Part shown: positions 1 through 64,000 of the stretch, piece by piece | Numbering within the stretch: position 1 is the stretch's first letter | How the letters are laid out: the number at the start of each line of letters is the position of its first letter | IMG/VR virus record: IMGVR_UViG_3300047471_000616 | Span: 1-64,000 of that record | DNA from: a virus | Direction: 5' to 3' (one strand) | Length of the DNA stretch: 64,000 nt | Notes under the pieces: generated by a model | What the model saw: the letters and a program-made list of their open reading frames with translations, nothing else | The model's database searches: none | Told to the model about the DNA's origin: nothing | Program-made: the position numbers and the translations under genes

Positions 1-10049: not shown

Positions 10050-10358
10050 CTAGGTGTTGGCTATCACCGCAACGACCTGCCCAGGCACCACGGTGTAGTA
10101 TTCGGTCTGGTTCTGGATCATGCGGGCATTGTTGACGGTAGCAGTGACAGTGACACCGATGTTGACTGAGCAGGTAGCGTCCACATTGATCCGTACCAGC
10201 GACGTATTGGCACCAAAAGCCACCGCACTGGTGGTGGTAGAGGTAAAGGTGACCGGCGAACCGGCGTTCTCACGCCAGCTACCGGCATTGCCAACCGGGA
10301 CCACGCCGCCATGGGCGACACCGGGGCCAACAAATTCGGTGATGTAGGCTTTACCCAT
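10050..10358 (-). CDS. Hypothetical beta-rich protein, possibly virion
   Basis: Open ORF with GAGAGG SD; T/V/S-rich. Confidence 0.65.
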   Translation of the reverse strand: MGKAYITEFVGPGVAHGGVVPVGNAGSWRENAGSPVTFTSTTTSAVAFGANTSLVRINVDATCSVNIGVTVTATVNNARMIQNQTEYYTVVPGQVVAVIANT

Positions 10359-10363
10359 GATCG

Positions 10364-10567
10364 TTACCCTCTCTTGGCCAACCTGCTGGTGATACCGGCA
10401 CCTTCCACTATGTGAGAAATGTGGAAGCCGTCAGGGTCAAAGTTTTCATCCAGGAGAAGCAGCCATTCCCCGTCGATCTCAACCGAGACCTTGATGTTGC
10501 CCAGGACGCGGTCGCTGGTCTTGGCCGCGTCAAGATGAACCGCAGTGATCACAACGGGGGTTTTCAT
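10364..10567 (-). CDS. Hypothetical protein
   Basis: Coupled to the csp gene (ATGA overlap); GGAG SD. Confidence 0.65.
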   Translation of the reverse strand: MKTPVVITAVHLDAAKTSDRVLGNIKVSVEIDGEWLLLLDENFDPDGFHISHIVEGAGITSRLAKRG

Positions 10568-10806
10568 GACGGCTCCTTGGACTCAACAAGGCTGATGTCT
10601 ATGGCAAACTTGCCCTTCTGGCCGGTGTCTATACGGAACTTCACCTTCTCTCCCTCCAGCAGGCAGCGGTTGATCCCTGACTTGCGCAGCTGGTTGGCAT
10701 GCACAAAAACGTCCATTCCGCCCTCGGGCAAGCTGATGAAACCAAAGGCTTTCTGAGCATTGAACCATTTAACTGAACCGGTAGAAAAGCTGTTGTCTGC
10801 ACTCAT
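10564..10806 (-). CDS. Cold-shock domain protein
   Basis: GSVKWFNAQKAFGFI (RNP1) and DVFVH (RNP2). Confidence 0.93.
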   Translation of the reverse strand: MSADNSFSTGSVKWFNAQKAFGFISLPEGGMDVFVHANQLRKSGINRCLLEGEKVKFRIDTGQKGKFAIDISLVESKEPS

Positions 10807-10815
10807 TCAGCACTC

Positions 10816-11718
10816 CTAAGGATTGGCAATCACCTGGCCCAGCTTGGTGGTCACATCGGCCAGCGTACCAACCACGTAGTACACCACCCACGAATGACGG
10901 CCAGCCGCTATTGGGGCAGCGCCAAAGACGTTTGCATCCCACTTGTTGCTGTTGCCGCCAGCGCCCATCCAGGCGTTGTAGCCCCCAGTCGGGCTGTAAA
11001 CTCCTATGGCGTGGGCAAGGCTGGCATCAGCCAGGACCAGCGGCTTGAAACTGCTGACGATCTTGCTGGGGTCGTAAGGGGCCGAAGGGGTATAAGGCAG
11101 CACCGTCAAGGAGCCGTTGTCCCAGGCGTAGAGCTTGTTCAGGCCAAGTGCCACGTAGCCGGTCAACCCCTCAACTCCGGCAGTAGCGTGTGCCGCCGCC
11201 AGCGTGACCGTCACATCGTGGCGCACCAGATTGACCACCCCGTGGTAGTCCACTTCTATGCGCTTATCAATTTGATCGGCTGAGTAAGTCTGCCCGTTAA
11301 AGGGCACCCAATAGGCCGGGCTGACCGATGTAGACAACACCTTGCCGCTGACCGTGGCACCCAGCACCTTGCTGGGGGTACCCTTGGACGAACCGGCTTC
11401 GGTGGGGTTGTTACCCTCACCACCACCATCCAGCTGATAGGCAGTCTGCAGTTCGCGGCCCAAATCACTGGCATTGATGTATTCAAGACCACCCCAAACA
11501 AGAGAATAAACCGAACCGCCGTGGCTGCTGCTGGTTTTTATGGTCAGAGCAGAACCATTGACTTGCCACACCGTATCCGCTGGCGGGCAGACCGACAACG
11601 CCAGCTTGCGGGTGGCGTGCCACGCTTTTCCTAGTTTAGAATGACGTGCAATTTTTACCATCAGACGACACGCTACCGCCGCTAGGACACTTGGAAAAGA
11701 TATCCTACCGGCGGCCAT
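10816..11718 (-). CDS. Hypothetical protein, beta-rich; start uncertain
   Basis: 300-aa ORF co-oriented with the operon. Confidence 0.65.
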   Translation of the reverse strand: MAAGRISFPSVLAAVACRLMVKIARHSKLGKAWHATRKLALSVCPPADTVWQVNGSALTIKTSSSHGGSVYSLVWGGLEYINASDLGRELQTAYQLDGGGEGNNPTEAGSSKGTPSKVLGATVSGKVLSTSVSPAYWVPFNGQTYSADQIDKRIEVDYHGVVNLVRHDVTVTLAAAHATAGVEGLTGYVALGLNKLYAWDNGSLTVLPYTPSAPYDPSKIVSSFKPLVLADASLAHAIGVYSPTGGYNAWMGAGGNSNKWDANVFGAAPIAAGRHSWVVYYVVGTLADVTTKLGQVIANP

Positions 11719-11740
11719 TTATCTGGTTTACGCACCCCAC

Positions 11741-12223
11741 TCAGGCCGCTGTGAGCAGCCTTTCCTCTATTTCTACCATACAAGAACGGCCCAGCAATTC
11801 AGCCAGGACCTTTACCCGGTCATGCACCGATTGACCCTCATAGCAAAGCAAAAGCCCCGCCAGGGGGCCTTCTTGGCATTTGACTTTGGAACCTTTACGG
11901 AAGCGTGGCGGTGCCACCAGCTGGTACAGCCCGTTTTTGTCTTCCCTGGCTTGTATTGTTTCTATGACCTGATCAGGTAATAGTTGCGGGCCAGAGTCAG
12001 CCATCAGCAGGTAACTGATCCCACGGGTGCCGCACAATGAATGCCACACCTGCTCCAGCTTCACGAAGATGTAACGGGGAAACAAGGGACGGACTACCGC
12101 AGCAACACCGGGTTTCTTGTGCTCGTATTTTGGGTAGTAAAAGGTAAAGCCCTGACGCTGCAGATTGACTGCGGCGATGCCCTCATGGTTGGGCTTTGTC
12201 ATTGCTACGAACCAAGACATCAA
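11741..12223 (-). CDS. NusG/RfaH-family transcription antitermination protein
   Basis: WFVAMTKPNHE...PLFPRYIFV (NGN domain); FRKGSKV...GPLAG (KOW domain). Confidence 0.9.
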   Translation of the reverse strand: MMSWFVAMTKPNHEGIAAVNLQRQGFTFYYPKYEHKKPGVAAVVRPLFPRYIFVKLEQVWHSLCGTRGISYLLMADSGPQLLPDQVIETIQAREDKNGLYQLVAPPRFRKGSKVKCQEGPLAGLLLCYEGQSVHDRVKVLAELLGRSCMVEIEERLLTAA

Positions 12224-12247
12224 GACACCCTTCGCACGAAGCCAGAA

Positions 12248-12276
12248 CCGCTAACTGATTTGCCCAATAGTGTCAA
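12248..12276 (-). promoter_or_regulatory. Putative sigma70 promoter for the nusG-headed operon
   Basis: TTGACA-N17-TAGCGG on the minus strand; the -10 element is weak. Confidence 0.4.
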
Positions 12277-12289
12277 GGAGCCTAGACCC

Positions 12290-12517
12290 ATGAAGATCCC
12301 CATCTGGTTCAAAGGTAGAGACGGGGTTTGGAAAGTTTTCCCGGCTGAGATCAGCCGCCACCTGCAAACCTTCCAAGATGGAAAACAAGGGGTCAGCCAT
12401 GTTGTCATGAGAGAAGCTGATTTCTTTGTGAACGAAGTGTCGACAGAAGACTTTTGGGAGATATTCGACCACTATGACCCCAGGTATATCTTGAGGGAGG
12501 AACCAGCATGCAAGTAG
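12290..12517 (+). CDS. Small protein, MKxPxWxK family copy 1
   Basis: AAGGAG SD; MKIPIWFKGRDGVWKVFP. Confidence 0.75.
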   Translation: MKIPIWFKGRDGVWKVFPAEISRHLQTFQDGKQGVSHVVMREADFFVNEVSTEDFWEIFDHYDPRYILREEPACK

Positions 12518-12726
12518 AACTGGAACTGAAGAGGATCAGGCCCGGCAGCATCAGGTGGGACCCGCTGCAGAACATCACCACTCAAGAACTGGCCCTGGCC
12601 CTGCCAGTTGTCATTCTGCTGCTGGCCAAGCCCCATTTCACCGAACATGACCAGGCAGCCAGATGTCTGGAACAATTGCCAGAAACTGCCAAAAGACACT
12701 TCAGCTACCGGTGGGGAAAACCATGA
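12508..12726 (+). CDS. Hypothetical protein
   Basis: GGAGG SD; overlaps both neighbours. Confidence 0.65.
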   Translation: MQVELELKRIRPGSIRWDPLQNITTQELALALPVVILLLAKPHFTEHDQAARCLEQLPETAKRHFSYRWGKP

Positions 12727-12956
12727 AGCTGCCGCTATGGGTCAAGGGTAGGGATGGGAAATGGCACCGGTTCCCCTACGAAACCCTAACCTGGGAAAAC
12801 GGCAGGTATGTCATTCACCACGACGATATAGGCCCGCTCCTCAAGCTATGCGACGCAACAGGTTGGCCTTTGCACCAGTTCTGTAGCTACGACAACGACC
12901 ATGGCCAACCTTGGGGGTACCTGGTACTCAAAGAGAAAGCCGGGGAAGACAAATGA
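12723..12956 (+). CDS. Small protein, MKxPxWxK family copy 2
   Basis: MKLPLWVKGRDGKWHRFP; ATGA coupling. Confidence 0.75.
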   Translation: MKLPLWVKGRDGKWHRFPYETLTWENGRYVIHHDDIGPLLKLCDATGWPLHQFCSYDNDHGQPWGYLVLKEKAGEDK

Positions 12957-13186
12957 TCCCAGTTTGGGCCAAGGTAGATGGAAAATGGGTAACCTTCCCC
13001 ACCCACCTGCTGCAAACCCTGGAAGACGGTTCTACCGGCTTCAGGTTTCATACCGACCGCAACGAACACGAAAAAGTAGTAGCCTTCAAGCAATTCAGGG
13101 AGCACTTCTGCCACAACCCGGTCAACTGGTACGAAGACCAAAAGACGCCAACCTACTATGAATACCGGCTGAGAAAACAGCCTTAA
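12953..13186 (+). CDS. Small protein, MKxPxWxK family copy 3
   Basis: MIPVWAKVDGKWVTFP; ATGA coupling. Confidence 0.72.
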   Translation: MIPVWAKVDGKWVTFPTHLLQTLEDGSTGFRFHTDRNEHEKVVAFKQFREHFCHNPVNWYEDQKTPTYYEYRLRKQP

Positions 13187-13245
13187 GACCGAATAAATGC
13201 TAGAAAAAATCCAGGTAATTCTGGGGCAAATCCAAGGAACCAACC

Positions 13246-13461
13246 ATGAAGCTGCCGCTGTGGTACAAAGATCAGTTTGGCAAGTACATCACCCTGGAGT
13301 ATTACCCAGATGGAAAAGTGGGGATCAGCCATGACCGGCTGCTGTCCCACGACAGATCAGGCAGTATCCTGAGATTCGCGGACTTCAGCTATGACAGGTC
13401 CCAGGACCGTTACCTGCTACGGCACCACGTTCGCAACCCAATGAAGGGGCAGCAAGAATGA
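13246..13461 (+). CDS. Small protein, MKxPxWxK family copy 4
   Basis: MKLPLWYKDQFGKY; AAGGA SD. Confidence 0.75.
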   Translation: MKLPLWYKDQFGKYITLEYYPDGKVGISHDRLLSHDRSGSILRFADFSYDRSQDRYLLRHHVRNPMKGQQE

Positions 13462-13673
13462 AACTACCGCTATGGATCAAGAACAAAGAAGGAAAATACG
13501 CAGCGTTCCCCTACGCCGACAGGTTCACCACCTTCAGCGACGGGAAGTGCGGGGTTGAAGCCAAACACGTCAGGTACTCGGACTTGCGGTTATTTTGGCA
13601 ACATGTGTTTATTTACGACATAAGAAATGACCGGTTTCTGCTGAGGGAAACCAGGCGTAAATATAAACGATAA
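13458..13673 (+). CDS. Small protein, MKxPxWxK family copy 5
   Basis: MKLPLWIKNKEGKYAAFP; ATGA coupling. Confidence 0.75.
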   Translation: MKLPLWIKNKEGKYAAFPYADRFTTFSDGKCGVEAKHVRYSDLRLFWQHVFIYDIRNDRFLLRETRRKYKR

Positions 13674-13742
13674 ATTGCTAAATCTTGGTGCGGGTCGCAG
13701 GGGCACCACGCCCGCCGACGGGGAGGGAGGGGTGACCATTTT

Positions 13743-13774
13743 GTCAAATCACAAGTTGTTACACCCCTGTAACA
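13743..13774. repeat. Left arm of an inverted repeat (GTCAAATCACA-N3-TGTTACA-N4-TGTAACA)
   Basis: Reverse-complement match to 14917-14947. Confidence 0.8.
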
Positions 13775-13794
13775 ATACGTTACTTGACAAGGCT

Positions 13795-13824
13795 AGCGTG
13801 TGGCACAGTCAAGTGCCACACGCT
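13795..13824 (-). terminator. Hairpin, likely terminator of the 14684->13876 unit
   Basis: Perfect 12-bp stem AGCGTGTGGCAC/GTGCCACACGCT. Confidence 0.6.
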
Positions 13825-13875
13825 GCAAGCTAACGGGTGAGGCTAGCGTGTACTAACGTTTCATTGCAACCCCCT

Positions 13876-14091
13876 TCAAAAGGTTGCGGGCTTACCGCGC
13901 CGCAACCATTGTTCAAGTTGATAGTGTTCAGCCGCCGTGAGCGGCAGCTGCGGTTCACCGTCAAAGTCAGCGTCAAGTAGCGTGACCTTGGCGGCATTGA
14001 ACTTGCGGGCTTGCCATGCGGCAAGCGGGGCAAGTTGACGGTCACGGCGCGCTAACCTACGCGCCGCAACCCTGTTGTAGTGTGTGCGCAT
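13876..14091 (-). CDS. Hypothetical basic protein
   Basis: TAATG coupling to the upstream gene. Confidence 0.6.
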   Translation of the reverse strand: MRTHYNRVAARRLARRDRQLAPLAAWQARKFNAAKVTLLDADFDGEPQLPLTAAEHYQLEQWLRRGKPATF

Positions 14092-14684
14092 TAGCTATTG
14101 AAATGCGCGGCCAAGTCAGTCAACGCAGTTTCAGTAACCGGCGCGTCAACTGGCGCGTCAGTAACCGGCGCGTCAACTGGCGCGTCAGTAACCGGCGCTT
14201 CAACCGGCGCGGGCTTGGCGTTGCGCTTGCGCGCCACCTTGACCGCACCGGCCTTAACCTTTGGCGCGGCCTTGAAGCCGTGAACAATGAGCAGCCGCTC
14301 AATTTCAGCGGCGCCCTTGCTGGTGAGTTCAGCGCGCTTAACCTTGGCGCCGCGCTCAATTGGGCTGAACAAGCCCGCGTTGACCAGCGCTTTCAGGTGG
14401 TTGTGCGCCGCGCCTTCAGCACCGGCCGCGTTCAGGTATTGTGAAACCTGAACACCATCAGGCCGCAGTGCCATTGCCACGTTCACGGCTTCAATACCAG
14501 GGGTTTTTTTGCAGGTCACCGTTGCCACGGTGATCATTGCCGGGGTTGGCAACGTGCCCACCCGTTCAACGCCCCACCGTTCAAAGTTGGCCACGTATTG
14601 ATTGAACCAACCCAGTTTGGGGTGATCAGCCGCAACCTTGATAGCGGCCAGCGCCTTTTCATGATCAGTTAACTTTTTAGCCAT
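14091..14684 (-). CDS. Hypothetical protein with a possible winged-helix core, Lys/Ala-rich linker and APVTD/APVD repeats
   Basis: GAAAGG SD before MAKKLTD; tandem repeats at 14132-14210. Confidence 0.75.
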   Translation of the reverse strand: MAKKLTDHEKALAAIKVAADHPKLGWFNQYVANFERWGVERVGTLPTPAMITVATVTCKKTPGIEAVNVAMALRPDGVQVSQYLNAAGAEGAAHNHLKALVNAGLFSPIERGAKVKRAELTSKGAAEIERLLIVHGFKAAPKVKAGAVKVARKRNAKPAPVEAPVTDAPVDAPVTDAPVDAPVTETALTDLAAHFNS

Positions 14685-14916
14685 TGTAGTTTTGCCTTTC
14701 ATTGTGAAAGCGGCCCTTGAGGCGTGCCGCATTGCCTTTGAATTTTGGTAAGCCCGTTGATTGCACGCCTTACCCAACGCGGCATTTTTGCCTTGGCGTC
14801 AGCGCATGGTTACCGGGCTACACCACAGGGCTAGCCGCCGGGCGTACCTGCTAGGTTATAAGCCAACCCAGCACTCACCATAAAGCACGCCACACACAAT
14901 TAAACAAGTAAACAAA

Positions 14917-14947
14917 TGTTACACGTTGTAACATTATGTGATTTGAC
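14917..14947. repeat. Right arm of the inverted repeat (TGTTACA-N3-TGTAACA-N3-TGTGATTTGAC)
   Basis: Reverse-complement match to 13743-13774. Confidence 0.8.
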
Positions 14948-15073
14948 TTGAGGCGCGTGGTGACGCAGCTGCGGCTGATCACGAAGTGTTACAATTGAAA
15001 TATTGCGTGATCAGACGAAGCGCGGCCTGGACGAAGCGGGCGGCCGCTTGGCATTTCTTGCGGCCAGCGCCCA

Positions 15074-15252
15074 GGGCGTCGTCGTCGAGGACTCATCCGA
15101 AGGGCTCATCCGACAAGAGCTCATCCGACAAGAGCTCATCCGACAGGTCATCCGACAGGTCATCTAGCTCATCTTAAGAATATCCTGGCGTCGTCGTCGA
15201 TCACGAACGGGCGTGGAAACCGTAGGATTTAGGCCTCATCTGGCTCATCCGC
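15074..15252. repeat. Non-coding short direct-repeat array, TCATCCGA(CA)
   Basis: Seven TCATCY copies at 10-15 bp spacing (15092-15174), two more at 15236-15252, plus two GGCGTCGTCGTCGA copies. Confidence 0.85.
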
Positions 15253-15310
15253 CGCAAATTACTTAGTTTCCTAAGTATCCTCAATTCAACGAGTTCGCGA
15301 AGTAACGAAG

Positions 15311-15338
15311 TGCCCCGCAGCAATTGTGCTACGGGGCA
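15311..15338 (-). terminator. Hairpin, probable terminator
   Basis: TGCCCCG.AGCA/TGCT.CGGGGCA just downstream of 15356-15733. Confidence 0.55.
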
Positions 15339-15355
15339 ATTATGCTGGATTGGCT

Positions 15356-15733
15356 CTAGGCAACTTCTTTGCGCTTACCTTTCAGCCACACCTCAAAATC
15401 TGCCATGAAACACCCCTCATATACCTCATGATACATACTGTTGACGCGGGCCTGTAGCATTTCTTGCACCATCACCTCATTCACTATTGGCCCGTAGCGG
15501 TATTCCAGTGACTTGCGCCAGTTGTTTGCCCGTTCAGTGGCAAGTTCGTGTGCCCGCTGCCTTGGGCTACGGCTGTCAGTCTCAACACTCACCCGCCAGG
15601 TTCTTGGCATGCCTGGGGTGTGGTGATGCAGCTTCTTTGCCGCCCTGACCGCTGCTTCTTCATTCACTGCCTTGACACAGTACGGCCACTGAGATTTGCT
15701 GCTGTTGGTCAAGATGACTACATAATCTTTCAT
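15356..15733 (-). CDS. Hypothetical protein
   Basis: AGGT SD; 125-aa ORF followed by a hairpin. Confidence 0.7.
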   Translation of the reverse strand: MKDYVVILTNSSKSQWPYCVKAVNEEAAVRAAKKLHHHTPGMPRTWRVSVETDSRSPRQRAHELATERANNWRKSLEYRYGPIVNEVMVQEMLQARVNSMYHEVYEGCFMADFEVWLKGKRKEVA

Positions 15734-15963
15734 GATCTTTTACCTGTTGGGTTTGGGTTTCAAGCATGCTGATACTAGCATTTTGGGCTAGAAATTGCAC
15801 TAACTTCCTTTTGCTCGGCTGTAGACAAAATGCTGGTAACAGCGCCCGTTTCTTCCCCGAATCAGGCATCTATCACAATGTGCCTGATAACAGCCATGCA
15901 ATGATCCAGGCCGTGCTTCTATTGTAGTTGTCGTAAGTGTAATCATCAATACCAGGAGTCCTG

Positions 15964-16290
15964 TCATTTCTCACTTCCTTCCTGTTTCCTGATTCTCAGG
16001 ATGAACCCATTATCATCCATCAATATATGCTGGCCACACTTCCTGCACCGGTAACTTCCCAAATGTACGTTATCCTGGTAGTTTTCCCCGCCATCTATGC
16101 ACACGAAGTTGATATTAAGTTGGCTAAGTGACGAGATGTTATACCATACTTCGCCAGGTCCCAACCTGAAGGGTCTTATGACTAAAAGACAAGGATGATC
16201 GTTGCCGCAGACTACTACATCCCACATCTTAGCCCTGATTTCTGGTACTACCTTGAATCTTTCCTCTGATTTTACTGGTTTCTGCATCAT
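15964..16290 (-). CDS. Zn-finger-like small protein (paralog of 16291-16536)
   Basis: WDVVVCGNDHPCLLV...CRKC. Confidence 0.7.
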   Translation of the reverse strand: MMQKPVKSEERFKVVPEIRAKMWDVVVCGNDHPCLLVIRPFRLGPGEVWYNISSLSQLNINFVCIDGGENYQDNVHLGSYRCRKCGQHILMDDNGFILRIRKQEGSEK

Positions 16291-16536
16291 CTAAGTTTCC
16301 CGTTTCTGCAGTTTGAAAATCTTCCCTACGGTGAATAGGCATTCCCCGCATTCCGGGCAGTTTGTCGCACTGAGTCTTTGGCCCCGCTCAAGCTTCATCT
16401 TGCCCAGGGTACGGAACGCTTTTTCAGTGATGGGGTCGCCTACCCTGACTTCCTTGAGTACCAGCAGGCACGGATGCTTATTCGGACAGACTACTACATC
16501 CCAGGCTTTGGCTAGCAGCAGTTTTTCATCTTGCAT
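16291..16536 (-). CDS. Zn-finger-like small protein (paralog of 15964-16290)
   Basis: WDVVVCPNKHPCLLV...CPEC. Confidence 0.7.
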   Translation of the reverse strand: MQDEKLLLAKAWDVVVCPNKHPCLLVLKEVRVGDPITEKAFRTLGKMKLERGQRLSATNCPECGECLFTVGKIFKLQKRET

Positions 16537-16800
16537 CTGATTTTACTGGTTTCTACATCATCTAAGTTATCTGAGTTAGGGCTATTGTTATCGTTTATAC
16601 CGTGCTAGGGTACTGGCTATGTGGCACCAGGGCTTAGGCTTTAGTTCTCCACACCTCAGCATGGCGGGGCGCTTCTTTGTGGCCGGTGACCGTGACAGGG
16701 TTGCACAGCCAGTCATGCCAAAGACTATAGGGCAGTTTGAACTGCCGCCACAAGCCGGTACTAAGAACGGCAACACTGCACTTGACGGGGTACACTTCTG

Positions 16801-17139
16801 ATGCGCTCACCCTACGGCAAAAAGGGCAAGGCAATTCTTGCCCCTGATGCGGCCTACGCTTTGCGTGGGCTGCGTTTTGACGCAGGCGTGAAGGCCCGCA
16901 TTGAACCCAGTATGTGGGGTTCGCGGGCCGTAGGTTTGCATGGGCCAAATGCGGCCGTTGCAGGCAAGCGCATCCGCTACCTTGAACCCAAAACCGTAGT
17001 ATATTCTGACGGTACACGCGGGGCAGCGGTGCTGCTCAACATGCATTCCAAGTCAGGCTATATGGGTTTGAAAGTTGAGGGGCAGCGTAAACGAAGGATG
17101 CCCACGGTCACTAAGCGGTATGCGGTAGCAAACAAGTAG
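16801..17139 (+). CDS. Hypothetical basic protein
   Basis: 112-aa ORF with a GGGGT SD-like element. Confidence 0.55.
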   Translation: MRSPYGKKGKAILAPDAAYALRGLRFDAGVKARIEPSMWGSRAVGLHGPNAAVAGKRIRYLEPKTVVYSDGTRGAAVLLNMHSKSGYMGLKVEGQRKRRMPTVTKRYAVANK

Positions 17140-17149
17140 GCACAGAAGA

Positions 17150-17665
17150 CGCAGGGGGTACACCCTGCATTCTGAAGCCGGTGACCCGTGATTAACAATC
17201 CGTGACGCCCGTCACGGTGTGCTGCGCTTACCCGGTGGTATTCTTTTGCTGCCATGCTGGCCGCGCAGCCATCACGCCTGAAACCAGGGTCAATTCCCCA
17301 AGGTTACCAAGCCTTGACCGCTTGTAAGTATAATTCCGTTGCAGTTACAACGGGTAAGCACAATCCCTCAACTGGCAGTGCAACAACAAACTTCTTGCTA
17401 CAAAAAACTACAACAGCAAATCTGTGCAACCTAGCAACGGCCAAACCCGCAAGGGCAATTGCGAGGACTCAAGTGGTTCAATGGTTTCAGGTCAATGTCA
17501 CTTCTTGCCACGTTTGGTACGGCAAGGATTGACCGTGATGGCTACGCTTTGCTGGCAGCAGGCTTCGTTTATAGCCTGTTGGCATTGCGCCCCGGTACTT
17601 AGTGCAGCAAAACGCCGTAGATTAATGGGCAGTGACACGGCAATACCAACTTCTTTTGCATGAAT
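17150..17665 (+). ncRNA. Candidate large structured non-coding RNA
   Basis: Nested long-range helices 17221-28/17601-08, 17247-54/17553-60, 17267-76/17534-43 and 17277-86/17482-91; GCAA tetraloop; G-U pairs. Confidence 0.6.
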
Positions 17666-17671
17666 TTGTTT

Positions 17672-17723
17672 GTGGGGTGGGCAATCTGGCTCACCCCTGT
17701 TAGGCAATTTGCCAACTGGAGGA
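17672..17723 (+). promoter_or_regulatory. Repeated intergenic element (hairpin + GTTWGBCAATTT + SD), copy A
   Basis: GGGGTGGGC/GCTCACCCC stem then GTTAGGCAATTTGCCAACTGGAGG. Confidence 0.65.
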
Positions 17724-17729
17724 CTTCTC

Positions 17730-17909
17730 ATGAAAATGAGCTTTGATGAATGGAAGAAGCGTGTTGACCTTGAGATTCAGGCCAAATGCGGGATGACCGC
17801 TGATGACCTGGATGATTGGCACTACAGCGACGACTGGCGTGACGGCCTGTCGCCCAAGCGGTGCGCTGCGCGTGCCATCAAAAATGCAAAGGAAGCCTGT
17901 GGGCTGTAA
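17730..17909 (+). CDS. Hypothetical protein
   Basis: GGAGG SD; MKMSFDEWKKRVD. Confidence 0.75.
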   Translation: MKMSFDEWKKRVDLEIQAKCGMTADDLDDWHYSDDWRDGLSPKRCAARAIKNAKEACGL

Positions 17910-17933
17910 GAAAGGAAGCCTGTGGGCTGTAAG
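17888..17933. repeat. 23-bp perfect tandem duplication
   Basis: AAAGGAAGCCTGTGGGCTGTAAG x2, spanning a stop codon. Confidence 0.9.
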
Positions 17934-17946
17934 AAGGGACTTGTTA

Positions 17947-18261
17947 ATGGGCTACAACGAAGAAATCAGCAGCGTTTGGTGGGCTGCGTTCCGCAACCTG
18001 CCACAACGCAAAGGAAAACACTTGGACGGCCGCTATGCCAGCATGGCCAGACTTCTTGGCTACAAACTCTACAGCACTGGCGGCCACTTCTGCGGCCACA
18101 ATACAATCTACCACAATGCGTGCCGTGGCAGCGTGCCTAAAGACCCTAAAATGCGTGAGAAACTGTTCAAGCTGGCTGGCCCGCATGGCAAACTCATCGC
18201 TTGGCTGGCCTTGGAAAAGCTGGGCATTTCTCACCGCTACATCAAACCCGCAACTTGGTGA
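17947..18261 (+). CDS. Hypothetical protein (KLAGPxG family)
   Basis: C-terminus REKLFKLAGPHGKLIA resembles 20983-21603. Confidence 0.7.
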   Translation: MGYNEEISSVWWAAFRNLPQRKGKHLDGRYASMARLLGYKLYSTGGHFCGHNTIYHNACRGSVPKDPKMREKLFKLAGPHGKLIAWLALEKLGISHRYIKPATW

Positions 18262-18275
18262 AGGAGGACTTGAAC

Positions 18276-18563
18276 ATGGGTGTGAACATCTTTGCGCCGG
18301 TGAACAGTGAACACGACGCTGACGCCATGGTCGAATTTGCCAATGCCAAGGCCAAAGGCAGGTTCGACTGGTGTGACAAGTTCGAAGGCCCTGGCGGCTG
18401 CTGCTTGAGCATCATAGACGCCTTGGCTTTCAGCGAAAAGGAAGCACCGTGGTGGGTGCTGACCAAGGGGAAAATGGTGAAAACCAAGACCCGCAGGCAG
18501 TGGCAGCGTTTGCTCATCGATAGCGGCTGCCACCACGTCATCTTTTTGAAGGCCAGGCTGTAA
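18276..18563 (+). CDS. Hypothetical protein
   Basis: AAGGAGG SD. Confidence 0.7.
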   Translation: MGVNIFAPVNSEHDADAMVEFANAKAKGRFDWCDKFEGPGGCCLSIIDALAFSEKEAPWWVLTKGKMVKTKTRRQWQRLLIDSGCHHVIFLKARL

Positions 18564-18616
18564 TTCATCTATTGGGGGCGCGAATGCCCCCGTTTGGCAA
18601 TTTGCCACAGGAGGAA
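18561..18616 (+). promoter_or_regulatory. Repeated intergenic element, copy B
   Basis: TAATTCATCTATTG-hairpin-GTTTGGCAATTTGCCACAGGAGG. Confidence 0.7.
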
Positions 18617-18619
18617 GTG

Positions 18620-18817
18620 ATGATTACTCAGATTGACAGGCGTGAGAATAAAGTAGTGCAGAAGGTGACCAAGCCCGACGGCACGGTCATCGCCTATCAG
18701 TCCGGCACCCCCGGTGATGAGGCGACGATGGAACGGTTCACAACACTGGTTGAGGCGCGGGCCGCCGTTGGCATCTACGCCAAGGGCGTGCTGGCCAATG
18801 GAGGGGCGAATGGTTGA
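18620..18817 (+). CDS. Hypothetical protein
   Basis: AGGAGG SD. Confidence 0.7.
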   Translation: MITQIDRRENKVVQKVTKPDGTVIAYQSGTPGDEATMERFTTLVEARAAVGIYAKGVLANGGANG

Positions 18818-18944
18818 ATGGGAAGAGCTAAGACTACTGTGGTTGAAGGACTTGATCAGTGATGATGAGTTCATCGACCGGGCACGCGGCATGGACATGT
18901 GTGACGACGCTGAAAAATTGGTGTGGGAATGCAAGGAGGACTAA
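18810..18944 (+). CDS. Hypothetical acidic peptide
   Basis: GGAGG SD; overlaps the upstream gene. Confidence 0.6.
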   Translation: MVEWEELRLLWLKDLISDDEFIDRARGMDMCDDAEKLVWECKED

Positions 18945-19187
18945 ATGGTAAAGCTAACTAAAGCACAACGGAAGGCGCTGTTCGCAGTGTTTCAGCGTGA
19001 CTTCCCTGGTTGGGTCACACCGTTCATGCGCCATGACACCAGGGATGTGATAGTCCAGGTGCCGTCCCTGCAGTGGCGTCGCTTCCGCAAAACCGTGACG
19101 CCCTACTTCGACGGCAGCGGCTGCGTCATGGTGCCGTGGCACGGAATGATGCTGGGGATTGAAACAGATGGGTACACGCATTCTTGA
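18945..19187 (+). CDS. Conserved-looking phage hypothetical protein
   Basis: AAGGAGG SD; ends GMMLGIETDGYTHS. Confidence 0.75.
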   Translation: MVKLTKAQRKALFAVFQRDFPGWVTPFMRHDTRDVIVQVPSLQWRRFRKTVTPYFDGSGCVMVPWHGMMLGIETDGYTHS

Positions 19188-19467
19188 CGCTGAAAGACTG
19201 GCGGCAATACCCGGCTGCATATCATCGGCTGAGTTGTTCTCACAGGCGGTGAAAACCGGGAAGAAAGTCAAATACTACGTCCTGCAGCGTCAAAGCCACA
19301 GGATCATGATCAGGTATGTGACCCCAAACGGGAGTATCACCAACGGCAAAGGAGGAACGTTCCCCAACTTCGCATTTGGGATACCACGATTCACCAACTA
19401 CTGGTACGCCTATGCCTACAAGTGCAAAGTCGATAAACAACGGGAGAAGAAAAATGGTAGTCATTAA
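19168..19467 (+). CDS. NYWxAYA-family small protein
   Basis: C-terminal FTNYWYAYAY. Confidence 0.7.
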   Translation: MGTRILDAERLAAIPGCISSAELFSQAVKTGKKVKYYVLQRQSHRIMIRYVTPNGSITNGKGGTFPNFAFGIPRFTNYWYAYAYKCKVDKQREKKNGSH

Positions 19468-19756
19468 AGGCAAGTTCGGCCCGCGTGCAGCAACCAAGCA
19501 GGAGACGAAAATGGACAGCACCGAAAAGATGATGAAGGACCTGGGCCTGGACAACCTGGTGGTTGTCGGCAGGGGTGAACGCGGCACGGTCGTCGCCTAC
19601 TACAACACCTATGAAGGCCAGGACTACTTCCACATTCGCAATGTGTACAGCAAGCGCGGCACCTGGATGCACGGCAAGGGGTTGTCGGTCAGCCCCAGCA
19701 TGGCCAAGGAACTGCTGGCTAACCTTGGCGAACTGGGTGGCAAGCTGGAATCATAA
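19454..19756 (+). CDS. PC4/YdbC-like ssDNA-binding protein
   Basis: YEGQDYFHIRNVY...GTWMHGKGLSV matches the PC4 fold pattern. Confidence 0.65.
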   Translation: MVVIKGKFGPRAATKQETKMDSTEKMMKDLGLDNLVVVGRGERGTVVAYYNTYEGQDYFHIRNVYSKRGTWMHGKGLSVSPSMAKELLANLGELGGKLES

Positions 19757-19810
19757 TTCATCTATTGCGGGTGGTGCGATCACCCGCGTTTGTCAATTTT
19801 GAGAGGGGAC
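19754..19810 (+). promoter_or_regulatory. Repeated intergenic element, copy C
   Basis: TAATTCATCTATTG-hairpin(GCGGGTG/CACCCGC)-GTTTGTCAATTTT-GAGAGGGG. Confidence 0.7.
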
Positions 19811-19814
19811 TAAC

Positions 19815-20369
19815 ATGACTGAACCTAATCTGGTGCCATACATAGGCCGCCTCAGCCAAAAGGAAAAGGCGGTGCTGCTGCGGTGGATCAGGCAAATACC
19901 GGGCGAAGAACACCACTTTGAGGGCACGTTGCCGTTTGTGTCGGTGAGCAAAGTCTTGGGTGTTCTTGAAATGGTGAAAACGAGTGTATACCCAGCAGCG
20001 GGAGGGCACCCAGCCTCGCAACGTATTGCCAAGGAAATATTGGTGAAGCTGAGCGAAGCGCTTGATGATCGCAAAGGCCAAGCCAGCTTCTTAATGCGCC
20101 TCAACGACAAAAAGGTGTATAGGCACTTCGGCAGGCAGCCTGAGAAGGGCAAGCCGCTGAACTTCTTGCCCAAAGAAAAGGTGACGGTGGGTGTGAAGTA
20201 TCATCTGCCGTCAAAGGACTACATACCTGACAAGGACGTGCTGGTAGCACCCTGTGTCAAGCTCAAGCCGATGGAAAAGGGACGTATTCTTGCCCGGTCG
20301 TGGCAGGTCACCGTGCTCAACCGCTGCCGCCCGGCCGTCGAGCTGTGGTTGCAGCAGAATTGTCAGTAA
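19815..20369 (+). CDS. Hypothetical protein
   Basis: 184-aa ORF with SD. Confidence 0.7.
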   Translation: MTEPNLVPYIGRLSQKEKAVLLRWIRQIPGEEHHFEGTLPFVSVSKVLGVLEMVKTSVYPAAGGHPASQRIAKEILVKLSEALDDRKGQASFLMRLNDKKVYRHFGRQPEKGKPLNFLPKEKVTVGVKYHLPSKDYIPDKDVLVAPCVKLKPMEKGRILARSWQVTVLNRCRPAVELWLQQNCQ

Positions 20370-20400
20370 GGGGTCTGCGGGCTTCACTGGTAAGACTGAA

Positions 20401-20428
20401 GGGCCGCCCGCTAGGGTGAGGGCGGCCC
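20401..20428. terminator. Hairpin between convergent genes
   Basis: GGGCCGCCC/GGGCGGCCC stem. Confidence 0.6.
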
Positions 20429-20473
20429 AAGAATCGCTTACCAGCGGGCATTTGTGGGGCAGAGCGGGGGCTC

Positions 20474-20881
20474 TTAGCGTTTTGGCCCGCGTGCCTGCAT
20501 CGCCGGGGTATTGGCAGCCACGGCGTCGGCTACGGTCTGGTCGTTGGCAGTCAGTTTGGCCACCAGATCATCAAGCGCGGCCTGGGTGACCGGATCGGTT
20601 GACGGCGGGATGGCTTGAATAAGCGCGGTAAGCTGTTGAAGAAGCGTGACCACGGAACCGGTCACGGTAGTGTTCTTTGCAACTTCTGCCGTTACGGCAG
20701 CCAAGTCAATGGCCATTTTGGCCTCCTGTTTCATGAGAGATCGCAACATCACCAACATCGATAGTTGGTTGGCGTGGATGATTGGCAACAGCGCCAGCCA
20801 ATCATCTTGCCAGAACCATTGCAGTTTGGCACTAACTTTAGAAACTTTGGGCTTACGCGGGCGCGAACGTGGTTTCTTCAT
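20474..20881 (-). CDS. Hypothetical helical protein with an internal strong start at 20716
   Basis: AGGAGG before MAIDLAAVTAEVAKN; in-frame upstream extension. Confidence 0.65.
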   Translation of the reverse strand: MKKPRSRPRKPKVSKVSAKLQWFWQDDWLALLPIIHANQLSMLVMLRSLMKQEAKMAIDLAAVTAEVAKNTTVTGSVVTLLQQLTALIQAIPPSTDPVTQAALDDLVAKLTANDQTVADAVAANTPAMQARGPKR

Positions 20882-20982
20882 TGTTCCCTACCCGTCTGTG
20901 CTGATTGCACACTTGGAATATAGTGTGTGTTTGTGACATTTGTTAGTACCCCGCCTCATCTATTCACCACAGGAGGAACCAG

Positions 20983-21603
20983 GTGCCTGAATATTCGGTG
21001 ACGTTGATGGAGCGAAACGCACCCCACCCGCAATGGGCCAGGACTACCTTGCGGGTGAAGGCAGTTTCTGCCAAACACGCCATGAAGAAGGCTGAGAAGA
21101 AAATAAACAGATACCCAAACGGGATCTTCGACGCCAAAAGTGCCCGCCTGGTTCCTAAAATATACCAGGACAGCAACTACTGGCACAAAATATGGAAACG
21201 GGCATATGACAATATGCCAACCAGAATGCATATCAGTATGCTCGAAGCCTGGGTGCCACAGGAACCTGGCAAGACCCAGCTGCCGGAATACATCAAGCAA
21301 AGTGCCAAAGGCACAATGCGGCAGGATTCGAGCGGGGCCATTCTTCAAAAGAAAGTCGACAGACGTGCCTACAGGATGGGGGCGCAGGCGGCGCTGACCC
21401 GGCTTCTTGAATATGCCAAATGGAGCCGGCAGCATTCCCAGGCGCATTTGGCCGTGGCGAATGCAATGGCCAGAGGCAGCAGGCCATCAACTGAGAAGCG
21501 ACGGAAATTGCTAATCAAGCTGGCCGGACCTTACGGCACCAGGATTGCTGCTAAGCTACTGGGACGCCGGTTTCAGCCCGTAAAGATCAAAGGTGGAAAA
21601 TGA
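20983..21603 (+). CDS. Hypothetical protein (KLAGPxG family)
   Basis: AGGAGG SD with GTG start; RRKLLIKLAGPYGTRIA. Confidence 0.72.
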   Translation: MPEYSVTLMERNAPHPQWARTTLRVKAVSAKHAMKKAEKKINRYPNGIFDAKSARLVPKIYQDSNYWHKIWKRAYDNMPTRMHISMLEAWVPQEPGKTQLPEYIKQSAKGTMRQDSSGAILQKKVDRRAYRMGAQAALTRLLEYAKWSRQHSQAHLAVANAMARGSRPSTEKRRKLLIKLAGPYGTRIAAKLLGRRFQPVKIKGGK

Positions 21604-21777
21604 TGGTAGCTGAGTACAAGGAGGACAAATGAATGCCTTTGACAGGGAATTCATCAAATTTCTAGATGAAATTTGGGATGAGTACGACCCAGTAATTACT
21701 GAACGGAAGTGGCGTGAGTTCAAACTGGTTCACCGCATGAAAAAGTTCTTGAAAGTGGGTGAATACGAGGAAAACAA

Positions 21778-22026
21778 ATGAAGTGCCCACATTGCGACGC
21801 TGATATTCTTTACGTTGTGGACAGCCGTATGACTGAGATTGACGGCTACAAAACAGTGCGTCGTCGCCGTGTGTGCAGAAAATGCAAATACCGGTGGTCC
21901 ACCATCGAAGTTCCTTTGGGTGAACGCCGCAGGCACGACGCCGTAAAAATACTGAGCAACATCAGGGACAACCTGAGCAAGACACTGATACTCATCGATG
22001 AACTCAACCAGAAGGGGGAGAAGTGA
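21778..22026 (+). CDS. NrdR-like zinc-ribbon protein lacking the ATP cone
   Basis: MKCPHC...VVDSR...VRRRRVCRKCKYRWSTIE. Confidence 0.8.
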   Translation: MKCPHCDADILYVVDSRMTEIDGYKTVRRRRVCRKCKYRWSTIEVPLGERRRHDAVKILSNIRDNLSKTLILIDELNQKGEK

Positions 22027-22027
22027 A

Positions 22028-22243
22028 ATGAGAAATCCTAACTACTACTACGAACCAGCCAGGTTTGGCAGCGAAGATGGTTGGTCAATAAAGATGGCCG
22101 ACATAATTGTGTGGGGCAAGACCAAGGCCGCCACACGTTCCAGACTGAAGCGGGTGTTGCGTGAGAGGTTCAAGAACAAGACCACTGAGGAGATCTACGT
22201 GTTTCTAAAGGGCAACACAGGAGGAACTAATGACCAGTCTTAA
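22028..22243 (+). CDS. Hypothetical protein
   Basis: GGAG SD; fills the gap between neighbours. Confidence 0.6.
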   Translation: MRNPNYYYEPARFGSEDGWSIKMADIIVWGKTKAATRSRLKRVLRERFKNKTTEEIYVFLKGNTGGTNDQS

Positions 22244-23105
22244 TGAAAGAACAGTGCTGACGTGCTTACATATTGGAAGTTACAATGGCAAGGCAGTCGA
22301 CCGTGAGATCACTGAAGAGGTCAGTGAGCATCACCACGCTGATCTCAAGGACGCGGGTCGATACAGCAAACAGCTGATTGCCACCAAGTTCTTGAAGCCG
22401 GTGACCAGCAAGATCAGCAATGCCAGGCGCATCCACCGGCTGCTGACGCTGCCGTGGGACGATGATGCCCGCATTCTCAGCAATACGGGCTTCAACCAAT
22501 ACAGCGAAACCATGAGACTGCAGCGGCTGGGCGTCGAAGCAGCGGCTGCGGAGTTCACCGCGCACTGGGCGGACTTCATTCAGGAAGCCAGAACGCGGCT
22601 GGGCAATATGTTTGATTACGAAGACTACCCGGTTGCGGAAGTTGTTGGCAGGAAGTTCTACGTGGACGTTGAAATCAAGCCGGTGCCCTGTGCCGGTGAC
22701 TTCCGCGCTGAACTGAGCGATGCGTCGGTCAAGGCCATCACCAAAGACATTGAACGGCGCACCGAAGAGCGGCTGGGCAAGGCAATGGATGACGTGTTTG
22801 AGCGCATTGCCGACGCCACTGGCAAGATGGTGGAAAAGCTGCGGGCGTACAAGCCGGGCGGGATCGGTGAGGCCAACGAAGGTACGTTCAGGGACTCACT
22901 GGTGTACAACCTGCGTGAGTTGACTGACCTGATCCCGGCGTTGAACATCAATAACGACAAAAGGCTTGACGAACTGCACACCAGGCTGCTGGCCGACTGC
23001 ACCAAGCATGAGCCGGGGCAGCTGCGTGACGACGCGAAGCTGCGCCAGCAGACTGCAGCCGCAGCCGAGAAGATCCTGAAGAAAGTCAACAGCTACTTGG
23101 CATAG
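22230..23105 (+). CDS. Conserved helical phage protein (DUF3150-like), typical neighbour of MoxR/VWA genes
   Basis: 291 aa; TLPW, RLGNMF..EDYP motifs; gene context. Confidence 0.6.
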   Translation: MTSLNERTVLTCLHIGSYNGKAVDREITEEVSEHHHADLKDAGRYSKQLIATKFLKPVTSKISNARRIHRLLTLPWDDDARILSNTGFNQYSETMRLQRLGVEAAAAEFTAHWADFIQEARTRLGNMFDYEDYPVAEVVGRKFYVDVEIKPVPCAGDFRAELSDASVKAITKDIERRTEERLGKAMDDVFERIADATGKMVEKLRAYKPGGIGEANEGTFRDSLVYNLRELTDLIPALNINNDKRLDELHTRLLADCTKHEPGQLRDDAKLRQQTAAAAEKILKKVNSYLA

Positions 23106-23114
23106 GAGACGAAC

Positions 23115-23312
23115 GTGACACAGTTTGGCAAATCAATGTTTCGATTGCAGGATGCAATAAAACGCGCTGACGAACGATGCAAGCAGGACGACGACGGTTT
23201 TGTTGTCTTGGAAGACATGATCAGCGGAGAGTGGATTGTCCAAACCTTTGTCGCGGTTAGGCCACCTTGTACCCGAAAGGTCTATGAGATCTGGCCTCAA
23301 GAGAATGAATAA
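23115..23312 (+). CDS. Hypothetical protein
   Basis: AGGAG SD with GTG start. Confidence 0.55.
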   Translation: MTQFGKSMFRLQDAIKRADERCKQDDDGFVVLEDMISGEWIVQTFVAVRPPCTRKVYEIWPQENE

Positions 23313-23727
23313 GCGCCGCATCGTCATTGTGGGCGGACCGCGTTGTGGGAAGTCCACAATGGCGCGGCGGCTGCGTGAACAAGGTATCCCCACGTATTGT
23401 GGGGATACCGTTAGCTTCGTGAAGCAGCCTGAAGAAGGCGTCATCTACCTGCCTGAATACCTTAGCTGGACTACTGCACCAGATTATGTGGCCAGGGAAT
23501 GGCTGACGATGCCAGCTCCTTGGTGCTGTGAAGGTGTGGTGATGGCACGGGCGCTTCGCAAGTTGATGCGACAGAACCAGGGCCACCTGCTAAAAGGGAC
23601 TGAAGTTATCTACCTTTCAGTGCCAATGGAGCCACGCACTCCGGGCCAGGGCAACATGGCCAAAGGTATTTCCACGGTGTGGTTTGAAATAGAATCTTTC
23701 GTTAGGCAATTTGCCACAGTGAAATAG
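23305..23727 (+). CDS. Small P-loop NTPase / kinase-like protein
   Basis: IVIVGGPRCGKST Walker A at the N-terminus. Confidence 0.7.
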   Translation: MNKRRIVIVGGPRCGKSTMARRLREQGIPTYCGDTVSFVKQPEEGVIYLPEYLSWTTAPDYVAREWLTMPAPWCCEGVVMARALRKLMRQNQGHLLKGTEVIYLSVPMEPRTPGQGNMAKGISTVWFEIESFVRQFATVK

Positions 23728-23749
23728 GCTTAACAGGAGGAGAAGACTA

Positions 23750-24742
23750 ATGTCTGAGACCATCAAAACGGCAAAGGACCTGGCGCTCAGGTACTACAAG
23801 CGACGCAAGCCCTGTTACGTGGAGGGACCGCCCGGCGTAGGCAAGTCCGAAATGTGGGCGCAAATTGCCGATGAACTGGGTATTGGGTTCATCGATATAC
23901 GGTTAGCGCAGATGGACCCGGTTGACCTGCGCGGCTTGCCCAAGCATCAGGGAGAACTGGTGGTGTGGGGCAGGCCGGACTTCCTGCCCATTATTGAGCG
24001 CGACGGCCCCAACGGCATCATCCTGTTTGATGAGTTGGGGGACTGCGGCAAGGCCATGCAGTCGGCGGCGTATCAGCCGATCTTGAACGGGCGCGTTGGG
24101 CCGCACATCATCGCACCGGGCTGGTACCGATGCGCTGCTGGCAACAGCCAGCGGCACCGAGCCGGGGCACAGGCCATGTCCTCGGCGTTGGCCAACCGCT
24201 TTGCCTGGATTGAGGTTGAAGCGGACGTTGAGTGCTTTGTTGAACATGGCACCAAAATCGGCGTGCATCACTACGTCCTGGGCTTCATCAGGTTCAGGCC
24301 GGAGTTGCTGCATAAGATGGATGAATCCATGCTGAAGGCGTTCCCCACGCCTAGGTCATGGGTTTCGGCGGCTGAGTACTGTGAGGAAGCCGCTGACGTG
24401 CGTGGCCGGTTGATCGCCGGTTGCGTGGGGCCGGGAGCGGCTGGAGAGTTCGAAGCGTATATGCGTACCATGGACCTGCCTGAACTGGCAGACATCCTGG
24501 CTGACCCCAAGCGTTGCCGCATCCCCACTGAACCGGCGCACAAGTATGCGCTGAGTTCGATGTTGGCGCGGTATGCCGAGCGAAGCACGCTTGACAAGAT
24601 CATGATCTACATCAAGCGCGCTGAATTTGGCCGTGACTTTGAGATCTGTACGGTACTGGACGCCACCAAGCGTGAGCCTACGTTGACTGAGACCAAGGCG
24701 TTCACTGAGTTTGCGTCGAGGAACCAGGACCTTACCCTGTAA
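23750..24742 (+). CDS. MoxR-like AAA+ ATPase
   Basis: GPPGVGKS, ILFDE, AAGN, ALANRF, PTPRSW. Confidence 0.88.
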   Translation: MSETIKTAKDLALRYYKRRKPCYVEGPPGVGKSEMWAQIADELGIGFIDIRLAQMDPVDLRGLPKHQGELVVWGRPDFLPIIERDGPNGIILFDELGDCGKAMQSAAYQPILNGRVGPHIIAPGWYRCAAGNSQRHRAGAQAMSSALANRFAWIEVEADVECFVEHGTKIGVHHYVLGFIRFRPELLHKMDESMLKAFPTPRSWVSAAEYCEEAADVRGRLIAGCVGPGAAGEFEAYMRTMDLPELADILADPKRCRIPTEPAHKYALSSMLARYAERSTLDKIMIYIKRAEFGRDFEICTVLDATKREPTLTETKAFTEFASRNQDLTL

Positions 24743-24814
24743 AGGAGGTGATGCCACATACCAAAGACCCCATTCCCAAAAAATAGGGTTGAAGGATCTT
24801 CTCCCGAAAATGAG

Positions 24815-24867
24815 TATTGGGGGGCGGGTGCGACGCCCCCCGTTAGCCAATTTAGCCACAGGAGGAT
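24815..24867 (+). promoter_or_regulatory. Repeated intergenic element, copy D
   Basis: TATTG-GGGGGCG/CGCCCCCC-GTTAGCCAATTTAGCCACAGGAGG. Confidence 0.7.
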
Positions 24868-24870
24868 ACT

Positions 24871-25179
24871 ATGACTGAAGAAACCGATCAAACCAACTTT
24901 TTCAATTCTATCAGCTTTATCGACGGCTTGTTGAATGAGATAGCTGACCGTGTGCTCAAGAAACTAACGGACAGCAACAGCAACATGCTCAACACGATTC
25001 AGTACAAAGTCAGGGCTGAGAACATTGAGGGCCAGATTAAGGCCACCCAGATTGATGGCCTGGACGACATGGTTGAAGATGCAGTCAGCAGCGCCGTGAG
25101 GGATATGGCCACTGAGGCCGGTGCCGACGCTGCTGAGAAGTATGTCAGGGGCCTTGAATTCGAAGTCAACGTGCGCTGA
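24871..25179 (+). CDS. Hypothetical protein
   Basis: AGGAGG SD. Confidence 0.7.
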   Translation: MTEETDQTNFFNSISFIDGLLNEIADRVLKKLTDSNSNMLNTIQYKVRAENIEGQIKATQIDGLDDMVEDAVSSAVRDMATEAGADAAEKYVRGLEFEVNVR

Positions 25180-25188
25180 GGAGGTACC

Positions 25189-25533
25189 ATGAACGACGCA
25201 GTAAAGACTGACCTGGCAGACCTGCAAGACGCTATGGAAAGCCTGCAAAAGCAGTTTTTCAGAATGCCGCAGGCAGTCAAGGTGGACGTAGCCGCGAGGC
25301 TGCGTGCACTAGTCAAGACCGCTGACCTGATCGACGCCATGGCCAAGGAAGATATGAAGACGGCGTTGAAAGGCAAACCCGGTGTGGTGGTTGGTGAGAT
25401 GTTCAGAGCCAACGTAGCCTACGTTCCGACCACCCGCCTGAACCAAAAGAAGTTGGAAGCCGAGAACCCTAAGGTCTACGCCAAGTACCTTGAGACCAAA
25501 GACCAGGCGCGTGTAACATTCGAAGTGAGGTAA
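25189..25533 (+). CDS. Hypothetical protein
   Basis: GAGGAGG SD. Confidence 0.7.
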   Translation: MNDAVKTDLADLQDAMESLQKQFFRMPQAVKVDVAARLRALVKTADLIDAMAKEDMKTALKGKPGVVVGEMFRANVAYVPTTRLNQKKLEAENPKVYAKYLETKDQARVTFEVR

Positions 25534-25536
25534 ACC

Positions 25537-25755
25537 ATGTTCAAAATAGAACGCGACATCCCAATACCAGACTCTATCAACAGACATCGAACCAAGTATC
25601 CATGGGTTAGCTTGGGGGTGGGAGAGTCCTTCTTTGTACCTAATGGAAATATAGCCAACCTGCGCTCCAGTGCCAGCGTGGCCAGCGCCAGGCTCAAAAA
25701 GAAGTTCTTTGCTGGCATTGTCAAAGGCGGCGTGCGAATTTGGCGAGAGGGGTAG
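25537..25755 (+). CDS. Small putative DNA-binding protein
   Basis: IERDIPIP...KYPW..LGVGESFFVP...GVRIWR, a common phage small-protein pattern. Confidence 0.65.
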   Translation: MFKIERDIPIPDSINRHRTKYPWVSLGVGESFFVPNGNIANLRSSASVASARLKKKFFAGIVKGGVRIWREG

Positions 25756-25764
25756 GAGCGAACA

Positions 25765-26985
25765 ATGCAAAAGTACACTGACAAAAAGGCATACGACAAG
25801 GTGGTCAAGGCCAGAACCGTGTTGCTGGTGGGGCAGCCATTCTTTGGCTGCCTTGCCCTGCACATGGACCTGGTTGAAGTCACCAACGCAGACATGGTGC
25901 CAACCATGGCTGTGGATGGTACCAATATATACTACCACCCGCCGTTCGTGCTGAGCCTCAGTGAGCAGGAACTGGTTGGGGTGGTGGCGCACGAAGTGAT
26001 GCACTGCGCCTACAAGCATTTCAGCCGACGCAGCCACCGCAACCCAATCATCTGGAACTGGGCCGGGGACTACGTGATCAATGCTGATCTGTTGAAGGCC
26101 AAGTTTACGCTGCCCAAAGAGCGGCTGCATGACTCCAAGTATGACGGCTTCAGCACTGAGGAAGTATATGAGAAGCTGAAGCAGGAAGTGAAGAAACAGA
26201 TCCAGGAGGCCACACGGTACAGTGGTGGTGGTCACCTGGACCCCATGGCTGACAAAGGACGCTGCGGCGGCGTCATAGACGCTGGCAGCCTGGGCAAGAA
26301 ACCGGGCAGCAGCAGCAAGGCTGAACAAGAAGCAGCCGAACGTAAGTGGGATACTACGGTACGGATTGCCGTCAACGTGGCCAAGCGTACGAACGCTGGT
26401 CAGGTGCCTGGGTATCTTGAGCGGCTGGTCAAACAGCTGCGCGAACCAAGGGTCTCATGGCGTGAGTTGACCCGGCAGTTCATAGACCAGTCAATGACCA
26501 AGGACTACAGCTGGCAGCGGCCCAACAAGCGGTATCTTGGCCAGGGCCTGATCCTGCCGGGCTTCATTAGCGACGCCCTGCATGAAATGAACTTCGGTAT
26601 TGACGTGTCAGGCAGCATCACCCATGAGATGGCCGAGTTCATGCTGGGCGAAGTGGCGGGGGCGTTGAACGACGGCACCGCTGACAAAATGAACGTGATC
26701 TACTTTGACACTGCGGTACGTCACGTTGACACCTACGTGCCAGGCGACCTGGTGCAGTGCAAAGTCATCGCCGGGGGTGGCACCGACTTTGATGATACGT
26801 TCAAGTGGATCAGTGAAAATGCCGCCGATGCCCAGTGCACGGTGGTGCTCACCGACATGATGACAATGTCGTTTGGCAAAGACCCCGGCCACCCGGTGTT
26901 GTGGGGCGCGTATCTGCCCAGCGCCATGCTGGCTTCTGTCAAGCCGCCGTTTGGCGACATCATCCAAGTTGACAGTTCTGAGTGA
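25765..26985 (+). CDS. DUF2201-type metallopeptidase + VWA domain protein
   Basis: HEVMH zincin motif; DVSGS MIDAS, GGGTDF, LTD. Confidence 0.88.
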   Translation: MQKYTDKKAYDKVVKARTVLLVGQPFFGCLALHMDLVEVTNADMVPTMAVDGTNIYYHPPFVLSLSEQELVGVVAHEVMHCAYKHFSRRSHRNPIIWNWAGDYVINADLLKAKFTLPKERLHDSKYDGFSTEEVYEKLKQEVKKQIQEATRYSGGGHLDPMADKGRCGGVIDAGSLGKKPGSSSKAEQEAAERKWDTTVRIAVNVAKRTNAGQVPGYLERLVKQLREPRVSWRELTRQFIDQSMTKDYSWQRPNKRYLGQGLILPGFISDALHEMNFGIDVSGSITHEMAEFMLGEVAGALNDGTADKMNVIYFDTAVRHVDTYVPGDLVQCKVIAGGGTDFDDTFKWISENAADAQCTVVLTDMMTMSFGKDPGHPVLWGAYLPSAMLASVKPPFGDIIQVDSSE

Positions 26986-26992
26986 GGCAGTC

Positions 26993-27196
26993 ATGACAGT
27001 GGAAGAATTTATGCGTGCACCAATGACGAAGGGTTGTTCGTGCTGGTGGTGTATCCAAGGGATGAAAGTACGACGTATCATTAAAACAAATGGTAAGATC
27101 ACCCCAGAACTAATGCGTTCAATAACACACACTACGTGCAAGGAAGTATTGATACAGTGGGTCTGCCTGCGCACATTAAACGCAAAGGAGGATTGA
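26993..27196 (+). CDS. Hypothetical protein
   Basis: GAGG SD. Confidence 0.5.
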   Translation: MTVEEFMRAPMTKGCSCWWCIQGMKVRRIIKTNGKITPELMRSITHTTCKEVLIQWVCLRTLNAKED

Positions 27197-27448
27197 ATGG
27201 ATATAGATGAAGAGGTCAAAAGGGATCAGGCTCAGGACAAACTGGAGCGATATGAGGAAGCGCTCCGGTCAATTGTTAGGTGGGGTGAAGCGTACCCACT
27301 CAGCGTGTTTCCCGAGCCTGATCTTGATAAGGCACATGACCTCCTAAAGGCTGGCGGCATAACGCTCGATGCAGTCAGTGCCAGTGCCATGCGCCACGTC
27401 GTAACCATGGTCGCAGCAATCGCCAAAGAGGCGTTGAAGGAGGACTGA
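27197..27448 (+). CDS. Hypothetical protein
   Basis: AGGAGG SD. Confidence 0.7.
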   Translation: MDIDEEVKRDQAQDKLERYEEALRSIVRWGEAYPLSVFPEPDLDKAHDLLKAGGITLDAVSASAMRHVVTMVAAIAKEALKED

Positions 27449-27793
27449 ATGTTTGAAGTAAGAATCATCGTTGAGGACAGCAAGCTGCACAAAGCCCTGT
27501 GGGCCTTGGATGGCTTGATCGTAGGCCAGCCGCAGCTGCTCCCGGTACGTAATGCCGTGGCCAGCAAAGACAAGAAGCAGGTCAAGGAAAAGACACCAAG
27601 CAAGGGTGGCAAGCAAGTCGAGCTCCACAGTAAATTGCTTTCGCGGGGTGAGACAAACTTCAGTTGGGAAGATGCAGCCAACATCATAGAATCACTTGGT
27701 ATGTCCAGGACAACCACCAGCGCCTATCTGACCAGGCTGATTGCGGAAGGCAAAATCAAACGTGTAGATAAAGGCAAGTACGAAGTGAAGTGA
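27449..27793 (+). CDS. Protein with a C-terminal winged helix
   Basis: GMSRTTTSAYLTRLIAEGKIKRVDKGKY. Confidence 0.65.
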   Translation: MFEVRIIVEDSKLHKALWALDGLIVGQPQLLPVRNAVASKDKKQVKEKTPSKGGKQVELHSKLLSRGETNFSWEDAANIIESLGMSRTTTSAYLTRLIAEGKIKRVDKGKYEVK

Positions 27794-27823
27794 GTGCGTA
27801 ACTGCAACCAGAGGAGCCATGAT

Positions 27824-28102
27824 ATGGCAAAAGGAAAGCGTGGTTTTCTACGGTACAAGAGCTACAGCTTCGTTGAGAAAGACCCGGTGATTGACGCGCT
27901 ACGGACAGCGGTGAGTGCTTCCAAGAAGAAGTACAGCACCATTCACCAGGACTCGGGGGTCGCAGCTTCCACCATCCACAACTGGTTCCATGGCAACACG
28001 CGGCGTCCGCAGTTTGCCACGGTAGCGGCTGTGGCACGGGCGCTGGGAAAGAACTCAATTGTGTTTGCCAGCAACTCGGGCAATCCTCGGCTGGTCGATT
28101 AA
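27824..28102 (+). CDS. XRE/Cro-like HTH regulator
   Basis: IHQDSGVAASTIHNWFHGNTRRPQFATVAAVARALG. Confidence 0.8.
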   Translation: MAKGKRGFLRYKSYSFVEKDPVIDALRTAVSASKKKYSTIHQDSGVAASTIHNWFHGNTRRPQFATVAAVARALGKNSIVFASNSGNPRLVD

Positions 28103-28178
28103 TAATTTCGGGGCAAACTATTGACATCCAGGGAAGGTGTCCCTTAGTACATCTCTACCGCAACCCCCGGAGTGTGTA

Positions 28179-28643
28179 ATGATCAACGAAAGTGACGTGA
28201 GTACCGCTGGCAATGGCCAAGACGCTGAGGCCATGCCCATGCCGAAGCGGCGTGCCCGCAAGGTACGTACTTCGCCCAGCGGCCCTGTACTGAAGGCAAT
28301 TGCCCGCAAAGCGGCCCAAAACAAGCCCGGCAAAGCCCCTGTAAAGGCCAAGGGTGCGGCCAAAGTAAAGGCCAAGGGTGCGGCCAAGCCGCGCAAAGCC
28401 CGCACCGCTGACCCCGCCAAGCAGGACCAGTTCGGCCTGCGCAAGGGCAGCATCAAGTCCCGTGCAGCGGCGATGTACGCCGCCAAGAAGGGGGCTACCC
28501 TCAACGAAGTGAAGGAGGCCCTTGAGAGCACCCAGTTCAACGTGCTGACCGAGCTGGAGGGGAAGGGCTTCAAAGTGACTCGTACCCTGGTGTCTGGGAT
28601 TGGTGCCCGTCAGGCTACCAAGTACCATTTGAGTGCGAAATAA
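28179..28643 (+). CDS. Lys/Ala-rich (histone H1-like) protein with a C-terminal HTH-like domain
   Basis: KAKGAAK repeats; C-terminus similar to 37534-38343; TTGACA upstream at 28121. Confidence 0.72.
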   Translation: MINESDVSTAGNGQDAEAMPMPKRRARKVRTSPSGPVLKAIARKAAQNKPGKAPVKAKGAAKVKAKGAAKPRKARTADPAKQDQFGLRKGSIKSRAAAMYAAKKGATLNEVKEALESTQFNVLTELEGKGFKVTRTLVSGIGARQATKYHLSAK

Positions 28644-28686
28644 TACTGCGCCCTAATCTGGTCCCCCCGTCCCGTAGGGGCGCAGT

Positions 28687-28720
28687 GGCCCAAGGAGCCC
28701 CCAGGTTCCTTGGGCCTTTT
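28687..28720 (+). terminator. Rho-independent terminator
   Basis: GGCCCAAGGAGCC/GGTTCCTTGGGCC followed by TTTT. Confidence 0.75.
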
Positions 28721-28749
28721 CATTTGTCAATTTTCAAGAGGAGCAAAGC

Positions 28750-29022
28750 ATGACTGACATTCCGTTCATCCCTGAGTTCAGCAAGGCTGACGCACGCAAC
28801 AAATGGATCATGGAAAATGCGCAGTACTGGACCGTGATCAGAAAGCGCAAGCGCCGCTACGAGCGCGATGAGTGCTGGTCACTTGAAGACGCGGTGAAAC
28901 TGGCGCAGCGTCGGCTGGCCAATGACCCGCACAAGCAACCCCTGCTAATCTATGCGGTGGCCGGTGGGCACGATGCCCTGGCGGCCACCGTTCACCCTGA
29001 CGGAGTGAGGGCAGTAGAATGA
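28750..29022 (+). CDS. Hypothetical protein
   Basis: GAGGAG SD. Confidence 0.7.
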   Translation: MTDIPFIPEFSKADARNKWIMENAQYWTVIRKRKRRYERDECWSLEDAVKLAQRRLANDPHKQPLLIYAVAGGHDALAATVHPDGVRAVE

Positions 29023-29231
29023 CTTCACAGATCAAGCTGCTCACCAGCCAGGATGCGTTTCATGCGATGCACCAGGCCATCGACAGCAAGAAGCAAACGC
29101 TCAAGATACCAAACCAAATGTTGACTAATCTGCTGGTAGACTACAGCGTGATGCTGGCGGCGTTGAGCAAGGTCAGCGGCTTCGTGATCAAGGACCCAAG
29201 GGAGCGCCCGCAGCTGACCAAAGTAGATTAA
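29019..29231 (+). CDS. Hypothetical protein
   Basis: ATGA coupling. Confidence 0.65.
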   Translation: MTSQIKLLTSQDAFHAMHQAIDSKKQTLKIPNQMLTNLLVDYSVMLAALSKVSGFVIKDPRERPQLTKVD

Positions 29232-29242
29232 AAGTTCCCCAT

Positions 29243-29405
29243 GGGGGTATTGCCCCCGCAGCCGTGGAGGTCAACGGGCGAGCGTGAATACCGGCAGGTT
29301 TCCTCCTGTAAGTCCATTGCCTGCCGGGGCTAGGCGCGACAAGGATCAGTTGGGTTCCCCCACTGGGGTGGTATTCATGGCCCTGAAACTGATCAAGACC
29401 TCACT
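29243..29405 (+). ncRNA. Candidate structured RNA with a pseudoknot and an anti-SD loop
   Basis: Stems 29267-72/29397-402, 29291-99/29319-27 and 29344-51/29387-94; GTGAATAC/GTATTCAT cross-pairing. Confidence 0.5.
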
Positions 29406-29426
29406 TCATCCAACCAAGGAAACACA

Positions 29427-29927
29427 ATGAAGAAACGAGTTACCACTACCCATGAAGACCTGCTCAATCACATGGCCAACATGATCGCCAAATCAAAGCG
29501 GGTGACCTTGGCCATTAACGGCACCAGGAAAGAACCAAGCTTTTTCTACACCATTGGCAACCAGGAAAAGCAATTGCCCGAGCTGCTGGTCATTGGCAAT
29601 TTCAAGGCCGACGCCATGAGTTGGCTGCTCAACGAGCTAAGTAACAAGATGTTGGCAGGGGAAACCATGCTGGATGGCGAACTGATTGGCGTAGGCGGCG
29701 AGTACCCCATACTCATCTATAAGGCATCCAACGAGGCCAAGGAAAAATACACTTTTCAGGCCGGTCAATTCTACGGCAATGAAGACTATGACGTGATGCA
29801 GGTAGTGCTGCCCGACACCAAAGGCTGCTACCCGCCCGACCCCAAGTGTCACAAGGACTTTCAGGTGCCAGTATTGAAGGAGGTCAAGGATGGACAAACA
29901 CCCGCCAGGGGCACTGAGAACGATTGA
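29427..29927 (+). CDS. DUF4262-like protein
   Basis: FFYTIGN...LPELLVIG...QVVLPD..G.YP. Confidence 0.7.
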   Translation: MKKRVTTTHEDLLNHMANMIAKSKRVTLAINGTRKEPSFFYTIGNQEKQLPELLVIGNFKADAMSWLLNELSNKMLAGETMLDGELIGVGGEYPILIYKASNEAKEKYTFQAGQFYGNEDYDVMQVVLPDTKGCYPPDPKCHKDFQVPVLKEVKDGQTPARGTEND

Positions 29928-30231
29928 GGAAGTACAAACACTTATACAACGTGTAAATGCCGGTGAGACAGTCAAGGTCTACCCGGTGACTTTTGGCAGT
30001 GGGACCCCGGCAGTACCTGATCTAACCCCAACACAACTGCTAGGACTTAGTGGGTTAAGGTGCTTAGTGTTTAAATGTGACAACCGAGCACAAGGAGAAT
30101 TTGATTTGGCTTGGCGTGGGATAGGCAACAGCCTCAGCGAAAAGGACTGTTATGGCTATCTGTTTGAAAACTATTGGCACGCCTACGCCTACAGCCTGAG
30201 GGTCAACCATGACAGAAAAAGAGATAGTTGA
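29890..30231 (+). CDS. NYWxAYA-family small protein
   Basis: AGETVKVY...FENYWHAYAY. Confidence 0.72.
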   Translation: MDKHPPGALRTIEEVQTLIQRVNAGETVKVYPVTFGSGTPAVPDLTPTQLLGLSGLRCLVFKCDNRAQGEFDLAWRGIGNSLSEKDCYGYLFENYWHAYAYSLRVNHDRKRDS

Positions 30232-30487
30232 GAAGCTGATGGCCGGGGAAACGGTAACCCTGTACTACCCCATGAGGGGTGTCCTGGACGTAGGAAAGCG
30301 CATCCTCAAGCCCCACCCCAGCGACCCGGAGAAATTTAATGTTCATTATGGTGACAACGCCGGTTCATTAGTTGTGCCCTTTGTCTTCAAGGGCAATCTT
30401 TTAAGAACTATTGTCCTGGATCAGGAAGCAGAACCCAATTGGTGGCTGGCCTGGGCCAGATCCCTGCGTCTGCAAAAAGGCGGCTAA
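30209..30487 (+). CDS. NYWxAYA-family small protein
   Basis: AGETVTLY...PNWWLAWA. Confidence 0.68.
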   Translation: MTEKEIVEKLMAGETVTLYYPMRGVLDVGKRILKPHPSDPEKFNVHYGDNAGSLVVPFVFKGNLLRTIVLDQEAEPNWWLAWARSLRLQKGG

Positions 30488-30493
30488 AGCAGC

Positions 30494-30523
30494 TTGACAG
30501 TCCCATGAAAGTTTTGGCATGCT
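30494..30523 (+). promoter_or_regulatory. Putative sigma70 promoter
   Basis: TTGACA-N18-CATGCT. Confidence 0.5.
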
Positions 30524-30529
30524 CAAAAA

Positions 30530-30980
30530 GTTGCCCGGTAGGAAGAGTCACTTTCCTACCGGGCGAATCCGCTAAGGCTTGGAAGGCTACAAGCGGATCA
30601 GGGAACTGGGTAGACATAGTTCAGAGTCCCCCCTCAGTCAACCCTAACAAGTAGCCAGCCCGGACTTAGCTCCGTAGCGCCGCCTGACACCCCGAAGTGA
30701 CAGTGGGCTGGCACCCTCCCAGCGTCGAAGCGAACGGTAGACCGTTACACCCGACCGCAATGACCCTGCCAGAAGGGAAGTTGGCATCCTAGGCTTTTTG
30801 GCACACTAACTATGCCAGTGGTCTGGCCCGCCACGCGTCTTACCCGGTCGGTAGGGCGTGGGAAACAGGGCACCTAGGGTATATTCGCTGTTAGCTCTGG
30901 CTCCTCAATACCCGTAGGCAGGGGGTCGCCCTGCCTGGGATAGCGGGTGACCATACCTATGCCTGTAGCCCAGAAGTAGG
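30530..30980 (+). ncRNA. Highly structured non-coding region (ncRNA, leader or origin)
   Basis: At least seven stems, including a perfect 12-bp stem at 30533-44/30553-64; no credible ORF. Confidence 0.5.
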
Positions 30981-30987
30981 ATAGAAA

Positions 30988-31413
30988 ATGATTAAGATCA
31001 CCAAGTTACCGCCAGGGGAAGCAATAGGAGCCAGGGACTTACAGCTTTGGCAACAAAGGAGAACTGTAGGCAGAGGGGGAATTTACAAGAAGCATGCTGA
31101 TACAAGAAGGGTATACATCAGATGCAAGGTTTGCAGATTCCTCAACGAGTTGGAAGTGTACTGGAAAAACATAGAAACATTGAAATTCAAGTGTATGAAG
31201 TGTGATTCCAAAGACGTGGAAGTAGGCCGACGTAAGAAGGATTCCCATGGGAAATGGCGAACAGAGTACCCAGCAGAAACCCTCAAGCGCAACAGGGCCA
31301 GTTACAGTAAAAGCAAATATGAGAAGGTTCCTGCAAAGGTCACAACTTTTGCAGAGGATGAATGCTGCAATTACAAGCCAGACCCTGATGAAAAGGCCCC
31401 CTGGGAAGATTGA
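30988..31413 (+). CDS. Zinc-ribbon protein
   Basis: CKVC...CMKC. Confidence 0.65.
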   Translation: MIKITKLPPGEAIGARDLQLWQQRRTVGRGGIYKKHADTRRVYIRCKVCRFLNELEVYWKNIETLKFKCMKCDSKDVEVGRRKKDSHGKWRTEYPAETLKRNRASYSKSKYEKVPAKVTTFAEDECCNYKPDPDEKAPWED

Positions 31414-31416
31414 ACC

Positions 31417-31860
31417 ATGAAGAACATCTTGTCACAACTCCCCAAACTGTCTCAGCAGGAACTAGCTACCATAAGAGCAGCCTGTGATCATCTACTGGAC
31501 AAGAAACAAGAAACACCAGTTCTGTACACTTCTATGCTCGACATACTTGGCCAGAAAGGTCCCAGTTACAACAGTTTCCAACGTACTGCTTCCTGGAAAC
31601 AGTGGCAGAAAAACCTCCACGAAGTTGAGTCCTTCTATGAGAAGTTATTTCCCAACATGACCAAGGTACAGGAAGCAGCTGTCAACAGCCTGCTTCTACA
31701 GCTGCTGGTTGATGATCTAAAGTACCTGAAGGTAGCTATTACCATAGGTATTGTTTCTAGCAATTTGGGTAGAGTTCCTGAAGTGTTTGACCGTGCCTTC
31801 CCCGGTTACCGGCAGAGCGGAATGGCTGGGAAGTTGCTTGAAGCCATGGTGAGAAAATGA
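31417..31860 (+). CDS. Hypothetical protein
   Basis: 147-aa ORF coupled to the downstream gene. Confidence 0.7.
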   Translation: MKNILSQLPKLSQQELATIRAACDHLLDKKQETPVLYTSMLDILGQKGPSYNSFQRTASWKQWQKNLHEVESFYEKLFPNMTKVQEAAVNSLLLQLLVDDLKYLKVAITIGIVSSNLGRVPEVFDRAFPGYRQSGMAGKLLEAMVRK

Positions 31861-32180
31861 GGTACCCAACGGGGGCTATCAGGTGTTATGAAGAAATGCA
31901 GGCCCTCATAGGGGGGCATGTCTATATTGTCGTGCCAGCAGAGCTCCTCGTGGAGAGGGTACCATATGTTGCGCCTAATATAGGAAAATTGCACCCGTTG
32001 AGGATAAGCGGTAGCCTGCTCCTTGTTAAGGAAACAGTGTATGCCGCAGCTACCCACTCCATTGCCATCGAAAAGGATTGGACCGTGAGGTGGGTGCATT
32101 CAGGCCCACTATATTTCTTCAGCAATTTCTGGTTTGCCCATGCCCACGTACAGCACCGTAACGATCTGGTGCAGTCATGA
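31857..32180 (+). CDS. NYWxAYA-family small protein
   Basis: FSNFWFAHAH. Confidence 0.68.
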   Translation: MRYPTGAIRCYEEMQALIGGHVYIVVPAELLVERVPYVAPNIGKLHPLRISGSLLLVKETVYAAATHSIAIEKDWTVRWVHSGPLYFFSNFWFAHAHVQHRNDLVQS

Positions 32181-32431
32181 AACCGCTGACCCAAGATGAA
32201 CTGTGGTTGCTGGATCAAAAGGTGGCTGAAGGTGAGACCGTAAAGTTGTGGCTGGTTTGGGATGGACCGGACGGTTACATAACGGCTCTTCGTTTGGTGG
32301 CACCGCAATTGGCGTATGTGAATGATAACCCTAAACCGATGGCCAATGTAACCCTAGAAAGTCTTACTGGTTATTATAGTTTCTTTACCAATTACTGGCA
32401 CGCCTATGCTCATAACCTGAAGCAGTCATGA
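32177..32431 (+). CDS. NYWxAYA-family small protein
   Basis: EGETVKLW...FTNYWHAYAH. Confidence 0.72.
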   Translation: MKPLTQDELWLLDQKVAEGETVKLWLVWDGPDGYITALRLVAPQLAYVNDNPKPMANVTLESLTGYYSFFTNYWHAYAHNLKQS

Positions 32432-32440
32432 GGGAGTCAG

Positions 32441-33841
32441 ATGCTACTAACCTCCTTGGCTGAAAATCTGCTCACAGTGCTTGCCTTTGACCCCGAAAGG
32501 GCACCCATTGTCCGTGCGGTGATTGGCCCTGAACTGTTTGGTGGACCCTACAGATTATTGGCAGCCCGCATCTATGACTACCTGGACACTTTCAAGAAAC
32601 CGCCTGGGGATCATCTACCTGATTTGCTCAGTGACAAGCTTGAGGGCAAGGCTGCAGAAGCAGGCTATTACGCTGAGATCATTGAAAGCCTGCATGCTTC
32701 CAGGGAGCACATCAACGCTGCCTATGTCATGGCGTCGCTGGAAACTTTTGTCAAAAGACAATCCATGCGCAGCATCGCCATTGACCTGCAAAAGGCTTTG
32801 CAGCGGGACACTGAAGAGGGGCTTGAGGAAGCTGAGCGGCTGATAGCCGGTGCCAACCACGTCAGCCTGAGTGTCTTTGACCCCGGTACCCGTCTGTCAG
32901 ACAAGAAAAAGGCACTGGAGTTCCTGGACATAGGTGACGACTCATTTCCCACCGGGATCAAGGAGCTGGATGATCGTGGCTTCGGCCCGGTGCGCAAGGA
33001 GCTATGGCTGTTCATAGGCAATGCCAAGGCCGGGAAGTCATGGGCGTTGGGGCAATTGGCCAAGTCGGCTTTAAGGCACCGCTACCGGGTAGTGCATATC
33101 ACCCTGGAAATGAGTGAGAAGCGCACTTCGCAACGCTACTTCCAGTCGTTGTTTGCCATGGCCAAGCGCAAGGATGAATTTGAAATCACCAGGTTTCAGC
33201 GTGACAGCCTCAACCGGATCAACGGCTTTGACAGTAAAAAATCCAAGCCTGCGCTGTCCATGGATGACCCTCACATCCGCAAGAAACTGGAACGCAGGAT
33301 TGACCGCTGGTCCGCCAGGTTGCTGGACAACATCATAGTCAAGGAATTTCCTACCGGTCACCTGACCGTGCTGCAGCTTCGCGCCTACCTGGACAATCTT
33401 GAGGCCAGTGAGAAGTTTGTACCTGACCTGCTAATTGTGGATTACCCCGACCTGATGAAGCTGGACAAGGACAATTACAGATTGGCCCTGGATGAAGTGT
33501 TCAAGGAGCTGCGCGGGCTGGCGAAGCAGCGTAACATAGCCCTGGCAGTGGTCAGCCAATCCCATAGAAGTGCGGCCAAATCCAAGCAGGTAGGCATAGA
33601 AAATGTGGCTGAAGCCTACAGCAAAATAGCCCACGCCGACGTGGTGCTCACCTATAGCCAGACCCCGGCCGAGAACAAGCTGGGGCTGGCACGGCTGCAT
33701 GTGGCAGCGGGTAGAAATGATCGTGATAAATTTACTATCGTGATCTCACAGGCGTACAATACGGGACAGTTCGTTGTAGATTCCAGCCTCATGAGAGGCA
33801 CATATTGGCAGAACCTGCCAGCTGGAGAGGAGGAACCATGA
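32441..33841 (+). CDS. DnaB-like (SF4) replicative helicase
   Basis: GNAKAGKS, ITLEMS, IVDYPDL, VVSQ. Confidence 0.9.
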   Translation: MLLTSLAENLLTVLAFDPERAPIVRAVIGPELFGGPYRLLAARIYDYLDTFKKPPGDHLPDLLSDKLEGKAAEAGYYAEIIESLHASREHINAAYVMASLETFVKRQSMRSIAIDLQKALQRDTEEGLEEAERLIAGANHVSLSVFDPGTRLSDKKKALEFLDIGDDSFPTGIKELDDRGFGPVRKELWLFIGNAKAGKSWALGQLAKSALRHRYRVVHITLEMSEKRTSQRYFQSLFAMAKRKDEFEITRFQRDSLNRINGFDSKKSKPALSMDDPHIRKKLERRIDRWSARLLDNIIVKEFPTGHLTVLQLRAYLDNLEASEKFVPDLLIVDYPDLMKLDKDNYRLALDEVFKELRGLAKQRNIALAVVSQSHRSAAKSKQVGIENVAEAYSKIAHADVVLTYSQTPAENKLGLARLHVAAGRNDRDKFTIVISQAYNTGQFVVDSSLMRGTYWQNLPAGEEEP

Positions 33842-34236
33842 GCGACATTGTGGAGCGGCTGCGTGACTCAAACATGCCGGATGTTCACGTTTGGATACGT
33901 CGGGGCTTGGAGGCCGCCGACGAGATCGAGCGGCTACGGGCGGCAATCAGGGACTGTGCCCATAACTTGGGAAATGAGTTGTCGGCGACCTACGAGAGCA
34001 CTGATGCTGTTATGAATAAGGTGGCCGCCGAGATCGTACACCTGCGGCGAAGGGTGCACTCAGCAGAGGCCGAGATCGAGCGTTGGAAAAATCTATACGA
34101 CGCGGAAATCAACCGCGTGCTTGCTATGGAAATCGAGACCGAGCGGCTGAAGGAGGCGCTTAAACAGCGGGACGAAGATCACGCCATCATAACTCGCGAC
34201 TTACGCTCCGAGATCGAGCGGCTGCGGGGAAAATAA
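33838..34236 (+). CDS. Coiled-coil protein with EIERLR repeats
   Basis: MSDIVERLR...AADEIERLRA; GGAGG SD. Confidence 0.7.
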   Translation: MSDIVERLRDSNMPDVHVWIRRGLEAADEIERLRAAIRDCAHNLGNELSATYESTDAVMNKVAAEIVHLRRRVHSAEAEIERWKNLYDAEINRVLAMEIETERLKEALKQRDEDHAIITRDLRSEIERLRGK

Positions 34237-34237
34237 C

Positions 34238-35785
34238 ATGATCTCTAAGCAGGCAGTCAGGGAGTTTCTAGCCAGGGACTTGGGATCCCACGACTGGCTT
34301 AAAACCATACCGATTGAGAAGCTTGACGCTGAATTGAAGATGCTCAAGCCCAGGCCGAACTTCAACGGTATCAATCTTTGGGCACATCAAAAAGCAGGAC
34401 TTTTATTGGCCCTGGAACTCAAGCGGTTCATGTATTTCTGGGACATGGGCGGCGGTAAGACCCTGCTATCCTTGGCCCTGCTGAAGTACCTGAAGCAGCG
34501 TGGTGAGCGACCCAGGGCCATTGTCTTTGTACCCTACATCACCAGTGTTGACACCTGGGTTGAGGAAGTGGCCAAACACGCCCCCGACCTGCATTGTGTA
34601 GCATTGTTGGGTAGTACCGCCGAAAACCTTGACCGCTTGCAAAATAGAGACGCCGACCTGTTTGTGATCTGCTATCAATCGGCCGTGGCCATGGTCAGTT
34701 ACCCGGTGAAGACCAAAAAGGGCAAAGGGAAGTGGGACATCAATGCTACCCAGATCAGGGATTACTTCAAAGGTTTCAATATCCTGATCTGTGACGAAAT
34801 CCACCGCTGCAAGAACCACACGGCGCTGACCTACCGTATGTGCAGGGCCATTTCCTCTACCAGTGAATACGTTCTGGGGCTGACCGGGACGCCGTTTGGC
34901 CGCGACATGCAGGACCTCTGGCCGCAGTTCAACCTGATTGACTTTGGTGAGACACTAGGCCCGACGCTTGGGCTGTACCGCAGTGCTTTCTTCACTGAGA
35001 AGAAAAACTATTGGGGTGGCTTTGATTACATCTTCAAGAAACAGCTAATGCCGGACCTGCAGCGCATCATCAAGCATAGGAGCATCAGGTACACCATCGA
35101 TGAATTTGCCGACATGCCCAGCAAGGAGTACTGTCGGCGCTTGCTTAGCCTCCCTGCTGACAGTGCAGGCTACGTGGCCAAGGCCCTGGTTAATCTACGG
35201 GATGCCGTGAAGGGCAAACAGTACCGGCAGGTTGAGTCCAGCTACCTGCAGCTTCGCCAGCTATCATCAGGCTTTATGACACTAAAGGGGGAAGACAATG
35301 ACAAGATACAGGTCCAGTTTGACGACAACCCAAAGCTTGAGGCGGTTGTCCAGCATATTGAAGATATGCCACATGGCAGCAAGGCAGTTATCTTCCATCA
35401 TTTTGTTTATAGTAACGGTGTCCTTGCTGACCGCCTTTCTAGAATGGGGGTTCCGTGCGCCCGCATCTGGAGCGGTCAAAAAGACCCTATTGGTGAACTA
35501 CGAAGGTTCAGGGAAGACCCTGACTGTAAGGTGATGGTGCTGAACTGGCGCAGTGGGTCCAGTTCGCTGAACCTGCAACACGCCAACTACATGATTGTCT
35601 ATGAGCAGCCGGACTCACCCATTGACCGCAAACAGGGCGAAGCCAGGCTGTGGCGGCCAGGGCAGGCCCAACGGGTGTGGATTTATGATCTACTGGTCAA
35701 GTACACGGCGGATCAGCGCATGCACGCTGCCAACTTGGCAGGCAAAAGTTTGCTGGAAGAACTACTCAACGGAGGTGAACTATGA
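34238..35785 (+). CDS. SNF2-family (SF2) helicase
   Basis: DMGGGKT, DEIH, LTGTP, LNLQ, QGEARLWRPGQ. Confidence 0.9.
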   Translation: MISKQAVREFLARDLGSHDWLKTIPIEKLDAELKMLKPRPNFNGINLWAHQKAGLLLALELKRFMYFWDMGGGKTLLSLALLKYLKQRGERPRAIVFVPYITSVDTWVEEVAKHAPDLHCVALLGSTAENLDRLQNRDADLFVICYQSAVAMVSYPVKTKKGKGKWDINATQIRDYFKGFNILICDEIHRCKNHTALTYRMCRAISSTSEYVLGLTGTPFGRDMQDLWPQFNLIDFGETLGPTLGLYRSAFFTEKKNYWGGFDYIFKKQLMPDLQRIIKHRSIRYTIDEFADMPSKEYCRRLLSLPADSAGYVAKALVNLRDAVKGKQYRQVESSYLQLRQLSSGFMTLKGEDNDKIQVQFDDNPKLEAVVQHIEDMPHGSKAVIFHHFVYSNGVLADRLSRMGVPCARIWSGQKDPIGELRRFREDPDCKVMVLNWRSGSSSLNLQHANYMIVYEQPDSPIDRKQGEARLWRPGQAQRVWIYDLLVKYTADQRMHAANLAGKSLLEELLNGGEL

Positions 35786-35944
35786 AGATAGACATCTACA
35801 TGGACCATGTGATCATCGAAGGCCAAACCATCAGGCGGCCCAGCTACATCAGCAGGGGACATTGGATGCAGTGGTGGGAAACTACCACTGCTTTCAAGCA
35901 GAAGTACTGCAAATACTGCGGGATGACGGCTAAGGCATGAGCAC

Positions 35945-36316
35945 ATGAGAAGAGATATATCAAGGGTCAGGGCACTCAACTGTCTACTTCATGATAACTT
36001 TGTCATAAAAGAAAATAAGAGCAAATTGAGTGTATTCGAAGAGAGTGGTATCAACTACGGACATGATCAGTGGTATGATTTTATCTCAGAAAATTACATT
36101 GATTGGAAAAGGGTTTCAGAGGCCACAGATGCAGAGCTGTTGTGCATACCAAACTTTGGCGGGAAAAGCCTTATGTATATACAAAAAGTGCTAAGGCAGA
36201 AGGGGTACGAGACAGCCCCTGTACCGGCAAAACGCAAACCCCACTACCAGAAACTGGGGCGCATATTCTGCCCTCACTGTGGCGAACATATCAACCTACA
36301 CACCTACCACTCATGA
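35945..36316 (+). CDS. RNA polymerase alpha-CTD-like domain protein with a C-terminal Zn ribbon
   Basis: TDAELLCIPNFGGKSLMYIQKVL resembles the alpha-CTD HhH (ELLKTPNLGKKSLTEIK); CPHC. Confidence 0.7.
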   Translation: MRRDISRVRALNCLLHDNFVIKENKSKLSVFEESGINYGHDQWYDFISENYIDWKRVSEATDAELLCIPNFGGKSLMYIQKVLRQKGYETAPVPAKRKPHYQKLGRIFCPHCGEHINLHTYHS

Positions 36317-37266
36317 ACTGGCAAGACTTCCTCACTGACAATCAGATAGAATGGGTTTCACGCGGGCCTAATACGGCCCGTGGTGAGATCAGCATTCAGT
36401 GTCCGTGGTGCGGCGATGAAGACCCCAGCCAACACCTGGGCATCAATCTGTCCAAGGGAAGCTGGGGTTGCCTGCGCAACCCTGAGCATCGCGGCCATTC
36501 AGCCACCTACCTGATTGGCACCCTGCTCAGGTGTTCGCAACACCAGGCCAGAATCATAGTCGATCAGTACAGTAGAAGCGATCCGGACCAGATTGACACC
36601 AGTGACATACCAGAAGTTGGTGAGGACTGGTTCAAGAAAGCTAAATTGGTTGAACCACCTGAAGTGCTACCAACTCTACGCGCGATTGAGGCTACAGGGA
36701 GCACGGCCAAGTTCTGGCAATATTTGCTGGTCAGGGGCTTTAACCCAGATGCCGTAATCAGGCAGTACAAGCTCCAATGCTGTATGGTGGACCGCTACAA
36801 GGACCGGCTGATCATACCGCTGTATCAGCGCAAGGCACTGATTGCCTGGACCGGCCGTGCTCTTGGTACCCCAGTAACCGCACCACGCTACCTCAGCTCC
36901 AAGCGGGTCAAGGAGACCATTTTCAATGAGGACGACCTGATGCAGGGCGGCAGGTTGTTGTTCATCACTGAGGGGCCGTTCGACGCCATGAAGCTGGACT
37001 ATCACGGCCTTGAACAGGGGGTGCGGGCCACCTGCACCTTCGGCACCAGCATACCCATTGAACAGCTGGTGCTGTTGAACAGCCGAAGAGCCCGCTTCGA
37101 TAAAACCGTTATACTGTTCGACCGTGATGCGGTAGAGCCTGCTTTCATAGCCAAGGAGTGGCTGCCGTCATCTACTGTGACGGTAGGGCAGCTGCCTGAG
37201 GGGGTCAAAGACCCAGGGGAACTATCCAGGGAGCAAATTCAGGAGTTGATCAATGGACAGACCTGA
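36313..37266 (+). CDS. DNA primase (Zn-binding domain + Toprim)
   Basis: CPWC...H...C; ITEGPFDA; FDRDA; KDPGE. Confidence 0.88.
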   Translation: MNWQDFLTDNQIEWVSRGPNTARGEISIQCPWCGDEDPSQHLGINLSKGSWGCLRNPEHRGHSATYLIGTLLRCSQHQARIIVDQYSRSDPDQIDTSDIPEVGEDWFKKAKLVEPPEVLPTLRAIEATGSTAKFWQYLLVRGFNPDAVIRQYKLQCCMVDRYKDRLIIPLYQRKALIAWTGRALGTPVTAPRYLSSKRVKETIFNEDDLMQGGRLLFITEGPFDAMKLDYHGLEQGVRATCTFGTSIPIEQLVLLNSRRARFDKTVILFDRDAVEPAFIAKEWLPSSTVTVGQLPEGVKDPGELSREQIQELINGQT

Positions 37267-37537
37267 AGGTGCTGTGACGCCTGAAGAGCTTGAGGCTTTG
37301 TTGGATAAGCACAACAAGGTAAGGGTCTATATGGTGTACCCCCGTGAAATATGGGATTACTTTTGTAAGGACCCTGGTCGCCACCCCAAGTATTGGTGCA
37401 TTGGGCCTGAAGGAGTAGAATATAATTTGGATTGGAATGGCGTGTGTTATGGAATGAAGCATTGGCCCGATCACCACATATTCGTAAACTACTGGCATTT
37501 CTATGCATACGAACTCAAACAGAGGAGAGCAAAGTGA
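37253..37537 (+). CDS. NYWxAYA-family small protein
   Basis: FVNYWHFYAY. Confidence 0.7.
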   Translation: MDRPEGAVTPEELEALLDKHNKVRVYMVYPREIWDYFCKDPGRHPKYWCIGPEGVEYNLDWNGVCYGMKHWPDHHIFVNYWHFYAYELKQRRAK

Positions 37538-38343
37538 GTGAGATTGAGGCAGAACTGGTCAAGCTTTTGAAGTTCAAGAAACACCCTGATGACTACGAGG
37601 ACCGGCAGGAGTACCTGACGGCATTAGCCGAAGCCGTGGATGGGGTTAAGGACGACACTACATTTGATAAGATGACTGAGCCTACCTATGACTGGCTGCA
37701 GGACGCAGTTGAGGCCAGGAACAAGAAACGGGAGATAGAGGATTTCCCTGACGCAGAACCGGAGGAGGTTGAGGATGCCAGCGAGGACGATGGAGCAGTT
37801 GAGGATGCTGAAGGTAGCGAACCCACCGAAGTGGATGCGGAAACGCCTGAAGAAACGCCTGAAGAAACACCTGAGGAAGGAGTTGCAGAGGGAGAGGAGA
37901 CAGAACAACAACTTGAAGAAGTTGGTGAGGAACCAACTTCAGAAGATGTTCAGCCTGGCGATGGACAACCAGTATCTGATGCGCCACCTGCAACAAAGAA
38001 GCACAAAAACCCCAGGAAAGGGTCGGGCGGCAGGTACCTCAGGAAGAAAAAGGGTAAACCGGACATCCAGCCGAAGCACAAGCCGGGCCACGAGCCGGAC
38101 TACACGAAAATAACCGGCAAGAAAGACCGCTACGGCGTCACCGAGGGCACCAAGGTCAGCATGGCTCTGAAGATGCTGGAAAAGGGCTGTACCATGCGCG
38201 ACGTGCAGCTTGAACTGGGCGACACCCAGTACAACATGCTGCGGAAGCTGCACAAGCAAGGGCACCGGATTGACAAGCTGGAGAACAAAGTCCTCAAACT
38301 TATTCACAAGGACGATGTGGGAAAGAAGGTGAAGGGCAAATGA
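37534..38343 (+). CDS. Protein with an acidic linker and a C-terminal HTH-like domain
   Basis: GAGGAG SD with GTG start; Glu-rich middle; C-terminus similar to 28179-28643. Confidence 0.75.
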   Translation: MSEIEAELVKLLKFKKHPDDYEDRQEYLTALAEAVDGVKDDTTFDKMTEPTYDWLQDAVEARNKKREIEDFPDAEPEEVEDASEDDGAVEDAEGSEPTEVDAETPEETPEETPEEGVAEGEETEQQLEEVGEEPTSEDVQPGDGQPVSDAPPATKKHKNPRKGSGGRYLRKKKGKPDIQPKHKPGHEPDYTKITGKKDRYGVTEGTKVSMALKMLEKGCTMRDVQLELGDTQYNMLRKLHKQGHRIDKLENKVLKLIHKDDVGKKVKGK

Positions 38344-38558
38344 CCGACCCCTTTGACTTGAAAGCACCACTGGTCACGGCCCTGTCGGCGAACGTTTACT
38401 CCGATGGGGTGAGGCTTAGCTTTGGTGAAGCCCTCCCTGCCGCTGGTAAGTCAACTTATCATACAGCAGTCTTCATACCTGCCAGGCTCTTTGTGGAGCT
38501 CAGGAAGCTGATCACCAACATAGAGCCCAAATTGGCTGAGATGAAAGATGCTGTATAA
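38340..38558 (+). CDS. Hypothetical protein
   Basis: ATGA coupling. Confidence 0.6.
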   Translation: MTDPFDLKAPLVTALSANVYSDGVRLSFGEALPAAGKSTYHTAVFIPARLFVELRKLITNIEPKLAEMKDAV

Positions 38559-39462
38559 AACCAAAGGCCCGTCAGGGAAAGTTATGCATAGAACCAGGCC
38601 CCTCCTTATCTCCGCTAAGGAGGGGTATTCACGTCCGGCACCGGGCAAAGCTTGGTTTCAGACTACCACCACTGTCTGGCGCGTGGATGAACTGATCCGC
38701 AGGCGGGTCAGGGACTGGCGCAGGTTGCTGGGGGAAACCGGCCATACCGGCACCCGCACTGAAACCATGAGAGCAGATCATGATAGTGTTTATACCGGTA
38801 CTCACAGCGTATTCCCTGCTCCTTTGGTTGAGTGGGTACTGCTTCGCTACGGACCACCCGGCGGTCGCATTCTTGATGCTTTTGCTGGCGGCCCTCCTCG
38901 GGCCGTTGTGTCGGCCATTATGGGCTACGAGTACGTCGGCTTCGAAATCAGGCAGGAGCAGATAGATGAAAACAAGTCCACGCTTGCTGATCTGCACCTT
39001 AGTGGTGGCAGCTTTATTCTCGGTGACGGCTGCGTACTCGGCAAAGATGTTGGCCTATTTGATATGGCATTGACTTGCCCACCTTACTGGAACTTGGAAA
39101 CGTACAGTGATCTGCCCAACGACCTCAGCAACCTGAAGACTTACAGTAGGTTTAATTCAGCCATGTTAGATTGCGCTCACGCACATCGTAAGCACATGAA
39201 GCCGGGTGCCTTTGTCTGCATCGTGGTTGGACCGTTCAGGGATAAGAAAACTGGTGAGTTGATTGATTTCCCGGCGCACACAGTCCAGAACTTTCAGGCT
39301 GCCGATTTCATCTATTGGCAGCAGATTGTGCTGTCAAAGAATTTTGCTTCAGCTGCTAAACGCTCTACCAATGCCTGGCGCGGATTGAAGTTAGTACCGG
39401 CGCACGAATTCTTATTGGTGTTCAAAACTCCTGGTGAGAAATCAAATGTCAGAAGCAAATGA
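38548..39462 (+). CDS. Amino (N6-A / N4-C) DNA methyltransferase
   Basis: ILDAFAGG motif I, GFEI, TCPPYW motif IV, MKPG. Confidence 0.8.
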   Translation: MLYKTKGPSGKVMHRTRPLLISAKEGYSRPAPGKAWFQTTTTVWRVDELIRRRVRDWRRLLGETGHTGTRTETMRADHDSVYTGTHSVFPAPLVEWVLLRYGPPGGRILDAFAGGPPRAVVSAIMGYEYVGFEIRQEQIDENKSTLADLHLSGGSFILGDGCVLGKDVGLFDMALTCPPYWNLETYSDLPNDLSNLKTYSRFNSAMLDCAHAHRKHMKPGAFVCIVVGPFRDKKTGELIDFPAHTVQNFQAADFIYWQQIVLSKNFASAAKRSTNAWRGLKLVPAHEFLLVFKTPGEKSNVRSK

Positions 39463-40007
39463 CGCTATCTCCTCCTCGTATTCAGGACACCCCAATGAGC
39501 CGTAAAAACAAGGAGGATTGGGGGCCAGGCCCCTGGCAGAATGAACCTGACGATAAGGATTGGGTTGACCCAGCCACCATGCTGGATTGTAAAATACTAC
39601 GCGGCCCGTTTGGGGCTCTCTGCGGGTACGTTGGCGTACCGAAAGAGCACCCGGCTTATGGAATGAGCTACAGTTTTTATATAGAGGGCTATGTCGACGA
39701 AAATGTTGAGTGGTGGCGTAGGCACATCACCCATCGGGTAGAATACAAAATCATGGACATTGACGTGCACGGAGGGCTGACTTTCTCAGGCCCACACACA
39801 GACAGTGATCTTCACTGGTTCGGCTTTGATTGTTCACATGCCTTTGACTTTACCCCAGGATTACTTGACGGTGAGACTTTACAGCATATCCGCATGAAGG
39901 ATGAAATTTACCGCGATATTGAATATGTCACCACGCAAGTCGAATCCTTGGCGAAGCAGCTGGCAGCAATAAAGAGGTTAGATGATGGACAGACAGGAAC
40001 TAGTTAA
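39459..40007 (+). CDS. Conserved phage hypothetical protein
   Basis: CGYVGVP..HP, VHGGLTFS, WFGFDCSH motifs. Confidence 0.75.
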   Translation: MTLSPPRIQDTPMSRKNKEDWGPGPWQNEPDDKDWVDPATMLDCKILRGPFGALCGYVGVPKEHPAYGMSYSFYIEGYVDENVEWWRRHITHRVEYKIMDIDVHGGLTFSGPHTDSDLHWFGFDCSHAFDFTPGLLDGETLQHIRMKDEIYRDIEYVTTQVESLAKQLAAIKRLDDGQTGTS

Positions 40008-41010
40008 GAAGCTTGGGCTGGTCAGCTTGGCGCTGGCCGACAATGACCTGATACCGATCCTTAAATGCTTCGCCTTCACCGGCGAAGATGTCATTGCCTG
40101 CAATGACACCTTGGGGGTAACCACCCCCTGCCCCACCGAAGAAGCATTTTGTGTGCATGGGAAAACGCTCAAGGAGCTGCTTGAGAACAGTCATGCAGAA
40201 ACGGTGGTCTTCAAGATTGAGGGTGACGACCTGGTGGTCAGGACCGGCAAATCCACCTTCAAGCTACCCTGGTTCCCGATTGAGGACTTTCTCTGGCTGG
40301 TGCCGGTTGACCTTGAGCCAATCATGGAGCTTAATGAAGACCTTCTCATTGGGCTTGGTCAATGTTTGTCGACAGTCAGCAAGGACTACACACAACTGAA
40401 AATGATGGGGGTGCGCCTGCACCAAGGCACTCTATACTCCAGTGATGGGGATGCTTTCACAAGGTATGTTACCGACACCAAGGTGACGGCAAAGGTGGAC
40501 CGCCTGCTGCCAAACGATTTCTGTGCTTCGTTGATTAAAATAACAGAGCAGTCCGAGGCCAGTTCGGGTGAGATTTCCATCAATGACGAATGGGCAGCGG
40601 TAGAGTTGGACAGCGAATTCAGCATCTACGGTAGGCTGCTGGAAATTGACAACCCGCTTGACCACGAGGCGTTGATCAAGCGTACTCTGAAGGCCAAGCC
40701 ACAATTCACCAAGGTGCCGGAGGGGCTGGATCACGCCCTTAGCAGGGCCAGGGTAGTGGCCGACCCTGAGTCCGCCAAAACCGTATTCACCATCAAAGGC
40801 GGCCGGTTGGGACTGCTGACAACTGCCTCTATGGGTATCATAAAGGATAACTTGCCATTCAACGGCCATAGTGATGTGCAAGCTAACGTCTCGGCAGCAC
40901 GTATCCAACGCTGCATCAGCCTGTGTGATGAAATGTCGGTCGCTGAGAACTGCTGCACGTTCCGCTCAGGCAGCAAGTTGTTTATCCTGGCATCAAATCT
41001 GGGAGAATAA
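39982..41010 (+). CDS. DNA polymerase III beta-like sliding clamp
   Basis: 342 aa; ..IPILKC..F, MMGV....LYSSDG, GRLLE, ALSRA patterns; position in the replication module. Confidence 0.72.
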   Translation: MMDRQELVKKLGLVSLALADNDLIPILKCFAFTGEDVIACNDTLGVTTPCPTEEAFCVHGKTLKELLENSHAETVVFKIEGDDLVVRTGKSTFKLPWFPIEDFLWLVPVDLEPIMELNEDLLIGLGQCLSTVSKDYTQLKMMGVRLHQGTLYSSDGDAFTRYVTDTKVTAKVDRLLPNDFCASLIKITEQSEASSGEISINDEWAAVELDSEFSIYGRLLEIDNPLDHEALIKRTLKAKPQFTKVPEGLDHALSRARVVADPESAKTVFTIKGGRLGLLTTASMGIIKDNLPFNGHSDVQANVSAARIQRCISLCDEMSVAENCCTFRSGSKLFILASNLGE

Positions 41011-41011
41011 A

Positions 41012-41257
41012 ATGCAGGACAGATTGAGGAATGCAAGACTGCATACATTCCAACAGCCTAAGGGGGCGTGCGCTGAATGCGGCGGGCGCGTTGTCTGCGA
41101 TAGAACAACTAATTTGAATGGTGGCAGGACAATAGTTTCAAAAAAGTACTGTCTTGATTGTGGCATCCATCCAATTCCCTGGTGGAAACGGCTGAGCCCA
41201 ACTGAAAGGATGATGCATTTCTTGCGTGTTGGTAAGTACGACCCAAGCAGGAGGTAG
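41012..41257 (+). CDS. Zinc-ribbon small protein
   Basis: CAEC...CLDC; GGAG SD. Confidence 0.6.
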   Translation: MQDRLRNARLHTFQQPKGACAECGGRVVCDRTTNLNGGRTIVSKKYCLDCGIHPIPWWKRLSPTERMMHFLRVGKYDPSRR

Positions 41258-41259
41258 CC

Positions 41260-43938
41260 ATTTCATTTTACTTCGCTAAGCAAGCCCGCAAGGCTGCAAA
41301 GCCTGCTGGCAAAGCCCCTTTGGGCACGCCCCGCAATGCCCGCGCCAGTGTGCAGGCGTTGCGTAGGCTTGGCTGCAAAGCCTGCCCCTTGAATAAGGCT
41401 GACGTGCAAACGCCCAAAATGTTGCCTACGCTGGCACGCCAAACTGAAGTGTATTTTCTAGCTGAAGCACCAGGGAGGGATGAAGATGAAAACACGGGGA
41501 AACCGCTCACAGGTCCCAGTGGTACTCTTTTACGGCAGTGCATTCCTAACGGCTTTGTACCTGTATGCTCTTTTGACAACGTGTGCAACTGTCGACCCAC
41601 CGATGCCAAAGGGAACCGCGCACCAACTTGGCAGGAAGTAGAATGTTGCCAGCCCAGACGGGTCAAATTCATAGAACAGGCCAAGCCCAAGCTGATTGTC
41701 GGCCTGGGGGCAGTGCCGTTGCAGGCCATACTGGGATCAGGTGACCTGGCCGGGATGCGCGGCAGGCTGTTCGCAGTCAAAATAGGCAGCCACGAATGCT
41801 GGTTCATGCCTACCTATCATCCATCCTTCATCCTGAGGACCGCCTATGACAAGAAAAAGCCCCTCCAATCCAAACTCGGCCACTGCTTCAGGATGGATGT
41901 CCGTCGTGCTTGCGAAATGGCCGCAGAACTCAAACCCTGCAAAATTGATAGCGAAAGCGAAATCAGATCAGGAGTGCAGTGCTTTGACGGATCAGATCCC
42001 TCCCATTACGGAAAATTATGTGCGCTACTTGATCATGCTGGCCAGGCTGACACCCAGGCTGACACCATCGCAGTCGATATCGAGACCAGGGGACTCAGAC
42101 CCTTCAGCGACGGCGCAGCCATCATGTCTATCGCCATATCAACTGCAACATCTAATTTCAGCTTTGCAGTTGAACATCCAGCATCAGCATTTTCAGTTGA
42201 TCAACGAAAAATCATTAGTGAGTTATGTGCAAGGATACTTGGAAGCAGCGGGCCGACTAAAGCCGCACATAACGCACCATTTGAGCTCGAGTGGTTTATC
42301 TGGCTATTTGGACGCGAGATCGTGGACCACGCGACTTGGGAATGCACTCAGATGCAAGCCCATTTTCTGGATGAAAGGCGTGGCAAGCAGGGTCATGGGG
42401 AGGATAACTTCCGGGCTCCATACCAAAGTCTAGACTTCCTGGTGAAGCAGCACTTCGGCATAAAATATAAGTCCATGTTCAAGCTGAACAAAAAGGACAT
42501 GTCAAAGTCCGACCTAGGCGAGATGCTGATTTACAACGCCCTGGATACGAAGTATACGCTCAAGCTCCACCACGCCCAGACCAAGCTGCTGAAGGAGCGC
42601 GGGCTGCATGACGCCTACCTTGAGGCACTGCCACGGCAGTCTTCAGTAGCCTTGATGCAGACCCTTGGGGTGCTGGTGGACCAGGCTGAAGTCAAACGCA
42701 ATCAGGCCAAACTAGGTAAGGAAATAGCTGGTATTGAGGCTGAGATGGACGCCCTGCCGGTTGTGCGTGAGTACAAGGCAGATCACCGTGAAGTCAACTT
42801 CGCAGCTGGCCCAGACTCCCTTGACATCTTCAAGGACTACTTGAAATGCCCAGAAGTGAGGGTCAATCCTGAACATCACGAAGTGCACGACTACAACATT
42901 GCATCCAAGGCTAAGCGCAAGTTTGATGAAGCACCAGGGAAACCCAAATATTCGGTGGATAAAAATGTGCTTGATAAGATTGACCATCCCCTCGCCAAAC
43001 TTATCGGTGACTTGCGTAACAAAACCAAACTCAAATCAACATACTGTGATGGTTTGGAATTCGGAAGGGGTGCTTTGGTGTACCCTGACGGTAGATTACA
43101 CTGTAACTTCAACACCACCTTCGCAGAAACCGGGCGAACGAGTAGTGATGCTCCAAACATGCAAAATTTCCCCCAACGCAAAGACTCCTGGATCAGAAAG
43201 CAAATCGTGGCCCCAAAGGGTCATGTCTTTGTTGCGTTTGATTATGGTCAGCTAGAGGGTTGTACTGCTGCCATGTGCAGCAAGGACAAAGTGTTGGTGA
43301 AAGCCCTGTGGGAGGACTATGACATTCACATGGAGTGGGCACAGAAGCTGGCTGCCAGGTACCCTGAGATTGGCGTAGCGGACAAAGCCCTGAGGGCACG
43401 GGTCAAAAACAAGCTAGTGTTCCCGGCCATCTTTGGGGCCAAGAATAGCTCAATTGCCGACTACCTGAAGGTGCCTGAAGACGTTATTGACGACATTATG
43501 GATTCTTTCTGGGAGACATTCGATGGCTTAGCCGAATGGCAAGATCGAATTATGAAATTTTACTACGAAGAGGGATATGTTGAAAGCCCAACTGGTAGGA
43601 GGCATCATTACCCCCTAACAAGGAACCAAGCTATCAACTTCCCCATACAAAGTGTAGCCTGTGATCTGGTCTGCTGTGCCATGAACGAGTTATCACACAA
43701 AGCAGTGTCGTCCGGCAATTGGCATCTGCATCCTATACTAAACATACATGACGATTTATCGTTCTCGATACCTGACAATGACCAAATTCTTGAGAAATCA
43801 ATTGAAACTATCTACAGGGCCATGCTAGACCAACCATATGATTTTATCAATGTGCCTCTTTCCGTGAAGGCGTCGATTGGTAAGAATTGGTTTGATATGC
43901 AGGATATAGGGGCATTCTGGAGTCACAAGGATCTGTAA
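41260..43938 (+). CDS. Family A DNA polymerase with an N-terminal family-4 uracil-DNA glycosylase-like domain and a 3'-5' exonuclease
   Basis: CKACPL, AEAPG..E, NCRP, TYHPS (UDG); DIET, YNALD (exo); TGRTSS..PNMQN, DYGQLE, NFPIQS, IHDD (PolA). Start inferred at ATT after AGGAGGT. Confidence 0.92.
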   Translation: MSFYFAKQARKAAKPAGKAPLGTPRNARASVQALRRLGCKACPLNKADVQTPKMLPTLARQTEVYFLAEAPGRDEDENTGKPLTGPSGTLLRQCIPNGFVPVCSFDNVCNCRPTDAKGNRAPTWQEVECCQPRRVKFIEQAKPKLIVGLGAVPLQAILGSGDLAGMRGRLFAVKIGSHECWFMPTYHPSFILRTAYDKKKPLQSKLGHCFRMDVRRACEMAAELKPCKIDSESEIRSGVQCFDGSDPSHYGKLCALLDHAGQADTQADTIAVDIETRGLRPFSDGAAIMSIAISTATSNFSFAVEHPASAFSVDQRKIISELCARILGSSGPTKAAHNAPFELEWFIWLFGREIVDHATWECTQMQAHFLDERRGKQGHGEDNFRAPYQSLDFLVKQHFGIKYKSMFKLNKKDMSKSDLGEMLIYNALDTKYTLKLHHAQTKLLKERGLHDAYLEALPRQSSVALMQTLGVLVDQAEVKRNQAKLGKEIAGIEAEMDALPVVREYKADHREVNFAAGPDSLDIFKDYLKCPEVRVNPEHHEVHDYNIASKAKRKFDEAPGKPKYSVDKNVLDKIDHPLAKLIGDLRNKTKLKSTYCDGLEFGRGALVYPDGRLHCNFNTTFAETGRTSSDAPNMQNFPQRKDSWIRKQIVAPKGHVFVAFDYGQLEGCTAAMCSKDKVLVKALWEDYDIHMEWAQKLAARYPEIGVADKALRARVKNKLVFPAIFGAKNSSIADYLKVPEDVIDDIMDSFWETFDGLAEWQDRIMKFYYEEGYVESPTGRRHHYPLTRNQAINFPIQSVACDLVCCAMNELSHKAVSSGNWHLHPILNIHDDLSFSIPDNDQILEKSIETIYRAMLDQPYDFINVPLSVKASIGKNWFDMQDIGAFWSHKDL

Positions 43939-44435
43939 TGGATACTAAACAGCTAGTAACAAGGCTTAAACGTGACTATCTTTATAATCAGGAAACTGGA
44001 GATTTCTATCATCTCAAAAGAGGTAGTACTGCTGGTTACCGGCGCAAGGATGGGTACGTTGAATTGTATGTAGGAGGGATGCCATATCTGGCCCACCGCA
44101 TGGCGTGGCTGTACACAACTGGGCAGTTGCCGCATGAGGTAGATCACAAGAATGGGGTCAGATCAGATAATAGATGGTCTAATCTTCGTGAAGCTTCAAG
44201 AAGCCAGAATAATGGCAACAGCAACGGTTGGTCCAAATCAAAAAGGAAGAATAATTTGCCAAGAGGGGTGTACATCAATAAGGCCCTACCTCACAGGTTT
44301 TTGGCAAGGATAGAAATAGGCCGTAGGTGCATAAGCCTGGGAAGTTTTGACACTGTGGCTGAGGCAGAAACAGCCTACAAAGAGGCGGCGCACAAACACT
44401 TCGGTGTGTTTGTCAGGAGTAATCGTGATGTATGA
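43938..44435 (+). CDS. HNH-AP2 homing endonuclease
   Basis: AHRMAW, VDHKNG.RSDNRWSNLR; C-terminal LGSFDT...A..AY..AA...FG. Confidence 0.9.
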   Translation: MDTKQLVTRLKRDYLYNQETGDFYHLKRGSTAGYRRKDGYVELYVGGMPYLAHRMAWLYTTGQLPHEVDHKNGVRSDNRWSNLREASRSQNNGNSNGWSKSKRKNNLPRGVYINKALPHRFLARIEIGRRCISLGSFDTVAEAETAYKEAAHKHFGVFVRSNRDV

Positions 44436-44685
44436 GGACGTAGGGGCAATTGCTTGGGTGATCTTCATCATATTGCTTGCCTGGTTGATGTTCTGCGCCT
44501 GGCGCACGTCTAGGCAACAACGTGCTCTGATAAATGCCCTGCTTATGGTTGAAAAATCAAGGATCAGAGCCGGGTTTAAGTACAATGAAGCCTTTTTGCT
44601 TCCGTTGAGGCGTGTTGGCTTTGGTAAGCACTTCTGGCATCTGTTCACCTTCCGCAACGCAGCAGGCCTCTATGACCGCAAATAG
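44428..44685 (+). CDS. Small membrane protein
   Basis: AGGAG SD; N-terminal TM helix. Confidence 0.55.
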   Translation: MYEDVGAIAWVIFIILLAWLMFCAWRTSRQQRALINALLMVEKSRIRAGFKYNEAFLLPLRRVGFGKHFWHLFTFRNAAGLYDRK

Positions 44686-45634
44686 CTTGCATACCCGGTA
44701 CCGTCCCTTGAGTTTTGATGAAGTTCTCGGCCAAGATAATACAGTCGCTTCACTCAAACAGGCAATCAAAGGAAACCGCGCTCACAGCTACATCTTCACC
44801 GGCCCGTCCGGGACTGGTAAAACCACCCTGGCCCGCATCCTGGCCAATGAGTTTGCCGGGGTTGAGGCAACCATAGCAAACGTGGAGGAGATCGATGCAG
44901 CAACGAACTCTGGTGCTGACGCTATGCGGAGCGTTGTCACTCGTTCAATGTACCGGGCCATTGGAGCTGGAGACGGTATCAAAAATATCATCATCGATGA
45001 AGCACACCGTCTGTCAGCAGCAGCCTGGACCATCCTCCTCAAACCGATAGAGGAACCGCCCAAGCACGTGTATTGGATGCTGTGCACTACCGAACCTGGG
45101 AGGATACCCAAAACCATTCAGACCCGTTGTCTCAAGTATGATCTAAAACCGGTAGGGGAGGAATTGATATATGAGCTACTACAATCTGTGGTCGAGGTTG
45201 AGGGGTTTGGAACCACCGACGAAGTCATTGCGGCCATTGCCGAAGATGCAAGTGGTAGCCCTCGTCAGGCGTTGGTATGGCTGGAGGCCTGCATCCATGC
45301 GAAAAATGCCCAAGAAGCCCGTCAAATCATACGCAGTGCAACGCAAAGCCGTGAGGCGGTTGATCTGGCTAGATGGCTCCTCGGCGGGCGTGGCCAGACA
45401 TGGGCTGAGGCCGTTAAGCTTGTTAAGGCCCTGGAAGGCACCGACCCTGAGAGCGTGAGAATCATGCTGATGAACTACTTCGGCAACGTGCTGCTCAATA
45501 CCACTGGCGACGACAAGGCACGGCAAGTGCTGGCACTCATAGAACCGTTCAGGGCTTCTTACAATGCCAGTGACCGCATGACCCCACTGCTGTACAGTAT
45601 TGCGATGGCCATCAACCTGGACTATCGTCCATGA
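44672..45634 (+). CDS. Clamp loader, DnaX (gamma/tau)-like
   Basis: YRP..FDEVLGQ, GPSGTGKTT, IIDEAH, IEEPP, TRC. Confidence 0.92.
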   Translation: MTANSLHTRYRPLSFDEVLGQDNTVASLKQAIKGNRAHSYIFTGPSGTGKTTLARILANEFAGVEATIANVEEIDAATNSGADAMRSVVTRSMYRAIGAGDGIKNIIIDEAHRLSAAAWTILLKPIEEPPKHVYWMLCTTEPGRIPKTIQTRCLKYDLKPVGEELIYELLQSVVEVEGFGTTDEVIAAIAEDASGSPRQALVWLEACIHAKNAQEARQIIRSATQSREAVDLARWLLGGRGQTWAEAVKLVKALEGTDPESVRIMLMNYFGNVLLNTTGDDKARQVLALIEPFRASYNASDRMTPLLYSIAMAINLDYRP

Positions 45635-46116
45635 CCGTAGACATTGACGAATTCAGAAAGTACCTGAAAATAGACAAGCAGGCGCTGGATGATGAAGTCA
45701 TGCAGCAGCCATCCCTGTTTTTCGAGGTGTCTGAGGCTTATACTCAGGCAGTAGCAGAACGCGACGCTTTGAAGGAGGAACTGGCACTAGTTGATGGCAG
45801 CCTTTTTGGTGGGTATCGTAAACAAGATCCCAAAGCTACTGATACCCTCATTAAGAGCAAGATTAGTATTGAGAAAGGCCACCGGGCAGCATTTACTGAA
45901 TACCTGGAAGCCAAGGAATATGCAGATAAGTTGGGTGCGTTGAAGGATGCGTTTAACCAGAGGAGTGAAATGCTAAAAGCACTAGGTAGACTATACGCAA
46001 GCAACTACTTCGAGCAAATGGCACTGAAGCCAACGCAAAGCACTGATGCAATGGTCTACCGTCGTCAACGTGAACGTCTGACTTTACAACGGAAAGGAAA
46101 AGGAAATGAACGATAG
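45631..46116 (+). CDS. UvsY-like recombination mediator (putative)
   Basis: Helical, LKID...LDDE...QP pattern; lies just upstream of SSB and RecA. Confidence 0.5.
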   Translation: MTVDIDEFRKYLKIDKQALDDEVMQQPSLFFEVSEAYTQAVAERDALKEELALVDGSLFGGYRKQDPKATDTLIKSKISIEKGHRAAFTEYLEAKEYADKLGALKDAFNQRSEMLKALGRLYASNYFEQMALKPTQSTDAMVYRRQRERLTLQRKGKGNER

Positions 46117-47023
46117 AAGCTTTAGATACCAGTCCCGCTCCAAAGAAGATTGGCGTGAACGTGCCAACATGAAGGGCGGGCAGTTCGACAGCTACATCAA
46201 GCCTGCCTACAAGATGTACAAAGTCAAGGATGGCAAGAACCTGTTGCGCATCCTGCCGCCTACTTGGCCCAAGGCCAAGCATTACGGCTACGACATCTAC
46301 GTCAACTTCGGTATTGGCCCGGACAATCAGGCTTACTTGTCATTGTCCAAGATGCAGGGCCAAGCCGACCCTATCGCTGAGGCAAGGCAGGTGGCTGAAG
46401 CCGAAGGCGATGAGACGGTGGTCAAGGCATTGCGCCCTACCTACCGGGTTCTGATGTGGGTCATTGACCGCAATGACGAGGAAGAAGGGCCGTTGCTATG
46501 GCCTTCCCCGTTCACAGTGGACAAAGCCTTCATCAACTTGGCACGGGACCAGGATACGGGTGCCATCGTGGAGATTGATCACCCTGAGGAGGGGTGTGAT
46601 ATCCGCTTCTACCGTGAAGGCACTGGCATGACCACCAAGTATGATGCCAGCAAGATGCGCCTCATGGAGGCCGGGCCAATTGCAGACAATGAGAAGCAGC
46701 AGGCGAAGTGGCTGCAATACATTGCCGAAAACCCGGTGCCTGACTGCCTGCAGTTCTATGACTACGACCACATCAACAAGGTGTTCAGTGGCACTGCGCC
46801 GCGCCCCAAGGATGAGGAGCCGGAGCCTGCGCCACGCAAGGCGGCCAAGCCGGTTGATCCTGATCCTGAGGAGGAGTCTGACCCGGAGCCTGCACCCCGT
46901 CGCGCTAGGCCACGGGTAGCTGAGTCTGAGGAGACTGCCGATCCAGGCCCCAAAAGCGGGAGCATCAGGGACCGTATCAGGCGACGGCACCAGACGGCTA
47001 GTCAGCCCGCAGAGGAAGACTGA
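46106..47023 (+). CDS. Single-stranded DNA-binding protein (gp32-like)
   Basis: GKNLLRILPP, EEGCDI...G.GMTTKY; acidic/Pro-rich tail. Confidence 0.7.
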   Translation: MNDRSFRYQSRSKEDWRERANMKGGQFDSYIKPAYKMYKVKDGKNLLRILPPTWPKAKHYGYDIYVNFGIGPDNQAYLSLSKMQGQADPIAEARQVAEAEGDETVVKALRPTYRVLMWVIDRNDEEEGPLLWPSPFTVDKAFINLARDQDTGAIVEIDHPEEGCDIRFYREGTGMTTKYDASKMRLMEAGPIADNEKQQAKWLQYIAENPVPDCLQFYDYDHINKVFSGTAPRPKDEEPEPAPRKAAKPVDPDPEEESDPEPAPRRARPRVAESEETADPGPKSGSIRDRIRRRHQTASQPAEED

Positions 47024-47031
47024 GCTACTAA

Positions 47032-47078
47032 AAAGGGGCGGCATCGACCCGTTACGGGGGGATCGCCGCCCCCTTTCT
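47032..47078 (+). terminator. Rho-independent terminator
   Basis: GGGGCGGC...GCCGCCCC followed by CTTTCT. Confidence 0.6.
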
Positions 47079-47120
47079 CAAATCCTCAATGACCACATCC
47101 CCTATGAAAGGTGGAATAAA

Positions 47121-47336
47121 ATGAGTGCTTTCAAACAGTACCGAAGGAAGCAGATAGCTGAGTTGCGGCCCTATGTGGCAGGGGAGCCGCTTGATGGGGT
47201 CAGCATAAGCGCTCCTGACAAGGAAGCTGGTTCCCCTAAGAAAGGCGACATGATAGCCCGCAACCCAAAGAATCACGCTGACCAGTGGCTGGTGGCGGCA
47301 CAGTATTTCGCTGACAATTTTGAGCCAGTATCATGA
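47121..47336 (+). CDS. Conserved hypothetical protein
   Basis: GDMIARNPKNHADQWLVA..YF.DNFE. Confidence 0.75.
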   Translation: MSAFKQYRRKQIAELRPYVAGEPLDGVSISAPDKEAGSPKKGDMIARNPKNHADQWLVAAQYFADNFEPVS

Positions 47337-47536
47337 AGAAAATCATCACCTTGGCAGCTCTATCCGTATGTGTCTGCTTATTGCCCCCTGCTGCTGAAGC
47401 CAAGAAAATGAAGGAGTGGTGTTATGGGAACGGCTGCCTCAGCGGCGGCGGCATGGCAGACAGGTCCGGCTGGCATGAGTGCCATAAGGGGGAACTCAAC
47501 GTCTGCCGCCAAAAGGCGGCTGAGAAGCCCCAATGA
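47333..47536 (+). CDS. Small secreted Cys-containing protein
   Basis: Signal peptide MKKIITLAALS...AEA. Confidence 0.55.
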   Translation: MKKIITLAALSVCVCLLPPAAEAKKMKEWCYGNGCLSGGGMADRSGWHECHKGELNVCRQKAAEKPQ

Positions 47537-48537
47537 TGGCAAAGCGTGAGCGCCCCAAGATAACCAAAACGTCGTACTTCGTAGGTGATAAGCCAGGGAT
47601 CAACTTCGTAAGTTCCGGCTGCACGCTGCTGGATTGTGCCCTGGGCGGCGGCTATGCCATCGGCCGCATCGTCAACATTGTCGGTGACAGGTCCACTGCC
47701 AAAACCGCCCTGGCCGCTGAAGCCATGATCAACTTCTTGCTGAAGTACCCCGAGGGGGCGGTGCGCTACTGTGAGACCGAAGCTGCATTTGACTCTAGCT
47801 ATGCTGCTGCCATGGGCCTGCAAATTGACAAAGTCGACTTTGGTGACAAGAACAAGCCAATCACCACAGTTGAAGAATTTGCCCGTGATTTTGACAAGTT
47901 CCTGGACGCCCAGATCAAAGCCAAGCTGCCGGGCATCTACGTAGTGGACAGCCTTGACGCCCTCAGTGACGAAGCTGAGATGGAGCGTGACGTGGGCGAA
48001 GCCAGTTACGGTATGGCCAAGGCCAAGATGTTGAGTGAATTCTTCAGGAAAACAGCCAGGAGAATTGAGCAGAGCCAGGTGTTGCTGGTAGTGGTCAGTC
48101 AGGTGCGTGAGAACATAGGGGTCACGTTTGGTGAGAAGTACCGCCGTGCAGGCGGGAAGGCCCTTGATTTCTATGCCTCGCAGATTTTCTGGCTCTCAGC
48201 TGTCAAACCGCTGAAACGCACCATCAGTAAGATTGAGCGAACCTATGGTGTGCTGATCCTAGCTAAGGTCAAGAAGAACAAGGTCGGGCTGCAATTCAGG
48301 GAGGCATCATTTGCCTTTATCTTTGGGTTTGGGGTTGACAATGTCGGTGCTTCGATAGGTTGGCTAAAGGATATTGGTGAATTGACTACTGAAGAGGCCA
48401 AAAATCTTATAATTGAATTTGGGGAGATGGATGATAAAGACTACAAGATTGAGCAACAAAAGCTAGATCAGCTAGTCAAGGAAAAATGGGCTACCGTAGA
48501 AACTAGCTTTTTGCCGACGCGGAGCAAGTATGCGTAA
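47533..48537 (+). CDS. recA: RecA/UvsX-like recombinase
   Basis: LDCALGGG..IGRIV, GDRSTAKT, VVDSLDAL, SQVRENIG, GGKALDFYAS. Confidence 0.92.
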   Translation: MMAKRERPKITKTSYFVGDKPGINFVSSGCTLLDCALGGGYAIGRIVNIVGDRSTAKTALAAEAMINFLLKYPEGAVRYCETEAAFDSSYAAAMGLQIDKVDFGDKNKPITTVEEFARDFDKFLDAQIKAKLPGIYVVDSLDALSDEAEMERDVGEASYGMAKAKMLSEFFRKTARRIEQSQVLLVVVSQVRENIGVTFGEKYRRAGGKALDFYASQIFWLSAVKPLKRTISKIERTYGVLILAKVKKNKVGLQFREASFAFIFGFGVDNVGASIGWLKDIGELTTEEAKNLIIEFGEMDDKDYKIEQQKLDQLVKEKWATVETSFLPTRSKYA

Positions 48538-49039
48538 AGGTGGGGGCAAGCAGAAAGGCGCGCAGTTTGAGAGGGACGTATGCCGTGAATTGTCGTTGTG
48601 GGTCAGTCACGGCAAACAGGAAGATGTGTACTGGCGTTCAGCTATGAGCGGAGGCAGGTCCACCGTTGCAGCCCTCAAAGGCAAGCGGCTGGCAGCCCAA
48701 TCTGGTGATCTTTCCTGCGTGCACGAAGTGGGATATGTCTTTGCCAGCAAATTTATTGTCGAGTGCAAGTTCTACGCTGACCTGAATTTCCTGGGCTTGC
48801 TGACCGGCAAAGGCAAGCTAATGGAATTTTGGGGGGAGTTACTGGTGCAGGCTGCCGCCTACAGCAAGCTTCCCATGCTTATTGCCAAGCAGAATCGCAT
48901 GCTGACCATGGTCTGCCTATGTAACATAGGGTCCAGGGAACTGAACCTTGAGAAACGGGCGCTGCTTATAGCGCCGCAACGCAGTTTGCGTATAATCCCC
49001 CTCCATGAGTTTACCCAGTATGCCACGAGGCCGACATGA
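48530..49039 (+). CDS. Holliday junction resolvase (PD-(D/E)xK)
   Basis: KGAQFER, SGDL, VECK. Confidence 0.8.
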   Translation: MRKGGGKQKGAQFERDVCRELSLWVSHGKQEDVYWRSAMSGGRSTVAALKGKRLAAQSGDLSCVHEVGYVFASKFIVECKFYADLNFLGLLTGKGKLMEFWGELLVQAAAYSKLPMLIAKQNRMLTMVCLCNIGSRELNLEKRALLIAPQRSLRIIPLHEFTQYATRPT

Positions 49040-49599
49040 GCAAAGATAGAATCACCATCAACCAGCTGATCAGGATAGCCGAAGAAAGAACCTGGGAAGA
49101 TTTTGAAGCAATGCCGGATGGGCGGCTGATTCTTCAAGACCATGCCCAGACCCTGCTTCAGAGCGAGGAACCAGTAAGCCCACTATTGTGGATATTTGAA
49201 ATGCGAATTGGGCTTCACTTCGAACGGCCAATGCAGGCCATCATGTCGTGCGGGCACTTCATCAGGATGCGCAGTGCCGACATATCTTGGGGGGTTGAGA
49301 GCTTGAGAAAGCTGGATCCAGCTCGGCCCAACGATTGCTTATACACTCAAATGGGCCCCCTCAACGTGGGCCCCCTCAACTGGGGCTGGCGTCCTTACAT
49401 GTCCCAAGCAACGTCCAATACGCCGTCCACTGTCTTTGTGGGGGTACCACTACAAACAACTTGTGGTGGGGCCGGGCCATATGCTACCCAGAATACAACA
49501 TATCAACGCGCAGCCTTACAGGCGGCTCAACAAGCAATTAAGAGTGCCACCTCTTGGGGGCTGCAGACTCTTCAAGGCCATAGCAGCACCAAGATATGA
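49036..49599 (+). CDS. Hypothetical protein
   Basis: ATGA coupling on both sides. Confidence 0.6.
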   Translation: MSKDRITINQLIRIAEERTWEDFEAMPDGRLILQDHAQTLLQSEEPVSPLLWIFEMRIGLHFERPMQAIMSCGHFIRMRSADISWGVESLRKLDPARPNDCLYTQMGPLNVGPLNWGWRPYMSQATSNTPSTVFVGVPLQTTCGGAGPYATQNTTYQRAALQAAQQAIKSATSWGLQTLQGHSSTKI

Positions 49600-50606
49600 C
49601 GTGGCTTGTTTCTGCCGATTTACACCTGTCAGACCGGCCAAAAGACTCATACCGCTTTGCCATCTTTGACTGGCTGGCTAAGCAGCAGCAGAAACACAAC
49701 GTCAGCGCCACCTTCATTCTAGGTGACCTGACCGACCGCAAAGACAATCATTCATCGGCCCTGGTCAACCGGGTCATAGATGAACTGCTGAAGCTGCGGC
49801 CACCGGTCTACATACTTCGCGGCAACCATGACGGTATTGACCCCAACAACCCCTTTTTCCGCTTCCTGCAAACCATTGAGGGGCTGGACTTTGTGGTTGA
49901 GCCTGTAGTGATCAACGGGGTGGCTATGATCCCCCACCAGCCCGATCAGGCCGCCCTGGACCGCGCCTGTGGCATTGTTAGGCCCTCTATGGCCGGGGTC
50001 ATGATGCATCAGACCCTTGACGGGGCTATGGCTGAAACCGGCACCCGTTTGTCGGGCCTACGGTGCCCGCTGATTGAGGCAATGCAGCCCGCTATGGTAT
50101 GGCAGCGGTGGCTTAGCGGTGACGTACACAAGCCCCAACGGCTCAGTGGGGGGCTAACCTACGTAGGCGCGCCCTACCATGTGCGCTTTGGTGATGACTT
50201 TGAGCCTAGGGTGTTGCTAATTGGCAACACTATAAACTCTCAAACGGCCCTGCACTTCCCCTGCCTCAAGAAATGGGTGCTGCACACTAGGGGCATTGGT
50301 GAACTTGAATTAGTGCTTGGGCTCCCGAGGAAAGGGGATCATGTCAAAATCATCGTTACGCTATCGCCTGAGGAGGTTGTGGAGTGGGCTGCAATTAAAC
50401 GTAGGATACTTGACGCCTGCCGGGCGATGGAAGTACAGGTTTTCGGTGTCGAATTGGAAATTGCAGGCAAAAAGACAAAGGGAACTACTGACCAGCAACC
50501 TGTTGTACATGACCGAACGCCGAAGGAAATATTTGGACGATTTTGCCAAGCCGAACGGGTCCCAGTAGACATCAAACAGGTAGGGGAAGAGTTTGTTTCA
50601 AATTGA
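49596..50606 (+). CDS. SbcD/Mre11-like metallophosphoesterase nuclease
   Basis: ADLH, LGDL, GNHD, GDVH. Confidence 0.88.
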   Translation: MTWLVSADLHLSDRPKDSYRFAIFDWLAKQQQKHNVSATFILGDLTDRKDNHSSALVNRVIDELLKLRPPVYILRGNHDGIDPNNPFFRFLQTIEGLDFVVEPVVINGVAMIPHQPDQAALDRACGIVRPSMAGVMMHQTLDGAMAETGTRLSGLRCPLIEAMQPAMVWQRWLSGDVHKPQRLSGGLTYVGAPYHVRFGDDFEPRVLLIGNTINSQTALHFPCLKKWVLHTRGIGELELVLGLPRKGDHVKIIVTLSPEEVVEWAAIKRRILDACRAMEVQVFGVELEIAGKKTKGTTDQQPVVHDRTPKEIFGRFCQAERVPVDIKQVGEEFVSN

Positions 50607-52194
50607 GAGCGTTGAGTTAGAGAACTTCAGGTCCTACCGTGGCAAGCATAGTATCAAGCTACCAACTGAACCCGGCCTCTACCTGCTTACCGGCCGTAAT
50701 GAAGTTGAGCCACGTCTCGGAACGAATGATGTCGGCAAGAGTACTCTCCTAGATGCCATATTTTGGTGCCTGTACGGGCGTACTTCCCGTGGCCTGAAAG
50801 CTGCCGATGTGGTCAACTGGGATGAAACCAGTTGCAGCGTCACCGTAGGGATGTGGCTCAGCGACGTGCCGTTGATAGTCAAGCGCACGCAAAGCCCTAA
50901 CAGTCTGCAGCGCAGCAATGGAGCGGTGCCACTCCACCCAGTCAGCCAGGATGATCTACAGAAACGCCTAGGACTAGGCCCCGACGCCTTCCAATACGCA
51001 ATGATGCTGCCGCAGTTCGGTGAGAGCTTCTTTGACCTGGCACCAGCAGCCAAGCTGACCCTGTTCTCACAGATCATGGGCCTAGATTACTGGCTGGAAA
51101 AGAGCCAGGAAGCTGCAGAGACGGCTGGTGAAATCTGGGCTGAAATAGAAGAAGCCAATCACGAAGAGGGCAGGTGTGACGCGCAGATTGAGATGATAAA
51201 TGTTGATCTGCAGCTGCTTGGCGGGAAACAGAAGGAATTTGTCGAAGCACAAAAGCGCGTAATTGCGACATTGGGCAAAGACAAAAATGAATTAAAAGCC
51301 GCCCAACGTAAGACCGCTGAGGCCATTGATTTTGCAGAAAAGGCCCTGCTGAACGCAACCAACAAGCTGGCCAAGATAGAAAAAGGCACGAAGGTGTGCC
51401 CTACGTGCCAGCAGACCATACCAAACTCCAAAATGAAGGCTGACGAAGCAGCCCTTGAGAAAAACCGCGGGGACTTTGAGAGGCAGCTGGTCAGGCTAAG
51501 AAGTGACCAGGCTGTCGACAGTAGTAAACTCAGTCAGATTGAGAAACACATTGCAGGTGAAACCAGCCGCGCTAACCCCTACGGTGAACAAATCAGACAA
51601 AAACAGGCCAGTCTGGTTGCTTGTAAGAAGCAGCAGGCTGACCTGATTTCACAGATAGAAGCAGCTGAGCAGGATCACGCTGCAGTAGACTTTTGGGTAG
51701 GTGGCTTCAAGCGTGTCAGGCTGTTCATAGTGGAAGAAACGCTGCGCCAGCTAGAGCTGGAAGTGAACAACAACCTGAGCAATTTAGGGCTGACTGATTG
51801 GAGGATAGAATTTGATGTGGAGCGGGAAAACAAATCAGGCGGCATCACCAAGGGCTTTGTGGTGCTTGTCTACCCCCCTGGGAGACCCGAGCCGGTCAGG
51901 TTTGAAGCTTACTCTGGTGGGGCTACTCAGCGGCTGCGTATGGCCGGGGACCTTGGGCTGGCCAACCTGATCATGCTTCGCGCTGGGCTGACCAGCGCGG
52001 TTGAGTTCTTTGATGAACCCAGCAGGCACTTGAGTACAGAAGGGCAGCTGGACCTGGCTGAAACCCTGATGCAGCGTGCCCTAACTGATAAGAAGGTGAT
52101 CTATCTCTGCGACCACAATCTCATAGATTTTGGCTTCACCGGCACCCTTACGGTAGTAAAAACGGCTGCGGGTTCGCGGCTTTCCTACGGATAG
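50593..52194 (+). CDS. SbcC/Rad50-like ATPase
   Basis: ENFRSY, NDVGKS, CPTC zinc hook, YSGG signature, FFDEP. Confidence 0.9.
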   Translation: MFQIESVELENFRSYRGKHSIKLPTEPGLYLLTGRNEVEPRLGTNDVGKSTLLDAIFWCLYGRTSRGLKAADVVNWDETSCSVTVGMWLSDVPLIVKRTQSPNSLQRSNGAVPLHPVSQDDLQKRLGLGPDAFQYAMMLPQFGESFFDLAPAAKLTLFSQIMGLDYWLEKSQEAAETAGEIWAEIEEANHEEGRCDAQIEMINVDLQLLGGKQKEFVEAQKRVIATLGKDKNELKAAQRKTAEAIDFAEKALLNATNKLAKIEKGTKVCPTCQQTIPNSKMKADEAALEKNRGDFERQLVRLRSDQAVDSSKLSQIEKHIAGETSRANPYGEQIRQKQASLVACKKQQADLISQIEAAEQDHAAVDFWVGGFKRVRLFIVEETLRQLELEVNNNLSNLGLTDWRIEFDVERENKSGGITKGFVVLVYPPGRPEPVRFEAYSGGATQRLRMAGDLGLANLIMLRAGLTSAVEFFDEPSRHLSTEGQLDLAETLMQRALTDKKVIYLCDHNLIDFGFTGTLTVVKTAAGSRLSYG

Positions 52195-52645
52195 CCATAG
52201 CCGCAGTTGCATGTTCTTTGCAGTAGACCTTACCCGCAGATGGTGCCCCGCAATACTTCTTGTCCTTGGCGTCATGGTCATTCCACAGCGGCCAATGACA
52301 CGTTTGGGTGGTCAACCCCATGAGATCGCACGGATCACTGGTTGACACTTCCTTGGGTTGGGTTGCTTCGGCACACATATCATACTCTGGCGCAAAGGCC
52401 GCGTAGGTCCTGTAAATCATCAGCCTGGGGCGTACCCGTCTAGGATTGGTAATAGCTGGTGTATATGGCTCGCCACTCATTCGCCTGCCCAGGCGGTGAA
52501 CCTTGCCAACTACGGCGTTTCTGGTTGCCCCAAGGATAAGGGCTATCTGGTTGCCTGAATGCCCGGCGTCAATAAGTCGGTTCAATTCCTTTACTTTTTC
52601 TTCGGTCCACTGGTTTATACGTCCGTTTGCATGTGCTTCAGTCAT
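52148..52645 (-). CDS. gcrA: GcrA-like cell-cycle regulator / sigma70 cofactor
   Basis: WTEEKV..L...GHS..QIA..LG.TRNAVVGKVHRLG; C-terminal CHWP...YCG....YC.EH. Confidence 0.88.
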   Translation of the reverse strand: MTEAHANGRINQWTEEKVKELNRLIDAGHSGNQIALILGATRNAVVGKVHRLGRRMSGEPYTPAITNPRRVRPRLMIYRTYAAFAPEYDMCAEATQPKEVSTSDPCDLMGLTTQTCHWPLWNDHDAKDKKYCGAPSAGKVYCKEHATAAMAIRRKAANPQPFLLP

Positions 52646-52670
52646 TGTTTCTTACCCTGATTGGTTAAGC

Positions 52671-53324
52671 CTAATGCCCAATAAACCGCACACCAATGGA
52701 TGCTACAAGCACAATGATGGACCACACGGCTCCTATGGCCCAAATGCGCCCCTGGAAGTTGGAGCTGACATTTTCCAACGTGCTTATCCTAGTTTCCATC
52801 GAATTTCTCAGCTGATCCGTTGCTGTAATTCTATTGTGTTCAAGAGACGAGACCTTTTCGTCCAGATTGTTAACAATAGTGCCTAGCTCACGGCGAACCG
52901 AGTCAACGGCTGCCTGTCCTTCCTTAATGGTCCACATCAAACCAGAGAGATCAGATAGTGATTTTCTGAACTCGTTCTGCGCTTCGTTGCGAAGCTGTTG
53001 TGCACCTTCGGCTTTATCCACCGCCTTTTCAGCGGCGATCAGCGCGGCATTCACCGCTTTCTCAGCTGCTGCTAGGGCAGCTGTAACGCCTGTCTGTTGG
53101 GCTTCATATCGTTCGCGAAGTTGCAGCGACAGGTCGCCGAACCGCTGGTTAATATACTTCTCAAAGGTGGTGAAATTCCAACCACCGGCCTCCGACGGCA
53201 AGGAGACCGTAGGCTCTGACATCCGCCAGTGCCCACCACGGTCTTTTACCAAGTCAACAGCTTGCCGAAGCTCCTTGATATTTTTTCTCAGGTCGTCAAG
53301 ACCATTTTCCTTATCATCGCCCAT
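52671..53324 (-). CDS. Coiled-coil protein with a C-terminal TM helix
   Basis: AAEKAV repeats; hydrophobic C-terminus. Confidence 0.7.
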   Translation of the reverse strand: MGDDKENGLDDLRKNIKELRQAVDLVKDRGGHWRMSEPTVSLPSEAGGWNFTTFEKYINQRFGDLSLQLRERYEAQQTGVTAALAAAEKAVNAALIAAEKAVDKAEGAQQLRNEAQNEFRKSLSDLSGLMWTIKEGQAAVDSVRRELGTIVNNLDEKVSSLEHNRITATDQLRNSMETRISTLENVSSNFQGRIWAIGAVWSIIVLVASIGVRFIGH

Positions 53325-53353
53325 GGATGCTTCTCATGCTTCATTGGAGTTTC

Positions 53354-53641
53354 TCAACGCTTTAGATGATCCATAAGCTGTTGGTGCAACCAAACGTTCT
53401 GGTCGGCGGTGCCGGTGAACTTCCCCTGGAAGCCAAGCTGTTTCGCCATGGTTGCCCTGGCTTCAAGGCTGCTGTCCCGCCCCATGAGTTTGAGCAGGTC
53501 CACCGTAGAATTGCGCCAATTGAGATTGCCCCCGGTGGTAGCGGCCTTGTCGTCCAAGTACTTGGCTTTTTCTTCTGCGGTAGGAGTTTTCTCAAACAGC
53601 TTCTTGAAGAACGCCGCAATTTCAGCGAGAATGTCCATCAT
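53354..53641 (-). CDS. DUF3597-like protein
   Basis: LNWRNSTVDLLKLMG.DSSLEAR..MA..LG....N.WLH. Confidence 0.8.
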   Translation of the reverse strand: MMDILAEIAAFFKKLFEKTPTAEEKAKYLDDKAATTGGNLNWRNSTVDLLKLMGRDSSLEARATMAKQLGFQGKFTGTADQNVWLHQQLMDHLKR

Positions 53642-53647
53642 AGCCTC

Positions 53648-54388
53648 CTATAGGGATGCTATGGCAGCATCCAGGTCTGCTTCCTTGACGCCTTCAGGCG
53701 AAGCACCATTGGCCAGCATGTACTCTTGGCTGAAGTAAGCCACACCACCAAGGAAGTACTTCTCCCAGAACTTGTTGGTAACGGCTTGCAACCGCCCCCA
53801 GGTCACCACAATCCTGAGGCCCTTGGAATTTCTTCCCACCAGAGGCACGTAGTGCCCACCAACGGGGGTCCCGGTAGTGGCCGACCACGGCTTTTCATTC
53901 TCAAACTCGGTCATTGCCGTGTCGGGTACATTGAACCCGCAACCACAGGCCCCAAAGATATAAGCAGCCAGGTCCAGGTCGGTGTTCCTGTCGATGCTGG
54001 CAAACGCCTTGACCTTGTGGAAGCTTCCACCAGAATCCTCAAGCCCAGTGGCAACCCGCCATTTGGCTACAGCTATAGGGTCCAGCCCCTTGTCCTCACC
54101 ACCGGTCAGGGTCATGTACTGACTTACAATCGTCTGGTTGTTGAAGTCTGGCATCGGCCTTTGTGTAGCCAACGCCCAGGTCATGATCTCATGAGCAGCA
54201 CCAGCCAGGACACAATCCCCGTACTGGTCATTGGCCAGCATCTGCCAGGGCACGTCGTTACCTTTGACGTGCCCATAAGTAGCGGGCACTTTAGGAAGCT
54301 GTTTCCGGTTGATGAAATCACCAAACTTCAGCTTGATGGCTTCTTCACGCCACTCCTTCATTCCCAGTCTTAGGGTCATGACACTCAA
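53648..54388 (-). CDS. Papain-like (C1/C39-type) cysteine peptidase-like protein
   Basis: NDQYGDCV, GGHYV, VVTWG. Confidence 0.65.
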   Translation of the reverse strand: MSVMTLRLGMKEWREEAIKLKFGDFINRKQLPKVPATYGHVKGNDVPWQMLANDQYGDCVLAGAAHEIMTWALATQRPMPDFNNQTIVSQYMTLTGGEDKGLDPIAVAKWRVATGLEDSGGSFHKVKAFASIDRNTDLDLAAYIFGACGCGFNVPDTAMTEFENEKPWSATTGTPVGGHYVPLVGRNSKGLRIVVTWGRLQAVTNKFWEKYFLGGVAYFSQEYMLANGASPEGVKEADLDAAIASL

Positions 54389-54654
54389 GTCCTTGTTTGG
54401 ACTGGTGGTTGACTTGGCGGAGGTGGGGGCGGTGGTGCGGCGTTGCGCACCTTTTCCGCAGCATTAAGTGCATCATCAACAATCTTGAGCAGGACTTGCC
54501 TGCCTTCTGGGGATTCAAGCTTCTGCTGGGCTTGTTCACGGTACATGCTGGCTGGCCACGTACCCATCCACATGTCGATCATCCTAGCAACATTGTCGTG
54601 CACAGACTTAGCAGCAGCGATCTGCTCAGCCTGAGTAGCCTGTCCCAGTCTCAT
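54385..54654 (-). CDS. Hypothetical protein, Pro-rich C-terminus
   Basis: ATGA coupling. Confidence 0.6.
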   Translation of the reverse strand: MRLGQATQAEQIAAAKSVHDNVARMIDMWMGTWPASMYREQAQQKLESPEGRQVLLKIVDDALNAAEKVRNAAPPPPPPPSQPPVQTRT

Positions 54655-54980
54655 TGGACTGTTGCCTCCACATCCACCGGCTTGCCGTTCACGTAGACAA
54701 CAAAGTGCACGGTAGTACCCTTAGTGGGCTCTGCACCAAGCTTGCCCGCCGACTTGGCGGTTTGGTAACCAGAGCAAATCAGGCTGACGATGGCGCTGAT
54801 GCTCATGGTTGGGTCAAGCCCAACGATTGCAGCAATTGTTGCTGCGGTCACGGCAATGCCACAGGCAGTCTTGATGGCGTCCTGGACCTTTACCGGGTCA
54901 ATGGCACAGCCACCACCCATCCCCAGAACTGGAAGGGTAGCACCAGCTAAAAGCAATGCGCGTCTGTTGATGGGGGTCAT
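54651..54980 (-). CDS. Putative Tat-exported lipoprotein
   Basis: INRRALL twin-arginine motif, then GGGC lipobox-like sequence. Confidence 0.6.
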   Translation of the reverse strand: MTPINRRALLLAGATLPVLGMGGGCAIDPVKVQDAIKTACGIAVTAATIAAIVGLDPTMSISAIVSLICSGYQTAKSAGKLGAEPTKGTTVHFVVYVNGKPVDVEATVQ

Positions 54981-54981
54981 T

Positions 54982-55164
54982 TCAGTCTCCTTTTAAGCGT
55001 CGTTCGACGCTATAAGTGGTCCACCATTGTGGGTGTTCACGCAGATGTTCTGCTGCATTAGTGGCATCTTCCTGGGTAGCGTAAGTCCCGAGTACCTTTG
55101 CGTAAGGCCAAGGCACCCTTTGGTAGGACACCACTACCCAGATCGTATTGTCTGGATCAGTCAT
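54982..55164 (-). CDS. Hypothetical protein
   Basis: 60-aa ORF coupled to neighbours. Confidence 0.55.
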   Translation of the reverse strand: MTDPDNTIWVVVSYQRVPWPYAKVLGTYATQEDATNAAEHLREHPQWWTTYSVERRLKGD

Positions 55165-55669
55165 TTAGAAACTCCTGTATGTTCTCGTGTGTCAGAAATG
55201 GGTTTAGAAGTAGCAGAGTATCAGCTGGGGTAATACGGTTCTTCGCTACAACCAACGAGTAAGGAAAGAAATTTGCTTGCTCAAGACAGTATACAATCAA
55301 TTCACTGCAAAACCAAGAATCTGTCTGACGCCAATCCCGGTCATGGGGTTGGTCACTTAGGAAGTCCCACAAAGCACCATTGTCAAACGGCTTGCCAATT
55401 TGCTTGTGCGCCACTTCCATGAAAGAAGTATAAATACTATCTGATACCTTGAGGCTGGCTATTTTTGGCGTCCCCTTGTACGGCCACGGTGGATTTGGCC
55501 GTATTCTTACCCCTCCTGGGTCATTTGATTTGTGATCCTCGCCGCTAACACCCAAAAGCCCCGTATCCAAGAAAATATCAACGTGGGAAAATGGTGAATG
55601 GCACAGTCTGCGGATGATGCTGCTGGCAAAAGCAGTGCTCGTAGAGTACTGAATAAGGATCTCAGCCAT
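55157..55669 (-). CDS. Permuted papain-like amidase (YiiX/YebB, NlpC/P60 superfamily)
   Basis: FSHVD...QIGKPFD...WFCSELI...TP. Confidence 0.8.
   Translation of the reverse strand: MAEILIQYSTSTAFASSIIRRLCHSPFSHVDIFLDTGLLGVSGEDHKSNDPGGVRIRPNPPWPYKGTPKIASLKVSDSIYTSFMEVAHKQIGKPFDNGALWDFLSDQPHDRDWRQTDSWFCSELIVYCLEQANFFPYSLVVAKNRITPADTLLLLNPFLTHENIQEFLND

Positions 55670-64000: not shown

Follow-up and report, generated by a model that had tools for sequence, protein, structure and literature searches.

A conserved VGA/TCB-free cassette at the late/early junction of uncultured phages as a possible counterpart of T5 first-step DNA

Phage T5 first injects 8% of its genome, stops at a signal rich in repeats and palindromes, and degrades the host DNA via A1 (10.1101/866236; 10.64898/2026.04.02.716235). 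How the first-step DNA escapes this degradation is an open question, for which first-step DNA free of sites has been proposed (10.1101/866236; 10.64898/2026.04.02.716235). In phages CAjan and iggy, a DpdA-dependent dPreQ0 modification is placed at GA (PMC7544227, PMC10484667). Here, we analyzed a window of 64,000 nucleotides from an uncultured phage of ~96 kb, whose contig closes on a 127-bp end overlap as a circular assembly; this end repeat may be a mere circular overlap of the assembler. Contig ends of its relatives are mostly located away from the island described below. The clade comprises widespread uncultured phages of ~90 kb, probably infecting alphaproteobacteria, and judging from its sequence, a GcrA homologue (52193 to 52645, minus strand) points to such a host. 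In Caulobacter, GcrA reads m6A-marked promoters.

The first-pass annotation of the window had described a segment from which AGA, CGA, GGA and their complements TCT, TCG and TCC (VGA/TCB, hereafter the word) were missing, in coding and non-coding DNA alike and with sharp edges, and direct counting bore out each part of this description. From 13728 to 14982 the count was zero for each of the six trinucleotides, with 33 TGA and 41 TCA, when frequencies in the rest of the window predicted 83.6 sites. The flanking sites start at 13726 and 14982, leaving a gap of 1256 bp in a genome (96,020 bp) with 6310 sites and a mean spacing of 15.2 bp; the next longest gaps measure 186, 184, 152, 85, and 75 bp. 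The island is also the longest gap genome-wide for each of the three word pairs taken separately, no other trinucleotide pair has a gap of >883 bp anywhere in the genome, and the Poisson estimate for a single gap this long is ~e^-82. Both ORFs and the non-coding DNA (~446 bp) lack the word altogether. Immediately beyond the right edge, the count jumps from zero to 41 sites in 300 bp, more than in any other window of that size in the genome (mean 19.7, sd 4.9). The GC content of the island is 56.1% versus 53.7% for the genome, and CGC/GCG is enriched 3-fold. The word-free segment (13727 to 14981; 0 sites versus ~84 expected) corresponds to one complete transcription unit with flanking operator-like palindromes.

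The absence of the word is due to selection and not to composition or mutation. The shuffles that preserve the encoded proteins, suggested as a check by the first-pass annotation, never reached zero. When synonymous codons were resampled from genome usage, 38.6 sites (minimum 24) were expected in the gene of a 197-aa protein and 13.7 (minimum 5) in a 71-aa ORF, and permuting their own synonymous codons gave 28.7 (minimum 16) and 10.4 (minimum 4), respectively, versus none observed in either. Overall, with the proteins held fixed, 52 sites were expected across the island genes and 0 were seen. The ban extends to the proteins themselves. For 16 amino-acid pairs, every possible coding sequence contains VGA/TCB, and we tallied these pairs in the homologues of the 197-aa protein: all 16 were absent from 82 of the 92 homologues, and their sum over the 92 was 21 versus 378 expected. 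Together, the codon nulls, the avoidance of these pairs across the family, and the extension of the ban to both strands and to coding as well as non-coding DNA establish selection on a very short double-stranded word, as had been supposed from the sequence. Since unencodable pairs are avoided family-wide, a single site must be costly enough to shape protein sequence, a cost compatible with a lethal lesion. A three-letter word kept out by selection also implies a factor that recognizes no more than three base pairs.

The main gene of the cassette (14091 to 14684, minus strand) encodes a 197-aa winged-helix protein with a helical N-domain, the winged helix, a basic linker rich in Lys, Ala, and Pro, and a conserved C-terminal helix (LAALAAHFNS), modeled by AlphaFold2 with a pLDDT of 90. 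Its 92 homologues are all metagenomic; it belongs to no Pfam family, tblastn against 50,697 phage records gave no match, as did a comparison of the island DNA with the phage collection, and a protein atlas search provided no useful lead. It resembles MarR-like/winged-helix proteins weakly (profile versus PDB, best E of 0.008, residues 75 to 135), and fold comparisons were similarly weak (Foldseek E >= 0.04; VIA-align Z <= 5.1). Three 27-bp tandem repeats found by a repeat scan (14131 to 14211) encode APVTDAPVD linker repeats. The second cassette gene, an Arg-rich 71-aa ORF (13876 to 14091, minus strand) that overlaps the stop of the first and has no Pfam match, is variable, and relatives carry unrelated small ORFs in its place. 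No nuclease-like protein or A1/A2 homologue was found among the cassette products.

The repeat scan also revealed, at the left edge, a 50-bp imperfect palindrome with the core TGTTACA-N4-TGTAACA (13741 to 13790), one arm of which (13743-13763) is an inverted repeat of 14927-14947 in the right palindrome (14902 to 14947; core TGTTACA-N3-TGTAACA). The TGTTACA palindrome motif is present in this genome and in the relative G001, confined to the island edges. Downstream of the cassette genes lies a terminator-like hairpin with a perfect 12-bp stem (13795 to 13824), matched in relatives by GC-rich hairpins followed by T-runs at the island edge, and on the other side an upstream or 5'-leader element (14820 to 14851, minus strand) is conserved in G001 and G003. 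No Rfam family was detected between 12000 and 18000, where a sigma-70 consensus scan gave 4 sites versus a shuffled mean of 4.1, none of which suits the minus-strand cassette genes.

Seven further loci showed the same layout, that is, late arm, word-free unit from promoter to terminator, dense GATGAGC stretch, and early genes. Word ban and layout are thus conserved among relatives, and the placement of the island at the junction of the early and late arms, already proposed for this phage, is the same in every relative examined. The islands range from 0.6 to 1.3 kb, carry up to 1-2 VGA/TCB sites in relatives, and exceed their own genomes in GC and CpG content. The stretch that follows the word-free unit is the most word-dense of its genome in this phage and the seven loci. 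Here it spans 14982 to 15312, and the repeat scan detected GCTCATC(CGACA) there in five to six copies (15083-15175). GATGAGC clusters adjoin the island in G000, G001, G002, G003, G004, L002, L058, and L060. In each of these eight loci, the early-arm side of the island carries the conserved array and palindromes. The dense flank is a candidate stop, binding, or cleavage array. The island extends from the upstream element to the terminator hairpin, and in G000 and G001 this unit is inverted between its inverted repeats with the ban kept, showing that the ban is independent of orientation. When viral and metagenome contigs were scanned using the cassette protein or its alignments, most scans failed and one metagenome locus was added; a scan with the NusG-like neighbor found nothing. 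The cassette was missing from five further fragmentary relatives, which is uninformative at their 29-57% completeness.

The word is also mildly counter-selected throughout the genome, on both strands and in this clade only. Relative to synonymous permutations, the genome-wide frequency of VGA/TCB is 0.70-0.81 of that expected in the clade versus 0.90-0.99 in outgroup phages, and TGA/TCA are the most enriched of 32 words (1.25-1.43; outgroup phages, 1.07-1.29). The bias is symmetric between sense and antisense strands, which argues against a reader acting at the RNA level, and depletion together with symmetry indicates that the word is harmful everywhere and not favored. No gradient of depletion was apparent along the early arm. 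The pattern differs from the avoidance of a 4-8 bp restriction site, since it concerns a degenerate 3-mer, 20-30% depleted genome-wide and absolutely so locally, and stronger avoidance in the island than elsewhere was seen for VGA/TCB only. Classical palindromes showed no extra avoidance in the islands compared with the rest of the genome; hexameric palindromes avoided by the genome are 2.4 times denser there than elsewhere, and two of the three GGCGCC sites of the genome fall inside this island. Palindromes that contain VGA/TCB had a median O/E of 0.80 versus 0.68 for the others (p = 0.2).

Conserved intragenic VGA/TCB-free mini-islands of 150-250 bp exist as well. One of 152 bp (28272 to 28424), in a gene that encodes a basic 168-aa protein, has no sites versus 7.6 expected under the codon null, and G001, G002, and G003 likewise lack the word at the orthologous position. 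Another, of 184 bp (41273 to 41457), lies over the start of the UDG-PolA gene and is kept in relatives down to ~61% PolA identity. The third, of 186 bp (50052 to 50238), falls within a mosaic patch of the Mre11-like gene, where G001 has a word-free patch at an adjacent position and not at the same one; the product of this gene, at 49596 and far from the island, is the sole Metallophos protein. A role as promoters at gene starts was rejected (10 of 28 mini-islands overlap a start versus 8.9 expected), and no strong motif common to them was found. We also discarded the idea that word-free patches were acquired from relatives with a genome-wide ban, since none of 120 PolA homologues has fewer than 17 unencodable pairs.

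As an explanation, we tentatively favor, at a probability of about one in three (0.35), that the island is a pre-early cassette resembling that of T5, which has to survive an activity that reads the word and damages DNA. The cassette, with promoter, winged-helix gene, variable small ORF, and terminator, would be the first to act at the head of the early arm. The factor that reads the 3-bp word would damage DNA, with cuts or nicks as the most likely lesions, at the time when the cassette must be intact and expressed, hence the strong purifying selection. The ~6,300 sites elsewhere would be tolerated either by not yet being exposed, in a two-step entry for which the adjacent GATGAGC array would be the stop or processing site, or by being protected by the product of the cassette. 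What we infer here is DNA damage by the reader, the sequence of events during entry, and the roles of the array and of the winged-helix protein. Set against damage are the lack of a nuclease-like protein or A1/A2 homologue encoded in the cassette, mini-islands with no obvious use against a nuclease, the flat depletion along the early arm, the one or two sites tolerated in the islands of relatives, and the higher density of avoided hexamers. The first-pass annotation had left two options, an attack on the word or a mark written on it by the phage; depletion restricted to this clade and word-containing palindromes that are not significantly better tolerated make the evidence lean to the former, harm from a word reader.

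The mark is the strongest competitor, although we consider it improbable, at roughly one chance in four. An amino-methyltransferase or other writer would mark VGA (m6A) or TCB (m4C) genome-wide, the cassette and mini-islands being windows kept mark-free for transcription, protein binding, or replication functions, and the GcrA homologue encoded by the phage would read the marks elsewhere. The only candidate writer is an amino-methyltransferase (38548 to 39462, plus strand; permuted PF01555, motif I before TCPPYW), a core gene in the four island-bearing relatives tested (67-98% identity in G001-G004) and absent from one outgroup genome (G005). The enzyme leaves little space for a large recognition domain, but it could equally be GANTC-like. 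The mini-islands suit local access windows better than nuclease escape, but they are not enriched at gene starts. GA-specific phage marks exist, with TGA the least modified GA context in CAjan (PMC7544227, PMC10484667). However, a single methyl group is an unlikely cause of a zero tolerance that bans amino-acid pairs, which is better matched by a lethal break, and genes for a bulky modification were not found. A six-frame search of the genome for DpdA/TGT (PF01702) gave nothing at E <= 0.1 while matching 14 of 14 control genomes, so that no deazaguanine modification genes of this family were detected; hydroxymethylase (PF00303) and TET/JBP (PF12851) are absent from the genome, and PHROGs gave no hydroxymethylase or TET annotation for 10 unknown early proteins. 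Nothing ties the sugar cluster, earlier suggested as possibly extending the modification, to DNA. Finally, a protective mark predicts a neutral or enriched word, contrary to the depletion observed.

A harsher form of the damage reading looks doubtful to us. A 3-bp nuclease or nickase, delivered by the virion or induced immediately, would shred all DNA in the cell during a two-step infection, with only the word-free cassette (0.6-1.3 kb) inside and entry pausing at the array. The array might perhaps also be the place where the cassette is cut loose, which would explain why contigs with the 197-aa family are mostly of 1.1-2.9 kb while those with PolA from this clade often exceed 30 kb.

Even less probable is an abundant DNA-binding protein, host silencer or phage/virion coat, that prefers VGA/TCB, with the cassette and mini-islands as accessible holes and the array as a loading site. 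The conserved juxtaposition of zero with maximal word density, the characteristic size of the mini-islands, and the GC- and CpG-richness of islands would suit such a non-covalent reader, but near-absolute exclusion over 0.6-1.3 kb and the avoidance of amino-acid pairs exceed what graded binding would produce, and no candidate protein was identified. We know of no nucleoid protein that reads VGA/TCB.

It is very unlikely that a mobile cassette moving between phages acquired its composition and its ban in another genetic background. Its distinct composition, the flanking inverted repeats and inversion, the short contigs of the family, and a winged-helix protein that diverges faster than PolA would fit, but the cassette occupies one and the same locus in all relatives, resident genomes carry a milder form of the same bias, transposase and integrase are absent, and no PolA homologue comes from a genome with a ban on the word throughout. 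Mutational bias, such as context-specific deamination (TC being a known deaminase context), can be dismissed together with chance, given islands that are GC-richer and not AT-richer, ORFs that are intact and conserved, the many substitution types that remove sites, the gap statistics, and the codon nulls.

Beyond the first-pass annotation, what is new is that the ban is conserved across the family, that a GATGAGC array adjoins the island, and that this phage carries the cassette inverted, together with the conserved mini-islands, the mild counter-selection genome-wide without extra avoidance of classical palindromes, and the finding of a conserved amino-methyltransferase and a GcrA homologue but no deazaguanine, hydroxymethyl-base, or TET genes. 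An absolute 3-bp ban implies that its reader, be it a nuclease, a nickase, a writer, or a binder, has hardly any sequence specificity, and conservation of the ban has lasted long enough to mold the amino-acid sequence of a protein family. To our knowledge, such a reader is not explained by any phage or host system described so far. If it degrades DNA, the island would be a sequence-level answer to how the first-entering DNA of T5 escapes destruction and would extend two-step infection beyond Demerecviridae; if it is a mark, it would be a prokaryotic-virus analogue of unmethylated islands. The signature is searchable, combining gap lengths with a bimodal distribution, the unencodable amino-acid pairs, and a step from zero to maximum density, and in uncultured phages it can locate first-acting genes and candidate counter-defense proteins. 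To detect the ban by the amino-acid-pair test, protein sequences are sufficient.

Among known systems, chlorella viruses, which are eukaryotic viruses, have pairs of frequent-cutting nickases and methyltransferases, with Nt.CviPII (CCD) and Nt.CviQII (RAG) as examples. The likeness is that these viruses encode enzymes that recognize degenerate 3-bp words and serve to degrade the DNA of the host or to mark that of the virus; we know of no site-free cassette in these viruses. The modification of CAjan parallels the distinction of VGA from TGA found here (PMC7544227, PMC10484667), but a TGT/DpdA homologue is absent from our phage, and a motif-free island has not been described for CAjan or iggy. 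As in the early-injected region of T7-like phages facing Type I restriction, selection on sites is focused on DNA whose action precedes the counter-measure, although there the motifs are long, bipartite, and those of known host enzymes, and here a three-base-pair word (PMC12455610). T5 comes closest. The block here is 0.6-1.3 kb versus about 10 kb and lacks A1, A2, and dmp homologues, and for this block both a position within a terminal repeat and injection ahead of the rest are putative. The banned word is a degenerate 3-mer, with classical palindromes under no special avoidance, and where the first-step DNA of T5 is the restriction-sensitive part, this island is the reverse, with avoided hexamers denser. 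Like the first-step-transfer DNA of T5/BF23, the island would be a short group of genes that act first, one of them for a DNA-binding protein (10.1101/866236; PMC10644984), and it is bounded on the early side by conserved non-coding repeats and palindromes (10.1101/866236; PMC10644984; 10.64898/2026.04.02.716235). In T5, sensitivity to nucleases is decided by the sites within the first-step block (10.1101/866236; PMC10644984), and if the two-step nuclease reading is true, the cassette described here would be an example of the site-free first-step DNA that was proposed but never shown for T5.

The absence of VGA/TCB sites (AGA, CGA and GGA with their complements TCT, TCG and TCC) that the first-pass annotation had claimed for positions 13728-14982 proved exact. 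By direct count all six words number zero on the plus strand, and hence on either strand, between a GGA at 13726 and a CGA at 14982, in a stretch that holds 33 TGA and 41 TCA and for which 83.6 sites would be predicted from the frequencies in the rest of the window. The window spans bases 1 to 64,000 of a virus record of 96,020 bp, closed through a 127-bp overlap. The whole genome has 6,310 sites, on average one per 15.2 bp, and this island is its longest gap (1,256 bp, followed by 186, 184, 152, 85, and 75 bp), as well as the longest for each of the three word pairs. The record's “direct terminal repeat” of 127 bp (position 1/96020) has a length that would suit an assembler's k-mer overlap in a circular path better than genuine termini.

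With both island proteins fixed and synonymous codons redrawn from genome usage, 38.6 sites were expected in the gene of a 197-aa protein and 13.7 in a 71-aa ORF. When each gene's own codons were permuted among synonymous positions, the codon-preserving shuffle that had been suggested as a check, 28.7 and 10.4 were expected. Both genes have none, which implies that the ban is achieved through context-dependent codon choice. It also extends into the protein sequence. Sixteen amino acid pairs cannot be encoded without the word (ED, EE, FP, KD, KE, MD, ME, QD, QE, WD, WE, WI, WK, WM, WN, and WT), and none of them occurs in 82 of the 92 sequences homologous to the 197-aa protein that two very large protein collections yielded. 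Pooled, the 92 showed 21 such pairs against 378 expected by shuffling, bearing in mind that they are kin and not 92 independent trials; many are only 30 to 45% identical to the query. Several exceptions carry the pairs in N-terminal extensions beyond the homologous region or were matched via the low-complexity linker alone. The codon nulls and the family-wide shunning of these pairs thus bear out the proposed selection against the word. Deamination-type mutation is excluded because the islands are GC-richer than their own genomes and word sites were lost by many substitution types.

The two island genes, those of the 197-aa protein (14684-14091, -) and the 71-aa ORF (14091-13876, -), form a cassette. 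The 197-aa protein (AlphaFold2 pLDDT of 90) is predicted to have a helical N-domain followed by a winged helix, then a basic Lys/Ala/Pro linker, and a C-terminal helix that is conserved; it matched no Pfam family, and its matches were MarR-like only, all weak. Palindromes of ca. 50 bp, built around a TGTTACA...TGTAACA core, mark both edges of the island; their outer arms, at 13743-13763 and 14927-14947, together make up an inverted repeat. A perfect hairpin with a 12-bp stem is located downstream of the genes and a 32-nt element, conserved in G001 and G003 (two of the island-bearing relatives), upstream. Ribosome-binding sites of strict islands shun GGA and use forms such as TGAAAGG or TGAGGT instead. 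Between a NusG-like gene and the island, tandem small paralogous ORFs (71 to 97 aa, 12508-13673, +) with MK(L/I)P(L/I)W.K N-termini are word-dense and converge on the cassette.

Island DNA was obtained for seven loci besides the genome studied (G000), and in all of them the scan of related phages found near-word-free islands, with 0 to 2 sites where counted. G001, 90 to 98% identical to G000, ends 165 bp inside the island; the others measure about 570 bp (G002), 1,310 bp with one site (G003), 825 bp with two (G004), 748 bp with one (L058), 768 bp with none (L060), and, in a soil metagenome contig (L002), at least 1,060 bp with none, the next 315 bp having 45. The predicted location at the early/late junction was also borne out, since wherever flanks are visible the order is late or sugar arm, island, a word-dense stretch with GATGAGC repeats, and early genes. 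Flanks with several of these repeats have about twice the genomic word density, and that of G000 is the top 300-bp window genome-wide (41 sites, z of +4.3). The cassette gene is oriented toward the early genes in G002, G003, G004, L058, L060, and L002; G000 and G001 carry the stretch bounded by the inverted repeats in flipped orientation yet keep to the ban, which is therefore independent of orientation. In the protein collections, contigs with the cassette protein are mostly 1.1 to 2.9 kb and same-clade PolA contigs often >30 kb, which suggests that assemblies tend to break at island borders, tandem repeats being an equally possible cause of the breaks.

Beyond the island, mild selection against the word acts across the whole genome. 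In G000 genes outside the island (simple ORF calls), 5,371 sites were seen against 6,837 expected by synonymous permutation (0.79). Of all 32 reverse-complement word pairs in G000, G003, and G004, CGA/TCG, GGA/TCC, and AGA/TCT rank with the most strongly depleted, and TCA/TGA shows the highest enrichment (1.25 to 1.36). This null ignores general codon-pair bias, for which outgroup loci served as a control: VGA/TCB and TGA/TCA values were 0.70 to 0.81 and 1.25 to 1.43 in ingroup loci, and 0.90 to 0.99 and 1.07 to 1.29 in outgroup phages (PolA identity of 32 to 37%). On the sense strand both VGA and TCB are depleted, so whatever reads the word would see double-stranded DNA or both strands. Hexameric palindromes are strongly shunned genome-wide (median O/E of 0.68), down to 0.04 for CCGCGG and GGGCCC, 0.07 for CCCGGG, 0.14 for GGCGCC, and 0.22 for AGGCCT in G000 and G002 to G004. 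This extreme avoidance of GC-rich hexamers is a classical restriction signature, and the VGA/TCB islands are without it: they show no extra hexameric-palindrome avoidance compared with the rest of the genome, the genome-avoided hexamers are 2.4 times denser in them, and two of the three GGCGCC sites in G000 fall inside the island. Higher GC may partly account for this tolerance. Palindromes containing the word were not significantly better tolerated (median O/E of 0.80 versus 0.68 without it, p = 0.2).

Word-gap lengths are bimodal. In G000, counts drop 4- to 6-fold with every further 10 bp as far as 60 bp, yet four gaps are longer than 150 bp; each of G002 and G003 has 10 to 14 this long, mostly of 150 to 250 bp. 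These mini-islands are mainly intragenic, including the three in the window (28272-28424, 41273-41457, and 50052-50238; 7.6 to 12.3 sites expected with proteins fixed, none seen), and gene starts hold no excess of them (10 of 28 overlap a start, 8.9 expected). Several occupy orthologous positions in diverged genomes (basic protein, primase, DUF2201 protein, and PolA start). In the Mre11-like gene (49596-50606; G001:27910-28905), a mosaic patch of ca. 540 bp has 52 to 82% identity, the genomes being otherwise 95 to 100% identical, and within it G000 and G001 have each been cleared of the word over a different, adjacent stretch. DNA polymerase A (41320-43938, +) has an N-terminal family-4 UDG-like domain and an HNH endonuclease gene directly after it (43938-44435, +); the fusion is common to >100 metagenomic homologues, several with intein or homing-endonuclease domains.

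As to candidate readers, a thymidylate-synthase-like hydroxymethylase, TGT/DpdA, and TET/JBP are all missing from the genome, and the proteins scanned with PHROGs and Pfam included no further enzyme of base modification. The sole DNA-modifying enzyme found is an amino-methyltransferase (motif I before TCPPYW), kept at 67 to 98% identity in G001 to G004 and lacking in G005, an outgroup genome. The G001 copy (G001:38975-39865, -; 98% identity) has one in-frame TGA, which could stem from a sequencing error or mark a recent loss of function. The sugar cluster (1975-9307) has the enzyme set previously assigned to it (ThDP enzyme, radical SAM/SPASM enzyme, glycosyltransferase, SIS isomerase, and nucleotidyltransferase-kinase fusion), and no tie between it and DNA was found. 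A GcrA homologue (52193-52645, -; PF07750, 88 bits) lies at the convergence of the early and late arms, and all five related genomes show a 2- to 4-fold deficit of GANTC (127 in G000 against 271 to 371 expected), which together suggest an alphaproteobacterial, CcrM-bearing host.

We tentatively read the island as a pre-early, damage-proof cassette, with a probability of roughly one in three. Near-zero tolerance paid for in amino acid changes, genome-wide depletion of the word rather than enrichment, no sign that it shields restriction sites, and the absence of bulky-adduct genes all favour a harmful word. Somewhat less probable is a mark-free window, a segment kept clear of a DNA mark, and a non-covalent coat that binds the word is unlikely; mini-islands fit access windows in such marked or coated DNA better than nuclease escape. 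A mobile cassette seems quite improbable, and mutation or chance, set against the codon nulls, has a negligible share. The remaining probability belongs to mechanisms as yet unconceived.

The damage-proof cassette invites comparison with T5. Unlike in T5, the cassette comes without a homologue of the pre-early proteins A1 or A2, and a simple analogy is further opposed by the lack of a pinpointed nuclease, by the classical palindromes tolerated in the cassette, and by the mini-islands, which make little sense as nuclease escape. The layout, however, resembles that of T5, with a putative first gene unit, a repeat array, and then early genes. The first-step DNA of T5 (the pre-early block injected first) terminates at a repeat- and palindrome-rich stop signal, and A1 destroys host DNA (10.1101/866236; 10.64898/2026.04.02.716235). 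For how this DNA itself escapes destruction, Davison's proposal is that the sites are simply absent from it (10.1101/866236; 10.64898/2026.04.02.716235).

Follow-up and report, generated by a model that had tools for sequence, protein, structure and literature searches.

Organization of the locus

The analysed DNA (the window) covers positions 1 to 64,000 of the 96,020-bp IMG/VR virus record IMGVR_UViG_3300047471_000616. An exact 127-bp repeat is present at both ends of this phage record, forming direct terminal repeats. The gene direction switches inside the window, with leftward genes up to about 16.5 kb and rightward genes from about 16.8 kb. The rightward arm, which is probably the early arm, starts with small genes without assigned function and continues with a replication module encoding helicases, a primase, DNA polymerase A, a clamp and clamp loader, a gp32-like protein, a UvsX-like recombinase and an SbcC-like nuclease. 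Because the nearest DNA polymerase among cultured phages shares 33% identity, and blastn searches against 50,697 phage records with the element described below and with its surrounding 7.9 kb gave no match, the phage appears to have no close cultured relative.

The features at the head of the rightward arm are listed in Table 1. They were compared with two related loci. IMGVR_UViG_3300047090_000187 (L002/L007) is the sole full-length relative in IMG/VR, and Ga0210402_10161419 (L005) is a 2-kb metagenome contig that ends at window position 17491. The IMG/VR scans for further homologues of the element returned IMGVR_UViG_3300047090_000187 alone, and the scans of genome contigs returned none.

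Table 1. Features at the head of the rightward arm (window positions; L002 and L005 are the related loci)
Feature	Positions	Strand	Details
ORF112	16801..17139	+	very basic 112-aa protein; first gene of the plus-strand arm
Hairpin directly after the ORF112 stop codon	17143..17174	+	core GCAGGG/CCCTGC 17151-68, outer CAGAA/TTCTG
Linker	17175..17199	+	conserved, mostly unpaired; carries GCCGGTGACCCGTGA and TTAACAA
Folded domain	17200..17640	+	rod of long-range helices P1-P3, side hairpins, multi-way junction, apical extension
P1 5' strand	17207..17232	+	partner 17594-17630: GCCC/GGGC, ACGGTGT/ACGCCGT, GCTGCGCT/AGTGCAGC, TACC/GGTA
P2 and P3 5' strands	17255..17286	+	partners 17534-17557 and 17482-17491; pairing probabilities 0.90-0.98
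Two small hairpins, GGG/CCC and CAAGGTT/AGCCTTG	17287..17316	+	three compensatory pairs in L005
P5 5' strand ACCGCTTG, unpaired TAAGTATAATT (17325-35), P6 5' strand CCGTTGC	17317..17343	+	partners 17470-77, 17434-40
Variable apical domain with A-rich terminal loop	17356..17425	+	70 nt here; about 28 unrelated nt in L002 and L005
GNRA hairpin ACCC-GCAA-GGG, invariant, on covarying lower stem	17443..17465	+	
Side arm GTCA.TTCTTGCC, loop, GGCAAGGA.TGAC	17497..17533	+	pairing probability 0.99 in both phages (window, L002)
3'-side hairpin GCAGGCT/AGCCTGT	17558..17579	+	pairing probability 0.96-0.99; loop shortened and changed in L002
First cassette copy	17674..17723	+	G+C hairpin 17674-97, palindrome GGCAATTTGCC, Shine-Dalgarno GGAGGA 17718-23
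Downstream gene	17730..17909	+	59-aa DUF5419 / phrog_519 protein; Pfam E 3.2e-9, PHROG E 6.6e-10

ORF112 has 13 homologues with 61-100% identity, and its family counts 8 representatives in 1.84 billion proteins. Compared with the L005 copy (82% protein identity), the numbers of substitutions are 16, 11 and 39 at codon positions 1, 2 and 3, so that 39 of the 112 third positions differ. Searches against Pfam, PHROG, PDB (profile search) and the ESM Atlas gave no match, nor did tblastn against the 50,697 phage records. ORF112 is a real, conserved gene and founds a new family of basic proteins that is very small. The pLDDT values obtained in two AlphaFold runs were 48-49. The conserved motifs of the protein are MRSP(Q)YG at the N-terminus, GLHGPNA...KRIRYLEPKTVVY.DG.RGA in the core and PTVTKRYAVAKK at the C-terminus. 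The gene does not carry a strong ACAGGAGGAA-type ribosome-binding site of the kind present on other genes of the rightward arm. In every locus obtained, ORF112 and the element were found together.

The 3' two-thirds of ORF112 (16930-17139) shares 85-97% nucleotide identity with L005, synonymous sites included, and the 5' third just 57-72%. The stretch 16801-17175 also folds stably (z -4.4 in the window, z -2.0 in L005). In view of the high 3' identity and this fold, constraint at the nucleotide level may start within ORF112. The hairpin that follows the stop codon has a core pairing probability of 0.99 and no U-run, and its outer extension is kept in L005 through a shifted AGAAG/CTTCT pairing. 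The linker behind it is nearly invariant in all three sequences, with a single A/G difference at 17191 in L002. Its motif GCCGGTGACCCGTGA (17177-17191, before the folded domain) is a near-copy of GCCGGTGACCGTGA in the ORF112 leader (16682-16695). Both are conserved in L005, and no further exact copy of the motif occurs in the window. In addition, GGGGTACAC...TTCTGA is present twice, at 16788 and 17155.

On its 3' side the element is followed by a gene-junction cassette, and the stretch 17674-17723 is identical in L002. More copies of the cassette occur at 18561-18625, 19754-19815 and 24815-24875 (all plus strand), directly after the stop codons of protein genes, and partial copies lie near 23701 and 28723. 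The common layout is (TAATTCATC)TATTG, a G+C hairpin with varying stem sequence, the palindrome GTT(T/A)GGCAATTTGCCA and then a Shine-Dalgarno sequence. The cassette hairpins contain no U-runs and none was flagged as a terminator; the cassette could be a processing or attenuation site combined with an operator. Since the cassette after the element is the same one that trails protein genes, the element takes the position of a gene, filling a gene-like slot between the hairpin 17151-68 and the cassette.

The element folds into a large branched structure

The initial annotation had proposed a structured non-coding RNA of about 500 nt at 17150-17665. The minimum free energy (MFE) of this stretch on the plus strand is -199.4 kcal/mol, compared with -163.1 ± 6.2 kcal/mol for dinucleotide shuffles (z -5.86), and none of 100 shuffles folded as well. 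The core 17200-17640 reached z -6.10 against dinucleotide shuffles, with an MFE of -179.7. The folding energy is therefore far better than that of shuffled sequences. The folded domain itself covers 17200-17640, and 17151-68 is a separate hairpin. In a genome-wide fold scan with 500-nt windows, 16751-17250 was the most stable one for its GC content (z -3.2), and 17251-17750 was among the top ten (z -2.2). The whole region of 16.5-17.75 kb is thus unusually structured. In the same scan, the 500-nt windows at 13501-14500 were also among the most stable for GC content (z -2.3 to -2.9); they coincide with a trinucleotide-avoidance island.

All the helices named in the initial annotation could be read directly in the sequence. 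These are GCTGCGCT 17221-28 with AGTGCAGC 17601-08, TGCTGCCA 17247-54 with TGGCAGCA 17553-60, AGCCATCACG 17267-76 with CGTGATGGCT 17534-43, CCTGAAACCA 17277-86 with TGGTTTCAGG 17482-91, and CCGCTTG 17318-24 with CAAGTGG 17470-76. The CCC-GCAA-GGG hairpin at 17446-55 and the A/C-rich loop at 17400-14 are present as well. The second of these helices has a competitor, TGCTGGC 17255-61 with GCTGGCA 17551-57, which is preferred in the MFE structure. The proposed side-arm register GTCAAT/ATTGAC found no support: the relative reads GTCAAC, and the stable register pairs GTCA 17497-500 with TGAC 17530-33 and continues into TTCTTGCC/GGCAAGGA. This register leaves a 5-nt linker, so the three-way junction is not flush as had been suggested.

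In the partition function, probabilities of 0.9-1.0 were obtained for GCTGCGCT/AGTGCAGC, TGCTGGC/GCTGGCA, AGCCATCACG/CGTGATGGCT, CCTGAAACCA/TGGTTTCAGG, ACCGCTTG/CAAGTGGT, the side arm and the 17558-79 hairpin. P1 as a whole includes three G-U pairs, and its pairing probabilities range from 0.58 to 1.0. The L002 version has the same architecture (z -4.94), and most helices common to the window and L002 have pairing probabilities that reach about 0.85 or higher in each of them.

Two perfect local hairpins, CCGTGAC-GCCC-GTCACGG at 17200-17217 and CCGTTG-CAGTTA-CAACGG at 17337-17354, each exclude one long-range helix of the large fold; in the second, the P6 strand CCGTTGC pairs with CAACGG 17349-54 in an alternative local hairpin. 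Both would form first during transcription, which could make the folding switch-like. Kissing loops formed by GUAC in two loops were considered and rejected, as they are not conserved in L002.

Base pairing is conserved among the related loci

In 40-nt bins outside the replaced centre, L005 is mostly 75-95% identical to the element. The element thus evolves at a lower rate than third codon positions in the neighbouring ORF112. RNAalifold on the stretch common to the three sequences gave 41 pairs, of which 7 had compensatory changes. In an independent count over the 41 consensus pairs, 98.4% of the cells were paired, and the covariation was reached by none of 500 shuffles. Slid controls gave 0-1 compensatory pairs. 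The five most secure compensatory changes are confined to three small hairpins. In L005, the GGG/CCC hairpin changes a G-C pair to U-A, and the CAAGGTT/AGCCTTG hairpin has G-C in place of A-U and G-U in place of U-G. In its lower stem, the GCAA hairpin reads CAA/TTG, CAG/CTG and CGG/CCG across the three sequences, which amounts to two compensatory pairs. None of the P6 pairs differs among the three sequences, and P5 varies at a single pair (G-U to G-C).

This covariation covers the local and mid-range helices, and both strands of P1-P3 are spanned by one relative, L002. Both strands of P2 and P3 are nearly invariant between the window and L002. P1-P3 are supported by energy, by conservation and by one block replacement that preserves pairing, and not by classical covariation, because they are almost unchanged in the sole relative covering both strands. 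In the block replacement, the L002 segment at 17589-99 (the P1 3' side, partner of TACC...) has a different sequence and forms 9 bp, including 3 G-U pairs, with the unchanged ACCCGGTGG.

The diverged 3' half (17426-17667) was compared between the window and L002. Only 3 of 110 firmly paired bases differ, compared with 29 of 132 other bases (Fisher p 5e-6). Two of the three differing paired bases belong to a window-specific alternative to a covarying consensus stem, the third turns C-G into U-G, and none of the three breaks a consensus helix. Where blocks are replaced, they either lie in loops or still pair with a partner that has not changed. The apical 70 nt (17356-17425) are replaced in both relatives, with the closing stem and the A-rich loop persisting in all three sequences. 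In L002 the loop of the side arm is wholly replaced, and the loop at 17569-73 is replaced as well.

When the window was aligned to L007, 4 differences were found over 15979-17178, and both sides of this block are 3-17% diverged. The mosaic suggests that recombination took place recently and left a junction where the element begins on its 5' side.

The closeness of the relatives raises the explanation that the element has no selected function and is a palindrome that arose by chance or is decaying, such as a MITE-like insertion, still kept because so little divergence separates the loci. All relatives obtained are indeed close, and the near identity of the 5' half between the window and L002 follows from the shared block at 15979-17178. 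However, L005, in which ORF112 is 20% diverged, still keeps the element together with compensatory pairs, and the differences between the window and L002 are distributed asymmetrically between stems and loops, with the p value given above. The element is also single-copy in the 96-kb genome, and flanking direct repeats were not found. We therefore consider the absence of a selected function very improbable.

The element is non-coding and is probably a plus-strand RNA

Open reading frames of 79-92 aa are present in the element of the window, and the longest of them (92 aa, 17254-17532) is called as a gene on 29 contigs, which all carry the identical sequence. The initial annotation had asked whether homologues conserve this frame rather than the base pairs. 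In both relatives the ATG at 17254 is changed to ACG and indels of 1-2 nt break the frame, and the base pairs are kept. A search of 5.8 billion proteins with the 92-aa ORF found the identical sequence alone, the 79-aa ORF (17424-17663) had no homologue, and no ORF of the element matched Pfam or PHROG. The element is thus non-coding. A protein- or small-peptide-coding role, such as that of the 92-aa ORF, is hardly credible, and even if this role and the absence of any function are taken together, they remain highly improbable.

The plus strand had been proposed from the G-U pairs and the GNRA loop. One G-U pair is kept in all three sequences and one U-G pair is swapped to G-U, and these conserved pairs favour the plus strand because they would be A-C mismatches on the other strand. 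The plus-strand fold contains 14 G-U pairs, compared with one A-C 1x1 mismatch. The MFE on the plus and minus strands is -179.7 versus -173.6 in the window (z -6.1 versus -4.15) and -168.4 versus -155.6 in L002. Both flanking genes are on the plus strand. The argument from G-U pairs is thus real but of moderate weight, as the minus strand of the window folds almost as well, and a plus-strand transcript is moderately favoured.

No match was found in the whole window with the Rfam 15 covariance models at gathering thresholds, among them the models for ROOL, GOLLD, OLE, raiA, 6S, RNase P, tmRNA, group I/II introns and small ribozymes. When hits with E up to 10 were allowed in 16900-17900, four chance-level hits were obtained (snoR126, GP_knot1, ASpks and SNORA5), all far below threshold. 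ARAGORN found no tRNA or tmRNA gene in the 64-kb window. The element belongs to no described RNA family, which agrees with the initial annotation, where it was not recognised as a tmRNA, RNase P, 6S RNA or intron.

A signal at the DNA level was considered as well. At the boundary of the divergent arms it could be a replication origin with single-strand hairpins or with transcript priming of the ColE1 RNA II or T4 oriF kind, a T5-like injection-stop signal or a recombination signal. The element lies just right of this boundary, near the cumulative GC-skew minimum at about 16-17 kb, and it folds well with DNA parameters (z -4.95 on the plus strand) and on the minus strand (z -4.15 to -4.4). However, the change in gene orientation accounts for the skew minimum just as well, iterons or repeat families were not found, and sites resembling DnaA boxes occur at chance level without a cluster. 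The GC content of the element is 45-63%, and the AT-rich stretch of the region (16500-16600) lies outside it. Moreover, the compensatory changes and the conservation of G-U pairs point to a folded single strand of defined polarity. A DNA-level role is therefore improbable.

We estimate a probability of about 0.8 that 17200-17640 is a conserved non-coding structured element of about 440 nt, which folds as a single strand and is most probably a plus-strand RNA of the rightward operon.

Possible modes of action of the RNA

For the mode of action, the best explanation overall is a structured RNA with a trans-acting mechanism, to which we give slightly less than an even chance. The element would be transcribed with ORF112 and the following genes. 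We propose tentatively that the transcribed element then remains as a stable, folded molecule and works in trans by binding proteins, either as a scaffold or as a decoy. For binding it would offer the invariant GCAA hairpin, unpaired bases conserved at the junctions (TAAGTATAATT among them) and the A-rich apical loop. ORF112, which is co-conserved, very basic and apparently disordered, would be the first candidate partner of the RNA; just three points suggest this link, namely charge, low model confidence and adjacency. The more specific proposal, in which the element and ORF112 constitute a new phage ribonucleoprotein that is produced at the head of the rightward operon and whose RNA would affect a host target in trans during takeover or counter-defence, is doubtful at present. 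Antisense action was also examined: elsewhere in the genome, 11-mers that could pair with the element do not clearly exceed the chance expectation, and no ribosome-binding site carries one.

The trans-acting reading has to assume that the RNA is independent or processed, since neither a sigma-70-like promoter nor a canonical intrinsic terminator bounding the element was found. A candidate sigma-70 promoter inside it, TTACCA-19-TATAAT at 17304, was rejected because its -35 positions covary as a hairpin stem in L005.

The element lies within an operon on the plus strand, and neither a promoter nor a terminator belonging to it was identified. This location would also suit a cis-acting operon element, that is, a structured leader or intercistronic segment that sets processing, stability or read-through. 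It could work as a cleavage site for a double-strand-specific RNase, or by modifying the polymerase to read through the cassettes in the manner of put or nut sites. The element is mostly a long interrupted duplex, it is located at the head of the arm and is followed directly by the first of at least four hairpin cassettes, the linker motif with its near-copy in the ORF112 leader marks its 5' edge, and the local hairpins at 17200-17 and 17337-54 could make folding dependent on transcription. The size and complexity of the element, however, do not fit well. Known cis elements of the leader, processing and antitermination kinds measure 15-120 nt, and the element, with about 440 nt, combines at least ten helices with multi-way junctions and with unpaired bases that are conserved. 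The cassette hairpins, without U-runs and unflagged as terminators, also speak against read-through. When a nut-like arrangement was looked for, TTAACAA at 17192 was found followed by the hairpin 17200-17, but boxA lacks its 5' half, and the 7-mer is no rarer in the genome than expected by chance. A cis-acting role is possible, and we regard it as almost as probable as a sponge, scaffold or anti-defence RNA of the kind suggested in the initial annotation. The trans-acting reading is favoured because the size and complexity of the element are far above those of known cis elements and because the element occupies the position of a gene.

Comparison with known RNA elements

Large structured RNAs without known function are rare to our knowledge, and we know of few from phages (ROOL and GOLLD). 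HK022 put and lambda nut sites have 15-70 nt. Like them, the element lies near the head of a probably early operon and upstream of terminator-like hairpins, and its small GNRA-type hairpin together with the basic, apparently disordered product of the first gene recalls lambda boxB and N protein. In contrast to put and nut sites, its boxA-like match is a 7-mer at chance frequency, and the cassettes are no more than terminator-like. An RNase III processing site of the T7 and lambda early transcripts consists of one hairpin with about 50-60 nt. The element shares with these sites an imperfect duplex, an intercistronic position in an early phage operon and the mRNA strand, but it is branched, measures about 440 nt and contains unpaired bases that are conserved. 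6S RNA, of about 180 nt with a defined central bubble, resembles the element in being non-coding and rod-like and in having internal loops; none of the 6S models gave a score at E up to 10. ColE1 RNA II and T4 oriF resemble the element in that a structured RNA of about 500 nt is encoded next to a possible origin region, but no origin features or antisense partner were found for it.

ROOL and GOLLD are large "ornate" phage and prophage RNAs that are Rfam families, usually lie near tRNA islands and build RNA-only assemblies (PMC12286853). The likeness to the element is considerable: a phage-encoded non-coding RNA of hundreds of nt with many helices, GNRA-type loops and variable extensions, for which neither function nor protein partner is known. 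In contrast to them, the element sits inside an operon of protein genes, with no tRNA in the 64-kb window and no Rfam match. It is also more rod-like, and no pseudoknots or oligomerisation contacts were found in it. The element is thus probably a new family of large phage RNA elements unrelated to ROOL and GOLLD.

The element is the second module of the rightward operon, beside a conserved basic protein, in a phage lineage without a cultured relative. It offers a compact candidate for structure probing and for the roles of large RNAs in infection. As the trans-acting RNA of a ribonucleoprotein, it would establish a class of large functional phage RNAs that is new and has no relation to ROOL or GOLLD. 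A cis-acting role would instead make it, by a wide margin, the largest element of the leader or processing type described in a phage operon.

Observations in the leftward arm

The first genes of the leftward arm, at 15964-16290 and 16291-16536 (both minus strand), encode neighbouring paralogous small proteins. Both have the common sequence (K/M)(A/M)WDVVVC.N.HPCLLV and a C-terminal CxxC zinc-ribbon-like motif. Farther along the same arm, a phage NusG paralogue is encoded at 11741-12223 (minus strand; Pfam NusG, E 1.6e-13).
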